DNA of 44,959 nt, from the NCBI GenBank assembly GCA_017461635.1, contig JAFTXK010000078.1, positions 1 through 44,959 on the forward strand. The letters are read 5' to 3'. The DNA comes from Clostridia bacterium. Its GTDB lineage: Bacteria; Bacillota; Clostridia; Oscillospirales; CAG-272. Both the position numbers and the translations under genes were made by a program. This document shows, piece after piece, positions 1 through 44,959 of the stretch. The notes beneath the pieces were generated by a model that was given only the letters and a program-made list of their open reading frames with translations, searched no databases and was not told the origin of the DNA. Each line of letters opens with the position of its first letter. Position 1 is the first letter of the stretch.

Positions 1-2241
1 AGTCTTTTCAGCATCATAGACTGCGAGAGCACGCAGCTCGGATGCACGTTTTTCTGTTTTCTCGCAAAGTGAATCGCGGTGATTCATAAGCTCTGCGGCG
101 GCATCTGTCAGCTCTTTTTCGTCGGTTTTTGCTGCGTCAAAGGATGCAAACTGGTCGGCATATTTGAGAAACGCCGTTACCTTAGGGTCATATGAAAGTC
201 CTATGGCGGGTACTCCTGCCGCACTTGCATATATCAGCATATGAAGTCTCATTCCGATGACGAAAGACATATCCCGAACCAGAGCAATTACCTCTCTTGC
301 CGCAAGTCCGCGAAGGAAGGGACATTCTTTGCCTGTCCGTTTCTCCACCAATTCCTTGACATCGAGACAGATCTGATCATCCAGACTGCGCTGAACGGGG
401 ATAAACACAGGAGTTTTACCAAGTGTTTCGCTGATACCCGATATAGCATCTGCCATTCGTCCGATAAATTCGCTTCTGTCTGAAGCATCGGCAGATGTGC
501 GGAGATTCTGCCATTCGCGAAGGGAAACCGCAAAGCACTCGGAGGGATCGCCGATGCAGGCACTTTCAAAAATATATATCTTTCTCGCATCGGTTTGGGG
601 TGAAAGCGTCAGTGCGGGATCGGCAGTTACGCGGATATTCTCCAAAACATCTTTTTCAAGTCCGATCTCGCCGAGAAAATCATAGGATGAAGGCTCGCGC
701 AGGCTGATATCATCCACTTCGCGGAGAACCTTTTTTACCTTTTCATGGCTTCTTTCACCGTAAAGAGGCCCGATACCGTTGGCATATATCATAACGGGAA
801 GCCCCATGCGCTTTGCAAGCTTGATGATCTGAATATAGTATTCAAGGGATTTTGCACTGGTATTATTCTGGAAAAGCGAACCGCCGCCGCTGATCAGAAG
901 CTTTGCATGCCTGAACTCTCTGATAACGGCGAAAATATTGAATCTTCCAACGCATTTTACCCCGTATTTTCGGCACATTTTTTTCGGATTGCGGGTAAGA
1001 GCCGTGATCCGAACATTGGGATCGAGAGACCGAAGATTATTAATTATCGAGATAAGGAGCGAATCATCTCCCATGTTTCCAAAGCCATAGTAGCCGGAAA
1101 AGACGATATCACCGTATTTTTTATAGTCATAGGGATAAAGGGAAGAATAAACCGCCTTGCAGTCCTTTGCCATTCTTGCCGCAGAGTAATTTTCCTCTAT
1201 TATCCTGCGGTTTTTCTCCCCGATCTCGGAAAATTCATCCGCACTAAGATCAAGCAAACGGCAAAGATCGCGTCTCAGCAGCTCTTCTGTAGTTTCCTCA
1301 CATCCGCGGCAGCAGAAATTTGTGGCAACGGCGATATCCATGTTTTCCTCGCCGAGAAGCCCGATATAACCCTCATTTCCCGCAATTACAACAGGCTTTG
1401 ATGCGCTCATCGCTTCGAGAACAGCTCTCGAAACACCAACAAAAATATCGCCGAGAGCAATGAGCTTATTAATATCGGTTCTTGCACCTGTCATATGCAC
1501 GAATTTTGTGCCTGCGGCTGTATTTGCCGCTTCTGCCAGGCTGTTTACATATTCAAAATCGTTTCCGCCTCCGACTATAACTATCTGAAGATCACCGTAT
1601 TTTTCCTTAAGCGACGGAGCTATGATCGCAAGCATTCTTGCGGCGGCGCTCCTGTCGGTATCCATGCGGCTGACATAGACGATCGTACGTCTTTTTGGGG
1701 GCAATCCCAGCTCCGCGGCAACAGACGTGCAATCTGTATCGGCAGAAAATTTATTCATATCAACGCCGTTTATCGTCACCGAAATATTATCTGCAAAAAC
1801 ACCGTAATTATCGATAACGTACTGCTTGATATCCTCGCTGACGGCAATTGTTTTCTCGCCCCAATCGGATATTCTTTTCCAAACCGCATTTACATCAAAG
1901 ACCCAGTGCGCCGAGCAGACAAAGCGAAAATGCAGACGGCGATGGAGAAGTCCGCAGATGAATGCGGGGATTCTCGCATGGGCATGGACGATATCGATTT
2001 TTTCCTTTTTGATCAGCTTCCGCAGACCAAAATAGCTTTTTATAACCGAAAAGGGATTTTTGGTATGGAGAGGGAGAGTCACATGGCGTATACCGCATTC
2101 TTCAAGCTCTTTAACGTAAACTCCTCCGCGGGATGCAACTATAATATCTTCGCCCATAGCCTTAAGAGCCCGCGAAAGCTCCAGAACATGAGTTTCTGCT
2201 CCGCCGATGTCAAGCCCCATCAGCGTCATAAGAATTTTCAT
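1..2241 (-). CDS. Glycosyltransferase family 4 fused to a polysaccharide pyruvyl transferase (CsaB-like) domain; C-terminus lies beyond the left window edge
   Basis: Manual minus-strand translation from ATG 2241-2239 (RBS AAGGAAAG upstream) gives MKILMTLMGLDIGGAETHVLELSRALKAMGEDIIVASRGG..., a GT4 N-terminus. After ~375 aa it continues into ...IVFSGYYGFGNMGDDSLLISII...LLISGGGSLFQNNTS...GMRLHMLIYA..., which is pyruvyl-transferase-like. The frame stays open to position 1 (...LRALAVYDAEKT). Not in the ORF track because it is edge-truncated. The + strand ORFs 745-1401 and 1495-2262 are its shadows. Confidence 0.8.
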   Translation of the reverse strand, partial: MKILMTLMGLDIGGAETHVLELSRALKAMGEDIIVASRGGVYVKELEECGIRHVTLPLHTKNPFSVIKSYFGLRKLIKKEKIDIVHAHARIPAFICGLLHRRLHFRFVCSAHWVFDVNAVWKRISDWGEKTIAVSEDIKQYVIDNYGVFADNISVTINGVDMNKFSADTDCTSVAAELGLPPKRRTIVYVSRMDTDRSAAARMLAIIAPSLKEKYGDLQIVIVGGGNDFEYVNSLAEAANTAAGTKFVHMTGARTDINKLIALGDIFVGVSRAVLEAMSASKPVVIAGNEGYIGLLGEENMDIAVATNFCCRGCEETTEELLRRDLCRLLDLSADEFSEIGEKNRRIIEENYSAARMAKDCKAVYSSLYPYDYKKYGDIVFSGYYGFGNMGDDSLLISIINNLRSLDPNVRITALTRNPKKMCRKYGVKCVGRFNIFAVIREFRHAKLLISGGGSLFQNNTSAKSLEYYIQIIKLAKRMGLPVMIYANGIGPLYGERSHEKVKKVLREVDDISLREPSSYDFLGEIGLEKDVLENIRVTADPALTLSPQTDARKIYIFESACIGDPSECFAVSLREWQNLRTSADASDRSEFIGRMADAISGISETLGKTPVFIPVQRSLDDQICLDVKELVEKRTGKECPFLRGLAAREVIALVRDMSFVIGMRLHMLIYASAAGVPAIGLSYDPKVTAFLKYADQFASFDAAKTDEKELTDAAAELMNHRDSLCEKTEKRASELRALAVYDAEKT

Positions 2242-2262
2242 AAATCTTTCCTTTATTTGTAG

Positions 2263-2282
2263 GGGCGCACCTTGGTGCGCCC
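2263..2282 (+). other. GC-rich stem-loop between the isomerase-like gene and the GT4-CsaB gene
   Basis: GGGCGCAC-cttg-GTGCGCCC, followed by a T-rich tract only on the + strand (gatatttttattattttt). On the coding (minus) strand no U-tract follows it. Confidence 0.3.
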
Positions 2283-2292
2283 GATATTTTTA

Positions 2293-3093
2293 TTATTTTT
2301 CGAGGCTCTTAAGATAAGCGATAGATTTTTTCACGGTGTCGCTATAGCTGTCGCCCCAGTCTCCTTCAAGGGAAATGTTGCGGGCTTCATAGCCGATCTC
2401 GTCCAGTATCTTGAAGAATTTTCTGTAAAGAGCGTCATCGCCGTCGGTGGGCAGAGGATAAATTCTGTTATTTGTGGGGCTGGCGATATGTACATGGCTG
2501 ACATATCCCTTGTACTCGCGAAGCTCCTCAACGGGAGTTCCCATTACGGCAACATGATAGAGGTCAACAAGAAGTCTGATATGGGGATCGTTAATAGCCT
2601 TTACATATTCCATAGCCTCGGCGCATGTATTGATGATATTAGTTTCTGCGGCACGGAGCTCTTCTATACCAATAATAATTCCATACTGCTTAACTACGGG
2701 AATTACAAGATCGCCGAGAAAATGAAGAATATCCTCCTTGGCTCTTTCTCTGTCATATCCCTCGGGAACATTTCTTGATCCGCCGCTTCCGAAAATAACG
2801 CTCTTAAAGCCAAGCCTTGCTGTGCGCTCAAAGTTCCTTTCAAGATAGTCCTTGATCTTCTCGTCATTCATATCAGGACCGCAAGTCTTTATAGCCGCTG
2901 GCATAAATCCGTTGCAGGAGGCACAGACAAGACCGTTTTCTCTGAAGGTTCTTTCAAATTCATTGAGCTGAGCGTCGGTTTTTTCCGACATGCCGGCAAA
3001 ACCCGTTTCAACAAAATCATAGCCAAGCTCTGCGAGAAGCTTTACTCTGTCAAGCTCTGTAAGATCAACACAAGCACCAAAATTAAATTTCAT
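2293..3093 (-). CDS. Sugar phosphate isomerase/epimerase (xylose-isomerase-like TIM barrel) family protein
   Basis: ORF 2293-3117. The likely start is ATG 3093 (MKFNFGACVD...), preceded by AAAGGAG. The sequence pattern (ELGYDFVE...GFKSVIFGSGG...GIEELR...LLVDLYH) is typical of the AP endonuclease 2 / xylose isomerase-like fold. Confidence 0.75.
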   Translation of the reverse strand: MKFNFGACVDLTELDRVKLLAELGYDFVETGFAGMSEKTDAQLNEFERTFRENGLVCASCNGFMPAAIKTCGPDMNDEKIKDYLERNFERTARLGFKSVIFGSGGSRNVPEGYDRERAKEDILHFLGDLVIPVVKQYGIIIGIEELRAAETNIINTCAEAMEYVKAINDPHIRLLVDLYHVAVMGTPVEELREYKGYVSHVHIASPTNNRIYPLPTDGDDALYRKFFKILDEIGYEARNISLEGDWGDSYSDTVKKSIAYLKSLEK

Positions 3094-3168
3094 TTTTAAA
3101 CACTCCTTTTTTGTCAATTTTTATGACATTTCATGGGCAGGTACGACCTGCCAAAATCTCTCATCATA

Positions 3169-3197
3169 ATCTTACCATATCTATGTTATACTGTCAA
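3169..3197 (-). promoter_or_regulatory. Putative sigmaA promoter for the isomerase-like gene
   Basis: Minus strand TTGACA-17 nt-TAAGAT, about 75 nt upstream of the ATG. Confidence 0.35.
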
Positions 3198-3251
3198 GAA
3201 TTTTTTGTCATTTGAAGCAAAAAAGCAAGATATATCATGTATATTGAGCCT

Positions 3252-3290
3252 AAAAAAAGATGTCGCCTACCGCGACATCTTTTATTTTTT
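3252..3290. terminator. Bidirectional rho-independent terminator ending the BCAA operon after ridA
   Basis: AAAAAAAGATGTCGC-ctacc-GCGACATCTTTTATTTTTT: a 9-bp stem flanked by an A-run and a T-run. Confidence 0.75.
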
Positions 3291-3663
3291 AAAGCTCTGC
3301 GATAACCTCGACCTCAACAAGTGCTCCCTTGGGGAGAGCCTTTGCCGCAACGCAGCTGCGGGCGGGCTTTGAGGTGAAATATTTGCCGTAGATCTCATTG
3401 AAAGCGGCAAAATCAGCGATATCAGCGAGGAAGCATGTGGTCTTGACAGCCTTATCCATGCTTGTTCCTGCCGCCGCGAGAACTGCTGTGAGATTCTTCA
3501 TGACCTGCTCGGTCTGTCCTGCTATGTCCTTTGCCACGATGTCGCCTACTGCGGGATCTATTGCGATCTGTCCGGATGTGAACACCATATTTCCTACGAC
3601 CATTGCCTGGGAATAGGGTCCGATGGCACTCGGTGCTTTATCTGTTGCTATAATTTTTGCCAT
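3289..3663 (-). CDS. ridA: RidA family reactive enamine/imine deaminase (YjgF/TdcF)
   Basis: MAKIIATDKAPSAIGPYSQAMVVGNMVFTSGQIAIDP... is a canonical RidA N-terminus. ATG 3663 is preceded by TTAGGAGAAAAATC. The track ORF has a spurious 7-aa extension. Confidence 0.92.
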   Translation of the reverse strand: MAKIIATDKAPSAIGPYSQAMVVGNMVFTSGQIAIDPAVGDIVAKDIAGQTEQVMKNLTAVLAAAGTSMDKAVKTTCFLADIADFAAFNEIYGKYFTSKPARSCVAAKALPKGALVEVEVIAEL

Positions 3664-3763
3664 GATTTTTCTCCTAATTAACAATAATTTAGTGAATAGT
3701 TAGCCCATTCCACATGAGATCCTTCGTCGAGACTCAGGATGACAGGGAAGTTTTTCTCATATT

Positions 3764-4957
3764 TTAAATCAGCTTAAAACCAAAATCGGTGAGAGCCTTC
3801 TTTATCTGCTCGATATGCTCGAAATTGCGTGTTTCAAGGATGATACGCAGATAGCACCCGTTGACATCCGAGCCCTCGTTTGCGCGTTCGTGGTGAACGG
3901 AGATTACATTGCCGCCGAGATCTGCGATGATGCGGGAAACATTCTTAAGCTGTCCGGGTTTATCCACCAGCTCTATCATGAGCTGAGCGCTTCTGCCCGA
4001 CATGAGCAGACCGCGCTTGATAACGCGTGAAAGGATGGTAACGTCAATATTACCGCCCGAAAGCAGACAAACGACCTTCTTGCCTGCGATATCGACCTTT
4101 CCGAACATTGCCGCCTCAACCGATACCGCGCCCGCGCCCTCTGTGACCAGCTTATGCTGTTCCATAAGTGCGAGGATAGCCGCGGAAATTTCGTCATCTG
4201 TAACGGTAACGATCTCGTCAACGTACTGACGGCAAAGCTCATATGTAAGATTGCCCGGACATTTCACCGCGATACCGTCTGCAATGGTGGAAACGCTTTG
4301 AAGCGTCTCGATCCTTCCGTCATGGAGCGAATTTGCCATAGAGGGCGCACCGCTTGCCTGAACGCCGTAGACCTTAACATTCGGATTCAGCATTTTCATT
4401 GTATATGCAACGCCGGAAATAAGTCCGCCGCCGCCGACGGGAACGATCACGGCATCGATATCCGCTATCTGTTCCGCAATTTCAAGGGCAATAGTACCCT
4501 GACCTGCAATAACGTCCTCATCATTGAAGGGATGGATAAAGGTATAGCCCATTTCATCACGAAGCTCCAGCGCCTTGTTGTATGCATCGTCATAAACGCC
4601 TTCAACGAGACAGACCTCTGCACCGTAACTTTTTGTTGCCTCAACCTTTGAAATTGGTGCGCCATCGGGCAGGCAGATAACTGCCTTTATGCCGTTTTTC
4701 TGTGCCGCAAGAGCAACGCCCTGAGCGTGGTTTCCCGCACTGCAGGCAATAACGCCGCGCGCCTTCTCCTCCTCGGAGAGCTTTGACATCTTATAGTATG
4801 CGCCTCTTACCTTAAATGAGCCCGTGATCTGCAGATTCTCTGTTTTAAGATATATCTCTGCATCTTTTCTCAGCTTCGGCGCATAGATCACATCTGTCTT
4901 TCTGACCACGTTCTTCAGCGCATAGCTGGCTTTATACACATTATCGAGTGTCATCAC
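3764..4957 (-). CDS. ilvA: Threonine ammonia-lyase (biosynthetic threonine dehydratase, short form with one C-terminal ACT-like domain)
   Basis: PLP-lysine motif ITGSFKVRGA, glycine loop GGGGLISG, ~397 aa. The start is GTG 4957 or ATG 4954, downstream of GAGGTG. Confidence 0.9.
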   Translation of the reverse strand: MMTLDNVYKASYALKNVVRKTDVIYAPKLRKDAEIYLKTENLQITGSFKVRGAYYKMSKLSEEEKARGVIACSAGNHAQGVALAAQKNGIKAVICLPDGAPISKVEATKSYGAEVCLVEGVYDDAYNKALELRDEMGYTFIHPFNDEDVIAGQGTIALEIAEQIADIDAVIVPVGGGGLISGVAYTMKMLNPNVKVYGVQASGAPSMANSLHDGRIETLQSVSTIADGIAVKCPGNLTYELCRQYVDEIVTVTDDEISAAILALMEQHKLVTEGAGAVSVEAAMFGKVDIAGKKVVCLLSGGNIDVTILSRVIKRGLLMSGRSAQLMIELVDKPGQLKNVSRIIADLGGNVISVHHERANEGSDVNGCYLRIILETRNFEHIEQIKKALTDFGFKLI

Positions 4958-4973
4958 TTGTTATCACCTCTTA

Positions 4974-6143
4974 TCAAATCAAACTTTCGATAAACTGCTC
5001 TGCGCATCTTGCGCTTCTGTAGCCACGGCTGAGGGCAAAAGCCTCTGCCTTCTGCTCGATCTCGGGAGTTACCTCAATTCCGTTGCGCTCCGCCAGCTCA
5101 TGGATGATCTCCAGATAGAGCTTCTTTTCGGGCTTTGCAAAAAGAATAGAAAGACCGAAGCGAGCGGAAAGAGAAAGATTTTCCTGCATAGTGTCATTTC
5201 TGTGAACATCATCACCGGTTCTGTCGGAAAAAGTCTCCTTTATGATATGCCTACGATTGCTTGTGGCATAAATGACCGCATTCTTAGCCTTTGCGCTTGC
5301 CGAGCCTTCAAGGGTCGCCTTCAGCATACTGAAATCATCATCTCCATTAAACGAAAGATCATCTATGAAAATGATAAATTTAAGAGGATTTCCGCTTATC
5401 TCACCCATCACTTTGGGGAGAAGGAGAAGCTGATTTTTTCTGATCTCAATAAGGCGAAGTCCCTCTTCAAAGAAGTTATTAGCAACGGCCTTGACTGTTG
5501 AGGATTTACCCGTTCCGGCGTCGCCGTAAAGCAGGATATTTGCCGCAGGCTTGCCCGCAAGGAACGCCTGAGTATTATTCATGACCTTCTGTCTTTCGTC
5601 CTTATAGCCGACGAACTTATCAAGAGTTATGCGGTCTGCGCTGGCGATGGGAACTATAGTTCCGTCATCTTCCACGTAGAACATTCCGTTTGAAGCAAAA
5701 ATGCCGTAGCCGTATTTGCCGATGCTGCCGAGCCTGCTTTCGTATTCGGCTTTTATATCTGCCTTGCCGTTTTCATATGAAGGGATAAACTCATCTGTTC
5801 CCATATCCTCGGCAAAATCTATGGCTGTAAGAGCGGCAAAATCAGTAAGCACATCAAGCTCATGCTCCACCGCCGCCCACATACACGGGCTGATCTTTTC
5901 CATATTTCCCACGGCTCTGACGTAAACATTCTCGTCCTCAAAAACCAGGCTTCTCACGCAATCTGTTAGAGACGCGCCCCCTTTATAGATCTCGGAAACG
6001 AAAGAGGCATATTTGCGAAGCTTTTCGTCGGTCTCCGCCGCCTTTGCGTATTCAAAAAATCTCTTATAGAGGGGCTTTTCAAGCATTCCGCCGAAAACGG
6101 AAAAGGAGCAAAGTCCCAAATAAATCTTATTTATCTTTGTCAT
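4974..6143 (-). CDS. DUF815-type AAA/P-loop ATPase of unknown function
   Basis: Intact Walker A LLYGDAGTGKSS and Walker B-like FIIFIDDLSF. The track start is TTG 6164, which overlaps the leuB stop. ATG 6143 (MTKINKIY...) is the first ATG. The RBS is weak for both. Confidence 0.7.
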   Translation of the reverse strand: MTKINKIYLGLCSFSVFGGMLEKPLYKRFFEYAKAAETDEKLRKYASFVSEIYKGGASLTDCVRSLVFEDENVYVRAVGNMEKISPCMWAAVEHELDVLTDFAALTAIDFAEDMGTDEFIPSYENGKADIKAEYESRLGSIGKYGYGIFASNGMFYVEDDGTIVPIASADRITLDKFVGYKDERQKVMNNTQAFLAGKPAANILLYGDAGTGKSSTVKAVANNFFEEGLRLIEIRKNQLLLLPKVMGEISGNPLKFIIFIDDLSFNGDDDFSMLKATLEGSASAKAKNAVIYATSNRRHIIKETFSDRTGDDVHRNDTMQENLSLSARFGLSILFAKPEKKLYLEIIHELAERNGIEVTPEIEQKAEAFALSRGYRSARCAEQFIESLI

Positions 6144-6150
6144 AATATAC

Positions 6151-7218
<1,068 letters not shown>

Positions 7219-7228
7219 GTTTTTCTCC

Positions 7229-7723
7229 TTATTTTATCTCGCCCTGCTTGATGGCTTCAACGAGGCCGCCGCAGTTAATAATCTTTTCGATAAATTCGGG
7301 AAAGGGCTTGGTATTGAAGCTTTCACCTGTGGTCTTATCGAAAATTATGCCTCTGTCAAGGTCTGCTTCAACCTCATCGCCCTCTCTGATCGCCTTTGCA
7401 GCTTCGGGACATTCGACGATGGCAAGACCGATATTTATAGAGTTGCGATAGAAGATTCTCGCGAAGCTCTCCGCGATAACGACGGATATTCCGCTCTCCT
7501 TTATGGCAATGGGAGCGTGCTCACGGGAAGAACCGCAGCCAAAATTCGCACCTGCAACCATAATGTCGCCTGCCTGAACCTTTTTGACAAAATCCTTATC
7601 GATATCCTCCATGCAGTGAGAAGCAAGCTCCTTTTTGTCAATGGTGTTAAGATATCTTGCGGGAATAATAACGTCTGTATCGACATTGTCACCGTATTTA
7701 AGCACTTTACCTGTAAAAATCAT
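7229..7723 (-). CDS. leuD: 3-isopropylmalate dehydratase small subunit
   Basis: 164 aa with ...[14 protein letters not shown]..., the aconitase swivel-domain motif. Adjacent to leuC. Confidence 0.9.
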
Positions 7724-7739
7724 TCTGCGTTTCCTCCTT

Positions 7740-8999
7740 TCAAATCTTTGCGGGGTCTGCTATCTTGCCTGCGATTGCACTTGCCGCCGCAACCGCGGGG
7801 CTGGCAAGATAAACTTCACTTGTTACATCGCCCATACGTCCAACGAAATTGCGATTTGTTGTTGCAACCGCTCTCTCGCCTGCGGCAAGAATTCCCATAT
7901 ATCCGCCAAGACAAGGACCGCAGGTAGGTGTTGAAACAACGCATCCTGCCTCAATGAAGATCTTCAGCAGTCCGTTTTCCATTGCCTTCAGATATATGTC
8001 CTGAGTCGCGGGAATGATGATGGCACGAACATTCTTTGCAACCTTCTTGCCCTTCAGTATCATTGCGGCTTCCTCAATATCCTTATAGTGACCGTTTGTG
8101 CAGGAGCCGATAACGACCTGGTCGATAACGACATCGCCAACCTCGTCGATTGTGCGTGTATTCTCGGGCAGATGAGGGAATGCAACGGTGGATTTGATAG
8201 CGGAAAGATCAATTTCGATAACCTCATCATATTCTGCATCCGGATCTGCAGTATATACCACGGGCTTTCTTGTGGAATGCTCTGCTATATATCTGAGAGC
8301 CTCCTCGTCAGCCTCGAAAATACCGTTCTTTGCGCCGGCTTCGATCGCCATATTGCAAATTGTAAGTCTGTCATAGATGGTGAGCGACTTAACGCCCTCG
8401 CCGACAAATTCCATAGACTTATAAAGTGCGCCGTCAACGCCTATCTTGCCGATTATATGTAGGATAACATCCTTACCCGAAATATGCTTATTCAGCTTAC
8501 CACGAAGCACAAATTTGATAGCGGAGGGGACCTTGAACCAAGCCTTGCCTGTTGCCATGCCTGCCGCCATGTCGGTTGAGCCGACACCCGTAGAGAATGC
8601 GCCGAGTGCGCCGTATGTACAGGTATGGGAATCCGCGCCTATAACAACATCACCTGCAACCACAAGACCCTTTTCGGGAAGCAGAGCATGCTCGATGCCC
8701 ATTCTTCCAACGTCATAGAAGTGAGTTACCTCCTTCTCGTTACAGAAATCACGGCACATCTTGCACTGCACAGCCGCCTTGATATCCTTATTGGGGGCAA
8801 AATGATCCATTACCATGGTCACCTTGTCCTTATCATAAACATTTTTTACGCCGATGTTATTAAACTCACGGATAGCAACAGGGGAAGTGATATCATTTCC
8901 CAGAACTCTGTCAAGCTCGCAAAGGATGAGCTGACCTGCCTCAACCTTGTCGAGACCTGCGTGCGCCGCAAGAATTTTTTGCGTCATTGTCATAGACAT
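7740..8999 (-). CDS. leuC: 3-isopropylmalate dehydratase large subunit
   Basis: 419 aa with aconitase-family Fe-S ligand regions ([25 protein letters not shown]). RBS GAAAGGAAA upstream. Confidence 0.9.
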
Positions 9000-9023
9000 A
9001 GCATTTATTTCCTTTCAAAATCA

Positions 9024-9701
9024 TTAAAAATTGCCTTTATATATATAAGATGCTGCTTTTTTCAGCTCGATCATATCACTATCGGAGACATTTTCGATCG
9101 AAACATCAATATTTGCGGGATCAATGCCAAATATTTTGGAAAAGATCGTCAGTGCCGCTATCGTACTGCCGCAAAGGTCGGGATGCAATTTGTCATCCTT
9201 ATATAATCTCACATCCGAATTTTCGGAAGCATACGAAATTGCCGCTCCCGCATAGCAAACGGGAATATCAAGCTCTTTGCCCATATCGGCATAAGCGGCA
9301 CGAAGCTTCATTTCCATTTCGGGCATATCTTTTCCGAACTTTATAAGCTCCGGATGACCGTCAGAGAGGGCACAGGGCTCATAGAGATATGTCTGTGCGC
9401 CGTTTGCCGTTATCATTTTATAAAGCTTTCGCACAGCATCTTGAAAAAGCCGGGGCTCGGTTATAGGATAGCGTCCATATTCCTGAATAATAACGATATC
9501 ATATTTGTTGTTCTCAAAAGCAGACTTTACCTTTGCACCGTATTCGTTATTTTCATCGGCAAACTGATAAAGATGATATCCGCCTTTTGTTATCGATGTA
9601 ACTTCCGCCTCTTTTCCGCAAGCCTTTGCAATGGCGGAAAAGATCACCTCGGGCATATCGTTATAATATGTTAAGCTGTTTCCGATAAATAAGATTTTCA
9701 T
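9024..9701 (-). CDS. SGNH/GDSL-like hydrolase family protein (DUF4886-like), function unknown
   Basis: N-terminal MKILFIGNSLTYY (block I Ser) and C-terminal DDKLHPD (DxxH block V). The start ATG is 2 nt after the ilvD stop and the stop is 24 nt before leuC, so it is embedded in the operon. Confidence 0.6.
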   Translation of the reverse strand: MKILFIGNSLTYYNDMPEVIFSAIAKACGKEAEVTSITKGGYHLYQFADENNEYGAKVKSAFENNKYDIVIIQEYGRYPITEPRLFQDAVRKLYKMITANGAQTYLYEPCALSDGHPELIKFGKDMPEMEMKLRAAYADMGKELDIPVCYAGAAISYASENSDVRLYKDDKLHPDLCGSTIAALTIFSKIFGIDPANIDVSIENVSDSDMIELKKAASYIYKGNF

Positions 9702-9703
9702 GA

Positions 9704-11365
9704 TTACTTATTTATGATAGCACCCTTGTCGGCTGAGCTTACCATTGCCGCATAGCGCTTCAGATAACCATTCAGGTTTTCCTTCTTCTTTATGGGCATT
9801 TCAGCCTTTCTCTTTGCTATTTCTTCGTCCGAAACCTTAAGAGAAATGCGGTATTCGGGGATATTGATGGAGATAATATCGCCGTCCTTTACATAAGCGA
9901 TAGTGCCGCCCGAGACAGCCTCAGGAGAAACATGACCGATAGAAGCACCGCGTGTTGCGCCGGAGAAACGACCGTCTGTAATAAGAGCCACATCCTTATC
10001 AAGACCCATACCTGCAATTGCCGAGGTGGGAGAGAGCATCTCTCTCATGCCGGGACCGCCCGAAGGACCTTCATAGCGGATAACAACAACGTCACCCTTT
10101 ACGATTTTTCCTGCGTAAATTGCCGAAATAGCCTCTTCCTCGCTCTCATAGACCTTTGCAGGACCTTCGTGAACGAGCATTTCGGGAGCAACTGCGCTTC
10201 TCTTAACAACACATCCGTCGGGAGCAAGATTACCCTTCAAAACCGCAATACCGCCTGTTTTTGTAAAGGCTGTTTCGGGTGTTCTGATGGTCTCGGGATC
10301 GCGGTTATAAGCATCAGCAATATTTTCAGCCATCGTCTTGCCTGTTACGGTCATAACAGAGGTATCAAGCAGACCGAGCTTGTCAATTTCACGGAGCACT
10401 GCGTAAACGCCGCCTGCTTCGTTAAGGTCTTCCATATATGTAGGACCTGCGGGCGCAAGATGGCAGAGGTTGGGAGTAACCTCGCTTATTCTGTTTACTT
10501 CTTCAAGATCAAATTCAACGCCGCATTCGTTTGCGATTGCGGGCAGATGAAGCATACTGTTTGTTGAGCATCCCAGAGCCATGTCCGCTGTGATTGCATT
10601 CTTTATTGCCGCCGCTGTCATGATGTCACGGGGACGGATATTCTTCTTTATCAGCTCCATAACCTGCATGCCTGCGTGCTTTGCCAGCTCTATTCTTGCG
10701 GAATAAACTGCAGGAATAGTGCCGTTTCCGCGCAGACCCATGCCGAGAACCTCAGTGAGACAGTTCATGGAGTTTGCTGTATACATACCCGAGCAAGATC
10801 CGCAGGTGGGGCAAGCCTTATTTTCAAATTCACAGAGCTTATCCTCGCCGATATTTCCTGCCTTATATGCGCCGACAGCCTCAAACATTGCCGAAAGACT
10901 TCTCTTCTTGCCGTCAACTCTGCCTGCCAGCATAGGACCGCCGCTGACGAAAACGGTTGGGATATTAAGTCTCGCCGCCGCCATAAGCAGACCCGGTACA
11001 TTCTTATCGCAGTTGGGGATCATAACAAGTCCGTCAAAGCCATGCGCCATGACCATTGCCTCTGTTGAATCGGCAATGAGGTCTCTTGTTACAAGTGAGT
11101 ACTTCATGCCGACATGACCCATTGCAATACCGTCGCAGACAGCGATCGCAGGGAACATGATAGGCGTTCCGCCTGCCATTGCAACACCCAGCTTAACGGC
11201 CTCGGTGATCTTATCCAGATTCATGTGTCCGGGTACTATTTCATTATACGAGCTGACAATACCGATGAGAGGTCTGTCCATTTCTTCCTTTGTAAGTCCG
11301 AGCGCCTTGTAGAGCGAGCGGTGAGGCGCATTGTGCGCGCCGTTTACTATCGTATCTTTGATCAT
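9704..11365 (-). CDS. ilvD: Dihydroxy-acid dehydratase
   Basis: [24 protein letters not shown]..., CDKNVPG and [15 protein letters not shown] motifs. The true start is ATG 11365, preceded by AAGGAAGGAA. The track ORF carries a 22-aa spurious N-extension. Confidence 0.95.
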
Positions 11366-11450
11366 AATTCTATTCCTTCCTTTGAAAAGTGCGTTATTGT
11401 TCACGGAAACGGGCGAGATAGCTCTCGTCAATTTCCACGGACAATAATTA

Positions 11451-11479
11451 TTGACATTTTTCGCCCCTTATGATATAAT
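11451..11479 (+). promoter_or_regulatory. SigmaA promoter of peptide (toxin-like) mRNA A
   Basis: TTGACA-17 nt-TATAAT with an extended -10 (TGaTATAAT). It points away from ilvD. Confidence 0.7.
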
Positions 11480-11587
11480 CTTACCCGGAAACCTCGGTTT
11501 CCCGGAGAGTACCATAAAACGGTGGCGGTTGCTTCCTTATTTTTGAGGAAGTGTAAATCTTTTTGCCTTCCTCACACGAGGGAGGTG

Positions 11588-11680
11588 ATGAAAGTGGATA
11601 ATGTTACGTGGAACGATCTTATTCAGATCGCATTTCTTGTCTTTGCCATTTTATCTTGTTTTTATAACAAAAAAAGATAA
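11588..11680 (+). CDS. Small hydrophobic peptide A, putative type I toxin (30 aa from the ATG; 28 aa if GTG 11594 is used)
   Basis: MKVDNVTWNDLIQIAFLVFAILSCFYNKKR: one predicted TM helix plus a basic C-terminal tail. GGAGG (11581-11585) lies 8 nt before GTG 11594. It is a paralog of peptide B and too short for the ORF track. Confidence 0.6.
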   Translation: MKVDNVTWNDLIQIAFLVFAILSCFYNKKR

Positions 11681-11752
11681 CCGCCCAGCTTCCAAAATGT
11701 GCGGTTATCTTTAATCGTAAACTTGGGAAGCAACCGTCACACGGTGCTCTCC
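11668..11752 (-). ncRNA. Putative antisense sRNA A (antitoxin-like), ~85 nt
   Basis: It starts ~7 nt after the consensus -10 (GGAGAGCACCGUGUGACGGUUGCUUCC...) and ends at hairpin AGATAACCGC/GCGGTTATCT (11675-11710) followed by UUUUUUU on the minus strand. It overlaps the last codons and 3' UTR of peptide A. Confidence 0.6.
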
Positions 11753-11758
11753 GTTACT

Positions 11759-11787
11759 ATTATAACCGACTTATCGTTTTTTGTCAA
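11759..11787 (-). promoter_or_regulatory. Consensus sigmaA promoter of antisense sRNA A
   Basis: Minus strand reads TTGACA-17 nt-TATAAT exactly, with an AT-rich upstream tract. Confidence 0.7.
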
Positions 11788-11863
11788 TAGTTTAATTATA
11801 AAAAACAGTACTTTTGCTAAGTTTTCATATTGTCTCACATATATGGCACTATTGACGACTGTA

Positions 11864-11892
11864 TTGACAAAAATCGTCAAATATGATATACT
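11864..11892 (+). promoter_or_regulatory. SigmaA promoter of peptide (toxin-like) mRNA B
   Basis: TTGACA-17 nt-TATACT with TGn extended -10. A 7-bp inverted repeat TTGACGA/TCGTCAA (11852-11858 / 11874-11880) brackets the -35. Confidence 0.65.
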
Positions 11893-12008
11893 TACCTTGG
11901 AGACCCGAAAGGCTCTCCCGGAGAGTGCCATATAACGGTGGCGGTTGCTTCCCTTAACGGGAACGCAGATTTTTTTTTGTTTGCCTTCCCGAGAGGGGAG
12001 GTGATGCT

Positions 12009-12098
12009 GTGTATTTAACACTTGAGCAGTTATTCCTGATTTCAGGTTTTATACTTGCCCTTCTTACTTACATTGACAATCATAACAAAAAGAAATAA
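12009..12098 (+). CDS. Small hydrophobic peptide B, putative type I toxin (29 aa, GTG start)
   Basis: (M)YLTLEQLFLISGFILALLTYIDNHNKKK. GGAGG (11997-12001) lies 7 nt before GTG 12009. It has the same architecture as peptide A (xTxxxL-hydrophobic helix-NKK[RK]). Confidence 0.6.
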   Translation: MYLTLEQLFLISGFILALLTYIDNHNKKK

Positions 12099-12172
12099 CC
12101 GCCTCTGCTTCGAAACGTAGGCGGTTAAATCTTTTAACTTAAGCGTGGAAGCAACCGTCATCGGTGCTCTCC
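12086..12172 (-). ncRNA. Putative antisense sRNA B (antitoxin-like), ~87 nt
   Basis: It starts after the consensus promoter (GGAGAGCACCGAUGACGGUUGCUUCC...) and ends at hairpin TAACCGCCT/AGGCGGTTA (12096-12127) followed by UUUCUUUUUGUU on the minus strand. It overlaps the peptide B stop codon and 3' UTR. Confidence 0.6.
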
Positions 12173-12178
12173 GTTACT

Positions 12179-12207
12179 ATTATAACCGACTTATCAATTC
12201 TTGTCAA
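12179..12207 (-). promoter_or_regulatory. Consensus sigmaA promoter of antisense sRNA B
   Basis: Minus strand TTGACA-17 nt-TATAAT. The block 12162-12222 is nearly identical to 11742-11802. Confidence 0.7.
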
Positions 12208-12243
12208 TAGTTTAATTATAAATTTTTTAACAATTCCGGCACA

Positions 12244-12272
12244 GGGGGCTTTTCTTTTATGAAAAAGCCCCC
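12244..12272. other. Strong stem-loop just downstream of the ilvC stop
   Basis: GGGGGCTTTT-cttttatga-AAAAGCCCCC (10-bp stem). No clean U-tract follows on either strand. It could be a partial terminator or stabiliser for ilvC (minus) and/or the end of mRNA B (plus). Confidence 0.4.
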
Positions 12273-12294
12273 GATGCGTTTGGTGTCAAATATA

Positions 12295-13344
<1,050 letters not shown>

Positions 13345-13357
13345 TTATTGTTTCTTT

Positions 13358-13384
13358 GCCTTCCCTGCAAGGGAAGGCTTTTTA
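13358..13384 (+). terminator. Stem-loop with a T-tract only on the + (non-coding) strand, between ilvN and ilvC
   Basis: GCCTTCCCT-gca-AGGGAAGGC followed by TTTTTA on the + strand. On the operon (minus) strand it is followed by AAAGAAAC, so it is not a terminator in the sense direction. Confidence 0.4.
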
Positions 13385-13876
13385 TTTGTTGAGAAGCGTA
13401 CCTGCGCCTCTTTCAAGGGCTACGATACCCGTGCGGCACATTTCAAGGATGCCGTAGGGCTCCATGAGCTTAACAAAAGCATCTATCTTTGTGGGGTCGC
13501 CCGTGATCTCGATGCAAAGTTCGGTTGCGGTATAGTCGATCACCTTTGCTCTATACACATTTGTCGCATCCAGCACATCCGAGCGTGTTTCACGGTTATT
13601 TTTAACCTTAATGAGCATCAGCTCGCGGGTAATCGGCGCATCGTCCAGAACCTCCACCTTTTTGACGTTATAGAGCTTCTTCATCTGATTTATCATCATC
13701 TGTCTCATATAATCGTCGCCGTCAAGTGTGATGGTGATACGGGAATAATCGGGGTTTTCCGTTTCGCCAACGGTCAAAGCGTCGATGTTGAAGCCGCGGC
13801 GGGTGAACATGCTGGTAACTCTTGTCAGAACGCCGGCTTTGTTATCAACATAGACCGCAATTACAAACTTACTCAT
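13382..13876 (-). CDS. ilvN: Acetolactate synthase small (regulatory) subunit
   Basis: MSKFVIAVYVDNKAGVLTRVTSMFTRRGFNIDALTVG... (ACT domain). ATG 13876 overlaps the ilvB stop (ATGAGTAA), with GGAGGGTG upstream. Confidence 0.9.
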   Translation of the reverse strand: MSKFVIAVYVDNKAGVLTRVTSMFTRRGFNIDALTVGETENPDYSRITITLDGDDYMRQMMINQMKKLYNVKKVEVLDDAPITRELMLIKVKNNRETRSDVLDATNVYRAKVIDYTATELCIEITGDPTKIDAFVKLMEPYGILEMCRTGIVALERGAGTLLNK

Positions 13877-15563
13877 TGCCTTCACCCTCCTTATTTACAA
13901 TAATATCATCAATAGAGCCGCCGGGAGGAAGCATGGGAAGAACAAATTCGTCCTTATCGATAAGAGTATCGATGATAACAGGTCTGCCTGCCGCTAGAGC
14001 ATCCTCAAATGCCTTTGCAAACTCGTCCGGAGTAGCCGCTCTTACGCCGATAGCGCCAAAAGCCTCTGCCAGCTTAACGAAATCGGTCTGTCTGCCGAGC
14101 ACGGTGTTTGAATATCTCTTTCCGAAGAAGAGTGTCTGCCACTGGCGAACCATTCCGAGAACGCCATTGTTCATAAGAACGATAACAACAGGGATATTAT
14201 AAGAAACCGCCGTTGCAACCTCATTGAGATTCATGCCGAAGCTTCCGTCGCCCGTGATAAGGACTGTAGGATCGCCGCTTCCGACCATTGCGCCGAGAGC
14301 CGCACCGAGACCGAAGCCCATTGTTCCAAGTCCGCCCGAGGAAACAAAGCGTCTTGGACCGTCAAAATCCGCATACTGCGCCGCCCACATCTGATGTTGT
14401 CCAACATCGGTTGCGATAACGGTATGCGCAGGCTTCTTTTCGTTGATAATATCAAGAACCTTTTTGGGCGTAAGCGCGCCCTTGGCTCTTTCCTCTGCCT
14501 TCTTTTCAAGGTCTGCCTCGCGAGCCTTCAGAGACCCAACAAGCTCGTTCCATTCGGGATGCTTTGCCCGAGGGAGAGCCGCCGCGATTCTCGTAAAGGA
14601 ATCGTAAACATCGGCAACGATACCGAGATCAACATTTATATTCTTATTTATCTCCGCAAAATCGGGATCAAGCTGAATTATCTTACTGTTCTTTGCAAAT
14701 TTTGCCGCATTTCCCGTGGCTCTGTCGCTGAAACGAACTCCAACCGCCAAGATAAGGTCGGAATCCTTTTGCGCCAAGGATGAAGCGAAATGACCGTGCA
14801 TACCCTGCATACCGAGGAAGCGTTCACAGCTATTTGGAATAGCGGAAAGTCCCATAAAGGAGCATCCGATATAAGCATCGATCTTTTCGGCAAGAGCCAT
14901 TATCTCCTTGCCCATTCCCAGACCTGCCGCGCCGCCGCCGATATAGATATAGGGGCGCTTTGCCTCCTTTATCATATCAACCGCCGCATCGATCTCGCTC
15001 TGCTCAGCCTTTGGCAGAGGGATCTTGGGAGCGACCGGCTGAATCTCAAAATCGTATTCCGCGATCTGAACATCCTTCGGAACATCGATAAGAACGGGGC
15101 CCGGTCTGCCGGATTTTGCAATGCTGAATGCCTCGCGGATGGTGTCTGCAAGATCAGCAATATTTTTAACTATGTAGTTATGCTTTGTGATTGGAAGCGT
15201 AACGCCTACGATATCTATCTCCTGGAAGCTGTCACGTCCGAGGAGAGGGCAGGGAACATTTCCCGTGATGGCAACCATCGGAACAGAATCAAGCATTGCT
15301 GTTGCGATACCTGTAACAAGATTTGTCGCACCGGGGCCCGAGGTTGCAATGCAAACGCCGACCTTGCCGGTAGCTCTCGAATAGCCGTCGGCGGCGTGTG
15401 CCGCACCCTGCTCGTGAGCTGTTAAAATGTGATTTATTCTGTCGCTGTTTTTATAGAGGGCGTCATAGATATTTAGTACCTGACCGCCCGGATAACCGAA
15501 AACATCGGTAACGCCCTGCTCAATGAGGGTGTTTACGATGATCTCCGCACCTGTCATTTTCAT
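13869..15563 (-). CDS. ilvB: Acetolactate synthase large (catalytic) subunit
   Basis: 564 aa ThDP enzyme: MTGAEIIVNTLIEQGVTDVFGYPGGQVLNIYDAL..., ...GDGSFGMNLNE... Confidence 0.93.
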   Translation of the reverse strand: MKMTGAEIIVNTLIEQGVTDVFGYPGGQVLNIYDALYKNSDRINHILTAHEQGAAHAADGYSRATGKVGVCIATSGPGATNLVTGIATAMLDSVPMVAITGNVPCPLLGRDSFQEIDIVGVTLPITKHNYIVKNIADLADTIREAFSIAKSGRPGPVLIDVPKDVQIAEYDFEIQPVAPKIPLPKAEQSEIDAAVDMIKEAKRPYIYIGGGAAGLGMGKEIMALAEKIDAYIGCSFMGLSAIPNSCERFLGMQGMHGHFASSLAQKDSDLILAVGVRFSDRATGNAAKFAKNSKIIQLDPDFAEINKNINVDLGIVADVYDSFTRIAAALPRAKHPEWNELVGSLKAREADLEKKAEERAKGALTPKKVLDIINEKKPAHTVIATDVGQHQMWAAQYADFDGPRRFVSSGGLGTMGFGLGAALGAMVGSGDPTVLITGDGSFGMNLNEVATAVSYNIPVVIVLMNNGVLGMVRQWQTLFFGKRYSNTVLGRQTDFVKLAEAFGAIGVRAATPDEFAKAFEDALAAGRPVIIDTLIDKDEFVLPMLPPGGSIDDIIVNKEGEGNE

Positions 15564-15587
15564 TGGAGTGTAGTCCTTTCTATGGAA

Positions 15588-17273
15588 TTATTTATGCGCG
15601 TCCATCAGTCTGTTGACTGCGCTCACAAGAGCTCTTACCGAGGCCTTGATGATATCATGGCTTATGCCCGTACCCCAGTAGATCTCATCATTATATTTAA
15701 TGCTGACATAGGATGCCGCCTTTGAGCTGGATTTGCCTTCAAGGGCGTGCTGTGTATAGCTTTCGAGGACATAATCAAGTCCTGTGAGAGAATGAATCGC
15801 GTTTGAAACCGCGTCAAGACGTCCGTTACCCATTTTGGTAAGCTCGATCTCCTTACCTGCCAGAACTATGTTGCAGTTTGCACGGATATCCTCGCCTACG
15901 TCCTCATATACCGCCTTCTTCACCTCGATATTTGTCGTCAGATTGACAAAGTCACGCATAAAGATGTCATAAACCTCGCTCGGCTGAAGCTCTCTGTGCT
16001 CATGGTCGGAAATGCTCTTGACATGATATCCGAATGCCTCGCGCATCTTGGGAGGAAGCACATGGCTGTACTGAGTTTCAAGGATATAACCGATGCCGCC
16101 CTTACCCGATTGGGAGTTGATGCGGATAACGTCTGCCTCATAAACCCTGCCGATATCGGCGGGATCGATGGGAAGATAGGGCACGTTCCAGATCTTTGCG
16201 TCCTTTTCCACCCGGTGCTTCATACCCTTTGCGATAGCGTCCTGGTGAGAACCGCTGAACGCCGCGAATACAAGCTGACCGCTGTAGGGCTGTCTCTCAT
16301 AGACGTGCATTCTGGTGACCTTTTCATAGACCTTTGTGATCTCGGGGAGATTTGAGAAATCAAGTCCGGGATCAACTCCCTGAGAATACATATTCAGTGC
16401 GAGAGTTACGATATCAACATTACCCGTTCTCTCGCCGTTGCCGAAGAGGGTTCCCTCAATTCTGTCGCCGCCTGCAAGCAGACCCATTTCGCTGTCCGCC
16501 ACCGCGCATCCTCTGTCGTTATGAGGATGGAGCGAAATTATAAGATTTTCTCTGTGCAGAAGATTCTTGCACATATATTCAACCTGATTTGCATAGACAT
16601 GAGGCATTGAATGTGAAACGGTTACGGGAAGGTTGATAATGACCTTATCCTCCGCCGTAGGCTCCCAAATCTTTATGACCTCGTTGCATATCTCAGCGGC
16701 ATATTCGGGCTCGGTGCCTGTAAAGCTCTCGGGAGAATATTCAAAGGTTATTTCACCGTCACCGTTTGCTCTTGCCTGCTCTCTATATTTTTTGCAAAGC
16801 TCAGCACCGAATTTTGCAATTTCGGTTATCTCGTCCTTGCTGCGTCTGAAAACCTGCTCTCTCTGCGCCACTGAGGTGGAATTATAGAGGTGAACCACGG
16901 CATGCTTTGCGCCTTTGATCGCCTCAAAGGTTTTTGCTATTATATGCTCTCTCGATTGGGTAAGAACCTGAATCGTAACATCATCGGGAATAAGATTCTG
17001 CTCGATGATTGTGCGGCAAAATTCGTATTCTGTTTCCGAAGCGGCAGGGAAGCCTACCTCGATCTCCTTAAATCCAACTTTAACGAGAAGCTTGAAAAAT
17101 TCCAGCTTTTCTTCGAGGCTCATGGGGACTATCAGCGCCTGATTGCCGTCGCGCAGGTCAACACTGCACCAATAGGGGGGCTTATCGATCTGTGTTTTCT
17201 TCATCCAGTCCATTGTCACTCCCTCGGGGGCGAAGAACTGGGGGGCATATTTGTTTACATTTTTCATTGTCAT
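15588..17273 (-). CDS. leuA: 2-isopropylmalate synthase (long LeuA type)
   Basis: 561 aa with ...WCSVDLRDGNQAL..., HPHNDRG and a C-terminal LeuA dimerisation/regulatory region. RBS AAGGAG lies 9 nt upstream. Confidence 0.93.
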   Translation of the reverse strand: MTMKNVNKYAPQFFAPEGVTMDWMKKTQIDKPPYWCSVDLRDGNQALIVPMSLEEKLEFFKLLVKVGFKEIEVGFPAASETEYEFCRTIIEQNLIPDDVTIQVLTQSREHIIAKTFEAIKGAKHAVVHLYNSTSVAQREQVFRRSKDEITEIAKFGAELCKKYREQARANGDGEITFEYSPESFTGTEPEYAAEICNEVIKIWEPTAEDKVIINLPVTVSHSMPHVYANQVEYMCKNLLHRENLIISLHPHNDRGCAVADSEMGLLAGGDRIEGTLFGNGERTGNVDIVTLALNMYSQGVDPGLDFSNLPEITKVYEKVTRMHVYERQPYSGQLVFAAFSGSHQDAIAKGMKHRVEKDAKIWNVPYLPIDPADIGRVYEADVIRINSQSGKGGIGYILETQYSHVLPPKMREAFGYHVKSISDHEHRELQPSEVYDIFMRDFVNLTTNIEVKKAVYEDVGEDIRANCNIVLAGKEIELTKMGNGRLDAVSNAIHSLTGLDYVLESYTQHALEGKSSSKAASYVSIKYNDEIYWGTGISHDIIKASVRALVSAVNRLMDAHK

Positions 17274-17314
17274 GGGGCAAAACTCCTTTCAGTCTTTCGG
17301 CTGTATGGGGGCTT

Positions 17315-17585
17315 AAAAAAACAAAAAGCTCCTTTACGCAAACAGCCATAAACTTTTGCATAAAAGAGACGAAGATGTTTATATATTCTCCGCGGTACCA
17401 CTCTGCATTGACGGCTGTGCCGCCCACTTACTGTCCTGTCCACCAACAAGACTTCTCTGTAACGGGAGATCCCGCCCGAGTCTACTGAGCATTGCCTTAG
17501 CAATACCTTTCGGTCGGGGATTCAGGGAGGAGCAGGACAACACTCCGCATACCGCCTTACACCACCCGACGGCTCTCTTTGATGC
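17315..17585 (-). promoter_or_regulatory. T-box riboswitch leader (BCAA tRNA-responsive) controlling leuA-ilvBNC
   Basis: The minus strand has an AAAGAGAG stem I start and a T-box core CAGAGUGGUACCGCGGAG (plus 17391-17401 = CGCGGTACCAC). The terminator is CUCUUUUAUGCAAA/UUUGCGUAAAGGAG (14 bp, 17329-17368) followed by CUUUUUGUUUUUUU. Confidence 0.85.
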
Positions 17586-17622
17586 CTTGTGAACCTTTTT
17601 CCCATCATAATCTTTACATGTT

Positions 17623-17651
17623 ATTTTATCTTATTTTTCGGCTTTTGTCAA
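17623..17651 (-). promoter_or_regulatory. SigmaA promoter for the T-box/leuA transcript
   Basis: Minus strand TTGACA-17 nt-TAAAAT. Confidence 0.65.
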
Positions 17652-17689
17652 GAGGAATGTTACATTTTTTCATTTTTGTAGCACCTCAC

Positions 17690-17744
17690 AAAAACCAAAC
17701 ATGCCGCGGCTTTGGTCATGTGCATTTTTCACAACCAAAGCCGC
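17690..17744 (-). terminator. Probable terminator after ilvE
   Basis: 11-bp stem GCGGCTTTGGT/ACCAAAGCCGC (17706-17716 / 17734-17744). On the minus strand it is followed, after 5 nt, by GUUUGGUUUUUG. Confidence 0.5.
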
Positions 17745-17760
17745 AGCTTCTGCTCGAAAA

Positions 17761-18825
17761 TTATTTTATCTCGTAGATCCAGCCGTATGGGTCTTCTTTT
17801 TTACCCCACTGGATTCCCGTGAGGATATCATAAAGCTTTGAGGTAACCTCGCCGATCTCGCCGCCGTTTACTGTATATTGGGTGTCCTCATAGCAGAGAG
17901 TTCCGATGGGGGAAACAACAGCCGCAGTTCCGCAGCCCCAAGCCTCTTCAAGCTTGCCGCTCTTCATTGCGGCAACCAGCTCGTCAACCGAGAGAAGTCT
18001 TTCCTCAACCTCATATCCCATATCGCGGAGAACCTCGATACAGCTCTTTCTTGTGATACCGGGAAGGATAGAGCCTGTCAGCGCAGGTGTTACAACCTTG
18101 CCGCCGATCTTGAACATTACATTCATTGCCCCGACTTCCTCAATATATTTTCTCTCAACGCCGTCAAGCCAGAGAACCTGTGTATAGCCCTTCTTTGCGG
18201 CTCTTTCGCCTGCTCTTGTGGATGCCGCATAGTTACCGCCGCATTTAGCAAAGCCCGTACCGCCTCTTACAGCTCTTACGTCCTCACTCTCGATCATTAT
18301 CTTAACGGGGTTGATGCCCTCGGCATAGTAACTGCCGCTGGGGGATGCGATTATCATAAATGTTGCTCTCTTAACGCCGTGAACACCGAGATGCTCATCG
18401 TTGCCGAACATGAAAGGACGGAGATATAGAGAAGTTCCGAAGGATCTCGGTACCCATTTTTCTTCAAGCTTAACAAATACTGTCAGTGCCTCAAGAAAAT
18501 CCTGCTCGTCAAGGAGCGGCAGACACATGCGGTCAGCCGAGGTGTTCATTCTCTTGATATTTTCCATGGGGCGGAAAAGACGAACGCTTCCGTCCTCGCA
18601 TCTATAAGCCTTAAGACCTTCAAATATTTCCGCGCCGTAATGAAGCACTGTTGAGGCAGGATGCAGAGAGAGATTTCCGAAGGGAACTATTCTTGCATCG
18701 TGCCAACCCTTGCCTTCGTCATAGTCCATAAGGAACATATGATCGGAAAAGACCTTGCCGAAGCCGAGCTCATTTTCCGGGGGACATACTCTTGGATTTG
18801 TTGTTTTTGTGATTTTGATTTCCAT
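17761..18825 (-). CDS. ilvE: Branched-chain amino acid aminotransferase
   Basis: 354 aa class IV aminotransferase: ...FSDHMF..., ...HYGAEIFEGLKAY..., ...GGTGFAKCGGNYA... Confidence 0.93.
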   Translation of the reverse strand: MEIKITKTTNPRVCPPENELGFGKVFSDHMFLMDYDEGKGWHDARIVPFGNLSLHPASTVLHYGAEIFEGLKAYRCEDGSVRLFRPMENIKRMNTSADRMCLPLLDEQDFLEALTVFVKLEEKWVPRSFGTSLYLRPFMFGNDEHLGVHGVKRATFMIIASPSGSYYAEGINPVKIMIESEDVRAVRGGTGFAKCGGNYAASTRAGERAAKKGYTQVLWLDGVERKYIEEVGAMNVMFKIGGKVVTPALTGSILPGITRKSCIEVLRDMGYEVEERLLSVDELVAAMKSGKLEEAWGCGTAAVVSPIGTLCYEDTQYTVNGGEIGEVTSKLYDILTGIQWGKKEDPYGWIYEIK

Positions 18826-18903
18826 ATTATATAACCAGCCTTTCAGGGGATTTGATTCGTTTATTTTGATATAAAAACTTTTACTACTTTACCATGATAA
18901 AAT

Positions 18904-18932
18904 ATTATAATACGCATTTTGCCGCAAGTCAA
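18904..18932 (-). promoter_or_regulatory. SigmaA promoter for ilvE
   Basis: Minus strand TTGACT-17 nt-TATAAT, ~80 nt upstream of the ilvE ATG. Confidence 0.6.
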
Positions 18933-18955
18933 GAGATTTTTCGCATTTTTTGCTT

Positions 18956-19210
18956 TTATATCTGTTTATTGACGCTTTTATATTCGTCATAAAATTTATA
19001 ATAAGGGCATGCTGAATTTTTACCCGAAAGGAAGCGGATCATCTCATCCTCATCAAGAGACATTTTGCAGTAATAGCAGTCACATTCCTCGTCATAATCA
19101 TAAAACTCGCAGTCCTCGCATCGGCTTTGGCGTTTTTTCATTGAGGGAAGCTTTGGGTTTTCTCGTTCGCTCTTGGGGATAAATTTTGTGCGCATTGAAT
19201 CGTCACTCAT
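18956..19210 (-). CDS. Small acidic cysteine-rich protein (putative Zn-binding), unknown function
   Basis: 84 aa with a CEDCEF...CDCYYC...C pattern (6 Cys). The start overlaps the gtrA-like stop (ATGAGTGA), implying translational coupling. Confidence 0.55.
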   Translation of the reverse strand: MSDDSMRTKFIPKSERENPKLPSMKKRQSRCEDCEFYDYDEECDCYYCKMSLDEDEMIRFLSGKNSACPYYKFYDEYKSVNKQI

Positions 19211-19628
19211 GCTTATTCCCCTTTCTGAAAATGATCAGCTTACTGAAAACATAATTGAGAATGACAACGATCACGGATGCCGCGATCTTAACGGCATATT
19301 TATTCCATTCAAGCTGTCCGTAGAGTACTTCGATTATCACTTCCTGAATCACAAAGGTAAGCATACGGCTGCTCGCAAAGCCGATGATCTCTCGTATGAT
19401 CCTGGGCGTGCCCTTTGCCTTGCTCCTAAAAACGAAGATTCGATTGGTAATATAAGCAAAGGCAACAGCCGCGATCCAGGCGATAACATCCGCGGTATGA
19501 ACCTCCGTTCCGATCCTGTAAAGCAGGAAGGAAATGACCCAGTCAACGATCGTTGTACCGCCGCCGAAGATCAGATATAAAATTACTTCCTTATTTTTAA
19601 TATAAAGCTCTTTTAACCTTTCAAGCAT
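19203..19628 (-). CDS. GtrA-family membrane protein
   Basis: MLERLKELYIKNKEVILYLIFGGGTTIVDWVISFLLY...NRIFVF... is the typical 4-TM GtrA-like pattern. ATG 19628 is 1 nt after the cysS stop. The longer track ORF (to 19820) overlaps cysS and is rejected. Confidence 0.8.
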   Translation of the reverse strand: MLERLKELYIKNKEVILYLIFGGGTTIVDWVISFLLYRIGTEVHTADVIAWIAAVAFAYITNRIFVFRSKAKGTPRIIREIIGFASSRMLTFVIQEVIIEVLYGQLEWNKYAVKIAASVIVVILNYVFSKLIIFRKGNKHE

Positions 19629-19629
19629 A

Positions 19630-21060
19630 TCAGCCCTCGAGCTTCCATGAAGTACCCTCTCGGGAATCCACAAGGGTAACGCCCTTTTCGGCGAGATAAT
19701 TGCGTATCCTGTCAGCTTCAGCAAAATTCTTTGCCTTCTTCGCCGCCGCGCGCTCTGCAATGAGCTTTTCAACCTCTGCGGCAAGCTCGCCGTCAGCTGC
19801 CGAATTTGCAGGCTCGGCATTTCTTATCTTTTCTGCATGTGAGATGAGATCGAGAGTGAGGACCTTGTCGAAATCCTCAATGAGTGCAAGCTTTGTTGCG
19901 GCGTTGGTATCCGCTTTCAGAACATCATAGAGAGCGGTTATGGCGAGAGAGGTGTTTACATCGTTGTCGAGAGCATCGGTGAATAGCTTTTTCAGCTCCT
20001 CAAATTTTGCTTCATCAACCTTTTCGCCCTCATCAACCTTAAGTGCGGCAATTCTTGCTATCAGCTTATCGAATGCCTGTGCCGCGTTGTCAAGATTTTC
20101 ATAGGTGAATACCAGCGACTTGCGATAATGAGAACCGAGGCAGAAGAAGCGGTACGCCTTGGGATCATATCCCTTGGATTCGAGCAGGGAAACCGTGAGA
20201 AACTCGCCTTTGGATTTTGACATCTTACCGCTGTTTGTATTCAGATGGAGCACGTGGAACCAATAATTGCACCACTTATGACCGAGATATGCCTCGGACT
20301 GCGCGATCTCGTTAGTATGGTGAGGAAAAGCATTATCGATGCCGCCGCAATGGATATCCAGATCCTCGCCCAGATGCTTCATTGAGATGCAGGAGCATTC
20401 GATATGCCAACCGGGATAGCCCACGCCCCAGGGTGAATCCCATTTAAGAGCCTGATCCTCGAATTTTGATTTTGTGAACCAGAGAACGAAATCATTCTTG
20501 TTTTTCTTATTTTCGTCTGCTTCAACGCCCTCTCTGACGCCAACCTCAAGGTCGTCCTCGTCAAAGTTGTTGAAAACATAATACTGCTTCAGCTTTGAGG
20601 TGTCAAAATAAACATTTCCGCCCGCTATATAGGCAAATCCCTTTTCGAGAAGACCTTCGACGACCTTGATGAATTCGTCTATACAGTTTGTTGCGGGCTC
20701 AACTACGTCGGGGGTCTTGATGCCAAGCTTTTCGCAATCGGCAAAGAACGCATCGGTATAGAACTGAGCGATCTCCATAACGGTCTTGTGTTCGCGCTTT
20801 GCGCCCTTAAGCATTTTGTCCTCGCCCTCGTCGGCATCACTGGTCAGATGCCCTACATCGGTGATATTCATAACGCGCTTGACATCATAGCCGATATAGC
20901 GCAGATATTTTTCCAGCACATCCTCCATAATGTATGTGCGCAGATTTCCGATGTGTGCAAAATGATAGACCGTTGGTCCGCAGGTGTACATTTTCACCTT
21001 GCCGGGCTCGTTCGGTATAAATTCTTCTTTAGTGTGTGTCAGTGAATTATAGAGTTGCAT
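19630..21060 (-). CDS. cysS: Cysteine--tRNA ligase
   Basis: 476 aa with a HIGH-type motif (HFAHIGNLRTY) and a KMSKS motif (GKMSKSKG). Confidence 0.96.
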   Translation of the reverse strand: MQLYNSLTHTKEEFIPNEPGKVKMYTCGPTVYHFAHIGNLRTYIMEDVLEKYLRYIGYDVKRVMNITDVGHLTSDADEGEDKMLKGAKREHKTVMEIAQFYTDAFFADCEKLGIKTPDVVEPATNCIDEFIKVVEGLLEKGFAYIAGGNVYFDTSKLKQYYVFNNFDEDDLEVGVREGVEADENKKNKNDFVLWFTKSKFEDQALKWDSPWGVGYPGWHIECSCISMKHLGEDLDIHCGGIDNAFPHHTNEIAQSEAYLGHKWCNYWFHVLHLNTNSGKMSKSKGEFLTVSLLESKGYDPKAYRFFCLGSHYRKSLVFTYENLDNAAQAFDKLIARIAALKVDEGEKVDEAKFEELKKLFTDALDNDVNTSLAITALYDVLKADTNAATKLALIEDFDKVLTLDLISHAEKIRNAEPANSAADGELAAEVEKLIAERAAAKKAKNFAEADRIRNYLAEKGVTLVDSREGTSWKLEG

Positions 21061-21066
21061 TTTATT

Positions 21067-21834
21067 TTATCCTTTCAATTTCTCTTCAAGCTCTGCTATC
21101 TTTTCTTCAAGACGCTTCAACTCCTGCGCAACAGGGTCGGGGATATGAACCTGGTCAAGGTCGTCCACCTTGATGCCCTCGCGCTTGACTACCTTTGCGG
21201 GAATGCCCACTGCTGTGCAGTTATCGGGGATCTCGGTAAGGACCACCGCGCCTGCGGCAACCTTGGTATTATCCCCGATGCGCATAGGTCCGAGAACCTT
21301 TGCACCCGCGCCGACCATCACGCTATTTCCGAGGGTAGGGTGGCGTTTTCCGACATCCTTACCCGTACCGCCGAGGGTAACACCCTGATAGATGGTGCAG
21401 TCATCACCGATCTCGGTAGTTTCACCGATAACGACGGCGGCACCGTGGTCGATGAAGAGACGTTTGCCGATCTTCGCTCCGGGATGGATCTCGATTCCCG
21501 TGATAAATTTAGCAAACTGGCTCACCGCTCTTGCGCTGAAATAATGCTCTGTAAGATAGAGCTTATGTGAAACACGGTATGCCAGGATCGCATGAAGTCC
21601 CGAATATAGCAGAAGGACTTCGGTATCGCTTTTTGCCGCAGGGTCGCGGTCGCGGAAGGTCTTTACCTCCTCGCGCACTGTCTCGGCAGTTTTTTTCATT
21701 GCTTCGGGCATGGAAGCAAGAGCATCCGCTGTGCGGACTGCGCTCTTTGCCGCCTTCCTTCCGAAAGCTGTCAGGCTTTCCGCCGCATTATTAATGTCGC
21801 ACATCAATGCCTTTGTGTTGATCTTGAGTTTCAT
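21067..21834 (-). CDS. cysE: Serine O-acetyltransferase
   Basis: Hexapeptide-repeat C-terminal half (GIEIHPGAKIGKRLFIDHGAAVVIGETTEIGDDCTIYQGVTLGG...) plus the SATase N-domain motif RDPAA. It has a ~45-aa N-terminal extension and a C-terminal coiled tail. Confidence 0.9.
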   Translation of the reverse strand: MKLKINTKALMCDINNAAESLTAFGRKAAKSAVRTADALASMPEAMKKTAETVREEVKTFRDRDPAAKSDTEVLLLYSGLHAILAYRVSHKLYLTEHYFSARAVSQFAKFITGIEIHPGAKIGKRLFIDHGAAVVIGETTEIGDDCTIYQGVTLGGTGKDVGKRHPTLGNSVMVGAGAKVLGPMRIGDNTKVAAGAVVLTEIPDNCTAVGIPAKVVKREGIKVDDLDQVHIPDPVAQELKRLEEKIAELEEKLKG

Positions 21835-21870
21835 TATCTACTCCATATCCAGAATCGGGATGCCGCAGTG

Positions 21871-22121
21871 AAAACAAAAAGCCTCCGTACCAATAGGTAC
21901 AGAGGCGCAAAAAGCACGGTTCCACTCTGCTTACCGCCATGTTTCGGACGGCATCTCATAAGCCTTTAACGCAGCAATGCGACCAAGCCTAATAACCTTC
22001 AGGGCTTTCGGTTCGGGGTCTCCCGGAGGCACAAGCCGATTCTGCCGTACTGCCGCTTTCAGCCCATGGCGGCAGATCTCTTTACGGTGTTTTTCGGTTT
22101 CTTTCCGTTCAGTGACCATTT
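21871..22121 (-). promoter_or_regulatory. T-box riboswitch leader (tRNA-Cys type) controlling cysE-cysS
   Basis: The minus strand has an AAAGAGA stem I start and a T-box core AGAGUGGAACCGUG (plus 21915-21928). The terminator is GCCUCUGUACC-uauu-GGUACGGAGGC followed by UUUUUGUUUUC. The UGGA bulge matches the U73 discriminator of tRNA-Cys. Confidence 0.85.
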
Positions 22122-22127
22122 TATAAT

Positions 22128-22156
22128 ATTATATACAATTTTTTTTCTTTTGTAAA
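22128..22156 (-). promoter_or_regulatory. SigmaA promoter for the Cys T-box operon
   Basis: Minus strand TTTACA-17 nt-TATAAT. Confidence 0.6.
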
Positions 22157-22269
22157 GCCTTTTTTGAAAATTTTTTACTTCTGTGAAAATAAATACGCTT
22201 TTTTGTAACAAATTCACTTTTTTGAGAGCTAAAATGTGTTTTTTGTAGGATAAATATCCGAAAAAGCTA

Positions 22270-22298
22270 TTGACAGAGCCCGTTTTTGGTGATATAAT
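22270..22298 (+). promoter_or_regulatory. SigmaA promoter for the LCP-sortase locus
   Basis: TTGACA-17 nt-TATAAT with TGn extended -10, 35 nt upstream of ATG 22333. Confidence 0.65.
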
Positions 22299-22332
22299 AG
22301 CATAGAAATATAATTGGGTGAGCTGTGTAATT

Positions 22333-23505
22333 ATGAATAATAATCCAAAAAAAGACGGGAATAAAGGCTTCTCTTTCGCTCGCCTTTCAAAAGGAGCATT
22401 TATAGCTCTCGGATGTATTTTGGCTGTTATCGTTATTCTTGTCGGCGCCCTCGTCGGTGTTTTTTTTGCTTTGAAAACGGCAGGAAGAGCGTCGATGGCT
22501 GATCGAAGAGAAGAAGCGAATATTGTTGATACCGATTATGTTTATGATCCGGATGTTATCAGCTATGAGGGAAAGAAATATAGGTTTAATCGAGATCTTT
22601 CAACCTTCCTTTTCATGGGTATCGATGAAGGCAGGGCTGAGGAATATATGGCTGAGAGCAGACGGAAGGTTGCAGAAAAACGTGCTGAGAAAAACGGAAC
22701 AAGCGTTGAATATGAGCTGGAAAAATATGAAAAACAGCTCGCAGAAAACGGTTATTCCTTTGAATATGAGGATGGCGTAGGTCAGGCAGATGTTCTGCTC
22801 CTTCTTGTGCTTGACGAGAAAAATGAGCATGTATCGATCATATCCATTGACCGAAATTCCATGTCATATTATGAGACCTTCGATATTGAGGGCAACAATA
22901 TGGGCGCATCGGAAGGTCAGTTGGCTCTTGCCTATTCCTATGGAGACGGAGCTCACGAGAGCTGCAAAATGACAGTGAGCGCGGTTTCGGATTTCCTTTA
23001 CGAGATCCCGATCCACGCATATTATTCGATGAATTATTATGCGATAAAGGATCTCACCGATACAGTCGGTGGAGTTGAGGTAACGATACCTGTGGATATG
23101 ACCGCCACCGATGAAAGCTTTGCCGAGGGAAGCACCATAAGGCTTACGGGAGAGCTTGCGCAGAAATATCTCAGCGCAAGGCAGGAGCTTGAAGACGGTT
23201 CAAACGAAGGCAGAATTGAAAGACAGAAGCAATTCATTTTTTCTTTTATAGATACGGCGGTAAATGCTGTGAAGGGCGACTTTGATCTTCCCATTGAGCT
23301 TTATAATAAAATAGCTGAAAACAGCTGTACAGACCTTACTGTGGATGAGATAGTTTATCTTGCGGATACCGCATTGAATGTTGATATCTCTTATCACAGC
23401 ATAGAAGGAACTACAGACGAAAGCGGCACATTTGCCGAGTTCAGACCAAATGAGGATGCGCTCTGGCAGCTTATACTGGATATTTTCTATATTTGTGAGG
23501 ATTAA
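22333..23505 (+). CDS. LCP (LytR-CpsA-Psr) family cell-wall glycopolymer ligase
   Basis: N-terminal TM anchor, then FLFMGIDEG...QADVLLLLVLDEKNEHVSIISIDRNSM...IHAYYSMNY..., which is LCP-domain signature order. An acidic/Lys-rich insertion lies between the first two motifs. Confidence 0.85.
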   Translation: MNNNPKKDGNKGFSFARLSKGAFIALGCILAVIVILVGALVGVFFALKTAGRASMADRREEANIVDTDYVYDPDVISYEGKKYRFNRDLSTFLFMGIDEGRAEEYMAESRRKVAEKRAEKNGTSVEYELEKYEKQLAENGYSFEYEDGVGQADVLLLLVLDEKNEHVSIISIDRNSMSYYETFDIEGNNMGASEGQLALAYSYGDGAHESCKMTVSAVSDFLYEIPIHAYYSMNYYAIKDLTDTVGGVEVTIPVDMTATDESFAEGSTIRLTGELAQKYLSARQELEDGSNEGRIERQKQFIFSFIDTAVNAVKGDFDLPIELYNKIAENSCTDLTVDEIVYLADTALNVDISYHSIEGTTDESGTFAEFRPNEDALWQLILDIFYICED

Positions 23506-23513
23506 TAAATAAA

Positions 23514-24377
23514 ATGGAGAATAATGAAGGCAAAGCAAAGCGCGGAAAGGGCCGACTGATATTCTGGCTTATCCTCTTCATTGTTTTCATCATCATCGCG
23601 GCGGCATGCGTTGGTATCTGGGCTTACCATATAGTGCTCAGGCATACCATGAATGAGCTTTATAATGATGCCAGAGTCATTCTTAATGACGCGCCCGATG
23701 TGAATATGGGTACTTCGGATGCCTCGGATGATCTTCCCGTCACCCCCTTGCCCGATGATGAAAATAAGGGCGAGGAAACAGACGCAAAACCGATGGTGAG
23801 TATCGATTTTGAGATGCTGAAGGCGACCTCTGCCGATGTTTATGCTTGGATCGAGATACCGGGTACTCCCGTGGCTTTCCCGATAGTACAGCACCCGACA
23901 AACAACAATTATTATCTGCGAAAGGCTATAAACGGTTCTTATGATATTACCGGCTGTATCTATACGCAGAATTATAATTCAAAGGATTTTTCAGATAAAA
24001 ATACAGTTATTTACGGTCACTATATGGATGACGGAACGAAATTCGGATCGCTCCTTTCCTATATGGATCATGAATTCTTTGAAGCACACAGAAGGATCGA
24101 TGTTTATACCGAAAATGAATGGTTTACCTATGAGGTCTTTGCGGCGATACCTTTTAACACAAGGCATATCCTCAAATCCTATAAAACCGTGATCGATCCC
24201 CATGAGGCATTTTTGAAGGATGTATATTCTTCGGCGGATGCGCGTTCCATCATTGATGAAGATGTAAAGGTGGATCCGGAGACCGACAGGATAATTACTC
24301 TTTCCACCTGCCTTAAAACCGACACGAGAAGATATCTCGTGTTGGCAAAACTTGTGAAATCACAATTATGTGAATAA
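23514..24377 (+). CDS. srtB: Class B sortase
   Basis: N-terminal TM, then YAWIEIPGTPVAFPIVQHPTNNNYYLRK, VIYGH, the catalytic TLSTC motif and a downstream R (RRYLVLAKL). Confidence 0.88.
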   Translation: MENNEGKAKRGKGRLIFWLILFIVFIIIAAACVGIWAYHIVLRHTMNELYNDARVILNDAPDVNMGTSDASDDLPVTPLPDDENKGEETDAKPMVSIDFEMLKATSADVYAWIEIPGTPVAFPIVQHPTNNNYYLRKAINGSYDITGCIYTQNYNSKDFSDKNTVIYGHYMDDGTKFGSLLSYMDHEFFEAHRRIDVYTENEWFTYEVFAAIPFNTRHILKSYKTVIDPHEAFLKDVYSSADARSIIDEDVKVDPETDRIITLSTCLKTDTRRYLVLAKLVKSQLCE

Positions 24378-24412
24378 TTAAAAATATATTTTACTTAAAG
24401 GAGACAAAAAAC

Positions 24413-25132
24413 ATGAAAAAACTGGTATCAATCCTCGTTCTCACAGCTCTTGTTCTTTCTACACTTTCTTTCGCAGTTTCTGCGGCAGGCAGCCCTGTAG
24501 GCAAGATCACAAGCGTAGCAGAAGCAAACCCCGCAGTTGTTGACGCAGAAGGCAACGCAGTTGCTGATGTTGATACAACAGGCGCGCTCACAAAGCTCAC
24601 TCATCATGATGAAAAGGCTGATTATGTTCCCGATCATGATCAGTTTGTTGCCCATTTCGGCCATGCTTTTGACGGCTATAAGTTCTTCGGTTCCTTCGAC
24701 CTTAGACTTACCGATCACGGTAAGAAGGTTGTCGGCAACGGTAAGCTTACAGGCGTTGAGCTTACTATCAATGTTCCCGGTCTGACAGAAGCAAACAACA
24801 TTACAGTTTTCTATTTCGATGTTGAGCACGATGTATATCACATCATCAAGAACATCAAGGTTGAAGGCTCTACTGTTACATTTAAGGCAATGCCCCTTAC
24901 AGCAGGCACAGATGTAGCAGCTCTCGCTTCTGTAGATGCACTTGCAATCTCTCTCCTCAGCGCAACAGAGGAAGTTACTGTTTCTGATACAGATATCGGT
25001 TACTATGGCGTTATCTATACAGGTGCTGTAACATCTCCCTCCACCGGCGTTCCTACCGCTGCTTTCGTTATCGTGCTCGTAGTTGCACTCGCAGGCGCAG
25101 CATTTGCCGGCAAGAAGATCTTTGCAAAGTAA
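24413..25132 (+). CDS. Secreted cell-wall-anchored surface protein with an SPSTG sorting signal
   Basis: Signal peptide MKKLVSILVLTALVLSTLSFAVSAAG. The C-terminal tripartite signal is SPSTG (25034-25048), a hydrophobic stretch and KKIFAK. RBS AAAGGAGA upstream. Confidence 0.8.
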   Translation: MKKLVSILVLTALVLSTLSFAVSAAGSPVGKITSVAEANPAVVDAEGNAVADVDTTGALTKLTHHDEKADYVPDHDQFVAHFGHAFDGYKFFGSFDLRLTDHGKKVVGNGKLTGVELTINVPGLTEANNITVFYFDVEHDVYHIIKNIKVEGSTVTFKAMPLTAGTDVAALASVDALAISLLSATEEVTVSDTDIGYYGVIYTGAVTSPSTGVPTAAFVIVLVVALAGAAFAGKKIFAK

Positions 25133-25167
25133 TTTAATTTTGACATAGAATTGTGATTTGAATCAAG

Positions 25168-25205
25168 AATCCCTGCGGAGCTTTCCGCAGGGATTTTTGT
25201 CTTTT
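25168..25205. terminator. Bidirectional terminator between the surface-protein gene and the MFS gene
   Basis: AATCCCTGCGGA-gctt-TCCGCAGGGATT followed by TTTTGTCTTTT. Confidence 0.75.
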
Positions 25206-25223
25206 ATTTTATTTGAAACAGTA

Positions 25224-26426
25224 TTATCTTCTCAGCTTTTTCTTTATTATATCATAGGGAAGAGCTACTATAATCCCGAGGATCATAAGAGCGAGCCATA
25301 CAAGGATAAGATTTCCCCATCCGATTCCAGAAACCGCATTAGCGAATACAGAGCTTGATACAGCGGCGGCAACATAGCTGAGAAAATCAAGGAAGCCTGT
25401 TGCGCTCGATACCATTCCTGTATCTCTCAGGCTGGGGCAATAAAAGCTCCATAGCATCGAAGCTGCTCCGTTTGATCCCATGACTGCCAGGACCATGAAG
25501 ATCAGATTCACCGCCGGCACTTTTATCAGATACACAAGAATGAAAGAGACTGCCGCCGCAGAAAACATGATCAGAATGGTAAGATCCATATTTCTGTGCA
25601 GTCTTTCGAAAACAAATAAGGTTATAAAGGCAGTTGTCGAAATTGCAAGAGTTGCAACAGTAAAAATAATTGCAGAGGTATCGGGATCAAAGCCGAGATA
25701 CTGAGAAATATATGTCGGAAGCCAAAAAACAACGGCTGTGCGAACTATTCCCGTTATCATAGAGATGAGCGAGAACTTCACAATTCTGTGCTCCAGCAGT
25801 ACCTTTATACTGCCCTTTTCCTTTTCGCGCTTATACTGATTATATTTGACTATGCCTTTTTTCTCGAAATAGAGGAAAAAGGTGAAAACTACTGCTGCCA
25901 TTAAAAGCAGAATACCGCTGCCAACGGTAAAAACATTCTGCCAGGCAAGTACTGCTGCCACGATTCCCGCTATCGGAGAACCGAAGAAGGAGGCAAAGGT
26001 ATATCCGATGCTGCATCTGGAAGCATAGATAGGCTCGGTATTCTCGGCAACTGTTTTTGTCATCGGTCCGTAGATCATGGCAAGGCAAAAGCCCGAAAGA
26101 CCGTAGGCTATGAGAGAAATGCCGGGGATATCGGCAATAAGGGAAAAGATAAAATTCATCACTCCTGCAAGTGCCAGACCGAAGCTTATCATATATTTAG
26201 CTTTGATCTTATCACCGATGGCACCGTTAATGAGCTGTCCTATGGCATAAAAAATAAAATATGCAGAGGATATCTGACCGATATAAGGCTCGGTAAATCC
26301 GCCGCTCTCCACCATCTGAGGTGTGACAGTGCTGAGAATATTGCGGACAAAATAGACCGCAAGATAGGATACCGAGCAGATCGAACCGATATAAAAAGCA
26401 TGCTTTGCGTTTTGACTGATCTTCAT
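25224..26426 (-). CDS. MFS transporter
   Basis: 400 aa with ~12 hydrophobic segments and an MFS-type loop (GAIGDKIKAKY). Confidence 0.85.
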   Translation of the reverse strand: MKISQNAKHAFYIGSICSVSYLAVYFVRNILSTVTPQMVESGGFTEPYIGQISSAYFIFYAIGQLINGAIGDKIKAKYMISFGLALAGVMNFIFSLIADIPGISLIAYGLSGFCLAMIYGPMTKTVAENTEPIYASRCSIGYTFASFFGSPIAGIVAAVLAWQNVFTVGSGILLLMAAVVFTFFLYFEKKGIVKYNQYKREKEKGSIKVLLEHRIVKFSLISMITGIVRTAVVFWLPTYISQYLGFDPDTSAIIFTVATLAISTTAFITLFVFERLHRNMDLTILIMFSAAAVSFILVYLIKVPAVNLIFMVLAVMGSNGAASMLWSFYCPSLRDTGMVSSATGFLDFLSYVAAAVSSSVFANAVSGIGWGNLILVWLALMILGIIVALPYDIIKKKLRR

Positions 26427-26463
26427 TTTCTATTGTTCCTTTCAATGTCGTAAAGTAGATATA

Positions 26464-27315
26464 TCAGTCCTCAACATTATGTGAATTGAGGATACTTCGC
26501 AGTGCCCAATAGCGCTTTTCGCCGTCAGTGTCGATCCGCGCGCGGAGATATGTACAGAGCGCATCTGTGAGAAGCATTTGCGAAAACTGCACCTCGGTGG
26601 GCGTTCCGATAATGGTCTTTCCGCTTGATGCTGCAATAAGCACTTCATCCGAAAGCTTTGCAAGGGGTGAATTTTTATTTGAGGTGATGGAAACGACGGG
26701 AACCCCCTTTTCCTTCGCGGTGCGGACTGCGTCAATTACCTCCTTGGTCTTTCCTGAGGAGGAAACTGCGAAGGCAAGGCAGTCGGGATCCAGCATCGAA
26801 GCCGAGATCGCACTGCTCAGCACGTCGGTTACAAAGCTTGCGGGAATTCCAAGCTGTAAGAGCTCGAAATGAAAGTTGCTCGCCACTACAGCCGAGCGGA
26901 AAACTCCGAAAAGCTCAACCTTTTTGGCGGAAAGGATCATTTCGGCAACTCTTTCAAGGGTGGATTCCTCGTTGATATTGGCAGTGTTGTTATAAGCTGT
27001 CAGGGTATCGGCAATATTTTTTCGCAGAACACGGCTTACGGTATCGTTTTTTTCTGCGGCACTGAATGGAAGCTCGGTATAATCCGAAAGCCCCTCGGCA
27101 ACCTTCAGCTTAAGCATAGGGAAGCCGCCGCCGGCGAATTTGTTTGAAAAATTGATAATACTTCCGTGGGAGACCTCGGCGATCTCAGAAAGCTCCACCA
27201 TCGAGTAGGTGGTGAATTTTTTCGGGTCATTCAGGATGATCTGCGCGATCCTGCGCTCCACCGGACTTAAAAACCTTAAATTTGAACTGAGTTCGCTCAA
27301 TAGTTTTTTTGCCAT
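26464..27315 (-). CDS. MurR/RpiR family transcriptional regulator (HTH + SIS domain)
   Basis: MAKKLLSELSSNLRFLSPVERRIAQIILNDPKKF...ELSEIAEVSHGSIINF (HTH_6), then an SIS domain (FAVSSSGKTKE). ATG 27315 follows AAAGGTGAG. The track ORF has a 26-aa extension. Confidence 0.88.
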   Translation of the reverse strand: MAKKLLSELSSNLRFLSPVERRIAQIILNDPKKFTTYSMVELSEIAEVSHGSIINFSNKFAGGGFPMLKLKVAEGLSDYTELPFSAAEKNDTVSRVLRKNIADTLTAYNNTANINEESTLERVAEMILSAKKVELFGVFRSAVVASNFHFELLQLGIPASFVTDVLSSAISASMLDPDCLAFAVSSSGKTKEVIDAVRTAKEKGVPVVSITSNKNSPLAKLSDEVLIAASSGKTIIGTPTEVQFSQMLLTDALCTYLRARIDTDGEKRYWALRSILNSHNVED

Positions 27316-27491
27316 TTTCTCACCTTTATTGTAAAAAATCTCAATCTTGCTTTTAGGCGCATTGAGTATATCACAGCAAAAGGATTTTGTCAATAGCTTT
27401 TTCGGATTAATATGTATTTTTTCGCAGCAATAGTAATTATTTAAAATTCTTTCATCTTTTGCGCAAATTATCGTTTCTGCATATATTGAAA

Positions 27492-27524
27492 GGGGTTATC
27501 TCACATAATTTGTGAGACAACCCC
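27492..27524 (-). terminator. Stem-loop downstream of the LRR/GH26-like ORF
   Basis: GGGGTT-ATCTCACA-taatt-TGTGAGA-C-AACCCC. Only a weak U-tract follows on the minus strand. Confidence 0.4.
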
Positions 27525-27534
27525 AAAGATATGT

Positions 27535-29196
27535 TTATTTCATTTGAGAGAGGGTGGTTTTGCCGCTTGAGCTTTCAAAATCACTGCCATAAAGATCGGC
27601 ATATTCAGTACCGGGATAGTATTCTTCGCCGCCCTCACCGCCTTCGTAGATCCAGATGATATTTCCGAGGGCACAGTCCTCTTCAAGATAGGGCACTGCG
27701 ATTTCCCAAAGCGCTCGGTATCTCTGCTTTGCTTCCTCTGTATCCCCGCCCTTCTCCGAAGGCGCACACCACCAACGGTTTTCTGTTGCAATGTCGGGCA
27801 TAAAGCTTAAATATACGGTTACGCCCTTTTCCTTTAGGAACTGTATAAGCATTCCTGTTCTTCCGAGCTGAACGAGAAAAGCATTTTGCTGAGGTGTTCC
27901 CTCTGTGAGAACATATTCCCAGTCCTTTACATTCAGTCTGCCGCCTGTAGTTCCTTCGTTTGTCGGATTGCCCGGTCTGAGACGGAGAAGTACGCTTCCG
28001 CCCGACATGGAATATTCCTCGATCTCCCCTGCAAGAGCTTTTAGAGCTGTTTCTGTACCGAGGCCGAGATCGAAAAGCGTATTTACATCAAAACGTATAA
28101 TTGCGGGAACATCTCCCGTCCTCTCATACTGCTCCGCAAGATAATCATCAAAAAATTCGATATCCTCTATGTCCTCGGGTGAACCGCGGAGAAGTGTTTT
28201 CATCTCGCCCAGGGTGACCTTTTCAACATTGGCGAGCATTTCCTTTCGTGTGAGAGGAGATCTTTCACATTCGGTAAGATTTTTAAGGGTTTCGGGAGCA
28301 AAGCTGTCACTTTGCGCCAGCTCATAGAGACTTGCGCTTATCATTTTAGTATAGAAGGTGAACTGTTCGCCCGTTTTTCTGTTTTCCAAAATCAGATAAC
28401 CGCGGAAGGACAGCTTTTCGGCGCATCTTTCGGCAATAAGACCTGTTTCTCCCTCAAAGCCCGTGGCGCAGAAGGTAAAAAGATCACCCGAATTTGGCAG
28501 AGATATATGGGGAACGGTTTCGATCCCATCTCCCAAAAATATCTGTTCCTTTATATACGACATAGATCGGGTAAGGAGCGCACCCGAAGTTCCTCTGTCT
28601 CTTGAAGCCAGTGCGCCTGCCGCGGCTATCCTGTAAATATCATTACCTTCGCCCGAAATAAGGGCAAAGCTTGCGCGCAGGCCGAGACTTTCTCCGTCTC
28701 TCACCTTCAAATTCGAAAGACGGTAGACCGGCTTTGCATAAAGAGTGGTCGTTTCCTTTATCGGAGTATTCATATCATATGGGTTCTCACCCTCGGGATC
28801 GGTATAAAGCAGGCATATGTCGCCGCCGACTTCGAAATTCTTAAGGCTCTGACCTGCGATGACCTCTATATTTTCTACCAGCTTTTTACTGCCGACCATG
28901 CGAAGTGCTACACTGCAGGGATAAAGGAAATCTATTCCATGGCTTACGGCAAAGCTCTCAGCTTCGGAATCGGTATATCCGCGGAAGGTCTTAAGTGATG
29001 TACAGCCTTCAAAGGCTTTAGGATCGATGGCTGCATCAAGCTCAAAGATGACCTCGGTAAGATTTTCACAATTAAGAAAAGCGCTTCGGTCTATCTTTGT
29101 TATCATTGCGGGAACGGTGAAGACAGTGAGGCCTGTGCAGTTCTTGAAGGTCTCGATGCCGATGCTTTCCTGCTCAAGATCCTCCGAAAAGATCAC
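27535..29196 (-). CDS. Distal part of a BspA-type leucine-rich-repeat surface protein with a GH26-like C-terminal segment (in frame with the upstream ORF across one TAA)
   Basis: It begins in mid-LRR (ETFKNCTGLTVFTVPAMITKIDRSAFLNCENLTEVIF...AFEGCTSLKTF) and lacks its own signal peptide or good RBS. The C-terminus ...NRWWCAP...YRALWEIAVPYLEE...NIIWIYEG...YYPGTEYADLYGSDF resembles the GH26 motif order. Confidence 0.6.
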   Translation of the reverse strand: MIFSEDLEQESIGIETFKNCTGLTVFTVPAMITKIDRSAFLNCENLTEVIFELDAAIDPKAFEGCTSLKTFRGYTDSEAESFAVSHGIDFLYPCSVALRMVGSKKLVENIEVIAGQSLKNFEVGGDICLLYTDPEGENPYDMNTPIKETTTLYAKPVYRLSNLKVRDGESLGLRASFALISGEGNDIYRIAAAGALASRDRGTSGALLTRSMSYIKEQIFLGDGIETVPHISLPNSGDLFTFCATGFEGETGLIAERCAEKLSFRGYLILENRKTGEQFTFYTKMISASLYELAQSDSFAPETLKNLTECERSPLTRKEMLANVEKVTLGEMKTLLRGSPEDIEDIEFFDDYLAEQYERTGDVPAIIRFDVNTLFDLGLGTETALKALAGEIEEYSMSGGSVLLRLRPGNPTNEGTTGGRLNVKDWEYVLTEGTPQQNAFLVQLGRTGMLIQFLKEKGVTVYLSFMPDIATENRWWCAPSEKGGDTEEAKQRYRALWEIAVPYLEEDCALGNIIWIYEGGEGGEEYYPGTEYADLYGSDFESSSGKTTLSQMK

Positions 29197-29271
29197 TTTT
29201 TGGAGTTCTTTGCATCCGTCAAAGCAGTAAGCTGATATTTTCAGAACATCTGACAGATCAAAAACACCCTT

Positions 29272-30462
29272 TTAGGGTTCGGATTCTTCAAGATAGATGC
29301 TCTCTACCTTCGGACAGTGCTCGAAAACAGCACCTTCAAGATCAGTAAGGGAACGCGGTATCATTACGGTTTCCAGATTCGACATCCCCGTAAAGAAATT
29401 GCCCTTTATTTTTGTAATATTACATTCGATCTTAATATTGATTATCTGATCCAGATATTCTGCTGCCGAGCCTTCCTTATAAGTATTATAGCCCGTATTC
29501 TTGCCCCATCTGTCGTAAAAGGCAAGAGTTTCACCTTCTCCGTCGATATACATATCGTATTTTGGAGATTCGTTTGTATATGCTTCGTTCTTTTTTATCT
29601 GCCAGTAAAGACCTATGCCTGCAGAGCCGCTGTCAATGGCATCAGGATCTGGGGCATAAGGAACCTGATCGGGTGTTTCGCCGCCCCATCTGAGATCTTT
29701 ATCTCTTGCCTCTCCGTAAAGCTCGTCAGCTTCGCCTGCAATATAGGCATATTCCGCTCCGGAAAATGCACGGCTGTCTATATCAGGCGCGCCTTTGATA
29801 TGTACATAATGGAGAGCGGTGCAATTCTTGAAGCATTCCTCGGCGATAACGGTTATGCCCGCCGGAACTGTCAAGGTATCAAGCAAACGGCAATTACTAA
29901 AGCACTGCTTTCCGAGCAGACCCGTAAGATCATTGGAAAGAGTTATTGATTTCATAGAATAGCAGCCGGTGAAGGCATATGCTTTTATTGAGGTAACAGT
30001 GCTAAGGTCAAAGCCAATGCTGTTTGTTCTGCCTCTGACAGTGACCTTTTCCAGCAGATGGCAGTCCTGAAAGGCCGCCCCGCCAAGAGATTTCAGGCTT
30101 TCGGGTATGACGGCTTCCTTTGCCTTTTTTAGAAAAGCAAGACCGTAATTTCCGATGCCTTCAATACCGTCTCCGATCTCAATTCGGGTAATATTATCTG
30201 CGAAAGGGGCAAAAACACTTTTTTCGCGCGTGTCATATTTCAGCTCTTTGCCTTCGCTGTCCATCCCGCTAAAGGCTCCGGCTCCGTTTATGTAAAGAGT
30301 ATATTCAGGATTTTCCTCGTTTCCGTAATTTACGATCTCATAAAAGACGGTTTCGCTTAGACTTCCTTCTGCGATCTTTTCCTCGGCGCAGATACCGAGG
30401 GTCAGAACCGCCGTAAATATCAGAATAGACATAAGTGCCGCCGCGATCCTTGATTTTTTCAT
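29272..30462 (-). CDS. Proximal part of the BspA-type leucine-rich-repeat surface protein (signal peptide + LRR_5-type repeats)
   Basis: MKKSRIAAALMSILIFTAVLTLGICA signal peptide. Repeats of the AF..C..L..V.IP type follow (AFQDCHLLEKVTV, AFTGCYSMKSITL, CFSNCRLLDTLTVP, CFKNCTALHYVHI). RBS AAAGGAG. Confidence 0.75.
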   Translation of the reverse strand: MKKSRIAAALMSILIFTAVLTLGICAEEKIAEGSLSETVFYEIVNYGNEENPEYTLYINGAGAFSGMDSEGKELKYDTREKSVFAPFADNITRIEIGDGIEGIGNYGLAFLKKAKEAVIPESLKSLGGAAFQDCHLLEKVTVRGRTNSIGFDLSTVTSIKAYAFTGCYSMKSITLSNDLTGLLGKQCFSNCRLLDTLTVPAGITVIAEECFKNCTALHYVHIKGAPDIDSRAFSGAEYAYIAGEADELYGEARDKDLRWGGETPDQVPYAPDPDAIDSGSAGIGLYWQIKKNEAYTNESPKYDMYIDGEGETLAFYDRWGKNTGYNTYKEGSAAEYLDQIINIKIECNITKIKGNFFTGMSNLETVMIPRSLTDLEGAVFEHCPKVESIYLEESEP

Positions 30463-30741
30463 AGAAAAGCTCCTTTGAGGTTGTATATGTGGAAAATTCT
30501 TAGCCTAATATTCTATAGGGCATATCTAAAAACTCCCCGCATGGCGAAATCCGAGCTTAGCTCGGGGGCGGATCTTTTTCCGTCATTCGTCACAAAAATT
30601 CTTCGCAGAGTATTTAGAGATGTCCTATAGTTTATTTTACCATCCGTTGGGCAATATGTCAACATAAGTTTATTATTTTTATCCCTTTCGAATATTTTTT
30701 ATTTTCCATGACGAGAATAAATAAAAAGCGAGGTGATACGA

Positions 30742-32172
30742 ATGTCGGGAGAAATTTGCGGAACGGGACTTAACCGCTTCTGTGCCATCGGGAAGCTGCA
30801 TTTTTACAGCCGTGCTGTCGCCTCGAGAGGCTGTAATATGGCGGAAGCAGCTGAAAATGATCTCATTCCCATAGAGCTTTCACGTCTCGAGATCGCCATA
30901 GGCAATGTCAGGGAAAAATATGAGAATGACGATTCTGCGGAAAGTGATTTTGCCGTCAGTATTCTTGATGATATCCATGGCAAGGCAAGGGAAGAGATAT
31001 TTCGCGGGATCGGTGCCGCCGATTCGGTACGCTATGTCTCGGAAGCTCTTTTTTATGAGCTTGCGGAAAGCGGCGACCCTTATGTTTCTCTGAGAAGTGC
31101 CGTATGTGCCGAAGCAGGTGGGTATCTTGCCGCCGAGCTCTCGGGGGAGAAGGAAAAAATATCTCTCAGATCTATAAAGCCGGTTATTCTGATCGCTGAA
31201 AATATTACTGTGAAGGAGCTGGAGAGCCTTGACAGATCAATGCTTCTCGGTCTTTTTCTTCCCAATGCCTCGCCTTTGTCGGAAGATGCGCTTTATGCTC
31301 ATTCATTTGGGATACCGCTTATCGTTGGCTCTGAAAACAGACTTGAAAAAGAAAAGCTTGAGGGGGTAGATGCCGTTATTGACGGTGAAAAAGGAATAAT
31401 ACTCACCGAGCCCGAAAGCGATGTGATAGAGCAGTATGCCCTGCGTCTCGGCGACCTTTCGGTTTGCAGATCTTCAGAAAAAAGTGCTGTGAAAAAGCTT
31501 GCTGTTATAAATTGCGAAGCCGATCTTGATATGTTTTCAGCCGAAAATTCTGACGGAATAGGGATCCTGAATTTTGAAAGCCTGCTTAAAAGCGCTTCTC
31601 CCATAGAGGAGGAAAGGCTTTATTCGTTATTTCGCTTGGCAGCAGATAGCTCAGGAGGAAAGGAGGTCCGAATACTTTTGCCGAGCAAAAACGAATATCT
31701 GAGAAAAACGGTTTCGGCGGCGATGCGTGCGGCTGTTTTCGGAGATTTCTCGGTCATTCTTCCCTCGGTGCTTTCGAAAGCGGATATGCAAATGGTGAGA
31801 GGAGAGATCGCAACGATGGAAAATGATTTTTCCGTTGAGCTTCATGTGGGGGCGCTTGTCAGAAACGGGGCAGTTCTGACGATGTGTGAGGATATCGCTC
31901 CGCTTTGCGACTTTTTGATGATAGACTGCGATTCGCTTTTTCTCTCGCTTCTGTATCCTAAAAGGGCAGAAGACATAGCGCCAAAGGATATCGCAGAAAA
32001 TTCCGAGAGCCTTATCAGAGCCGCGGAGATGATAATAAAAGTCTGCAAGAGCTCGGGAACAGATATCGGCATATGCGGAATGCTCGCCATGCGCAAAAGA
32101 TTTTATAGCAGACTTTTACCCCTTGGTATAAAGGAAATTGCGCTCCCTCCACCTTACATCGGATTTGTTTGA
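30742..32172 (+). CDS. PTS Enzyme I-like (PEP-utilising family) protein with degenerate catalytic residues
   Basis: It is collinear with EI: N-terminal GTGLNRFCAIGKLHFY, swivel-domain region VILIAENIT...SEDALYAHSFGIPLIVG, and C-domain SDGIGILNFESLL, FLMIDCDSLF, GICGMLAM. ATG 30742 follows GAGGTGA. Confidence 0.65.
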   Translation: MSGEICGTGLNRFCAIGKLHFYSRAVASRGCNMAEAAENDLIPIELSRLEIAIGNVREKYENDDSAESDFAVSILDDIHGKAREEIFRGIGAADSVRYVSEALFYELAESGDPYVSLRSAVCAEAGGYLAAELSGEKEKISLRSIKPVILIAENITVKELESLDRSMLLGLFLPNASPLSEDALYAHSFGIPLIVGSENRLEKEKLEGVDAVIDGEKGIILTEPESDVIEQYALRLGDLSVCRSSEKSAVKKLAVINCEADLDMFSAENSDGIGILNFESLLKSASPIEEERLYSLFRLAADSSGGKEVRILLPSKNEYLRKTVSAAMRAAVFGDFSVILPSVLSKADMQMVRGEIATMENDFSVELHVGALVRNGAVLTMCEDIAPLCDFLMIDCDSLFLSLLYPKRAEDIAPKDIAENSESLIRAAEMIIKVCKSSGTDIGICGMLAMRKRFYSRLLPLGIKEIALPPPYIGFV

Positions 32173-32255
32173 TAAATTTGACGTAGCAATAAAAGAATTA
32201 TTTTAATGTTCTTTTTTAGATCGGTTATCAGCCAAAAGCAATTTTTATATCTCTA

Positions 32256-32285
32256 AACGCAGGGAAAATACTCCCTGCGTTTTTC
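32256..32285 (+). terminator. Rho-independent terminator after the EI-like gene
   Basis: ACGCAGGG-aaaatact-CCCTGCGT followed by TTTTCAT. Confidence 0.6.
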
Positions 32286-32343
32286 ATATACTGAGAAAAT
32301 GTTAAATTTTTTCTTAAAATTCTCTTTATGCTTTCATTTGCTA

Positions 32344-32372
32344 TTGCAATGGCAAAAAATATATGTTATAAT
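32344..32372 (+). promoter_or_regulatory. SigmaA promoter for the large lipoprotein gene
   Basis: TTGCAA-17 nt-TATAAT. Confidence 0.55.
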
Positions 32373-32469
32373 CTAAAAAGAGCATTATTTGTCCGAAAAT
32401 GACGGGCAAATGGCATTGATATCATATGTTTTCAGCAATATTTTTCTTTTTTACGGAGGTGCTTCGGCT

Positions 32470-35025
32470 ATGAGATCCTTTTCTTTATTTCAGAGCGCAA
32501 GAAAGTCTTTTATTTTTTTGCTTCTGCTTGCCTTGGCTGTCTTTCTGTTTGCTTCCTGCTCCGGAGAGAGCGGCGAAAGGATAAGCGAGATAAAAAGCGT
32601 TAAATATGATAAGGAAAATGCACAGATAAACATCTCTGCGACCCTCGATTCGGCTGACGTGCGCGAATTTCGGGGCGAAACGGTATATCTCATTGAGGTT
32701 CCCGCCAACAGCAGTATCTCGGATATAGTGACGCTTATTCCCGTGGCTCAGTCGAGATCGGGGGCTGAAATGTCTTTTTCACTTCCGCTGAAGGATGGGG
32801 CGAGAACTATGCTTTATTCGGGCTTTGTCCTGGCGGTCTTCGATCAGACCAACGGTTATATTCCTCTCTGCCAAGTCAGATATCTCGATAACCCCGATGC
32901 ACTTGCGGCAAATTCCGCATCCTATCCCATTTATTCCTCTATAAAGGGACTTTCCATCGTTTCTTCCTCGGATGCAGTTGCTCTTGGCGCAAGACATACC
33001 GTTATACGCATCCCGATAGAGGATTATCTGCTTTCGGAAAGCACCGAAGGGGCTCTTTCATATGTTTTTGACGGAAATCCCTACTATTACAGTGCTTCAA
33101 AAATAAGCGAGCTTGATTATAAGATCAAAAATCTCACAGGGGCAGGCATGGAGATCTTCCTTGAATTTACCCTCGACACTCCAAGAGAGGGATTGCCTGC
33201 GGCACTTGCAAATCTCGCATCAAAATCCGCCTTTGTCGGTTCGGAAGAGGAGGAAAATACCTCGGAAGATGACGGTAAGCACTATGCTGTCTCGGTTACA
33301 AACGGTGAAAGCTACCGCTATATGGCGGCATTCTTTGAAATGCTTGCCGAGCGTTATACCCGAAGTGACGGCAAGTATGGCTTTGCCGCCGCATATATTA
33401 TTGGGAACGGCGTAAATTCCGCAGAGGATGATCCCAGAACACTCAGCGACAGCGCATCTCGCTATGCAAAGCTTCTGCGCATAGCGTCCTCGGCTCTCAG
33501 ATCAAAATATGCCGAAGGAAAAGTTTTGGTTTCTCTCGATAATAAATGGACGGTTCCCGACGCCGCCGAGGAGAATACAGATATCCCGAATCCTGCCGCT
33601 CCGATCTCTCAGCGGCTGAATTTCGGCGGTGCGGAATATCTGACCGCACTTGAGAATGAGATCGAGAAGGGCGGTATCATCGAATACGGTATTGCTTTGA
33701 TGCCCAATGCATCGGATAATTCGAGCGCAGTCTGGAATGACGCAGGGGCTCTTGATTCCGGTAAGACAGAATATCTTACTGTTAAAAATCTCTCTATTGC
33801 ACGCGATCACATCGGCGAGGATAAAGAGATTATAATATACAATTACGGTATTTCAGCCGAGGATACAATTTCTATGGCGGCATCCTATGCCTATGCTTAT
33901 CTGAAAGCGGCGGAGATCGGTGCTTCTGCCTTTATCTATAACGGTCAGTGGGATGATTCAACAGGAAACGGAAAGACCGGACTTTGGAGCACTGACGAGG
34001 GCGGTATCGCTTCGGAAAAACGCGAGATATATGAGGTTTTCAAAAATATCGATGTTAAAGATGCGCTTCTTCCCGAGCTTGTAAGCAATAGGATAGGAAG
34101 CGAATGGTCTGTTCTTTATGAAAAATACGGCAAAGAGATCAAGAGTGCCGAAGTAACTTCAAGCATCGGATCAACCGTTAAAAATGAAAACGACAGGGCT
34201 CTGAAAAAAGCTGAGGATATATATATTTTCGATTTTTCGCAGGGTAAGAGCTTTGATTTCTTCCCCTCTGACAGCGCGGCATATGTTGAGATCGCAAATT
34301 ATCTCGGTGTCAGTGCGCTGAAAAGCGGGCTTCAACCCAAATATAAGGGTGAAAACATAGGCGTAAGAAGCTCCCCTATACCCTTTGAAACTCTTGAAAA
34401 TGCACTGCAGATAACGGCTGTGCTTTCCGCTGATCCGGGCGAGGGCAATACTGCGCTTCTGACCCTTGGGCTATCTCAAAACGGAGAGAAGGGAAGTCTT
34501 TTCCATACATCAACAGTATCGGTGCAGGCATCTAACCGTCAAACCGTTTATTTTGACATAAGCGAAGCAGGGCTTGACAAGGATCTCGGCGATGTTACCC
34601 TTTATCTATGGGTCAGATCCGAGGCGGAAAGATCCCCTGTATATTCGGGCGGCGAGGCCGAGGAACAATTGCTCTACATCGAAAGCTTTAAGGCTTCCGT
34701 CAGAAAGAGTGGAAACGGAATAATATGGACGGTAATCGTCGTTATACTTCTTATAATAATTCTTGCAGTGCTTTATCTGCTGTTCCTTTATAGCCCAAAG
34801 CCTAAAAATACAAGATATAATGCACCTGTGCGCGGCGGCAGACCTATGCAGGGGCAGAGACCGAGCGGCTCTCAAAGACCCTATCCCCCTCAGAGAACAA
34901 ACGGCAGACCGAATCAGAGACCGATGAATCGTCAGCCGAATCCGCAGAGACCTCGCCACACAGGCGGTTCGGCAAATCAGTCTTACAGGGGGCAGATGCC
35001 GCCGAGACCTCCTCAAAACCGCTGA
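32470..35025 (+). CDS. Large putative lipoprotein with a C-terminal TM helix and an Arg/Pro/Gln-rich tail; central domain of unknown (possibly glycoside-hydrolase-like) function
   Basis: ATG 32470 follows GGAGGTG. The signal peptide ends in a lipobox-like FASC (Cys30). A TM segment IIWTVIVVILLIIILAVLYLLFLY lies near the C-terminus, followed by QRP-repeat low complexity. The track ORF start (32389) is a TTG extension. Confidence 0.65.
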   Translation: MRSFSLFQSARKSFIFLLLLALAVFLFASCSGESGERISEIKSVKYDKENAQINISATLDSADVREFRGETVYLIEVPANSSISDIVTLIPVAQSRSGAEMSFSLPLKDGARTMLYSGFVLAVFDQTNGYIPLCQVRYLDNPDALAANSASYPIYSSIKGLSIVSSSDAVALGARHTVIRIPIEDYLLSESTEGALSYVFDGNPYYYSASKISELDYKIKNLTGAGMEIFLEFTLDTPREGLPAALANLASKSAFVGSEEEENTSEDDGKHYAVSVTNGESYRYMAAFFEMLAERYTRSDGKYGFAAAYIIGNGVNSAEDDPRTLSDSASRYAKLLRIASSALRSKYAEGKVLVSLDNKWTVPDAAEENTDIPNPAAPISQRLNFGGAEYLTALENEIEKGGIIEYGIALMPNASDNSSAVWNDAGALDSGKTEYLTVKNLSIARDHIGEDKEIIIYNYGISAEDTISMAASYAYAYLKAAEIGASAFIYNGQWDDSTGNGKTGLWSTDEGGIASEKREIYEVFKNIDVKDALLPELVSNRIGSEWSVLYEKYGKEIKSAEVTSSIGSTVKNENDRALKKAEDIYIFDFSQGKSFDFFPSDSAAYVEIANYLGVSALKSGLQPKYKGENIGVRSSPIPFETLENALQITAVLSADPGEGNTALLTLGLSQNGEKGSLFHTSTVSVQASNRQTVYFDISEAGLDKDLGDVTLYLWVRSEAERSPVYSGGEAEEQLLYIESFKASVRKSGNGIIWTVIVVILLIIILAVLYLLFLYSPKPKNTRYNAPVRGGRPMQGQRPSGSQRPYPPQRTNGRPNQRPMNRQPNPQRPRHTGGSANQSYRGQMPPRPPQNR

Positions 35026-35046
35026 GACAGAAACAGGAGACACCTA

Positions 35047-35883
35047 ATGGAAGCAAATTATGAAATAAAAAAAGAAGAATTCCACTTCAGAACAGAATCA
35101 AATGCGGGAAAGAAAACAACTCTCGAATGTACGGCACACATGCATTATGAGGTGGAATACTGTATTCTTCTCGAAGGCGAGACAATCGTTTATATCGATT
35201 CGGTTGAATATAAAATGCATGCAGGAGATCTCTGCATAGTTTTTCCGAATCAGATACATCAATTCAAGACGATCGGCGAGGAAAAATACATGCTTGCAAT
35301 AGTCAATCCCGATATGATCCCCGAGCTGACAGATACCTTTACGACCCGTGTTCCCCGTTCAGGTATTGTCAGAGCCGAGGAGCTTTTTCCCGGAGCCGCC
35401 GAGATCATGCGAAGGATGGGAGATGTCAATTCCGCCTCGGGTGAATATAAGAGTATTCAGCTTCGCGGTCTTCAGCTTGCATTTTTCGGCGAGCTTATGG
35501 AAAATCTTAGTCTTACCGATGTTAAAAGCGTCAGCTCACATGCGCTGAAAACAGTTGTAAACTACTGCTCCCGTAATTTTTCCCGAGATCTTTCTCTTGC
35601 GATACTTGAAGAGGAGCTGCATATCAGTAAATATTATATTTCCCATCTTTTCAGCATGAAGCTGAAGGTGCGGTTCAATGACTATATCAACTCTCTGCGC
35701 ATAAATGACGCCTGCCGTCAGCTTCGTCAAACCGATAAGACCATCACCGAGATCTCGGAATGTGTCGGTTTCAACACCCTGCGCACCTTCAACCGCGCCT
35801 TCGTTCGGCAGATAGGCATGTCGCCGAGCGAATACCGCCGTCAAGGACCGCAGGTAACCAGATCGGTCTCGATGATAGGTTAA
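35047..35883 (+). CDS. AraC family transcriptional regulator (cupin sensor + HTH)
   Basis: N-terminal cupin-like HMHYEVEYCILLEG. C-terminal HTH_18: ...ISKYYISHLF...INDACRQL...ITEISECVGFNTLRTFNRAFVRQIGMSPSEYR. Confidence 0.9.
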   Translation: MEANYEIKKEEFHFRTESNAGKKTTLECTAHMHYEVEYCILLEGETIVYIDSVEYKMHAGDLCIVFPNQIHQFKTIGEEKYMLAIVNPDMIPELTDTFTTRVPRSGIVRAEELFPGAAEIMRRMGDVNSASGEYKSIQLRGLQLAFFGELMENLSLTDVKSVSSHALKTVVNYCSRNFSRDLSLAILEEELHISKYYISHLFSMKLKVRFNDYINSLRINDACRQLRQTDKTITEISECVGFNTLRTFNRAFVRQIGMSPSEYRRQGPQVTRSVSMIG

Positions 35884-35928
35884 AACAGGGGAAATGCAAT
35901 AGCAAAAAAATGATGAGGTCAAGATATT

Positions 35929-36444
35929 ATGATTATAAGAAAAGCAGAATACTCAGATATTGCGAGTGTCATGGAGATAGTAAACGAAGCGAGGGCTTAT
36001 TTTGCCGCCGCGGGAATTCCGCAATGGCAAGGTGAATATCCCTCGGAGGCTGATTTCAAAGATGACATTGAGGGAGGCAGGCTTTATGTTGCCGAGGACG
36101 GAGAAATCCTCGGCGTATACTGCTATGATACCCGCGGCGATGAGAATTACAATGAAATATTTGAGGGCTCTTTTCGATTGTATGAGCCCTATGCCGCCAT
36201 ACACCGAGTTGCAGTTTCGGGCAAGGCCAAGGGGCGCGGCATTGCGGGAAGAATGGTGGATCACGCCGCGTCTCTTGCTCGCGGGCAAGGCTTCCGCTAT
36301 ATGCGCGGAGATACTCACCGACTGAATATCTCCATGCAGAAAATGCTTACCAAAAACGGCTTTGAGCATCGGGGAATAATCTATCTCGGCGGTAAAAGAG
36401 ACGATGAAAACGAACGCTTTGCCTTTGACAGAGTTTTGAAGTGA
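35929..36444 (+). CDS. GNAT family N-acetyltransferase
   Basis: 171 aa with the acetyl-CoA motif A region HRVAVSGKAKGRGIAGRMV. Confidence 0.88.
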   Translation: MIIRKAEYSDIASVMEIVNEARAYFAAAGIPQWQGEYPSEADFKDDIEGGRLYVAEDGEILGVYCYDTRGDENYNEIFEGSFRLYEPYAAIHRVAVSGKAKGRGIAGRMVDHAASLARGQGFRYMRGDTHRLNISMQKMLTKNGFEHRGIIYLGGKRDDENERFAFDRVLK

Positions 36445-36455
36445 GGAAAAAACGA

Positions 36456-37337
36456 ATGAAAAATGCATATGTTGAAATAACGAATATCTGCAATCTTGAT
36501 TGCGATTTTTGTCCGGGGCACGGTCGAAAACTCAAACATATGACATCCGAGGAATTCAGCAAGGTTGCGGAAAAGCTGAACGGAAGGATAGAAAATCTTT
36601 TTTTGCATCTGATGGGAGAACCTCTGCTTCACCCCGAGCTTGATGGGATACTGAAAACAGCCGACAGAATGGATATTAAGCTGAAGATCACAACAAACGG
36701 TACTCTTCTTTCCATGCAGCTTCCTCTGCTTCTGAAATCAAAAAATCTTCATACCGTCTGCATTTCTCTCCACTCCTTTGGCGGTAATTTTGAAGGCGGA
36801 ATGGCAAAGCAAAAGCTTGAAAAATACCTTCGCGGCTGTCTTGAAGGTGCAAAAAAGCTGGCAAAGCATGGCAAATTTGCTGTTCTTCGCCTTTGGAATC
36901 TTGATGAAAACGGAAATTCAGCTGCCGATTCCTTTAATGCCGAGACAATGCGTCTCATAGGGGAATACTTTCCAAGAGAAAAGGAAGAGTGGGTCAAGAC
37001 ACACCGCGGTGAAAGGGTAGCTACACATGTTTTCATCGAATGGGGCGAACGCTTTGATTGGCCCGATATTACCGATGAAATCCCCGAAGCTGAGGATACG
37101 GGCGAATACGGAAGCGATAATTGCCATGGACTGCTTTCTCAGATCGGTATTCTTTCGGACGGCACTATAGTTCCCTGCTGTCTCGACCGAAACGGTGATA
37201 TTCCTCTCGGAAATATTTTTGATACAGATCTCGAATCCGCTCTTGCTTCCCCTCGTGCAAAAAACATGAAGGAGGCAATGGCGCACCATCGCTTTATCGA
37301 ACCCCTCTGCCGCACCTGCGGTTTTAAGAGGAAATGA
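36456..37337 (+). CDS. Radical SAM protein with a SPASM/twitch-like C-terminal Cys cluster
   Basis: CNLDCDFCPG (CxxxCxxC) at the N-terminus. C-terminal ...DGTIVPCCLD...LCRTCGF. The likely start is ATG 36456. GTG 36441 overlaps the GNAT stop. Confidence 0.85.
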   Translation: MKNAYVEITNICNLDCDFCPGHGRKLKHMTSEEFSKVAEKLNGRIENLFLHLMGEPLLHPELDGILKTADRMDIKLKITTNGTLLSMQLPLLLKSKNLHTVCISLHSFGGNFEGGMAKQKLEKYLRGCLEGAKKLAKHGKFAVLRLWNLDENGNSAADSFNAETMRLIGEYFPREKEEWVKTHRGERVATHVFIEWGERFDWPDITDEIPEAEDTGEYGSDNCHGLLSQIGILSDGTIVPCCLDRNGDIPLGNIFDTDLESALASPRAKNMKEAMAHHRFIEPLCRTCGFKRK

Positions 37338-37384
37338 ACAATAGAGATTACCTGTTTTTACAGCGTATTTGCGCTCTGCTGATA

Positions 37385-37413
37385 TTGACATTCTTAACTG
37401 TTGGTATTATAAT
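37385..37413 (+). promoter_or_regulatory. Consensus sigmaA promoter for the U32-uppP-comM unit
   Basis: TTGACA-17 nt-TATAAT, 30 nt before ATG 37443 (RBS AAAGGAG). Confidence 0.7.
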
Positions 37414-37442
37414 ATATAGGACAAACATCAAAGGAGTTACCT

Positions 37443-38690
37443 ATGCCCGAACTTTTATCCCCTGCGGGGAATTTTGAAAAAATGAAAGCCGCGCTCCTTT
37501 ACGGAGCGGATGCGGTATATCTTGCGGGAAATCTTTTCGGCATGCGTTCTGCTGCCGATAATTTTTCCCAAGACGAGCTCAGAGACGCCGCCGAGTATGT
37601 CCACGCAAGGGGCAAAAAAATATATCTTACAGTCAATACTATGCCGCGAGGTTATGAATATCCTGCCCTTGAGCATTATCTGCATACCATTGCCGATTAC
37701 GGCATTGATGCAATGATAATTGCCGATCTCGGAGTACTGAATACCGTTAAAAAGATCATCCCGGATATGGAGATCCATATTTCAACACAGGCGAGCGCGG
37801 TCAGTGCCGCCGTTTGCCGTGCTTATCATGATCTCGGTGCAAAGAGGGTCGTTCTCGCAAGAGAGCTGACGATGGAGGAGATCATGGAAATAAAGGCTGA
37901 TATTCCAAAGGAGCTTGAGCTGGAAGCATTCATACATGGCTCAATGTGCGTTTCCTATAGCGGAAGATGCACTCTTTCCAACTATCTTACGGGTAGAGAC
38001 GCAAACCGCGGTTCGTGTACCCAGCCCTGCCGCTGGAATTACGCACTTGTTGAGGAAAAAAGACCCGACGTTCCTCTGCCGATAATGGAGACCGAAAACG
38101 GAACCTTTATCCTCGGATCAAAGGATATGTGCATGATAGACCATATTCCCGAACTCATGAAGAGCGGAATCGACAGCTTCAAGATAGAGGGCAGAATGAA
38201 GAGTGCGTACTATACCGCTGTTGTAACCAATGCTTACAGAATGGCGATAGATTCATATAACGCCGATCCGGCAAATTATATCTTTGATTCCGACTGGATG
38301 CGTGAGCTCCATAGCGTAAGCCACCGCGAATATTGCACGGGTTATTATTTTGATCATCCGCTCTCTGCGGCACATCTCGGCACACAGAACGGTTATATCC
38401 GCGATAAGGCTTATTTTGCAACAGCTCTTGGGGATATCGAAATACCCGAAACACTTGAAAGATCAACCGAAAACGGTGTTCTTTATCCCTTCATTCAGCG
38501 CAATAAGGTTTCCATCGGCGATGAATGTGAGCTGATCACCCCCGGCAAGGTTGGCAGAGCCTTCAAGATGAGAGAGCTTTATTCGGAAAAAGGTGATGCT
38601 ATCGAATCTGCACCCCATCCCGCGATGATCTTCTATGCCCGTGTACCATTTGAGGTTCACGAAGGCGATATAATGCGCGCAGGAGAATGA
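37443..38690 (+). CDS. Peptidase U32 family protein
   Basis: MPELLSPAGNFEKMKAALLYGADAVYLAG... and ...EAFIHGSMCVSYSGRCTLSNY...GSCTQPCRW are U32 signature regions. Confidence 0.9.
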   Translation: MPELLSPAGNFEKMKAALLYGADAVYLAGNLFGMRSAADNFSQDELRDAAEYVHARGKKIYLTVNTMPRGYEYPALEHYLHTIADYGIDAMIIADLGVLNTVKKIIPDMEIHISTQASAVSAAVCRAYHDLGAKRVVLARELTMEEIMEIKADIPKELELEAFIHGSMCVSYSGRCTLSNYLTGRDANRGSCTQPCRWNYALVEEKRPDVPLPIMETENGTFILGSKDMCMIDHIPELMKSGIDSFKIEGRMKSAYYTAVVTNAYRMAIDSYNADPANYIFDSDWMRELHSVSHREYCTGYYFDHPLSAAHLGTQNGYIRDKAYFATALGDIEIPETLERSTENGVLYPFIQRNKVSIGDECELITPGKVGRAFKMRELYSEKGDAIESAPHPAMIFYARVPFEVHEGDIMRAGE

Positions 38691-38709
38691 CGAAAGGATA
38701 TTTTTTCTT

Positions 38710-39567
38710 ATGAAGATTTTTATTGAGATCATAAAAACGGTGCTTTACGGCATTGTTGAAGGAATTACGGAATGGCTTCCCATAAGCTCAACCGGACATC
38801 TCATTTTGCTTGAAGAATTTCTGCCCCTTGGGGTCTCCGAGGAGTTTTTTGAGATGTTTGAGGTAGTGATCCAGCTTGGAGCATCACTTGCAGTACTTGG
38901 GCTCTTTTTGCGTACTCTTATGCCAAGGTTCAGAAATACGGGAAAGGACGGATTTTTTCGCTGTGCCGAAAACAAGCGTACCTTTAAGCTTTGGAGCAAA
39001 ATAATCGTTGCCGTTATTCCCTCGGCAGTTATCGGTCTTGCTCTTGATGATTGGTTCAATGAGCATTTTTACAATGCCGAGACCGTTGCGGCTGCTCTTG
39101 CGATCTACGGTATTATTTATATAATCCTCGAAAGTGCGCGCCGAGGAAAAGAACAGGGCATAAGCGATGTCCATGATATTTCATATGCAAAAGCATTGGG
39201 AATGGGATGCTTTCAGGTGCTGGCTCTGATCCCGGGAACTTCGAGATCGGGATCTACCATTCTCGGCGGTCTCCTTCTCGGTCTTTCCAGAAGCGCGGCG
39301 GCTGAAATGTCATTTTTCCTTGCGCTTCCCACTATGCTTGGCGCATCCGCGCTTAAAGCTCTGAAATTTATCCTTGAGGGCAGTGCCATAGGGCTCACGG
39401 AGATCGTGATCCTCATTGTCGGATGCGCGGTTTCTTATCTCGTGTCGGTTATTGCCATCAAGTTCCTTATGGATTTTGTCAAAAAGCATACCTTTATCCC
39501 CTTCGGTATCTACCGCATTCTCCTCGCGGTGCTCGTATTTGCATATTTTGTTCTGATCAAGGGATAA
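38710..39567 (+). CDS. uppP: Undecaprenyl-diphosphate phosphatase
   Basis: ...GIVEGITEWLPISSTGHLIL... and ...PGTSRSGSTI... are BacA/UppP motifs. Confidence 0.92.
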   Translation: MKIFIEIIKTVLYGIVEGITEWLPISSTGHLILLEEFLPLGVSEEFFEMFEVVIQLGASLAVLGLFLRTLMPRFRNTGKDGFFRCAENKRTFKLWSKIIVAVIPSAVIGLALDDWFNEHFYNAETVAAALAIYGIIYIILESARRGKEQGISDVHDISYAKALGMGCFQVLALIPGTSRSGSTILGGLLLGLSRSAAAEMSFFLALPTMLGASALKALKFILEGSAIGLTEIVILIVGCAVSYLVSVIAIKFLMDFVKKHTFIPFGIYRILLAVLVFAYFVLIKG

Positions 39568-39595
39568 ATCACCATCGAAAGGAAGTAAAAACATC

Positions 39596-41134
39596 ATGCT
39601 AACGTCGGTTTTCAGCGCAGGCAACAGCGGCGTTGACGGTTATATTGTGACCGTTGAATGTAATTCGCTTGACATAAGACTTGACAAATATGAAATAGTT
39701 GGCTTGCCCGATGCCGCCGTTAAGGAGGCGAAGGAGCGAGTTCGAACGGCATGTGAAAACAGCGGTTTTCAGTTTCCCGAAAGTGCCATCACCGTCAATC
39801 TTGCCCCTGCAGACAGAAAAAAGGAGGGCTCGGGCTTTGATCTTGCCATCCTTCTCGGTATTCTCGGTTCGAATAATTATCTCGGGAGCGTAAATTTCGA
39901 GGGAAAATGCTTTGTGGGAGAGCTTTCGCTTTCGGGTGAGGTTCGCAGTATCAGGGGCGTTCTATGCATGTGTGCCGCCGCCCGTGACGCAGGCTTTAAG
40001 GAGTTTTATGCTCCCGAGGCAAACGCCGCAGAAGCCGCTTCGGTGGAGGGCATTACCGTTTACGGCGTCAGCGATGTGCGCTCCCTTGCACTTCATCTTT
40101 GCGGTAAAGCACCGATGAAGCCCACAGAATGTGACCGTTCGCTTTTTGAGTCCGATTTGGGCAGATTCGAGCTTGATTTTTCCGACATAAAGGGGCAGGG
40201 AATGGCTAAGCGCGCCATGGAGATTGCCGCCGCAGGCGGTCATAATATCCTTCTCATAGGACCTCACGTTACGGGAAATTCCATGATATCCAAGCGTTTG
40301 CCTTCAATCCTGCCGCCTCTTACATTTGAAGAAGCCATCGAGACAACCAAGATACATTCCGTGGCGGGAATTCTCCCCGAAAAAGTGTCTCTTCTCCGCA
40401 CACGTCCCTTCCGTTCGCCCCATCATACAATGAGTTCGGTGAGCATGGTTGGAGGCGGAGCAAATCCTGTTCCCGGTGAGGTCTCCCTTGCCCACAACGG
40501 AGTGCTTTTCCTCGATGAGCTTCCCGAATATAATAAAAATGTTACCGATGCTCTCCGTCAGCCTCTTGAGGACGGAAAGGTGACTATAACGAGAGTTAAC
40601 GGAAGGGTGACTTATCCCTCAACCTTTATGCTCATTTGTGCTATGAATCCCTGCAAATGCGGTTATTTCGGACATCCCACCGAAAAATGTACCTGCAATC
40701 CTATCTCGGTAAAGAATTATATATCCAAGGTCAGCGGGCCTCTCCTTGACAGGATAGATATCGAGATAGAAATGCCATCGCTTTCCATTGACGAGATGAC
40801 GAGCGATGTGAAAGGCGAAAGCTCGGCAGATATACGCGAAAGAGTTATCCGCGCAAGAAAAATAGCGGCTGAGCGCTTTAAGAGTATGAAGGGTGTTTAC
40901 TGCAATGCCCAGATCAGACCCGGTGCTTCCGCAGAGACGGTGAAAATAAGCGAGGCTTCTCTTGATCTTCTTCGCAAGTCCTTCTCCGCAATCGGTCTCT
41001 CGGCGAGAGCTTACGACCGAATAATCAGAGTTGCGAGAACCATCGCCGACCTTGACGGAAGCGAAACGGTTGAGCCGCCGCATGTCGCCGAAGCGATACA
41101 GTACCGCAGTCTCGACCGTAAATATTGGAGATAA
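39596..41134 (+). CDS. comM: YifB/ComM family Mg-chelatase-like AAA+ protein (Walker A degenerate)
   Basis: N-terminal Lon-protease-like domain (GLPDAAVKEAKERV...APADRKKEGSGFDLAI), AAA+ core (AAAGGHNILLIGP..., GVLFLDELPE) and a C-terminal ARAYDRIIRVARTIADL. The P-loop reads GPHVTGNS. Confidence 0.9.
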   Translation: MLTSVFSAGNSGVDGYIVTVECNSLDIRLDKYEIVGLPDAAVKEAKERVRTACENSGFQFPESAITVNLAPADRKKEGSGFDLAILLGILGSNNYLGSVNFEGKCFVGELSLSGEVRSIRGVLCMCAAARDAGFKEFYAPEANAAEAASVEGITVYGVSDVRSLALHLCGKAPMKPTECDRSLFESDLGRFELDFSDIKGQGMAKRAMEIAAAGGHNILLIGPHVTGNSMISKRLPSILPPLTFEEAIETTKIHSVAGILPEKVSLLRTRPFRSPHHTMSSVSMVGGGANPVPGEVSLAHNGVLFLDELPEYNKNVTDALRQPLEDGKVTITRVNGRVTYPSTFMLICAMNPCKCGYFGHPTEKCTCNPISVKNYISKVSGPLLDRIDIEIEMPSLSIDEMTSDVKGESSADIRERVIRARKIAAERFKSMKGVYCNAQIRPGASAETVKISEASLDLLRKSFSAIGLSARAYDRIIRVARTIADLDGSETVEPPHVAEAIQYRSLDRKYWR

Positions 41135-41145
41135 ATTTTCTAAAC

Positions 41146-41176
41146 AAAAAGGCGGATATCTCCGCCTTTTTGCTTT
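41146..41176. terminator. Bidirectional terminator between comM and the CotF-like gene
   Basis: AAAAAGGCGGA-tatc-TCCGCCTTTTTGCTTTT. Confidence 0.75.
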
Positions 41177-41178
41177 TA

Positions 41179-41637
41179 TCAGCTATACATATTGTTCTGC
41201 TTCATATATGCATAGATCTGCTCGCCGTGCTGCTGTTCCTCTGCCTGGATATGGTTCAGAGTACGGCGGTTTTCGGGACATGCAAATTCAAAAACGCTTA
41301 CATCATAAATGCTTGACGCATGCTTCTCGGTTGCAAGCATATCGGTGCAGAGAAATGCATCCTGCTTTCTGTCCTCTTCATTTTCATAGGAATAAGCAGA
41401 GGTGTTTTTATTATTTGAATTGCCGATAGTCTGAGGCATTACGGGTGTTCCGCCTGCCATCATTTCGTCAATGGTTTTGAGATGCTCGCGCTCGGTCTGC
41501 GCCATGCTCTCGAAAAGAGCCTTCAGCTCGGTGCTCTTTGCCTCTGCGGCATAACGGGTGTATTTATCTATGCAGAGCTGTTCCTGTCCTTTGAGATCCT
41601 TTAAAAGTCCGTTTTCTTTTGTTGTAAGTGTGTTCAT
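41179..41637 (-). CDS. Spore coat protein F (CotF)-like, ferritin-like fold
   Basis: MNTLTTKENGLLKDLKGQEQLCIDKYTRYA...EREH...EEQQHGEQIY. ATG 41637 follows AAGGAGGA. Confidence 0.78.
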   Translation of the reverse strand: MNTLTTKENGLLKDLKGQEQLCIDKYTRYAAEAKSTELKALFESMAQTEREHLKTIDEMMAGGTPVMPQTIGNSNNKNTSAYSYENEEDRKQDAFLCTDMLATEKHASSIYDVSVFEFACPENRRTLNHIQAEEQQHGEQIYAYMKQNNMYS

Positions 41638-41722
41638 TTCATATCCTCCTTGGTTTTGTTCAAATCTATTTTTTCCCACATGATCTTTTGTTATTCATTT
41701 CAAAAAAGTTTTGCAAATAATA

Positions 41723-41751
41723 TTGAACTTTCACATCTATTATGATATAAT
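41723..41751 (+). promoter_or_regulatory. Putative sigmaA promoter for the exonuclease-fusion gene
   Basis: TTGAAC-17 nt-TATAAT with TGn extended -10. Confidence 0.5.
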
Positions 41752-41764
41752 AAGATGTTATATT

Positions 41765-42892
41765 ATGTCTATTACCCGTTTTTATAACGGTTTCGGAGGA
41801 AATATTTTGGAAGAAACACTTAAGCTGCGATCGGGCGCTATTATACCGCTCCTCAAAAAAAGCGACCCCGATTTTCGCAAGTATCTTACCCGTACAACCC
41901 TTTCTCAGCTCCATCTGCTTCCCGGCGGCGACCCCGTTGCGTTCACTTATTCACCTGAGAGCGAGGATGTGGTTTTCTATTTTGACCCTCTGTTTGTTAA
42001 GGAAGCTCCTCCCGAGGCTTGGTACGGCAGAAGCGGCGAGTCAATGACCCTTCCCAGCGGCAATGTTATCGAAAAGATGGGCTCGAGAAGAGCCGCGGAG
42101 AACGGTTTTTATTCGAGGGACCGCCTTGAACAGATGTTTTACCGTCCCATTGAAGAGCCCGTTGCATATACTGTTAAGTCTGACGGCAAAACTGTATTTT
42201 TCTATGATAAGAAGACCGCTCTGCGCCTGCCTATGATGTGCGTTAAATGCGGAAAAGACATTCGGTTTAAGCACAAGCTTTGCAAGGAATGCTATGAAGA
42301 AGAAATGGCGATCCGCCGCGCAGAAGGTGAGATTCACAGAAATGCCTTTTACGGCATGGATCCAAAGAAAATTCTTTTCTTTGACCTTGAGCTCACAGGC
42401 TTTTATGCCCGTGATGAGATCATCTCCATCAGTATCGTTAACGGCGCAGGCGAGCTTGTTATGAATACTCTGGTGAAGCCCGACCATACTAAGAAGTGGA
42501 AAAAGACCGAAAAGATCCATGGAATCACACCCGAAATGGTTGAGGACGCTCCGCTTCTTGCCGATCTCGTGCCAACCATCAAGGATATCTTTGAAAACTG
42601 CGACCGCCTTATAGCTTACGGTGTTTCAACCGACTATAGCCATATCAAGTACATATATGAGACCGAAGAAGAGCAGGAAGCACTGCACGAAAAGGTTCGG
42701 TGCTGTGCCAATGAGTTCGTTCGGTATGCCCATGAAAACCGCCCCGATATCGTTCATGCCAGTCTCATTGATGCTATGGAATGCTTTGATATCGAATGGC
42801 AGGGCGTTCCTCACAGCTCGCTGGCAGATACCTATGCCTGTGCCGCTGTTTGGGATAGACTTTTCCCCAATTATTATAAAAGCGAGGATTGA
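41765..42892 (+). CDS. Protein with an unknown N-terminal domain, a CxxC...CxxC zinc ribbon and a C-terminal DEDDh 3'-5' exonuclease (DnaQ-like) domain
   Basis: ILFFDLELTG (Exo I), AYGVSTDYSHI (Exo II-like), HSSLADTYACA (Exo III, H-x4-D) and CVKCGKDIRFKHKLCKEC. The start is uncertain: ATG 41765 has no RBS, while TTG 41807 lies 6 nt after GGAGGA. Confidence 0.7.
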   Translation: MSITRFYNGFGGNILEETLKLRSGAIIPLLKKSDPDFRKYLTRTTLSQLHLLPGGDPVAFTYSPESEDVVFYFDPLFVKEAPPEAWYGRSGESMTLPSGNVIEKMGSRRAAENGFYSRDRLEQMFYRPIEEPVAYTVKSDGKTVFFYDKKTALRLPMMCVKCGKDIRFKHKLCKECYEEEMAIRRAEGEIHRNAFYGMDPKKILFFDLELTGFYARDEIISISIVNGAGELVMNTLVKPDHTKKWKKTEKIHGITPEMVEDAPLLADLVPTIKDIFENCDRLIAYGVSTDYSHIKYIYETEEEQEALHEKVRCCANEFVRYAHENRPDIVHASLIDAMECFDIEWQGVPHSSLADTYACAAVWDRLFPNYYKSED

Positions 42893-42894
42893 TC

Positions 42895-43203
42895 ATGTTT
42901 TTTGATAAGCTTTTCGGAACAGACAGACCTGCACCGCCCCAGACAGATAATGTTAAGCTTCTTACAACTGTCCATTCCCCCGAGGAAAGAGCCGTTATCG
43001 AGAGTGTTTTGCGCAGTGCTGAGATCCCCTATCTTGCAAGAGAAAGAGGGGCAGGCGAGGTAGTACGCATAGTTATGGGTTCAAATGCAACCCTCGGATG
43101 CGATATCTATGTCGATGAGGAAAAATTTGAGGAAGCAATTGAGCTGATCTCCTTCGAGGAAATAGATGATGAAGAACCCGAGGAAGGCTCGGAAGAGCTG
43201 TGA
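42895..43203 (+). CDS. DUF2007-like small protein with an acidic C-terminal tail
   Basis: The core ...LLTTVHSPEERAVIESVLRSAEIPYLARERG... resembles the putative signal-transducing DUF2007 fold. ATG 42895 lies 6 nt after GAGGA and is adjacent to the upstream stop codon (TGA 42890-42892, 2 nt gap). Confidence 0.6.
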   Translation: MFFDKLFGTDRPAPPQTDNVKLLTTVHSPEERAVIESVLRSAEIPYLARERGAGEVVRIVMGSNATLGCDIYVDEEKFEEAIELISFEEIDDEEPEEGSEEL

Positions 43204-43247
43204 TATTTTCAAAATTCAAAAATTAAAAAAGAGAGATAAAACTAAAA

Positions 43248-44423
43248 ATGAAAGAGATTTTTCTTTGTAAATGCGGCGAGATCGTTCTTAAGGGCGCAAA
43301 TCACAGCTTTTTTGAGAATGCTCTCATAAAGGAGCTAAAATTCCGTCTGCGTTCTTATGGGTCCTTTAAAGTCTCGCATTCCCAGAGTACCGTTTATGTT
43401 GAACCCACCTCAGAGGTGGATCTCGATGCGGTCTTTGACGCGCTTACCAGAGTTTTCGGCATCGTCACCATCGAACGTGCCGCCGTTGCCGAGAAGGATA
43501 TTGACAAGATAAAGGAAACCATTCGTGAATATATTCCCCGTTTTCTTGCGGACAAAAAGACATTTAAGGTTGAAGCCAAGCGCGCCGACAAGCGTTTTCC
43601 GCTGAAATCTCCCGAGATCGCGGCTGAAAGCGGCGGAGCGGTTCTTTCCGCATGTCCTTTTCTGAGAGTAAATGTTAAAGCTCCGGAGGTTGTTGTTCGT
43701 GTTGAGGTTCGTGAAACAGCCGCATATATCAGCGCAGGCTCATTTAAGGGCGCGGGCGGTATGCCCGTGGGAACAAACGGCAAGGGACTGCTGCTCCTCT
43801 CGGGCGGCATAGATTCTCCGGTTGCGGGCTATATGATGGCAAAGCGCGGAGTAAAAATAGACGCGGTCCATTTTGAAAGCTTTCCATATACCAGCGAGCG
43901 TGCTAAAGAGAAGGTTCTGGAGCTGGCAAAGCTGGTTACAAGATATTCGGGCAGTATGCTCGTTCATGTGGTTTCACTGACAAAGATACAGGAAGAGCTT
44001 GTGAAAAACTGCGACGAAGAGTATTTTACCCTTCTTCTTCGCCGCTACATGATGGCGATTGCTGAAAAGATTGCCGAAAAGAATGACTGTCTTGCACTTA
44101 TCACCGGCGAGAGCGTAGGTCAGGTTGCATCCCAGACTATGCAGGCTATCGCCGTGACCAATGCTACGGTAAATATGCCCGTCTTCCGTCCCTGCATAGG
44201 CATGGATAAGGAGGAGATAGTTCAGATCGCGCGCAAAATCGATACCTTTGAAACATCCATCCAGCCATATGAGGACTGCTGTACGGTTTTCACGCCCCGA
44301 CATCCTAAAACCAAGCCCGAGCTCCCTAAAGTCATCGAGCAGGAAAAGAAGCTGGATTTCGATGCTCTCGTAGCCGAAGCTGTAGAAACCAAAACCGAGG
44401 TCTATATCCCTGCGGACGTATAA
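43248..44423 (+). CDS. thiI: tRNA 4-thiouridine(8) synthase ThiI (no rhodanese domain)
   Basis: N-terminal ferredoxin-like/THUMP region and the PP-loop SGGIDSPVAGYMMAKRG, 391 aa. Confidence 0.93.
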   Translation: MKEIFLCKCGEIVLKGANHSFFENALIKELKFRLRSYGSFKVSHSQSTVYVEPTSEVDLDAVFDALTRVFGIVTIERAAVAEKDIDKIKETIREYIPRFLADKKTFKVEAKRADKRFPLKSPEIAAESGGAVLSACPFLRVNVKAPEVVVRVEVRETAAYISAGSFKGAGGMPVGTNGKGLLLLSGGIDSPVAGYMMAKRGVKIDAVHFESFPYTSERAKEKVLELAKLVTRYSGSMLVHVVSLTKIQEELVKNCDEEYFTLLLRRYMMAIAEKIAEKNDCLALITGESVGQVASQTMQAIAVTNATVNMPVFRPCIGMDKEEIVQIARKIDTFETSIQPYEDCCTVFTPRHPKTKPELPKVIEQEKKLDFDALVAEAVETKTEVYIPADV

Positions 44424-44764
44424 TGTCTTACGAATATAATAAAAAACTTGTCTCAAATGCTAAAAAACTCAGAAGAGAAATGACGCCTGAGGAAAAGCAT
44501 TTGTGGTATGATTTTTTGAAAAAACTTCCGATCACTGTTCACAGACAGAAAAATATCGGTGATTATATAGTCGATTTTTATATTGCCTCTTCAAAAACTG
44601 TAATTGAAATTGACGGAAGTCAGCACTATTTCCCCGAAAACAGTAAAGCCGATAAGATGAGAGATGAATATTTAAGTAAGCTTGGTATTGAGGTTTTGCG
44701 TTATTCAAACAAACATATCAACCAAAGCTTTGAAGCAGTTTGCCGTGATATTTTAAAAATATAG
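44423..44764 (+). CDS. DUF559 (Vsr-like endonuclease fold) domain protein
   Basis: ...AKKLRREMTPEEKHLWYDFLKK...FHRQKNIGDYIVDFY...VIEIDGSQH...D..R...L...G..VLR is the typical DUF559 pattern. The ATG overlaps the thiI stop (TAATG). It is visibly more AT-rich than its neighbours. Confidence 0.85.
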   Translation: MSYEYNKKLVSNAKKLRREMTPEEKHLWYDFLKKLPITVHRQKNIGDYIVDFYIASSKTVIEIDGSQHYFPENSKADKMRDEYLSKLGIEVLRYSNKHINQSFEAVCRDILKI

Positions 44765-44840
44765 GACTTACTTTCAAAGACTTGGTAAAATAAAGTTTAG
44801 GGCATCCTCATCCGTCTCGGTGCGCTATGCTTCCGAGCCA

Positions 44841-44863
44841 CCTTCTCCCACTTGGAGAAGGCT
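44841..44863. repeat. Palindromic intergenic repeat unit (CCTTCTCC-cactt-GGAGAAGG)
   Basis: 8-bp hairpin. The 16-mer CCACTTGGAGAAGGCT (44848-44863) recurs inverted at 44944-44959. Confidence 0.5.
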
Positions 44864-44943
44864 AAGACTGAATCGTTCATTTTTTTTAAACAATATAATT
44901 ATTATAATTTCATGTAGAAAAATCAAGAAATGGCTTAAAAATC

Positions 44944-44959
44944 AGCCTTCTCCAAGTGG
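44944..44959. repeat. Inverted copy of the 16-nt repeat, truncated by the window end
   Basis: AGCCTTCTCCAAGTGG is the exact reverse complement of 44848-44863. Confidence 0.5.

Follow-up and report, generated by a model that had tools for sequence, protein, structure and literature searches.

Putative par-like type I toxin/antisense-sRNA cassettes probably inserted in the native ilvC-ilvD spacer of a BCAA operon in a Clostridia bacterium

Among Gram-positive type I toxin-antitoxin pairs, bsrG/SR4 and txpA/RatA of Bacillus subtilis use an antisense RNA that overlaps at the 3' side; unlike the cassettes described here, they are prophage-borne, and their peptides are unrelated. Neither pair is known to carry a cis anti-Shine-Dalgarno (anti-SD) box that is duplicated in the sRNA. 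In the par layout, the promoters are convergent, the terminator is bidirectional, and a second contact is made at the ribosome-binding site (RBS) (PMC7472228). The E. faecalis locus par_EF0409 (Fst/RNA I-RNA II) lies between two co-directional mannitol PTS operons and is confined to a single species; transcription of the upstream operon has been suggested to run on into the antitoxin, and the adaptive role of the locus is unsettled (PMC7472228; bioRxiv 10.1101/2022.02.04.479212). In E. coli, the chromosomal type I loci ibs-sib, ldr-rdl, and zor-orz are tandem and intergenic, with a copy number that varies among strains (Fozo et al. 2010, PMC2887945). The E. coli small RNA SraG is located between rpsO and pnp, opposite to both co-directional genes of one unit (PMC5029454).

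This study analyzed two tandem cassettes located between ilvC and ilvD in the window, which is the entire 44,959-bp contig (C57) of a MAG of 2.13 Mb that is 84.6% complete (genome G000). Similar to par_EF0409, the cassettes would have a toxin mRNA and an sRNA that converge on a common bidirectional terminator, with additional 5' complementarity at the RBS, and they are wedged among co-directional metabolic genes in a lineage-specific association. In contrast to par_EF0409, which encodes the Fst toxin, the cassettes are predicted to encode a Hol_Tox-like toxin, they form two tandem modules, and they appear to lie inside a single ancestral operon, leaving the downstream genes without a promoter of their own. 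The E. coli loci are comparable in that close relatives have 0, 1, or 2 copies in a given intergenic region and in that they encode small hydrophobic peptides whose C-termini are polar or charged (PMC2887945); however, they belong to another phylum, differ in toxin families and sRNA geometry, and have not been described as dividing a biosynthetic operon. Unlike the cassettes, SraG does not form part of a toxin-antitoxin module, and it represents a conserved resident, not an indel. Overall, the data agree with how chromosomal type I loci are known to behave.

NCBIfam and Pfam scans identified a string of BCAA genes, namely ilvE, leuA-ilvBNC, and ilvD-...-ridA, all on the minus strand (Table 1); the gene identities agree with the first-pass annotation, which had placed both flanks of the ilvC-ilvD gap on that strand. 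The gap spans positions 11366-12294 (929 nt). The spacers past ilvD in the distal unit measure 2, 24, 16, 10, -14, 16, and 79 nt, lengths that give the eight distal genes no room for promoters of their own. The ilvD gene is present in a single copy in the genome, and its dN/dS was 0.04-0.06 in comparisons with cassette-bearing congeners and 0.03-0.04 in cassette-free lineages. Such low values, which reflect strong purifying selection, suggest that the distal genes are still functional and presumably expressed despite the transcriptional barrier considered below. The leader upstream of leuA matched the T-box model RF00230 at 81.5 bits (E 1.7e-17), under the gathering score of 93, with a match that spans the full model length. 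The AGAGA, AGUA, and GGUGGUACCGCG boxes are present in the alignment, and a CUC (Leu) codon falls at the specifier position. The operon leader is probably a leucine-sensing T-box with a CUC (Leu) specifier.

Table 1. Positions of the genes, cassette components, and native elements in the window, arranged in the direction of operon transcription
Feature	Position	Strand	Basis or remark
ilvE	17761-18825	-	NCBIfam
Promoter of leuA-ilvBNC unit, TTGACA-17-TAAAAT	17623..17651	-	Sequence; directly upstream of T-box
T-box leader (probable), probable CUC (Leu) specifier	17362..17617	-	Rfam RF00230
Proximal unit: leuA, ilvB, ilvN, ilvC	12295..17273	-	NCBIfam equivalogs
leuA	15588-17273	-	NCBIfam equivalog
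ilvB	13869-15563	-	NCBIfam equivalog
ilvN	13382-13885	-	NCBIfam equivalog
ilvC	12295-13311	-	NCBIfam equivalog
Native hairpin A, just past ilvC stop, no minus-strand U-tract	12239..12277		Inverted repeat I9; -23.7 kcal/mol
sRNA 2 promoter	12179..12207	-	12/12 consensus
Antisense sRNA 2 (predicted)	12087..12174	-	Covariance model R1, 83.4 bits; fold
Terminator T2, bidirectional (predicted)	12088..12135		Minus strand: UUUCUUUUUGUU after stem; -21.8 kcal/mol
Putative toxin ORF 2, GTG start, 29 aa	12009..12098	+	MYLTLEQLFLISGFILALLTYIDNHNKKK
Toxin 2 promoter	11864..11892	+	11/12, TG-extended
sRNA 1 promoter	11759..11787	-	12/12; nearest credible promoter directed at ilvD
Antisense sRNA 1 (predicted)	11669..11754	-	Covariance model R1, 89.9 bits; fold
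Terminator T1, bidirectional (predicted)	11673..11712		Minus strand: 12-bp stem + U7; -17.7 kcal/mol
Putative toxin ORF 1, GTG start, 28 aa	11594..11680	+	MDNVTWNDLIQIAFLVFAILSCFYNKKR
5'-UTR box 1, anti-SD	11500..11536	+	CGGTGGCGGTTGCTTCC; direct repeat D2, twin 11916-11952
Toxin 1 promoter	11451..11479	+	12/12, TG-extended
Native hairpin B, ilvD leader	11395..11446	-	-19.7 kcal/mol
Distal unit, 8 genes: ilvD, DUF4886/SGNH-like, leuC, leuD, leuB, DUF815 AAA ATPase, ilvA, ridA	3289..11365	-	
ilvD, ATG at 11365	9704-11365	-	NCBIfam
ridA	3289-3684	-	NCBIfam

The gap contains two direct-repeat units of ~418 nt, each comprising a putative plus-strand toxin gene and a putative minus-strand antisense sRNA. 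Each cassette includes a promoter, a ~110-nt leader, a GTG ORF, a hairpin, and a perfect 12/12 minus-strand promoter; the chance expectation of perfect promoter sites is about 0.0003 per 929 nt. The two ORFs encode small hydrophobic peptides with charged C-termini (KKR on the 28-aa and KKK on the 29-aa peptide), and a GGGAGG Shine-Dalgarno sequence is located 8 nt upstream of the GTG of ORF 1. The leader box GGUUGCUUCC is conserved and pairs with the Shine-Dalgarno sequence in minimum-energy folds. ORF 1 and its orthologue in the congener G002 encode the same peptide, with 2 synonymous changes and no nonsynonymous ones between them, and a comparison of ORF 2 with its G012 orthologue gave 8 synonymous changes, again with 0 nonsynonymous. 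These substitution patterns indicate that both peptide ORFs are under purifying selection. Peptide 2 matched the Pfam family Hol_Tox (PF16935) at 24.0 bits, a narrow margin over the gathering score of 23.3. In the Pfam scan (E<=1), peptide 1 had no match, and neither peptide matched the Fst/Ldr (par) model PF13955.

The minus-strand RNAs of ~86 nt are predicted to fold into a 5' hairpin bearing the same anti-SD box and a terminator hairpin. The sRNA 5' domain was predicted to pair with the cognate RBS region at -8 to -30 kcal/mol in 40+ family members, these being raw energies with no shuffle baseline. The terminator U-tracts are the complement of the toxin Lys codons, and would therefore be hard to weaken. 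The Rfam search returned no family at gathering score for the cassettes and only chance-level matches in the gap. At the sequence level, the cassettes show what characterizes a type I locus, namely a charged-tail peptide with an RBS and a cis-encoded sRNA that has its own promoter and terminator and overlaps the toxin mRNA. The cassettes appear to be type I toxin/antisense-sRNA modules with a par-like (RNA I/RNA II) RNA architecture and a Hol_Tox-like putative toxin.

To place the cassettes in the history of the operon, we compared the ilvC-ilvD region among relatives. IlvD was located in 23 of 41 relatives, 16 of which had enough upstream contig for ilvC to be judged. The two genes were adjacent in 15 of these 16, the exception being G033, which has no ilvC there. 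In other genera, the ilvC-ilvD gap measures about 10-290 nt, and every gap that was read lacked a cassette. Among the congeners, G013, G010, and G016 have a gap of 86-151 nt and zero cassettes, so that ilvC and ilvD are neighbours without cassettes, an arrangement that the first-pass annotation had suggested looking for. The congeners G002, G003, and G012 each carry one cassette in a gap of 495-524 nt, with the same junctions and the same orientation as in the window. G001 has at least one cassette, with contigs that break within the cassette abutting hairpin A and ilvC, and different DNA follows hairpin B in G014. The number of cassettes at the identical site is thus 0, 1, or 2 within one genus, and the cassette is kept there, in one orientation, in 5 of 9 resolved congeners.

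Hairpin A was found in cassette-free and cassette-bearing congeners alike. Hairpin B contains 23 pairs, 7 of which have compensatory changes among 7 congeners. The cassette-free G016 retains both hairpins ~10 nt apart, which indicates that the cassettes were placed exactly between two native elements. The bracketing of the insertion by these hairpins was absent from the first-pass annotation.

On the ilvD tree, the presence of cassettes is not nested: G000 and G002, both with cassettes, form one pair, G013 and G010, both empty, form another, and the empty G016 groups weakly with G012, G001, and G003. This distribution requires at least two gain or loss events. Moreover, the single cassettes are mosaics of the two in the window. 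As far as the start codon, the G012 cassette has the promoter and leader of cassette 1, and the ORF that follows is that of cassette 2; the cassettes of G002 and G003 have a cassette-2-like promoter, the leader and ORF of cassette 1, and a cassette-2-like distal flank. A simple 2-to-1 deletion was considered for all single-cassette genomes; it fits G012 only, G002 and G003 being more complex mosaics. Neither transposition machinery nor a target-site duplication was found. The cassette DNA of G000 and G002 is 95% identical versus an ilvD dS of 0.57, a similarity that would fit either constraint on the RNAs or recent exchange. The retention in 5 of 9 congeners, the single orientation, and this identity against a dS of 0.57 leave room for selection for some local function, although we regard a locally useful role at the ilvC-ilvD site as doubtful.

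The wider family was surveyed with a covariance model (R1) that was built from the sRNA and describes a conserved two-hairpin RNA in 15 aligned copies. R1 matched 88 of 401 family genomes, which represent 38 of 97 genera, and a single genome carried as many as 8 copies; these matches document a widespread family of putative antitoxin sRNAs that is absent from Rfam. G000 itself has further copies, an intact one on contig C165 and a decayed one on C97, in which the toxin leader and N-terminus are lost and the sRNA is intact. The named records carrying the cassette are Clostridia/Oscillospiraceae MAGs, mostly from ruminant gut. A 16-mer contig scan yielded mostly chance matches in unrelated phyla and about a dozen real Clostridia MAG loci, and no cassette copies were found in phage or plasmid collections, so that no vector emerged.

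We then analyzed the orientation of the cassettes relative to their neighbours. The sRNAs were located in 60 further loci, and loci with common flanking proteins were grouped, giving 64 independent groups; genes were called by a codon-usage log-odds heuristic trained on G000, which recovers the BCAA operon. The sRNA and the upstream gene ran in one direction in 14 of 27 groups; for the downstream gene, this was the case in 20 of 33 (p = 0.30). In the 26 groups with both neighbours called (19 with an intact peptide), 10 were arranged as in the window, 6 were opposite with the toxin in sense, 5 were convergent, and 5 were divergent. The flanks were 62% co-directional, 19% convergent, and 19% divergent versus a genome baseline of 58, 17, and 26% for gaps >=80 nt. 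Cassette orientation relative to neighbours is random across the family. The first 6-9 loci of the genus had suggested a rule by which the toxin is always antisense to both neighbours; the 64-locus sample refutes it as an effect of small sample size and relatedness. Of ~80 loci outside the genus, none had ilv or leu neighbours. The conserved ilv/leu association expected of a dedicated operon-internal BCAA regulator was not found.

The first-pass annotation had offered two interpretations, a coupling of toxin expression to tRNA charging and an insertion of selfish cassettes at an operon break, and had named mobile cassettes with no relation to the ilv context as evidence against the coupling. 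Such cassettes are what was observed, in the form of 0, 1, or 2 copies at the site, copies outside ilv loci, random orientation, and no ilv/leu link beyond the genus. This mobility and the lack of an ilv tie make a selfish, recombining insertion the best reading; the selfish half of the earlier interpretation is upheld, whereas the coupling half is left without support. We consider it rather likely that the gap represents the native ilvC-ilvD spacer of an ancestral T-box BCAA operon with two inserted par-like type I cassettes, and selfish, recombining modules placed in the operon's largest native spacer are probably a better description than a BCAA-dedicated regulator.

According to this model, the ancestral operon would have been continuous across ilvC-ilvD and controlled by the T-box, and the two cassettes would have entered it in the interval delimited by native hairpins A and B. 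Each of them would be a promoter-to-promoter module in which a strong promoter drives a ~110-nt leader and a membrane peptide of 28-29 aa that ends in a Lys/Arg tail. The leader box would pair with the Shine-Dalgarno sequence, the 5' hairpin of the convergent sRNA would bear the same anti-SD box, and the peptide gene and the sRNA would use one common bidirectional terminator. As part of a large uncurated gut-Clostridia family, the cassettes would move, decay, and recombine with no specific BCAA tie, and the antisense orientation seen here would be one among several outcomes of roughly equal frequency.

The insertion would have a consequence for the transcription of ilvD. On the minus strand, from ilvC to ilvD, polymerases encounter hairpin A, the sRNA 2 promoter, sRNA 2, T2, and the antisense of toxin 2, and then the sRNA 1 promoter, sRNA 1, T1, the toxin 1 antisense, hairpin B, a Shine-Dalgarno sequence, and the ATG. 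Strict and relaxed scans of the gap concur with the earlier claim that ilvD has no minus-strand promoter besides the two sRNA promoters: no site above 8/12 was found between T1 and ilvD, and the -10 element of the lone 9/12 minus-strand site (11388-11361) includes the ilvD start codon. The geometry also agrees with the first reading that the toxin promoters fire head-on into the operon and that ilvD transcripts must begin at or traverse the cassettes; every such transcript would thus be antisense to the mRNAs of the peptides. The terminators of both sRNAs are strong and co-directional with the operon, and are therefore expected to form a polar barrier to operon read-through, so that the eight distal genes must be fed by read-through. 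This polar barrier had been overlooked in the earlier reading. As an inferred side effect, ilvD-ridA would be reached only by polymerases that pass at least T1; these would have started at an sRNA promoter or at that of the T-box, and in the second case they must pass hairpin A and T2 as well.

The origin of these polymerases allows an alternative in which ilvD-ridA is mainly transcribed by read-through from the sRNA promoters, chiefly that of sRNA 1 (11787-11759), and is for the most part no longer coupled to the T-box. Besides the sRNA promoters, there are no strong co-directional ones, sRNA 1 transcripts face T1 alone, and purifying selection on ilvD persists. Nevertheless, T1 is a textbook terminator with its 12-bp stem and U7, and the cassette-free ancestor evidently relied on operon read-through. 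We consider this alternative possible but somewhat unlikely.

The regulatory coupling proposed earlier supposes that T-box read-through under Leu limitation yields antisense RNA over the toxins and that the toxin promoters damp the operon, so that toxin expression would be inverse to BCAA-operon transcription. The head-on geometry is real, the cassette is retained at the site in at least five species, and a similar idea has been put forward speculatively for par_EF0409 and the mannitol operons (PMC7472228). However, the sites are empty in close relatives, orientation and context are random across the family, and no such link was demonstrable in E. faecalis (bioRxiv 10.1101/2022.02.04.479212). 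Furthermore, operon transcripts meet hairpin A and then the strong T2 and T1, and little T-box-driven antisense RNA is therefore expected over cassette 1. These findings render the coupling improbable.

Equally improbable is a hidden ilvD promoter or processing site near hairpin B or in the antisense of toxin ORF 1, such as the 8/12 site at 11643-11616. The conservation of hairpin B, with covariation, suggests a functional leader element, and weak 8/12 sites are present; nevertheless, nothing exceeds 8/12, the cassette-free relatives offer 86-151 nt only and no consensus promoter, and the 11643 site lies inside toxin ORF 1, an ORF that is absent from G012. An artefact in which the MAG contig was misjoined through the repeated cassettes is very improbable. 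The contigs of G001, G014, and G006 break near or at this spot, which shows that the repeats trouble assemblers, but in the independent assemblies of G002, G003, and G012 a single contig runs from ilvC through the cassette to ilvD, and the junctions are identical.

Returning to the selfish insertion favoured here, it might, though we doubt it, have rewired the operon such that the eight distal genes are mainly read-through extensions of the antitoxin sRNA and T-box read-through serves as extra antisense cover for the toxins, a linkage that would explain the retention in at least five species. If this rewiring were true, the supply of BCAA enzymes would be tied mechanistically to the activity of the antitoxin promoter and to the leakiness of the terminator. 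The locus offers a natural experiment in which 0, 1, and 2 modules occupy the same nucleotide position in the T-box (riboswitch)-controlled biosynthetic operon of near relatives, each module bringing a strong terminator and a consensus promoter co-directional with the operon. This series could reveal how essential operons tolerate selfish RNA-regulated modules and whether operon regulation splits as a result, a question that also arises for par_EF0409 in E. faecalis.

The cassettes between ilvC and ilvD, each comprising a predicted type I toxin gene and a convergent antitoxin sRNA, belong to a widely distributed family. A search with R1, the covariance model of the antitoxin sRNA, revealed this RNA in 88 of the 401 genomes surveyed, representing 38 of the 97 genera in the window's family, and individual genomes carried up to eight copies. 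This sRNA family is large and has no Rfam entry. Within the two cassettes of the window, the codons AAA AAA AGA and AAA AAG AAA in the respective toxin tails are complementary to the U-tracts in the terminators of the sRNAs; thus, a single sequence serves two functions.

The insertion is bracketed by two native stem-loops, both of which lack a U-tract (for hairpin A, on the operon strand). Hairpin A, at the ilvC end, is conserved in congeners with and without the cassette. In Bacillus subtilis, the ilv-leu mRNA is processed to yield species of greater stability, and by analogy hairpin A may act as a 3' stabilizer of the proximal mRNA. Hairpin B, in the ilvD leader, is retained throughout the genus with compensatory changes in 7 of its 23 pairs, and the ilvD ribosome-binding site lies approximately 25 nt downstream; a leader stabilizer and a protein-binding site are both possible roles. 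Elsewhere in the BCAA gene string, the genes for a DUF4886/GDSL-like protein and a DUF815 AAA ATPase fit tightly, with spacers of 2-24 nt or overlaps.

Features identified in the window and in other contigs and genomes
Feature	Location	Strand	Remarks
DUF815 AAA ATPase gene	window 4974-6164	-	
DUF4886/GDSL-like gene	window 9024-9701	-	
Hairpin B	window 11395-11446	-	~52-nt stem-loop
Toxin tail codons	window 11664-11680 and 12084-12098		Lys/Arg
Hairpin A	window 12239-12277		GC-rich stem immediately 3' of ilvC stop
Decayed cassette	G000 (source genome) C97:17750-17900	-	
Third cassette, intact	G000 C165:1350-1850		peptide MFVTWELLFLFAGFILALLTYIDNHNKKK
Locus L038	G014 (congener) C188:4300-4696		position after hairpin B
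Locus L054	G003 (congener) C65:26200-28650		single gene between two cassettes

Two further cassettes were observed in the source genome. The intact one is flanked on either side by a direct repeat of approximately 22 nt, AATTCGTAATCGTTTGGG(G)ATTT, which may be the duplication footprint of an insertion or recombination event. In the decayed one, the last ~15 peptide codons are fused directly to the toxin promoter, and the sRNA, its own promoter, and its terminator are all intact (R1 score, 66 bits); this remnant looks like an orphan antitoxin.

Two congeners provided additional observations. Beyond hairpin B, G014 carries unrelated DNA containing an open-ended ORF directed at ilvD; the spacer between ilvC and ilvD may generally serve as a landing site. 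At L054 in G003, the second cassette bears a different toxin (MVTYEALFAFAMVLIALAALFIDRK) on the same RNA scaffold, which suggests that the toxins are modules that can be swapped.

Follow-up and report, generated by a model that had tools for sequence, protein, structure and literature searches.

What are the two paralogous cassettes that separate ilvC from ilvD in this Clostridia genome, and do they serve the operon they sit in or themselves? The window (the whole 44,959-nucleotide stretch of DNA that was analysed) holds both inside the operon leuA-ilvBNC-ilvD-leuCD. A first-pass annotation had read them as type I toxin-antitoxin-like, with the 3'-overlap layout of TxpA/RatA and BsrG/SR4. We believe this was probably correct. 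The ORF frame, the hairpins, the terminator and the sRNA promoter of that layout are all conserved, and the sequence makes a good case that both cassettes are compact modules resembling type I toxin-antitoxin systems, of the 3'-convergent kind known from Gram-positive bacteria. This work establishes their anatomy, conservation, coding selection, structural covariation and insertion into an operon. The toxicity of the peptide, the production of both RNAs and the involvement of RNase III we infer.

Type I toxin-antitoxin systems are hard to find. To our knowledge they are almost unknown outside the Enterobacteria, the Bacilli, Helicobacter and C. difficile. What is new here is a large, clean and unannotated type I-like family in uncultured gut and rumen Clostridia.

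Two insertions in a branched-chain amino-acid operon

The ilvC-ilvD gap is 929 bp long (ilvD ATG at 11365, as called in L001, a contig identical to this one), against the 930 bp first reported. It contains two tandem cassettes of about 350 nt each, A (11451-11802) and B (11864-12222), and their features lie at or within a few nucleotides of where they had been placed. The cassettes can be aligned end to end. Their coding parts have diverged, and identity is 95-100% in the non-coding blocks, one of 37 nt in the 5'UTR and one of 61 nt covering the sRNA 5' end and promoter, in agreement with the first-pass description of diverged peptides beside a nearly identical sRNA promoter and 5' block. The expected chance count of the conserved 18-mer and 26-mer blocks, from shuffles, is 0.00.

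Relatives whose IlvC is 95-96% identical have an ilvC-ilvD spacing of only 28-97 nt and are free of the cassette; closer relatives have a single cassette there. Both cassettes are therefore insertions into the branched-chain amino-acid operon.

This bears directly on the idea that the region is a cis-regulatory leader or attenuator of ilvD (of the riboswitch, T-box or leader-peptide type) responding to branched-chain amino acids. Such a leader would suit the position directly upstream of ilvD in a branched-chain operon, and would explain why the ilvD strand has a promoter with a terminator downstream of it. However, the site is empty in relatives, and the same cassette occurs at ordinary intergenic sites beside unrelated genes in dozens of genomes. 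The peptide is encoded on the strand opposite to ilvD and has no run of Ile, Leu or Val control codons before the terminator. Rfam gives no match at gathering score in the whole window, and between 11300 and 12400, on both strands, matches at E <= 10 are at chance level only (the terminator-like SpF36 and rli32). The first-pass annotation had allowed that the cassette might turn out to be an RNA family already described; the Rfam result speaks against this as well. We reject the ilvD leader, which the empty sites and unrelated contexts effectively refute.

The predicted toxin mRNA and its leader

Six promoter-like sites were found where shuffles give 2.2 +/- 1.6. As had been proposed, each cassette has a + strand σA promoter with an extended -10, and a structured leader follows it.

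11451..11479, + strand: toxin-A promoter, TTGACA-17-TATAAT with TG extension, 12/12
11484..11505, + strand: P1, 5'-terminal hairpin of toxin-A mRNA (predicted fold and family covariation)
11503..11536, + strand: M block in the toxin-A 5'UTR (CGGAGAGTACC..ACGGTGGCGGTTGCTTCC), inverted repeat of the sRNA 5' module
11530..11553, + strand: HP2 hairpin A (CUUCCU/AGGAAG), then a U-run; terminator-like (fold)
11565..11586, + strand: SD-sequestering hairpin A; anti-SD CCTTCCTC at 11566-11573, SD GAGGGAGG at 11578-11585
11864..11892, + strand: toxin-B promoter, TTGACA-17-TATACT with TG extension, 11/12
11899..11918, + strand: P1 hairpin of toxin-B mRNA (predicted fold and family covariation)
11919..11952, + strand: M block in the toxin-B 5'UTR
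11945..11978, + strand: HP2 hairpin B (UUGCUUCCC/GGGAACGCA) and a nine-U run (fold)
11983..12002, + strand: SD-sequestering hairpin B (CCTTCCC / GGGGAGG) (fold and family alignment)

The family alignment of 32 sequences supports these structures. P1 has 4-11 double compensatory changes per pair, and 92% of the HP2 cells are paired. The SD hairpin is 98.4% paired across the 32 cassettes with three compensated pairs, and its three G.U pairs assign the structure to the + strand RNA. Taken together, the local structure of the toxin mRNA has 96.5% of cells paired and 11 pairs with double changes, and none of 500 shuffles was as good. The folds are also more stable than shuffles: z lies between -4.0 and -5.7 for the sRNAs and for mRNAs that end at the terminator, and is -7.5 and -10.0 for the read-through mRNAs. 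In the folding model the SD hairpin, by sequestering the SD, would hold translation of the toxin off.

A predicted antisense RNA that shares the terminator

The first-pass annotation had also placed a perfect convergent promoter in each cassette, and both are present.

11664..11754, - strand: antisense sRNA A, about 90 nt (M' hairpin 11726-11753, linker, terminator); covariance model R1, 71.8 bits
11759..11787, - strand: sRNA-A promoter, perfect TTGACA-17-TATAAT, 12/12
11667..11718, both strands: bidirectional terminator A; its stem, 11673-11712, holds the TAA stop
12083..12174, - strand: antisense sRNA B, about 92 nt (M' hairpin 12147-12173, linker, terminator); covariance model R1, 92 bits
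12179..12207, - strand: sRNA-B promoter, perfect TTGACA-17-TATAAT, 12/12
12088..12135, both strands: bidirectional terminator B, spanning the stop codon

The sRNA promoter is perfect in 66 of 70 family copies and the toxin promoters mostly score 11/12. This asymmetry fits the logic of a toxin-antitoxin system. In the predicted fold (-33.3 kcal/mol, z -4.4 and -4.0) each antisense RNA has a 5' hairpin and a terminator. The fold supports the proposed end in a hairpin over the stop codon, and the length comes out at about 88-92 nt rather than the 85 nt first suggested. In the family alignment the sRNA structure is 93.6% paired, the terminator covaries, and the structure has G.U pairs that could form only in RNA from the sRNA strand.

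The 3' end of the sRNA spans the last 4-5 or so toxin codons and the stop. The terminator is shared by both strands and holds the stop codon, so the last 55 nt or so of the two RNAs overlap with perfect complementarity at both 3' ends. The design is compact. In terminator A the Lys codons of the toxin form an A-tract that is read on the opposite strand as the U-tract of the sRNA, and the Lys-Lys-Lys-stop of the toxin thus doubles as A-tract and stem of the bidirectional terminator. Predicted pairing between sRNA and mRNA is strong for cognate partners (ddG -50.5 kcal/mol for A, -55.1 for B) and only -3 to -11 for non-cognate ones.

The small ORF

Both short ORFs that had been put at 28-30 codons are present with GTG starts.

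11594..11680, + strand: toxin-like peptide A ORF, GTG start, 28 aa (MDNVTWNDLIQIAFLVFAILSCFYNKKR); alternative ATG at 11588
12009..12098, + strand: toxin-like peptide B ORF, GTG start, 29 aa (MYLTLEQLFLISGFILALLTYIDNHNKKK)

The in-frame ATG noticed earlier in A exists, but only 2 nt separate it from the GGAGG upstream. The GTG at 11594 follows GGAGG at a spacing of 8 nt and aligns with the start codons of the family ORFs, and for these reasons it is most likely the start, giving a product of 28 aa. Both peptides are hydrophobic and single-helix, with KKK or KKR at the C-terminus, and their length falls within the limit of under 60 aa that defines type I toxins. Gene callers overlook them and annotate a spurious ORF on the opposite strand instead; exact look-up returns a few nameless entries only.

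It had been said that frame-breaking indels alongside a conserved RNA would indicate a non-coding element. Instead about 55 of the 63 complete loci retain an ORF of 27-31 codons, though peptide identity is only 22-79%. Peptide A shows synonymous changes in L008/L070, the family pN/pS is 0.24, and the entropies of the three codon positions are 24, 9 and 31, with position 2 the most constrained. This substitution pattern indicates that the small ORF is genuinely coding and under purifying selection.

These data weigh against another possibility, that the cassette is a selfish or neutral MITE-like intergenic repeat which supplies promoters and terminators and re-wires ilvD/leuCD transcription, its ORF being incidental. 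The organisation is that of an inverted repeat, with promoters and M/M' blocks mirrored. It is multicopy and inserted in an operon, the stretch that separates the cassette from ilvD has no recognisable ilvD promoter, and ilvD is the gene that both sRNA promoters face. However, selection has preserved the ORF with its length, SD and start. The cassettes showed no transposase, no target-site duplication and, outside the promoters, no terminal repeat, and the family loci follow no rule of orientation relative to flanking genes. We consider a MITE-like repeat very unlikely. A toxin-antitoxin-like insertion may affect transcription too: it breaks up the branched-chain operon by placing two strong terminators and two perfect promoters inside it, and may be a natural case of a selfish module re-wiring an operon.

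A family in uncultured Clostridia

When 185,579 species genomes were scanned with a 20-base pattern, 86 loci were found, about 70 of them in MAGs of uncultured Clostridia, Oscillospiraceae and Ruminococcus; about 11 matches would be expected by chance, a rough estimate from pattern length and database size. Many of these loci have two motifs on opposite strands about 200 nt apart. Within the pattern-scan loci, covariance model R1 detects 72 sRNA genes with scores of at least 58 bits, and one more that is cut by a contig end. The family thus counts 70 copies or more, spread over at least 40 species-level genomes from uncultured Clostridia of the gut and rumen. Its hosts are all known from MAGs of uncultured bacteria, and the alignments and model R1 could seed an Rfam or Pfam entry. 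The cassettes are multicopy, tandemly amplified and horizontally scattered. Some have decayed: there are orphan sRNA genes with intact promoters, one frameshifted toxin and one stop-loss toxin. Orphan antitoxins and broken toxins are typical decay products of toxin-antitoxin systems.

The class of the peptide

The first-pass annotation had compared the peptides to the holin-like toxins of Pfam Hol_Tox (PF16935). This holds marginally for peptide B (24.0 bits, gathering threshold 23.3) and fails for peptide A, which has no match. In a scan of 10 sequences a single family peptide reached 25.8 bits, with 17.6-20.4 or no hit at all for the others. At E <= 0.01 the model picks up 13 of 33 family peptides, and most members fall below the gathering score.

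It had also been stated that no antitoxin RNA is described for Hol_Tox, and this was mistaken. The RNA antitoxins of the group, RatA, SR4 and SR5, are well known. BsrG matches Hol_Tox at 34.5 bits (its sequence confirmed in PMC4342826), and TxpA and BsrE match it at 31.3 and 47.9 bits. The Hol_Tox class is therefore the very one that had been cited as an analogy of layout. Judged by these scores, Hol_Tox is the TxpA/BsrG/BsrE toxin family, whose TxpA members have been annotated as holin-like toxins (Fozo et al. 2010). The family profile aligns to TxpA/BsrG/BsrE with an E of 4e-4 and a probability of only 35% (hhalign), and on sequence similarity the cassette family is probably a distant relative of these Bacillus toxins.

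Could the peptide be harmless? The same two-RNA module might encode a small regulator at the membrane that is not toxic, similar to ComI or acting on a membrane protein, with its level tuned by the antisense RNA. There is a precedent in YhzE-2, which has an antisense RNA and was predicted to be a type I toxin but proved non-toxic (Fozo 2010). The cassettes occupy chromosomal sites in core metabolic operons and ordinary intergenic positions, and no match was found in viral contigs (two patterns), a phage collection or a plasmid collection. Peptide B matches NCBIfam ComI (NF052249) weakly at 22.2 bits, but this is far below the cut-off of 55, and peptide A has no match, so we reject ComI itself. 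The family's multicopy, tandem and scattered cassettes, with orphan antitoxins and decay that begins with the toxin, suggest the behaviour of a selfish toxin-antitoxin system, and antitoxin promoters of maximal strength together with a buried SD are hallmarks of silencing a harmful product. A non-toxic regulator seems unlikely to us, less so than the MITE-like repeat.

The mirrored module

The 5'UTR of the mRNA forms an inverted repeat with the 5' end of the sRNA, a point absent from the first-pass annotation. The 27-nt 5' hairpin of the sRNA (M') is near-invariant and is mirrored in the toxin 5'UTR (M). A metagenome scan anchored on the SD hairpin, intended as a sample unbiased for M/M', gave six loci, all with M and M'. 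A simple cis-antisense mechanism does not account for this near-invariant module.

We suggest tentatively, and with less than even confidence, that M' and M are a family-wide common handle on top of cis-antisense control. In one version the read-through toxin mRNA would be locked by M paired to its own 3' tail. RNAalifold picks this helix as the consensus, with 25 predicted pairs (27 if two variable positions that it leaves unpaired are counted) and about -31 kcal/mol added. The pairs are kept in nearly all 32 cassettes and one is compensated (CG 22, UG 8, AU 2), but covariation is uninformative here because the 3' block is invariant. The helix also needs read-through, since its 3' partner lies beyond an apparently good terminator. 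Changes in M/M' are nearly all transitions, which through G.U are compatible with tail pairing and with equivalent-hairpin models; L049 co-varies, and L060 and L088 have uncompensated changes. If the lock is real, any family sRNA, orphans included, could target the tail, which would make a cross-protecting network among paralogous cassettes. In the other version one dedicated protein or RNase would recognise both RNAs. We know of no sequence-specific module common to toxin mRNA and antitoxin RNA described for type I systems, and an invariant one raises the question of its sequence-specific partner.

A proposed mechanism

We propose the following for the toxin-antitoxin-like module. The near-consensus σA promoter would give a toxin mRNA of about 230 nt containing P1, M, HP2 with its U-run, the SD hairpin and the peptide. 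Its very strong SD (GGAGGUGAU) would be buried against the anti-SD CCUUCCC a few nucleotides upstream, leaving the free mRNA poorly translated. The product would be a single-helix membrane peptide of 28-29 codons ending in Lys/Arg. From the other strand the perfect σA promoter would make an sRNA of about 90 nt, with the invariant 5' hairpin M', a short linker and the terminator. This abundant sRNA would pair with the 3' end of the toxin mRNA, starting probably at the two complementary terminator loops. RNase III would cut the duplex and the mRNA would be degraded, as described for SR4/bsrG. Should the supply of sRNA fail, the peptide would be made and would damage the membrane.

Comparison with known systems

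The modules of Clostridioides difficile are likewise type I systems of Clostridia with a small membrane peptide and an antisense RNA. Their toxins are about 50 aa long. In the descriptions given by Maikova 2018 and Peltier 2020 these modules (CD2517.1/RCd8 and others) lie in prophages or next to CRISPR arrays, and their toxins belong to other families; it is on such descriptions rather than on sequence comparison that we set them apart.

SprA1/SprA1AS of Staphylococcus aureus has a cis-encoded antisense RNA that acts through a non-overlapping 5' domain. The cassettes share its 3'-overlap layout and have a conserved sRNA 5' domain outside the minimal overlap. This domain has a CUUCC anti-SD-like segment that could reach the toxin ribosome-binding site, but unlike in SprA1AS the segment is buried in the sRNA's own hairpin, and no conserved extended complementarity of the domain to the toxin start region was found. 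The peptide family differs too, being Fst/PepA1-like in S. aureus.

In hok/sok and aapA1/IsoA1 the primary transcript of the toxin is made in a form locked by long-distance interaction between its 5' and 3' ends (Masachis & Darfeuille 2018, as cited in PMC8594479). The possible pairing of the M block with the 3' tail in read-through cassette mRNA is similar. However, the antisense RNA of those systems overlaps the 5' part of the mRNA and that of the cassettes the 3' part.

The antitoxin sRNAs of the Bacillus TxpA/BsrG/BsrE group are 160-220 nt long, and the cassette sRNA is only about 90 nt. These are among the closest known systems. In the TxpA/RatA and BsrE-G-H class a convergent sRNA overlaps the end of the toxin ORF as well as the mRNA 3' end (PMC8594479), and by its sequence features the cassette matches this layout class of T1TAdb. 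Like bsrE/SR5, bsrG/SR4 and txpA/RatA it has a small peptide of one helix, polar at the N-terminus and basic at the C-terminus, and a convergent sRNA that has its own σA promoter and overlaps the toxin mRNA at the 3' end. The BsrE sequence ...FIIALLTYIEK resembles ...FILALLTYIDN of peptide B. The RNAs, however, are different. Rfam BsrG (RF01412) scores 210 bits at the SPbeta bsrG locus and nothing in the window, and model R1 gives at most 10 bits at bsrG/SR4. One bidirectional terminator abuts the stop codon in the cassettes, where bsrG has a separate 3'UTR and terminator. The overlap is about 55 nt, against the 120 nt or so on which SR4 works via RNase III (PMC4342826). The Bacillus systems lie in prophage-like elements, which is typical rather than defining, and the cassettes lie outside any prophage. 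The mirrored M/M' module is a feature of the cassettes that sets them apart from all three. The probable toxin class and the 3'-convergent layout were already known; the RNAs without an Rfam family and the unannotated peptides are new.

Two cassettes in a branched-chain amino-acid operon

We consider it likely that the space between ilvC and ilvD holds two copies of an antisense-controlled small-peptide module, type I toxin-antitoxin-like in kind, so the core interpretation of the first-pass annotation was right. The features are as follows.

13869-15563, minus strand, ilvB, branched-chain amino-acid operon
13382-13885, minus strand, ilvN, same operon
12295-13311, minus strand, ilvC, same operon
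9704-11365, minus strand, ilvD, same operon
11451-11802, cassette A, paralogous to B
11864-12222, cassette B, paralogous to A
11451-11479 and 11864-11892, plus strand, toxin promoters of A and B, both with a TG extension
11787-11759 and 12207-12179, minus strand, sRNA promoters of A and B, both a perfect TTGACA-17-TATAAT
12009 to 12098, plus strand, ORF of peptide B, GTG start, 29 aa

The tandem cassettes with convergent promoters and plus-strand ORFs are present as first described. A consensus scan scores four promoter-like sites at 11-12 of 12, and these form two convergent pairs; the conserved 18- and 26-nt blocks have a chance expectation of 0.00 in shuffles. The start of peptide A needs some care. 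Just 2 nt separate the ATG at 11588 from GGAGG, while the GTG at 11594 lies 8 nt downstream and aligns with the start codons of other family members, so the product is probably 28 aa. An identical metagenome contig (L001) has no comparative value. Its public gene call misses both real peptides and instead lists a 39-aa ORF antisense to toxin B (window 12042-12161, minus strand; L001 4664-4783).

The minus-strand operon has leuA upstream and leuC downstream of the ilv genes, and its 929-bp ilvC-ilvD gap (11366-12294) holds both cassettes. Relatives whose IlvC is 95-96% identical have the order leuA-ilvB-ilvN-ilvC-ilvD-leuC-leuD with an ilvC-ilvD spacer of only 28-97 nt (e.g. 4518-4614 in L095-L100), in most cases with one small GC hairpin in it. 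Judged against these relatives, the cassettes are insertions that interrupt the operon. Two closer relatives, L008 and L070 (IlvC 98.5-98.8% identical), have one cassette only. It is of the A type, and at its right end it matches the right-hand end of cassette B in the window. This argues that cassette A was inserted first and the body of B added later, probably through recombination inside the conserved sRNA block.

Between ilvC and ilvD there are now two perfect promoters and two strong terminators, all oriented with the operon. The consensus promoter scan recognised no separate ilvD promoter, and ilvD and leuCD may rely on transcription that starts at the antitoxin promoters and reads through. 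No fixed orientation of the cassettes relative to neighbouring genes was found across the family.

Other features of the region deserve mention. A long imperfect hairpin with 25-nt arms (11394-11447) separates cassette A from the ilvD ribosome-binding site. In L008 and L070 the outer stem is preserved, while the inner part differs in sequence yet remains self-complementary. The hairpin may serve as an insulator, a terminator or a processing site. A 225-aa ORF without a Pfam match (9024-9701, minus strand) lies between ilvD and leuC. In the relatives' ilv loci L095-L101, leuC directly follows ilvD across a 90-255-nt spacer; the ORF looks like a second insertion in the ilv/leu operon. In L101 the ilvC-ilvD spacer (4518-4824) is filled by a ~46-nt unit repeated six times in tandem; each repeat has the GC hairpin GTAGGGGAGGGGTCCGCCCTCCC, of which other relatives have a single copy.

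The wider family

We scanned 185,579 genomes, one per species, with CGGAGAGNNCCN{4,14}CGGTTGCTTCC, a 20-base pattern common to the 5'UTR block and the sRNA 5' block. There were 86 loci; by a rough estimate, a pattern of this length would match about 11 times by chance in a database of this size. About 15 lie in unrelated phyla and resemble this background. The other ~70 are from uncultured Clostridia, Eubacteriales, Oscillospiraceae, Ruminococcus and Acutalibacteraceae MAGs of ruminant and other guts. One genome often yields several loci, and in many the two motif types are ~200 nt apart on opposite strands. We trained a covariance model (R1) on 63 distinct sRNA sequences. At >=58 bits it recovers 72 sRNA genes from these loci, with a further one truncated by a contig end; the window has exactly two (92 and 72 bits). 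One locus, L049, carries four tandem cassettes at ~385-405-nt spacing and a fifth 2 kb away (3115-3365 and 5272-6728), all with nearly identical peptides.

The small ORF

A 27-31-codon ORF, starting 4-8 nt after GGAGGTGATG, occupies the same place in nearly all of an initial set of 55 distinct cassette sequences. The peptides are 22-79% identical to peptide B and keep the pattern M-x-x-T-[LW]-E-x-L, a hydrophobic helix and Y-I-x-N-x-x-K-K-K, with which peptide A aligns. Over 181 same-length CDS pairs the pN/pS is 0.24, and the entropies of the three codon positions are 24.3 / 9.0 / 30.8. The orthologous cassette A of L008/L070 shows one Asp-to-Glu and two synonymous differences. Such a pattern is not expected of a non-coding element. 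On these measures the small ORF is a real gene, and the peptide-coding reading of the first-pass annotation stands. The exceptions look like decay: the toxin is frameshifted in L065 and has lost its stop codon in L038, and six loci (L036, L045, L047, L064, L067, L081) have only an intact sRNA gene, L045 still with the last ~40 nt of the toxin CDS. Leaving out L036, four of the five orphan sRNA promoters are perfect (12/12). An exact look-up in a collection of 15 billion proteins found the family peptides mostly absent or unnamed.

The predicted toxin mRNA and its antisense RNA

An alignment of 32 cassettes gives the predicted toxin mRNA this order: hairpin P1, block M, HP2 with its U-run, the SD hairpin, the ORF, and a terminator with the TAA stop in its stem. 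P1, at the very 5' end, varies in sequence and keeps its pairing, with 4-11 double compensatory changes per pair. M is conserved as CGGAGAG-YR-CC...ACGGUGGCGGUUGCUUCC, HP2 is CUUCCC/GGGAAG, and the SD hairpin (GCCUUCCC / GGGGAGGU) is 98.4% paired; its three G.U pairs mean the structure belongs to the plus-strand RNA. In this local structure 96.5% of cells are paired, with double changes in 11 pairs. None of 500 shuffles matches this support, and slid controls are 44-54% paired. Toxin promoters across the family mostly score 11/12. Three independent cassettes (L007 ~890-975, L043 ~230-310, and the L050 cassette with its sRNA at 1198-1287) share a conserved ~75-80-nt insertion in the SD-hairpin loop. 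It folds into a long hairpin (z -3.4 and -4.0) whose copies differ by compensatory changes, has no Rfam match and leaves the toxin ORF intact.

The sRNA has a 5' hairpin M', a variable 10-18-nt linker and a terminator, and folds at -33.3 kcal/mol (z about -4). The terminator covaries: among the 63 aligned sRNAs one of its pairs is AU in 32 and UA in 24, and another GC in 46 and AU in 7. A terminator U.G pair occurs in 25/63 and an M' G.U pair in 60/63; the opposite strand would have A.C mismatches at these positions, so it is as part of the sRNA that the hairpins are built to fold. Of 70 sRNA promoters 66 score 12/12 despite varying spacer sequences. The terminator is bidirectional, with GGCGGUUAUUUCUUU after the stem on both strands in the consensus. 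The toxin's Lys codons AAAAAGAAA and its stop are the A-tract and stem that supply the sRNA U-tract. Thus the C-terminal Lys-Lys-Lys/Arg and TAA are dual coding (11664-11690 and 12082-12108), which may account for the strong conservation of the basic tail.

Predicted cognate pairing, through a 55-bp duplex, has a ddG of -50.5 (A) and -55.1 (B) kcal/mol, against -3.4 and -10.6 for non-cognate pairs. In these models specificity resides in the terminator loops and flanks. Antisense recognition loops use YUNR-like motifs, and UUGG, one such motif, occurs in many sRNA loops; this is at most suggestive of a recognition role.

The mirrored module

M' (ACGGAGAGCACCGAUGACGGUUGCUUCC) is almost invariant, bulges and loop included, even among cassettes that differ greatly in peptide, linker, terminator loop and promoter spacer. 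A 5' stabiliser needs structure only, as P1 illustrates with its variable sequence and covariation, so by its conservation M' must have a sequence-specific partner. M is a mirror copy of M', the two being inverted repeats. One possibility is that on terminator read-through the 3' tail of the toxin mRNA would pair with M, in which case M' would be antisense to a universal tail. RNAalifold predicts 25 pairs (27 if two variable positions that it leaves unpaired are counted), and this helix adds about -31 kcal/mol and becomes its consensus. Nearly all M/M' variants are transitions and, thanks to G.U pairing, are compatible with the sRNA hairpin and the long-range helix alike, and in L049 both sides change together (GGAGAGAGCC vs GGAGAGAACC); L060 and L088 have uncompensated changes. 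There are two alternatives to pairing with the tail. M/M' could be a handle for a shared protein or RNase, or M could act as an attenuator-like switch, in which its CUUCC would pair either upstream (GGAG) or downstream (HP2 GGGAAG, before the U-run).

Comparison with known systems

The first-pass annotation likened the peptides to Hol_Tox, as a class with no known antitoxin. Peptide B scores just above the Pfam cut-off (24.0 vs 23.3 bits) and peptide A has no score. The idea of a class lacking an antitoxin is wrong and we reject it. The same model matches B. subtilis BsrG at 34.5 bits (sequence confirmed verbatim in PMC4342826) and TxpA and BsrE at 31.3 and 47.9 bits, and TxpA-family members are annotated as holin-like toxins (Fozo et al. 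2010). Of the family peptides 13/33 match Hol_Tox at E <= 0.01, and against TxpA/BsrG/BsrE the profile-profile E is 4e-4, with a probability of 35%. The peptides appear to be a divergent, borderline branch of the Hol_Tox superfamily. We infer their toxicity from this family resemblance and the architecture.

The cassettes belong to the known Gram-positive 3'-convergent type I class, with a toxin distantly Hol_Tox-like. As in TxpA/RatA and BsrE-G-H, where T1TAdb places the antisense RNA on the 3' side overlapping the ORF end (PMC8594479), the cassette sRNA lies 3' and overlaps the end of the ORF. RNA homology to the Bacillus systems is absent: Rfam has no match to the cassette RNAs in the window, though its BsrG model scores 210 bits in the SPbeta locus used as a positive control, and R1 has no match in that bsrG locus. 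The cassettes lie outside any prophage and had no match in phage, plasmid or viral collections. They differ further in a much shorter sRNA, an overlap of ~55 nt vs ~120 nt, one shared terminator adjoining the stop codon, and the M/M' module. What is new is the RNA scaffold, how large the family is and which hosts carry it (uncultured gut Clostridia), the economy of terminator and Lys codons, and an invariant module mirrored in toxin mRNA and sRNA.

Follow-up and report, generated by a model that had tools for sequence, protein, structure and literature searches.

Putative BsrG/SR4-type toxin-antitoxin cassettes between ilvC and ilvD, with a predicted 5'-3' closure of the toxin mRNA

The spacer between the ilvD and ilvC genes (positions 11432-12294) contains two tandem cassettes of about 340 bp each, copies A and B, which we regard as undescribed relatives of the Bacillus bsrG/SR4 system. 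With a probability of roughly 0.6, each copy is a type I toxin-antitoxin cassette of the BsrG/SR4 type. The best explanation of its architecture, which we hold with the same confidence, is a 5'-3' closure of the toxin mRNA that is opened by an antisense sRNA to shut the SD. In the window (the whole stretch of 44,959 nt analysed here), the spacer is bounded by two minus-strand genes, ilvD (9704-11365/11431) and ilvC (12295-13311), as assigned from the Pfam families of the source contigs. Each cassette is comprised of a consensus promoter, a structured 5' UTR, a hydrophobic peptide of 28-29 aa (the putative toxin), and a convergent sRNA of about 85 nt. The cassettes are bordered by four sigma-70 consensus promoters, of which two on the plus strand serve the peptide mRNAs and two on the minus strand the sRNAs, the latter with a predicted transcription start exactly at GGAGAGCACC. 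Rfam returns no meaningful match at the locus (E up to 10) and none in the whole window at the gathering score. The features of copy A are:

11451-11479, plus strand: promoter of the toxin mRNA (TTGACA-17-TATAAT, TG-extended, 12/12 consensus), conserved in the family alignment
11487-11502, plus strand: 5'-terminal hairpin P0 (GGAAAC..GUUUCC), present in the MFE fold; 6/6 pairs covary across the family
11503-11513, plus strand: 5' arm of helix H1, CGGAGAGUACC, pair probability ~1.0
11522-11536, plus strand: 5' arm of helix H2, GUGGCGGUUGCUUCC; its 3' part GCUUCC is segment 'a', a second anti-SD
11544-11552, plus strand: segment 'b', UGAGGAAGU, SD-like, pairing with 'a' or with anti-SD 'c'
11565-11586, plus strand: SD hairpin predicted by RNAalifold ('c' GCCUUCCUC, loop ACAC, SD 'd' GAGGGAGGU), probability ~0.9
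11594-11680, plus strand: toxin ORF, MDNVTWNDLIQIAFLVFAILSCFYNKKR, GTG start 8 nt after GGAGG; in-frame ATG at 11588
11673-11712, both strands: hairpin T1, the sRNA terminator on the minus strand and its complement hairpin on the plus strand (-17.6 kcal/mol); the stem covaries
11726-11740, plus strand: 3' arm of H2, GGAAGCAACCGUCAC
11743-11753, plus strand: 3' arm of H1, GGUGCUCUCCG
11666-11752, minus strand: antisense sRNA of ~85 nt beginning with GGAGAGCACCG, with a 5' hairpin and the T1 terminator; 3' end placed from the U-tract
11759-11787, minus strand: sRNA promoter, 12/12 consensus

The features of copy B are:

11864-11892, plus strand: promoter of the toxin mRNA, 11-12/12 consensus
11899-11918, plus strand: 5'-terminal hairpin P0, from RNAfold
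11919-11929, plus strand: 5' arm of H1, CGGAGAGUGCC
11938-11952, plus strand: 5' arm of H2, GUGGCGGUUGCUUCC, including segment 'a'
11957-11966, plus strand: segment 'b', ACGGGAACGC; predicted b-c pairing 0.85-0.88
11983-12002, plus strand: anti-SD/SD region, GCCUUCCC GAGA GGGGAGGU
12009-12098, plus strand: toxin ORF, MYLTLEQLFLISGFILALLTYIDNHNKKK; Pfam Hol_Tox at 24.0 bits (cut-off 23.3)
12088-12135, both strands: hairpin T1, bidirectional-terminator-like (-18.9 kcal/mol)
12147-12161, plus strand: 3' arm of H2, by motif match
12163-12173, plus strand: 3' arm of H1, by motif match
12084-12172, minus strand: antisense sRNA, from promoter and fold
12179-12207, minus strand: sRNA promoter, 12/12 consensus

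The closure is formed by two long-range helices. The motif GGAGAGYRCC has four matches in the window (11504-11513 and 11920-11929 on the plus strand, 11743-11752 and 12163-12172 on the minus strand) against 0.31 expected, a number that none of 100 shuffles reaches. The motif CGGTTGCTTCC likewise has four matches (11526-11536 and 11942-11952, plus; 11726-11736 and 12147-12157, minus; 0.77 expected), and neither motif is found elsewhere in the 45-kb window. The first-pass annotation had proposed that these elements clamp the 5' UTR onto the 3' UTR, and all helices it listed are indeed present; its coordinates are right, and the helices are slightly longer than it gave, with 11 bp in H1 and 15 bp in H2, including two G.U pairs. 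In copy A, H1 joins 11503-11513 with 11743-11753, and H2 joins GUGGCGGUUGCUUCC (11522-11536) with GGAAGCAACCGUCAC (11726-11740). The A-U to G-U difference between the two copies in H1, which had been taken for a compensatory change, is a one-sided wobble. As the first-pass annotation expected of a real clamp, the closure is thermodynamically favoured and part of the MFE structure of both copies, with RNAfold z-scores of -9.7 (copy A) and -8.9 (copy B) relative to dinucleotide shuffles. The corresponding pair probabilities are ~1.0 for H1 and 0.6 for H2 in copy A, and ~0.97 and 1.0, respectively, in copy B. The closure presumably also forms in vivo.

Homologous cassettes are widespread. A genome scan with the repeat motif yields 77 loci, about 65 of which are real; the remainder corresponds to the approximately 12 chance matches estimated beforehand. 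The real loci are all located in MAGs of Clostridia, Eubacteriales, Oscillospiraceae or Ruminococcus from animal guts, often in multiple copies per genome. No relatives were found in viral contigs or in plasmid and phage collections, and an exact-protein contig look-up with IlvC returned identical metagenome contigs only, with zero variation. A profile search and alignment result in 54 full cassettes. A metagenome scan with the SD-hairpin pattern, which is independent of H1 and H2, adds only 6 further full cassettes, a small unbiased sample. The final alignment consists of 59 cassettes.

Across these 59 homologues the pairing is kept, as the first-pass annotation had anticipated for a wider alignment, with few compensatory changes. 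H1 and H2 have mean pair probabilities of 0.90 and 0.91, respectively, and form standard pairs in 96.9% of the cells, noting that most cassettes were ascertained with a pattern that contains the H1/H2 motifs themselves. The independent RNAalifold consensus contains P0, H1, H2, the SD hairpin and T1 as well. Double-sided changes occur in 6 of the 26 pairs, compared to 1.0 +/- 0.7 in column shuffles (0 of 500 reach this number) and at most 1 in slid controls. These compensations stem from few lineages. One cassette (L083) has four compensated pairs, G-C to A-U in H1 as well as U-A to A-U, G-C to C-G and U-A to C-G in H2, and its segment 'b' is altered to match 'a'; a second (L093) carries a C-G to A-U compensation; and L038 together with two other cassettes (3 cells in total) shows A-U to G-C. 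Most columns of H1 and H2 are simply invariant, unlike P0 and the T1 stem, which covary richly.

About half of the cassettes harbor an uncompensated A.C or U.C mismatch in H1, and covariation between the 5' and the 3' arm would look the same if the mRNA 5' element were kept equal in sequence to the sRNA 5' end. A test of wobble direction, RNA pairing versus identity with the sRNA, gives 12 versus 8 sites and is not significant (p=0.25). Both the tolerated mismatches and this test are compatible with an unlikely alternative, namely that no closure forms in vivo: the mRNA would end at T1, the sRNA would overlap it at that hairpin only, in a par-like manner, and the similar 5' ends would constitute a shared 5' stem-loop module that serves stability or a common binding factor. 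The first 26 nt of the sRNA can fold alone as a hairpin, as such a module would. Against this alternative, the H1 5' arm is strongly conserved, yet largely unpaired in the T1-terminated RNA (P(unpaired) 0.44), and the 5' ends of the two RNAs are identical, not complementary, such that a par-like second contact is impossible. A par-like second-contact model was hence rejected, the repeats being inverted, not direct.

The sRNA itself is predicted to consist of a 5' hairpin followed by a strong intrinsic terminator, and the 12/12 promoters together with this terminator predict a convergent sRNA that overlaps the toxin mRNA in its 3' part. At its 5' end, the sRNA nearly repeats the sequence of the mRNA 5' arm; therefore both must compete for the 3' arm, a competition that the first-pass annotation had recognized. 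Two fixed positions distinguish the mRNA 5' arm from the sRNA, and each of them is G.U-compatible with the 3' arm, which again counts against the absence of a closure.

Whether the toxin mRNA contains the 3' arm depends on T1, which is located between the stop codon and the 3' arm, i.e., upstream of the latter. In copy A, the stop and Lys codons sit in the T1 A-tract. The tail of T1 contains 7.7/10 U on the sRNA strand and a weaker 5.2/10 U (UUAUUUCUU-like) on the toxin strand. Since the toxin-strand U-tract is not negligible, some termination before the 3' arm is likely, and much of the toxin mRNA could stop short of it. The bidirectional appearance of T1 and the covariation of its outer A/U pairs are in favor of an mRNA that ends there. 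However, 21 of the 59 relatives possess, on the toxin strand, a hairpin with a U-run that follows the 3' arm. In 13 of these 21 the terminator lies at a distance of 39-45 nt from the arm and incorporates the sRNA -35 box, which has covarying partners. Its stems (GAGTTGA/TCAACTC, GCGGTT/AACCGC, AAGCCCC/GGGGCTT) have a partner that differs between lineages, and a terminator scanner confirmed two downstream terminators in relatives. Such a terminator would be available only to toxin transcripts that extend beyond the 3' arm, which supports read-through in the relatives and counts against the absence of a closure for these 13-21 cassettes; for the 13 terminator-bearing relatives it is very likely that the 3' arm forms part of the mRNA. 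No terminator can be recognised past the 3' arm in window copies A and B, a point in favor of the mRNA ending at T1. Their 3' arm can fold locally (-12 kcal/mol), followed by GUUACUAUUAUA (GUUAYUAUUAUA), and this combination might act as a terminator. In the model preferred here, the toxin mRNA of the window copies would read through T1.

The peptides point to the BsrG family. Both window ORFs start with GTG 7-8 nt after GGAGG and encode peptides of 28-29 aa whose C-terminus is NKKR or NKKK. An intact ORF of 27-31 aa with a start 7-9 nt after GGAGG is present in 55 of the 59 cassettes, and the Lys-Lys-Lys-stop codons are the complement of the sRNA terminator U-tract. The Pfam family Hol_Tox (PF16935) is passed by copy B and by 17 of the 42 distinct family peptides (18 of 43 aligned peptides when BsrG is counted in). 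The majority family peptide scores 27.2 bits, compared to 34.5 bits for BsrG of B. subtilis SPbeta, whose sequence was checked by tblastn (100% identity). The peptide of copy A has no Pfam match of its own; by position and pattern it is homologous to the Hol_Tox members. We infer that the peptide is toxic.

The SD region provides the link between closure and translation. The SD hairpins proposed by the first-pass annotation are located at 11565-11586 and 11983-12002, and the hairpin is conserved. The upstream partner it had suggested (GAGGAAG in copy A, CGGGAA in copy B) is a true alternative for the anti-SD, and in copy B the predicted dominant one. The 5' UTR hence contains two anti-SD-like segments, 'a' (GCUUCC within the H2 5' arm) and 'c', and two SD-like segments, 'b' and the SD 'd'. 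The four segments vary in concert over three sequence types of the family, with the alignment around the b-c pairing being gappy and the three types misaligned there. In 53 of 54 cassettes the SD hairpin retains a U.G wobble, in line with 'c' being shared between two partners. The predicted fold of copy A consists of two hairpins, a-b and c-d, and that of copy B of a nested a-d/b-c stem; in the closed form of both copies, 'a' is predicted to shift to the 3' arm. Over the 59 cassettes, the predicted cost of opening the SD (GGAGG single-stranded) is 4.2 kcal/mol for the closed full-length mRNA, 9.2 kcal/mol for the T1-terminated mRNA, and 9.1 kcal/mol when the 3' UTR is blocked in the way the sRNA would block it. 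In 57 of the 59 cassettes the switch has this same direction, with closure lowering the cost. Applied to bsrG as a positive control, the calculation recovers P1 and the lengthened SD helix as published, and the cost rises from 5.4 to 7.9 kcal/mol on SR4 binding. The folding model hence predicts that closure keeps the ribosome site partly open, not shut.

These elements suggest the following mechanism. The toxin mRNA would extend from the promoter through P0, the small ORF and the complement hairpin of T1 to the 3' arm, which H1 (11 bp) and H2 (15 bp) would join to the 5' UTR, analogous to P1 of bsrG. In the closed mRNA, 'a' would be held by the 3' arm; one anti-SD is then left for two SD-like segments, so that the SD would be open part-time. 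The sRNA, a perfect complement of the 3' UTR, would displace the 5' arm and free 'a', as a consequence of which both SD-like segments would be paired and translation would be off. The 5' arm would thus be evicted by the sRNA, which in this way probably represses translation at a distance. The resulting long duplex between sRNA and mRNA would presumably be cut by RNase III, by extension from bsrG/SR4.

The polarity of this switch is opposite to that of hok. In hok, closure keeps the mRNA inert, 3' trimming activates it, and Sok binds the 5' mok leader. [quoted passage not shown] No inert closure is predicted here, and neither an sRNA complementary to the 5' leader nor a Hok/Gef peptide is found, Hol_Tox being the sole Pfam match. 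The first-pass annotation had nevertheless explained the clamp by hok-type fold-back inhibition, with closure constituting the inert full-length mRNA and 3' processing or loss of the sRNA activating it. We consider this rather improbable. The predicted closure is very stable, the SD remains mostly paired in the closed state as well (~4 kcal/mol to open), and inert precursors are common among type I toxin mRNAs (PMC6562991), all of which fit a hok-type mRNA. Closure, however, lowers the predicted SD opening cost (~4.2 versus ~9.1-9.2 kcal/mol), and losing or blocking the 3' arm is predicted to tighten SD sequestration by ~5 kcal/mol, in 57 of the 59 cassettes. Moreover, the sRNA targets the 3' UTR and not the 5' leader, the peptide is Hol_Tox/BsrG-like and outside the Hok family, and the related bsrG shows the opposite polarity experimentally. 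The right precedent is bsrG/SR4, and the direction assigned to the switch by the first-pass annotation is probably wrong.

A third alternative places the function at the level of DNA, with the inverted repeats as termini of a mobile element or as operators for a regulator of both promoters; the multiple copies within genomes, the many genomic contexts and the position of the repeats just downstream of both promoters would agree with it, but it is very improbable given that the promoters lie outside the repeats, the flanks have neither conserved ends nor target duplications, the imperfections of the repeats preserve RNA pairing (G.U), and 'b', which is a partner at the RNA level only, covaries with arm 'a'. 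A mobile element of the MITE type was likewise rejected, as the flanks are unconserved.

The BsrG/SR4-type reading can be compared with its model in detail. In bsrG, P1 (nt 1-35 with 232-262) is opened by SR4, upon which the SD helix is extended from 4 to 8 bp (Jahn & Brantl 2013, PMC3834814). Both P1 and the SR4-induced sequestration of the SD have been shown experimentally (PMC3834814; PMC6562991). The likeness extends over several levels: a toxin in Hol_Tox; a convergent sRNA that overlaps the mRNA 3' end; a Lys-rich C-terminus and stop opposite the antitoxin terminator U-tract, followed by a hairpin and then the 3' arm; and a long 5'-3' helix (P1) that encloses the SD hairpin and the ORF. 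In bsrG, pairing of the antitoxin with the 3' arm liberates the 5' arm and makes SD sequestration tighter, and the same polarity is predicted here. The differences are equally specific. There is no detectable nucleotide similarity. The sRNA of the cassettes measures ~85 nt and its start coincides with the end of the 3' arm, whereas SR4 is 180 nt long, 57 nt of which form a 5' part outside the overlap. The internal hairpin of the cassettes resembles a bidirectional terminator. In bsrG the terminator follows P1, whereas the window copies have no recognisable toxin terminator of their own, and in the relatives that possess one it shares sequence with the sRNA -35 box. Once released, the 5' arm would act here as a second anti-SD within a competition of four segments. 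Finally, the family is found in multiple copies in gut Clostridia and not in prophage-borne form in Bacilli.

A further related arrangement is the par system (fst/RNA I-RNA II) of Enterococcus pAD1, which likewise features convergent transcription over a shared terminator-like hairpin as well as GUG or weak starts in some members. In par, direct DNA repeats give rise to two RNAs that are complementary at their 5' ends. Here, in contrast, inverted repeats give near-identical 5' ends that compete for a third site, and the toxin is not Fst.

With respect to the taxonomic distribution, a 2019 review notes that Clostridia yielded almost no homologues when searched for known type I toxins (PMC6563280). 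Because Clostridia homologues are reported as mostly not found, the family appears undescribed, and it appears to be the first such family in gut Clostridia: widespread, multicopy and BsrG-like. It provides 59 natural variants of an mRNA design that has so far been shown experimentally for bsrG. The comparison of sequences suggests that the mechanism is an ancestral trait of Hol_Tox systems and not a peculiarity of Bacillus. We note that for a long-range clamp in a toxin mRNA a hok-like action should not be presumed. The comparative data also supply concrete mutations that are testable.

A more tentative extension of the BsrG/SR4-type reading, which we rate as doubtful, combines two proposals: that read-through of T1 gates toxin synthesis, and that the sRNA 5' domain is a universal, cross-neutralising antitoxin module. 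According to the first, transcripts that stop at T1 would be locked off (SD at ~9 kcal/mol), and only read-through transcripts would gain the 3' arm, close and become translatable, such that the toxin level would be set by read-through. According to the second, the sRNA 5' domain would neutralise all paralogous toxin mRNAs of a genome. Type I antitoxins are usually specific for the cognate toxin mRNA. The 26-nt 5' domain of the sRNA is identical in about 50 loci and persists in orphan sRNA genes.

An intrinsic terminator of the toxin strand, the strand coding for the toxin mRNA, combines the -35 box of the antisense sRNA promoter with a complementary segment that differs between lineages; a U-run follows. 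It occurs in homologous loci from gut Clostridia MAGs (L-numbers, each with its own coordinates), namely the following two and 11 further loci:

L013, 4525-4544, minus strand: toxin-strand terminator
L003, 6649-6681, plus strand: toxin-strand terminator

With the -35 box built into the terminator, the same piece of DNA thus acts as a promoter on one strand and as a terminator on the other.

A second class of loci harbors orphan sRNA genes (L029, L039, L041, L056, L058, L061 and L073). In these, the promoter, the 26-nt invariant 5' domain and the T1 hairpin that terminates the sRNA are all intact, while the toxin 5' UTR or ORF is truncated or replaced. This pattern suggests that the sRNAs are kept to act in trans on mRNAs of paralogous toxins.

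Structured insertions are found in the 5' UTR of four relatives:

L007, about 820-910, toxin strand: insertion of ~85 nt
L037, about 150-240, toxin strand: insertion of ~85 nt
L044, about 1050-1100, toxin strand: insertion of ~85 nt
L065, within 6044-6435, minus strand: insertion of ~55 nt in the loop separating the 5' arms of H1 and H2, the predicted long-range closure helices

The ~85-nt insertion (TAGCGAAGCGACGCCACGG...CCGTGGCGTGACCGAGCCGCAGCGAGAC, of varying sequence) interrupts the Shine-Dalgarno (SD) hairpin at an identical split point in three different genomes; an Rfam search with it returned no match, and it may represent a small RNA element, either mobile or regulatory. In L065 both 5' arms are intact despite the insertion, consistent with the H1-H2 linker forming an internal loop in the closure that is free of constraint.

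Both window cassettes (11432-12294) lie within an apparent minus-strand ilv/leu operon (context considered, 9704-17273), with the gene order leuA, ilvB, ilvN, ilvC, cassettes A and B, ilvD and an aconitase-type leuC. The ilvC-side flank is common to L008 and L064. The T1 terminators have the same orientation as the operon and therefore could exert a polar effect on ilvD. Two further features concern copy B:

12239-12277: GC-rich hairpin, GGGGGCTTTT..AAAAGCCCCC, directly downstream of both ilvC and copy B
12004-12018: out-of-frame mini-ORF of 4 codons (ATG CTG TGT ATT TAA)

The hairpin is probably the ilvC terminator, and may also halt toxin-strand read-through out of copy B. The mini-ORF begins 2 nt past the SD and overlaps the toxin's GTG start codon; in most relatives, the position of its ATG is instead occupied by one that is in frame with the toxin.
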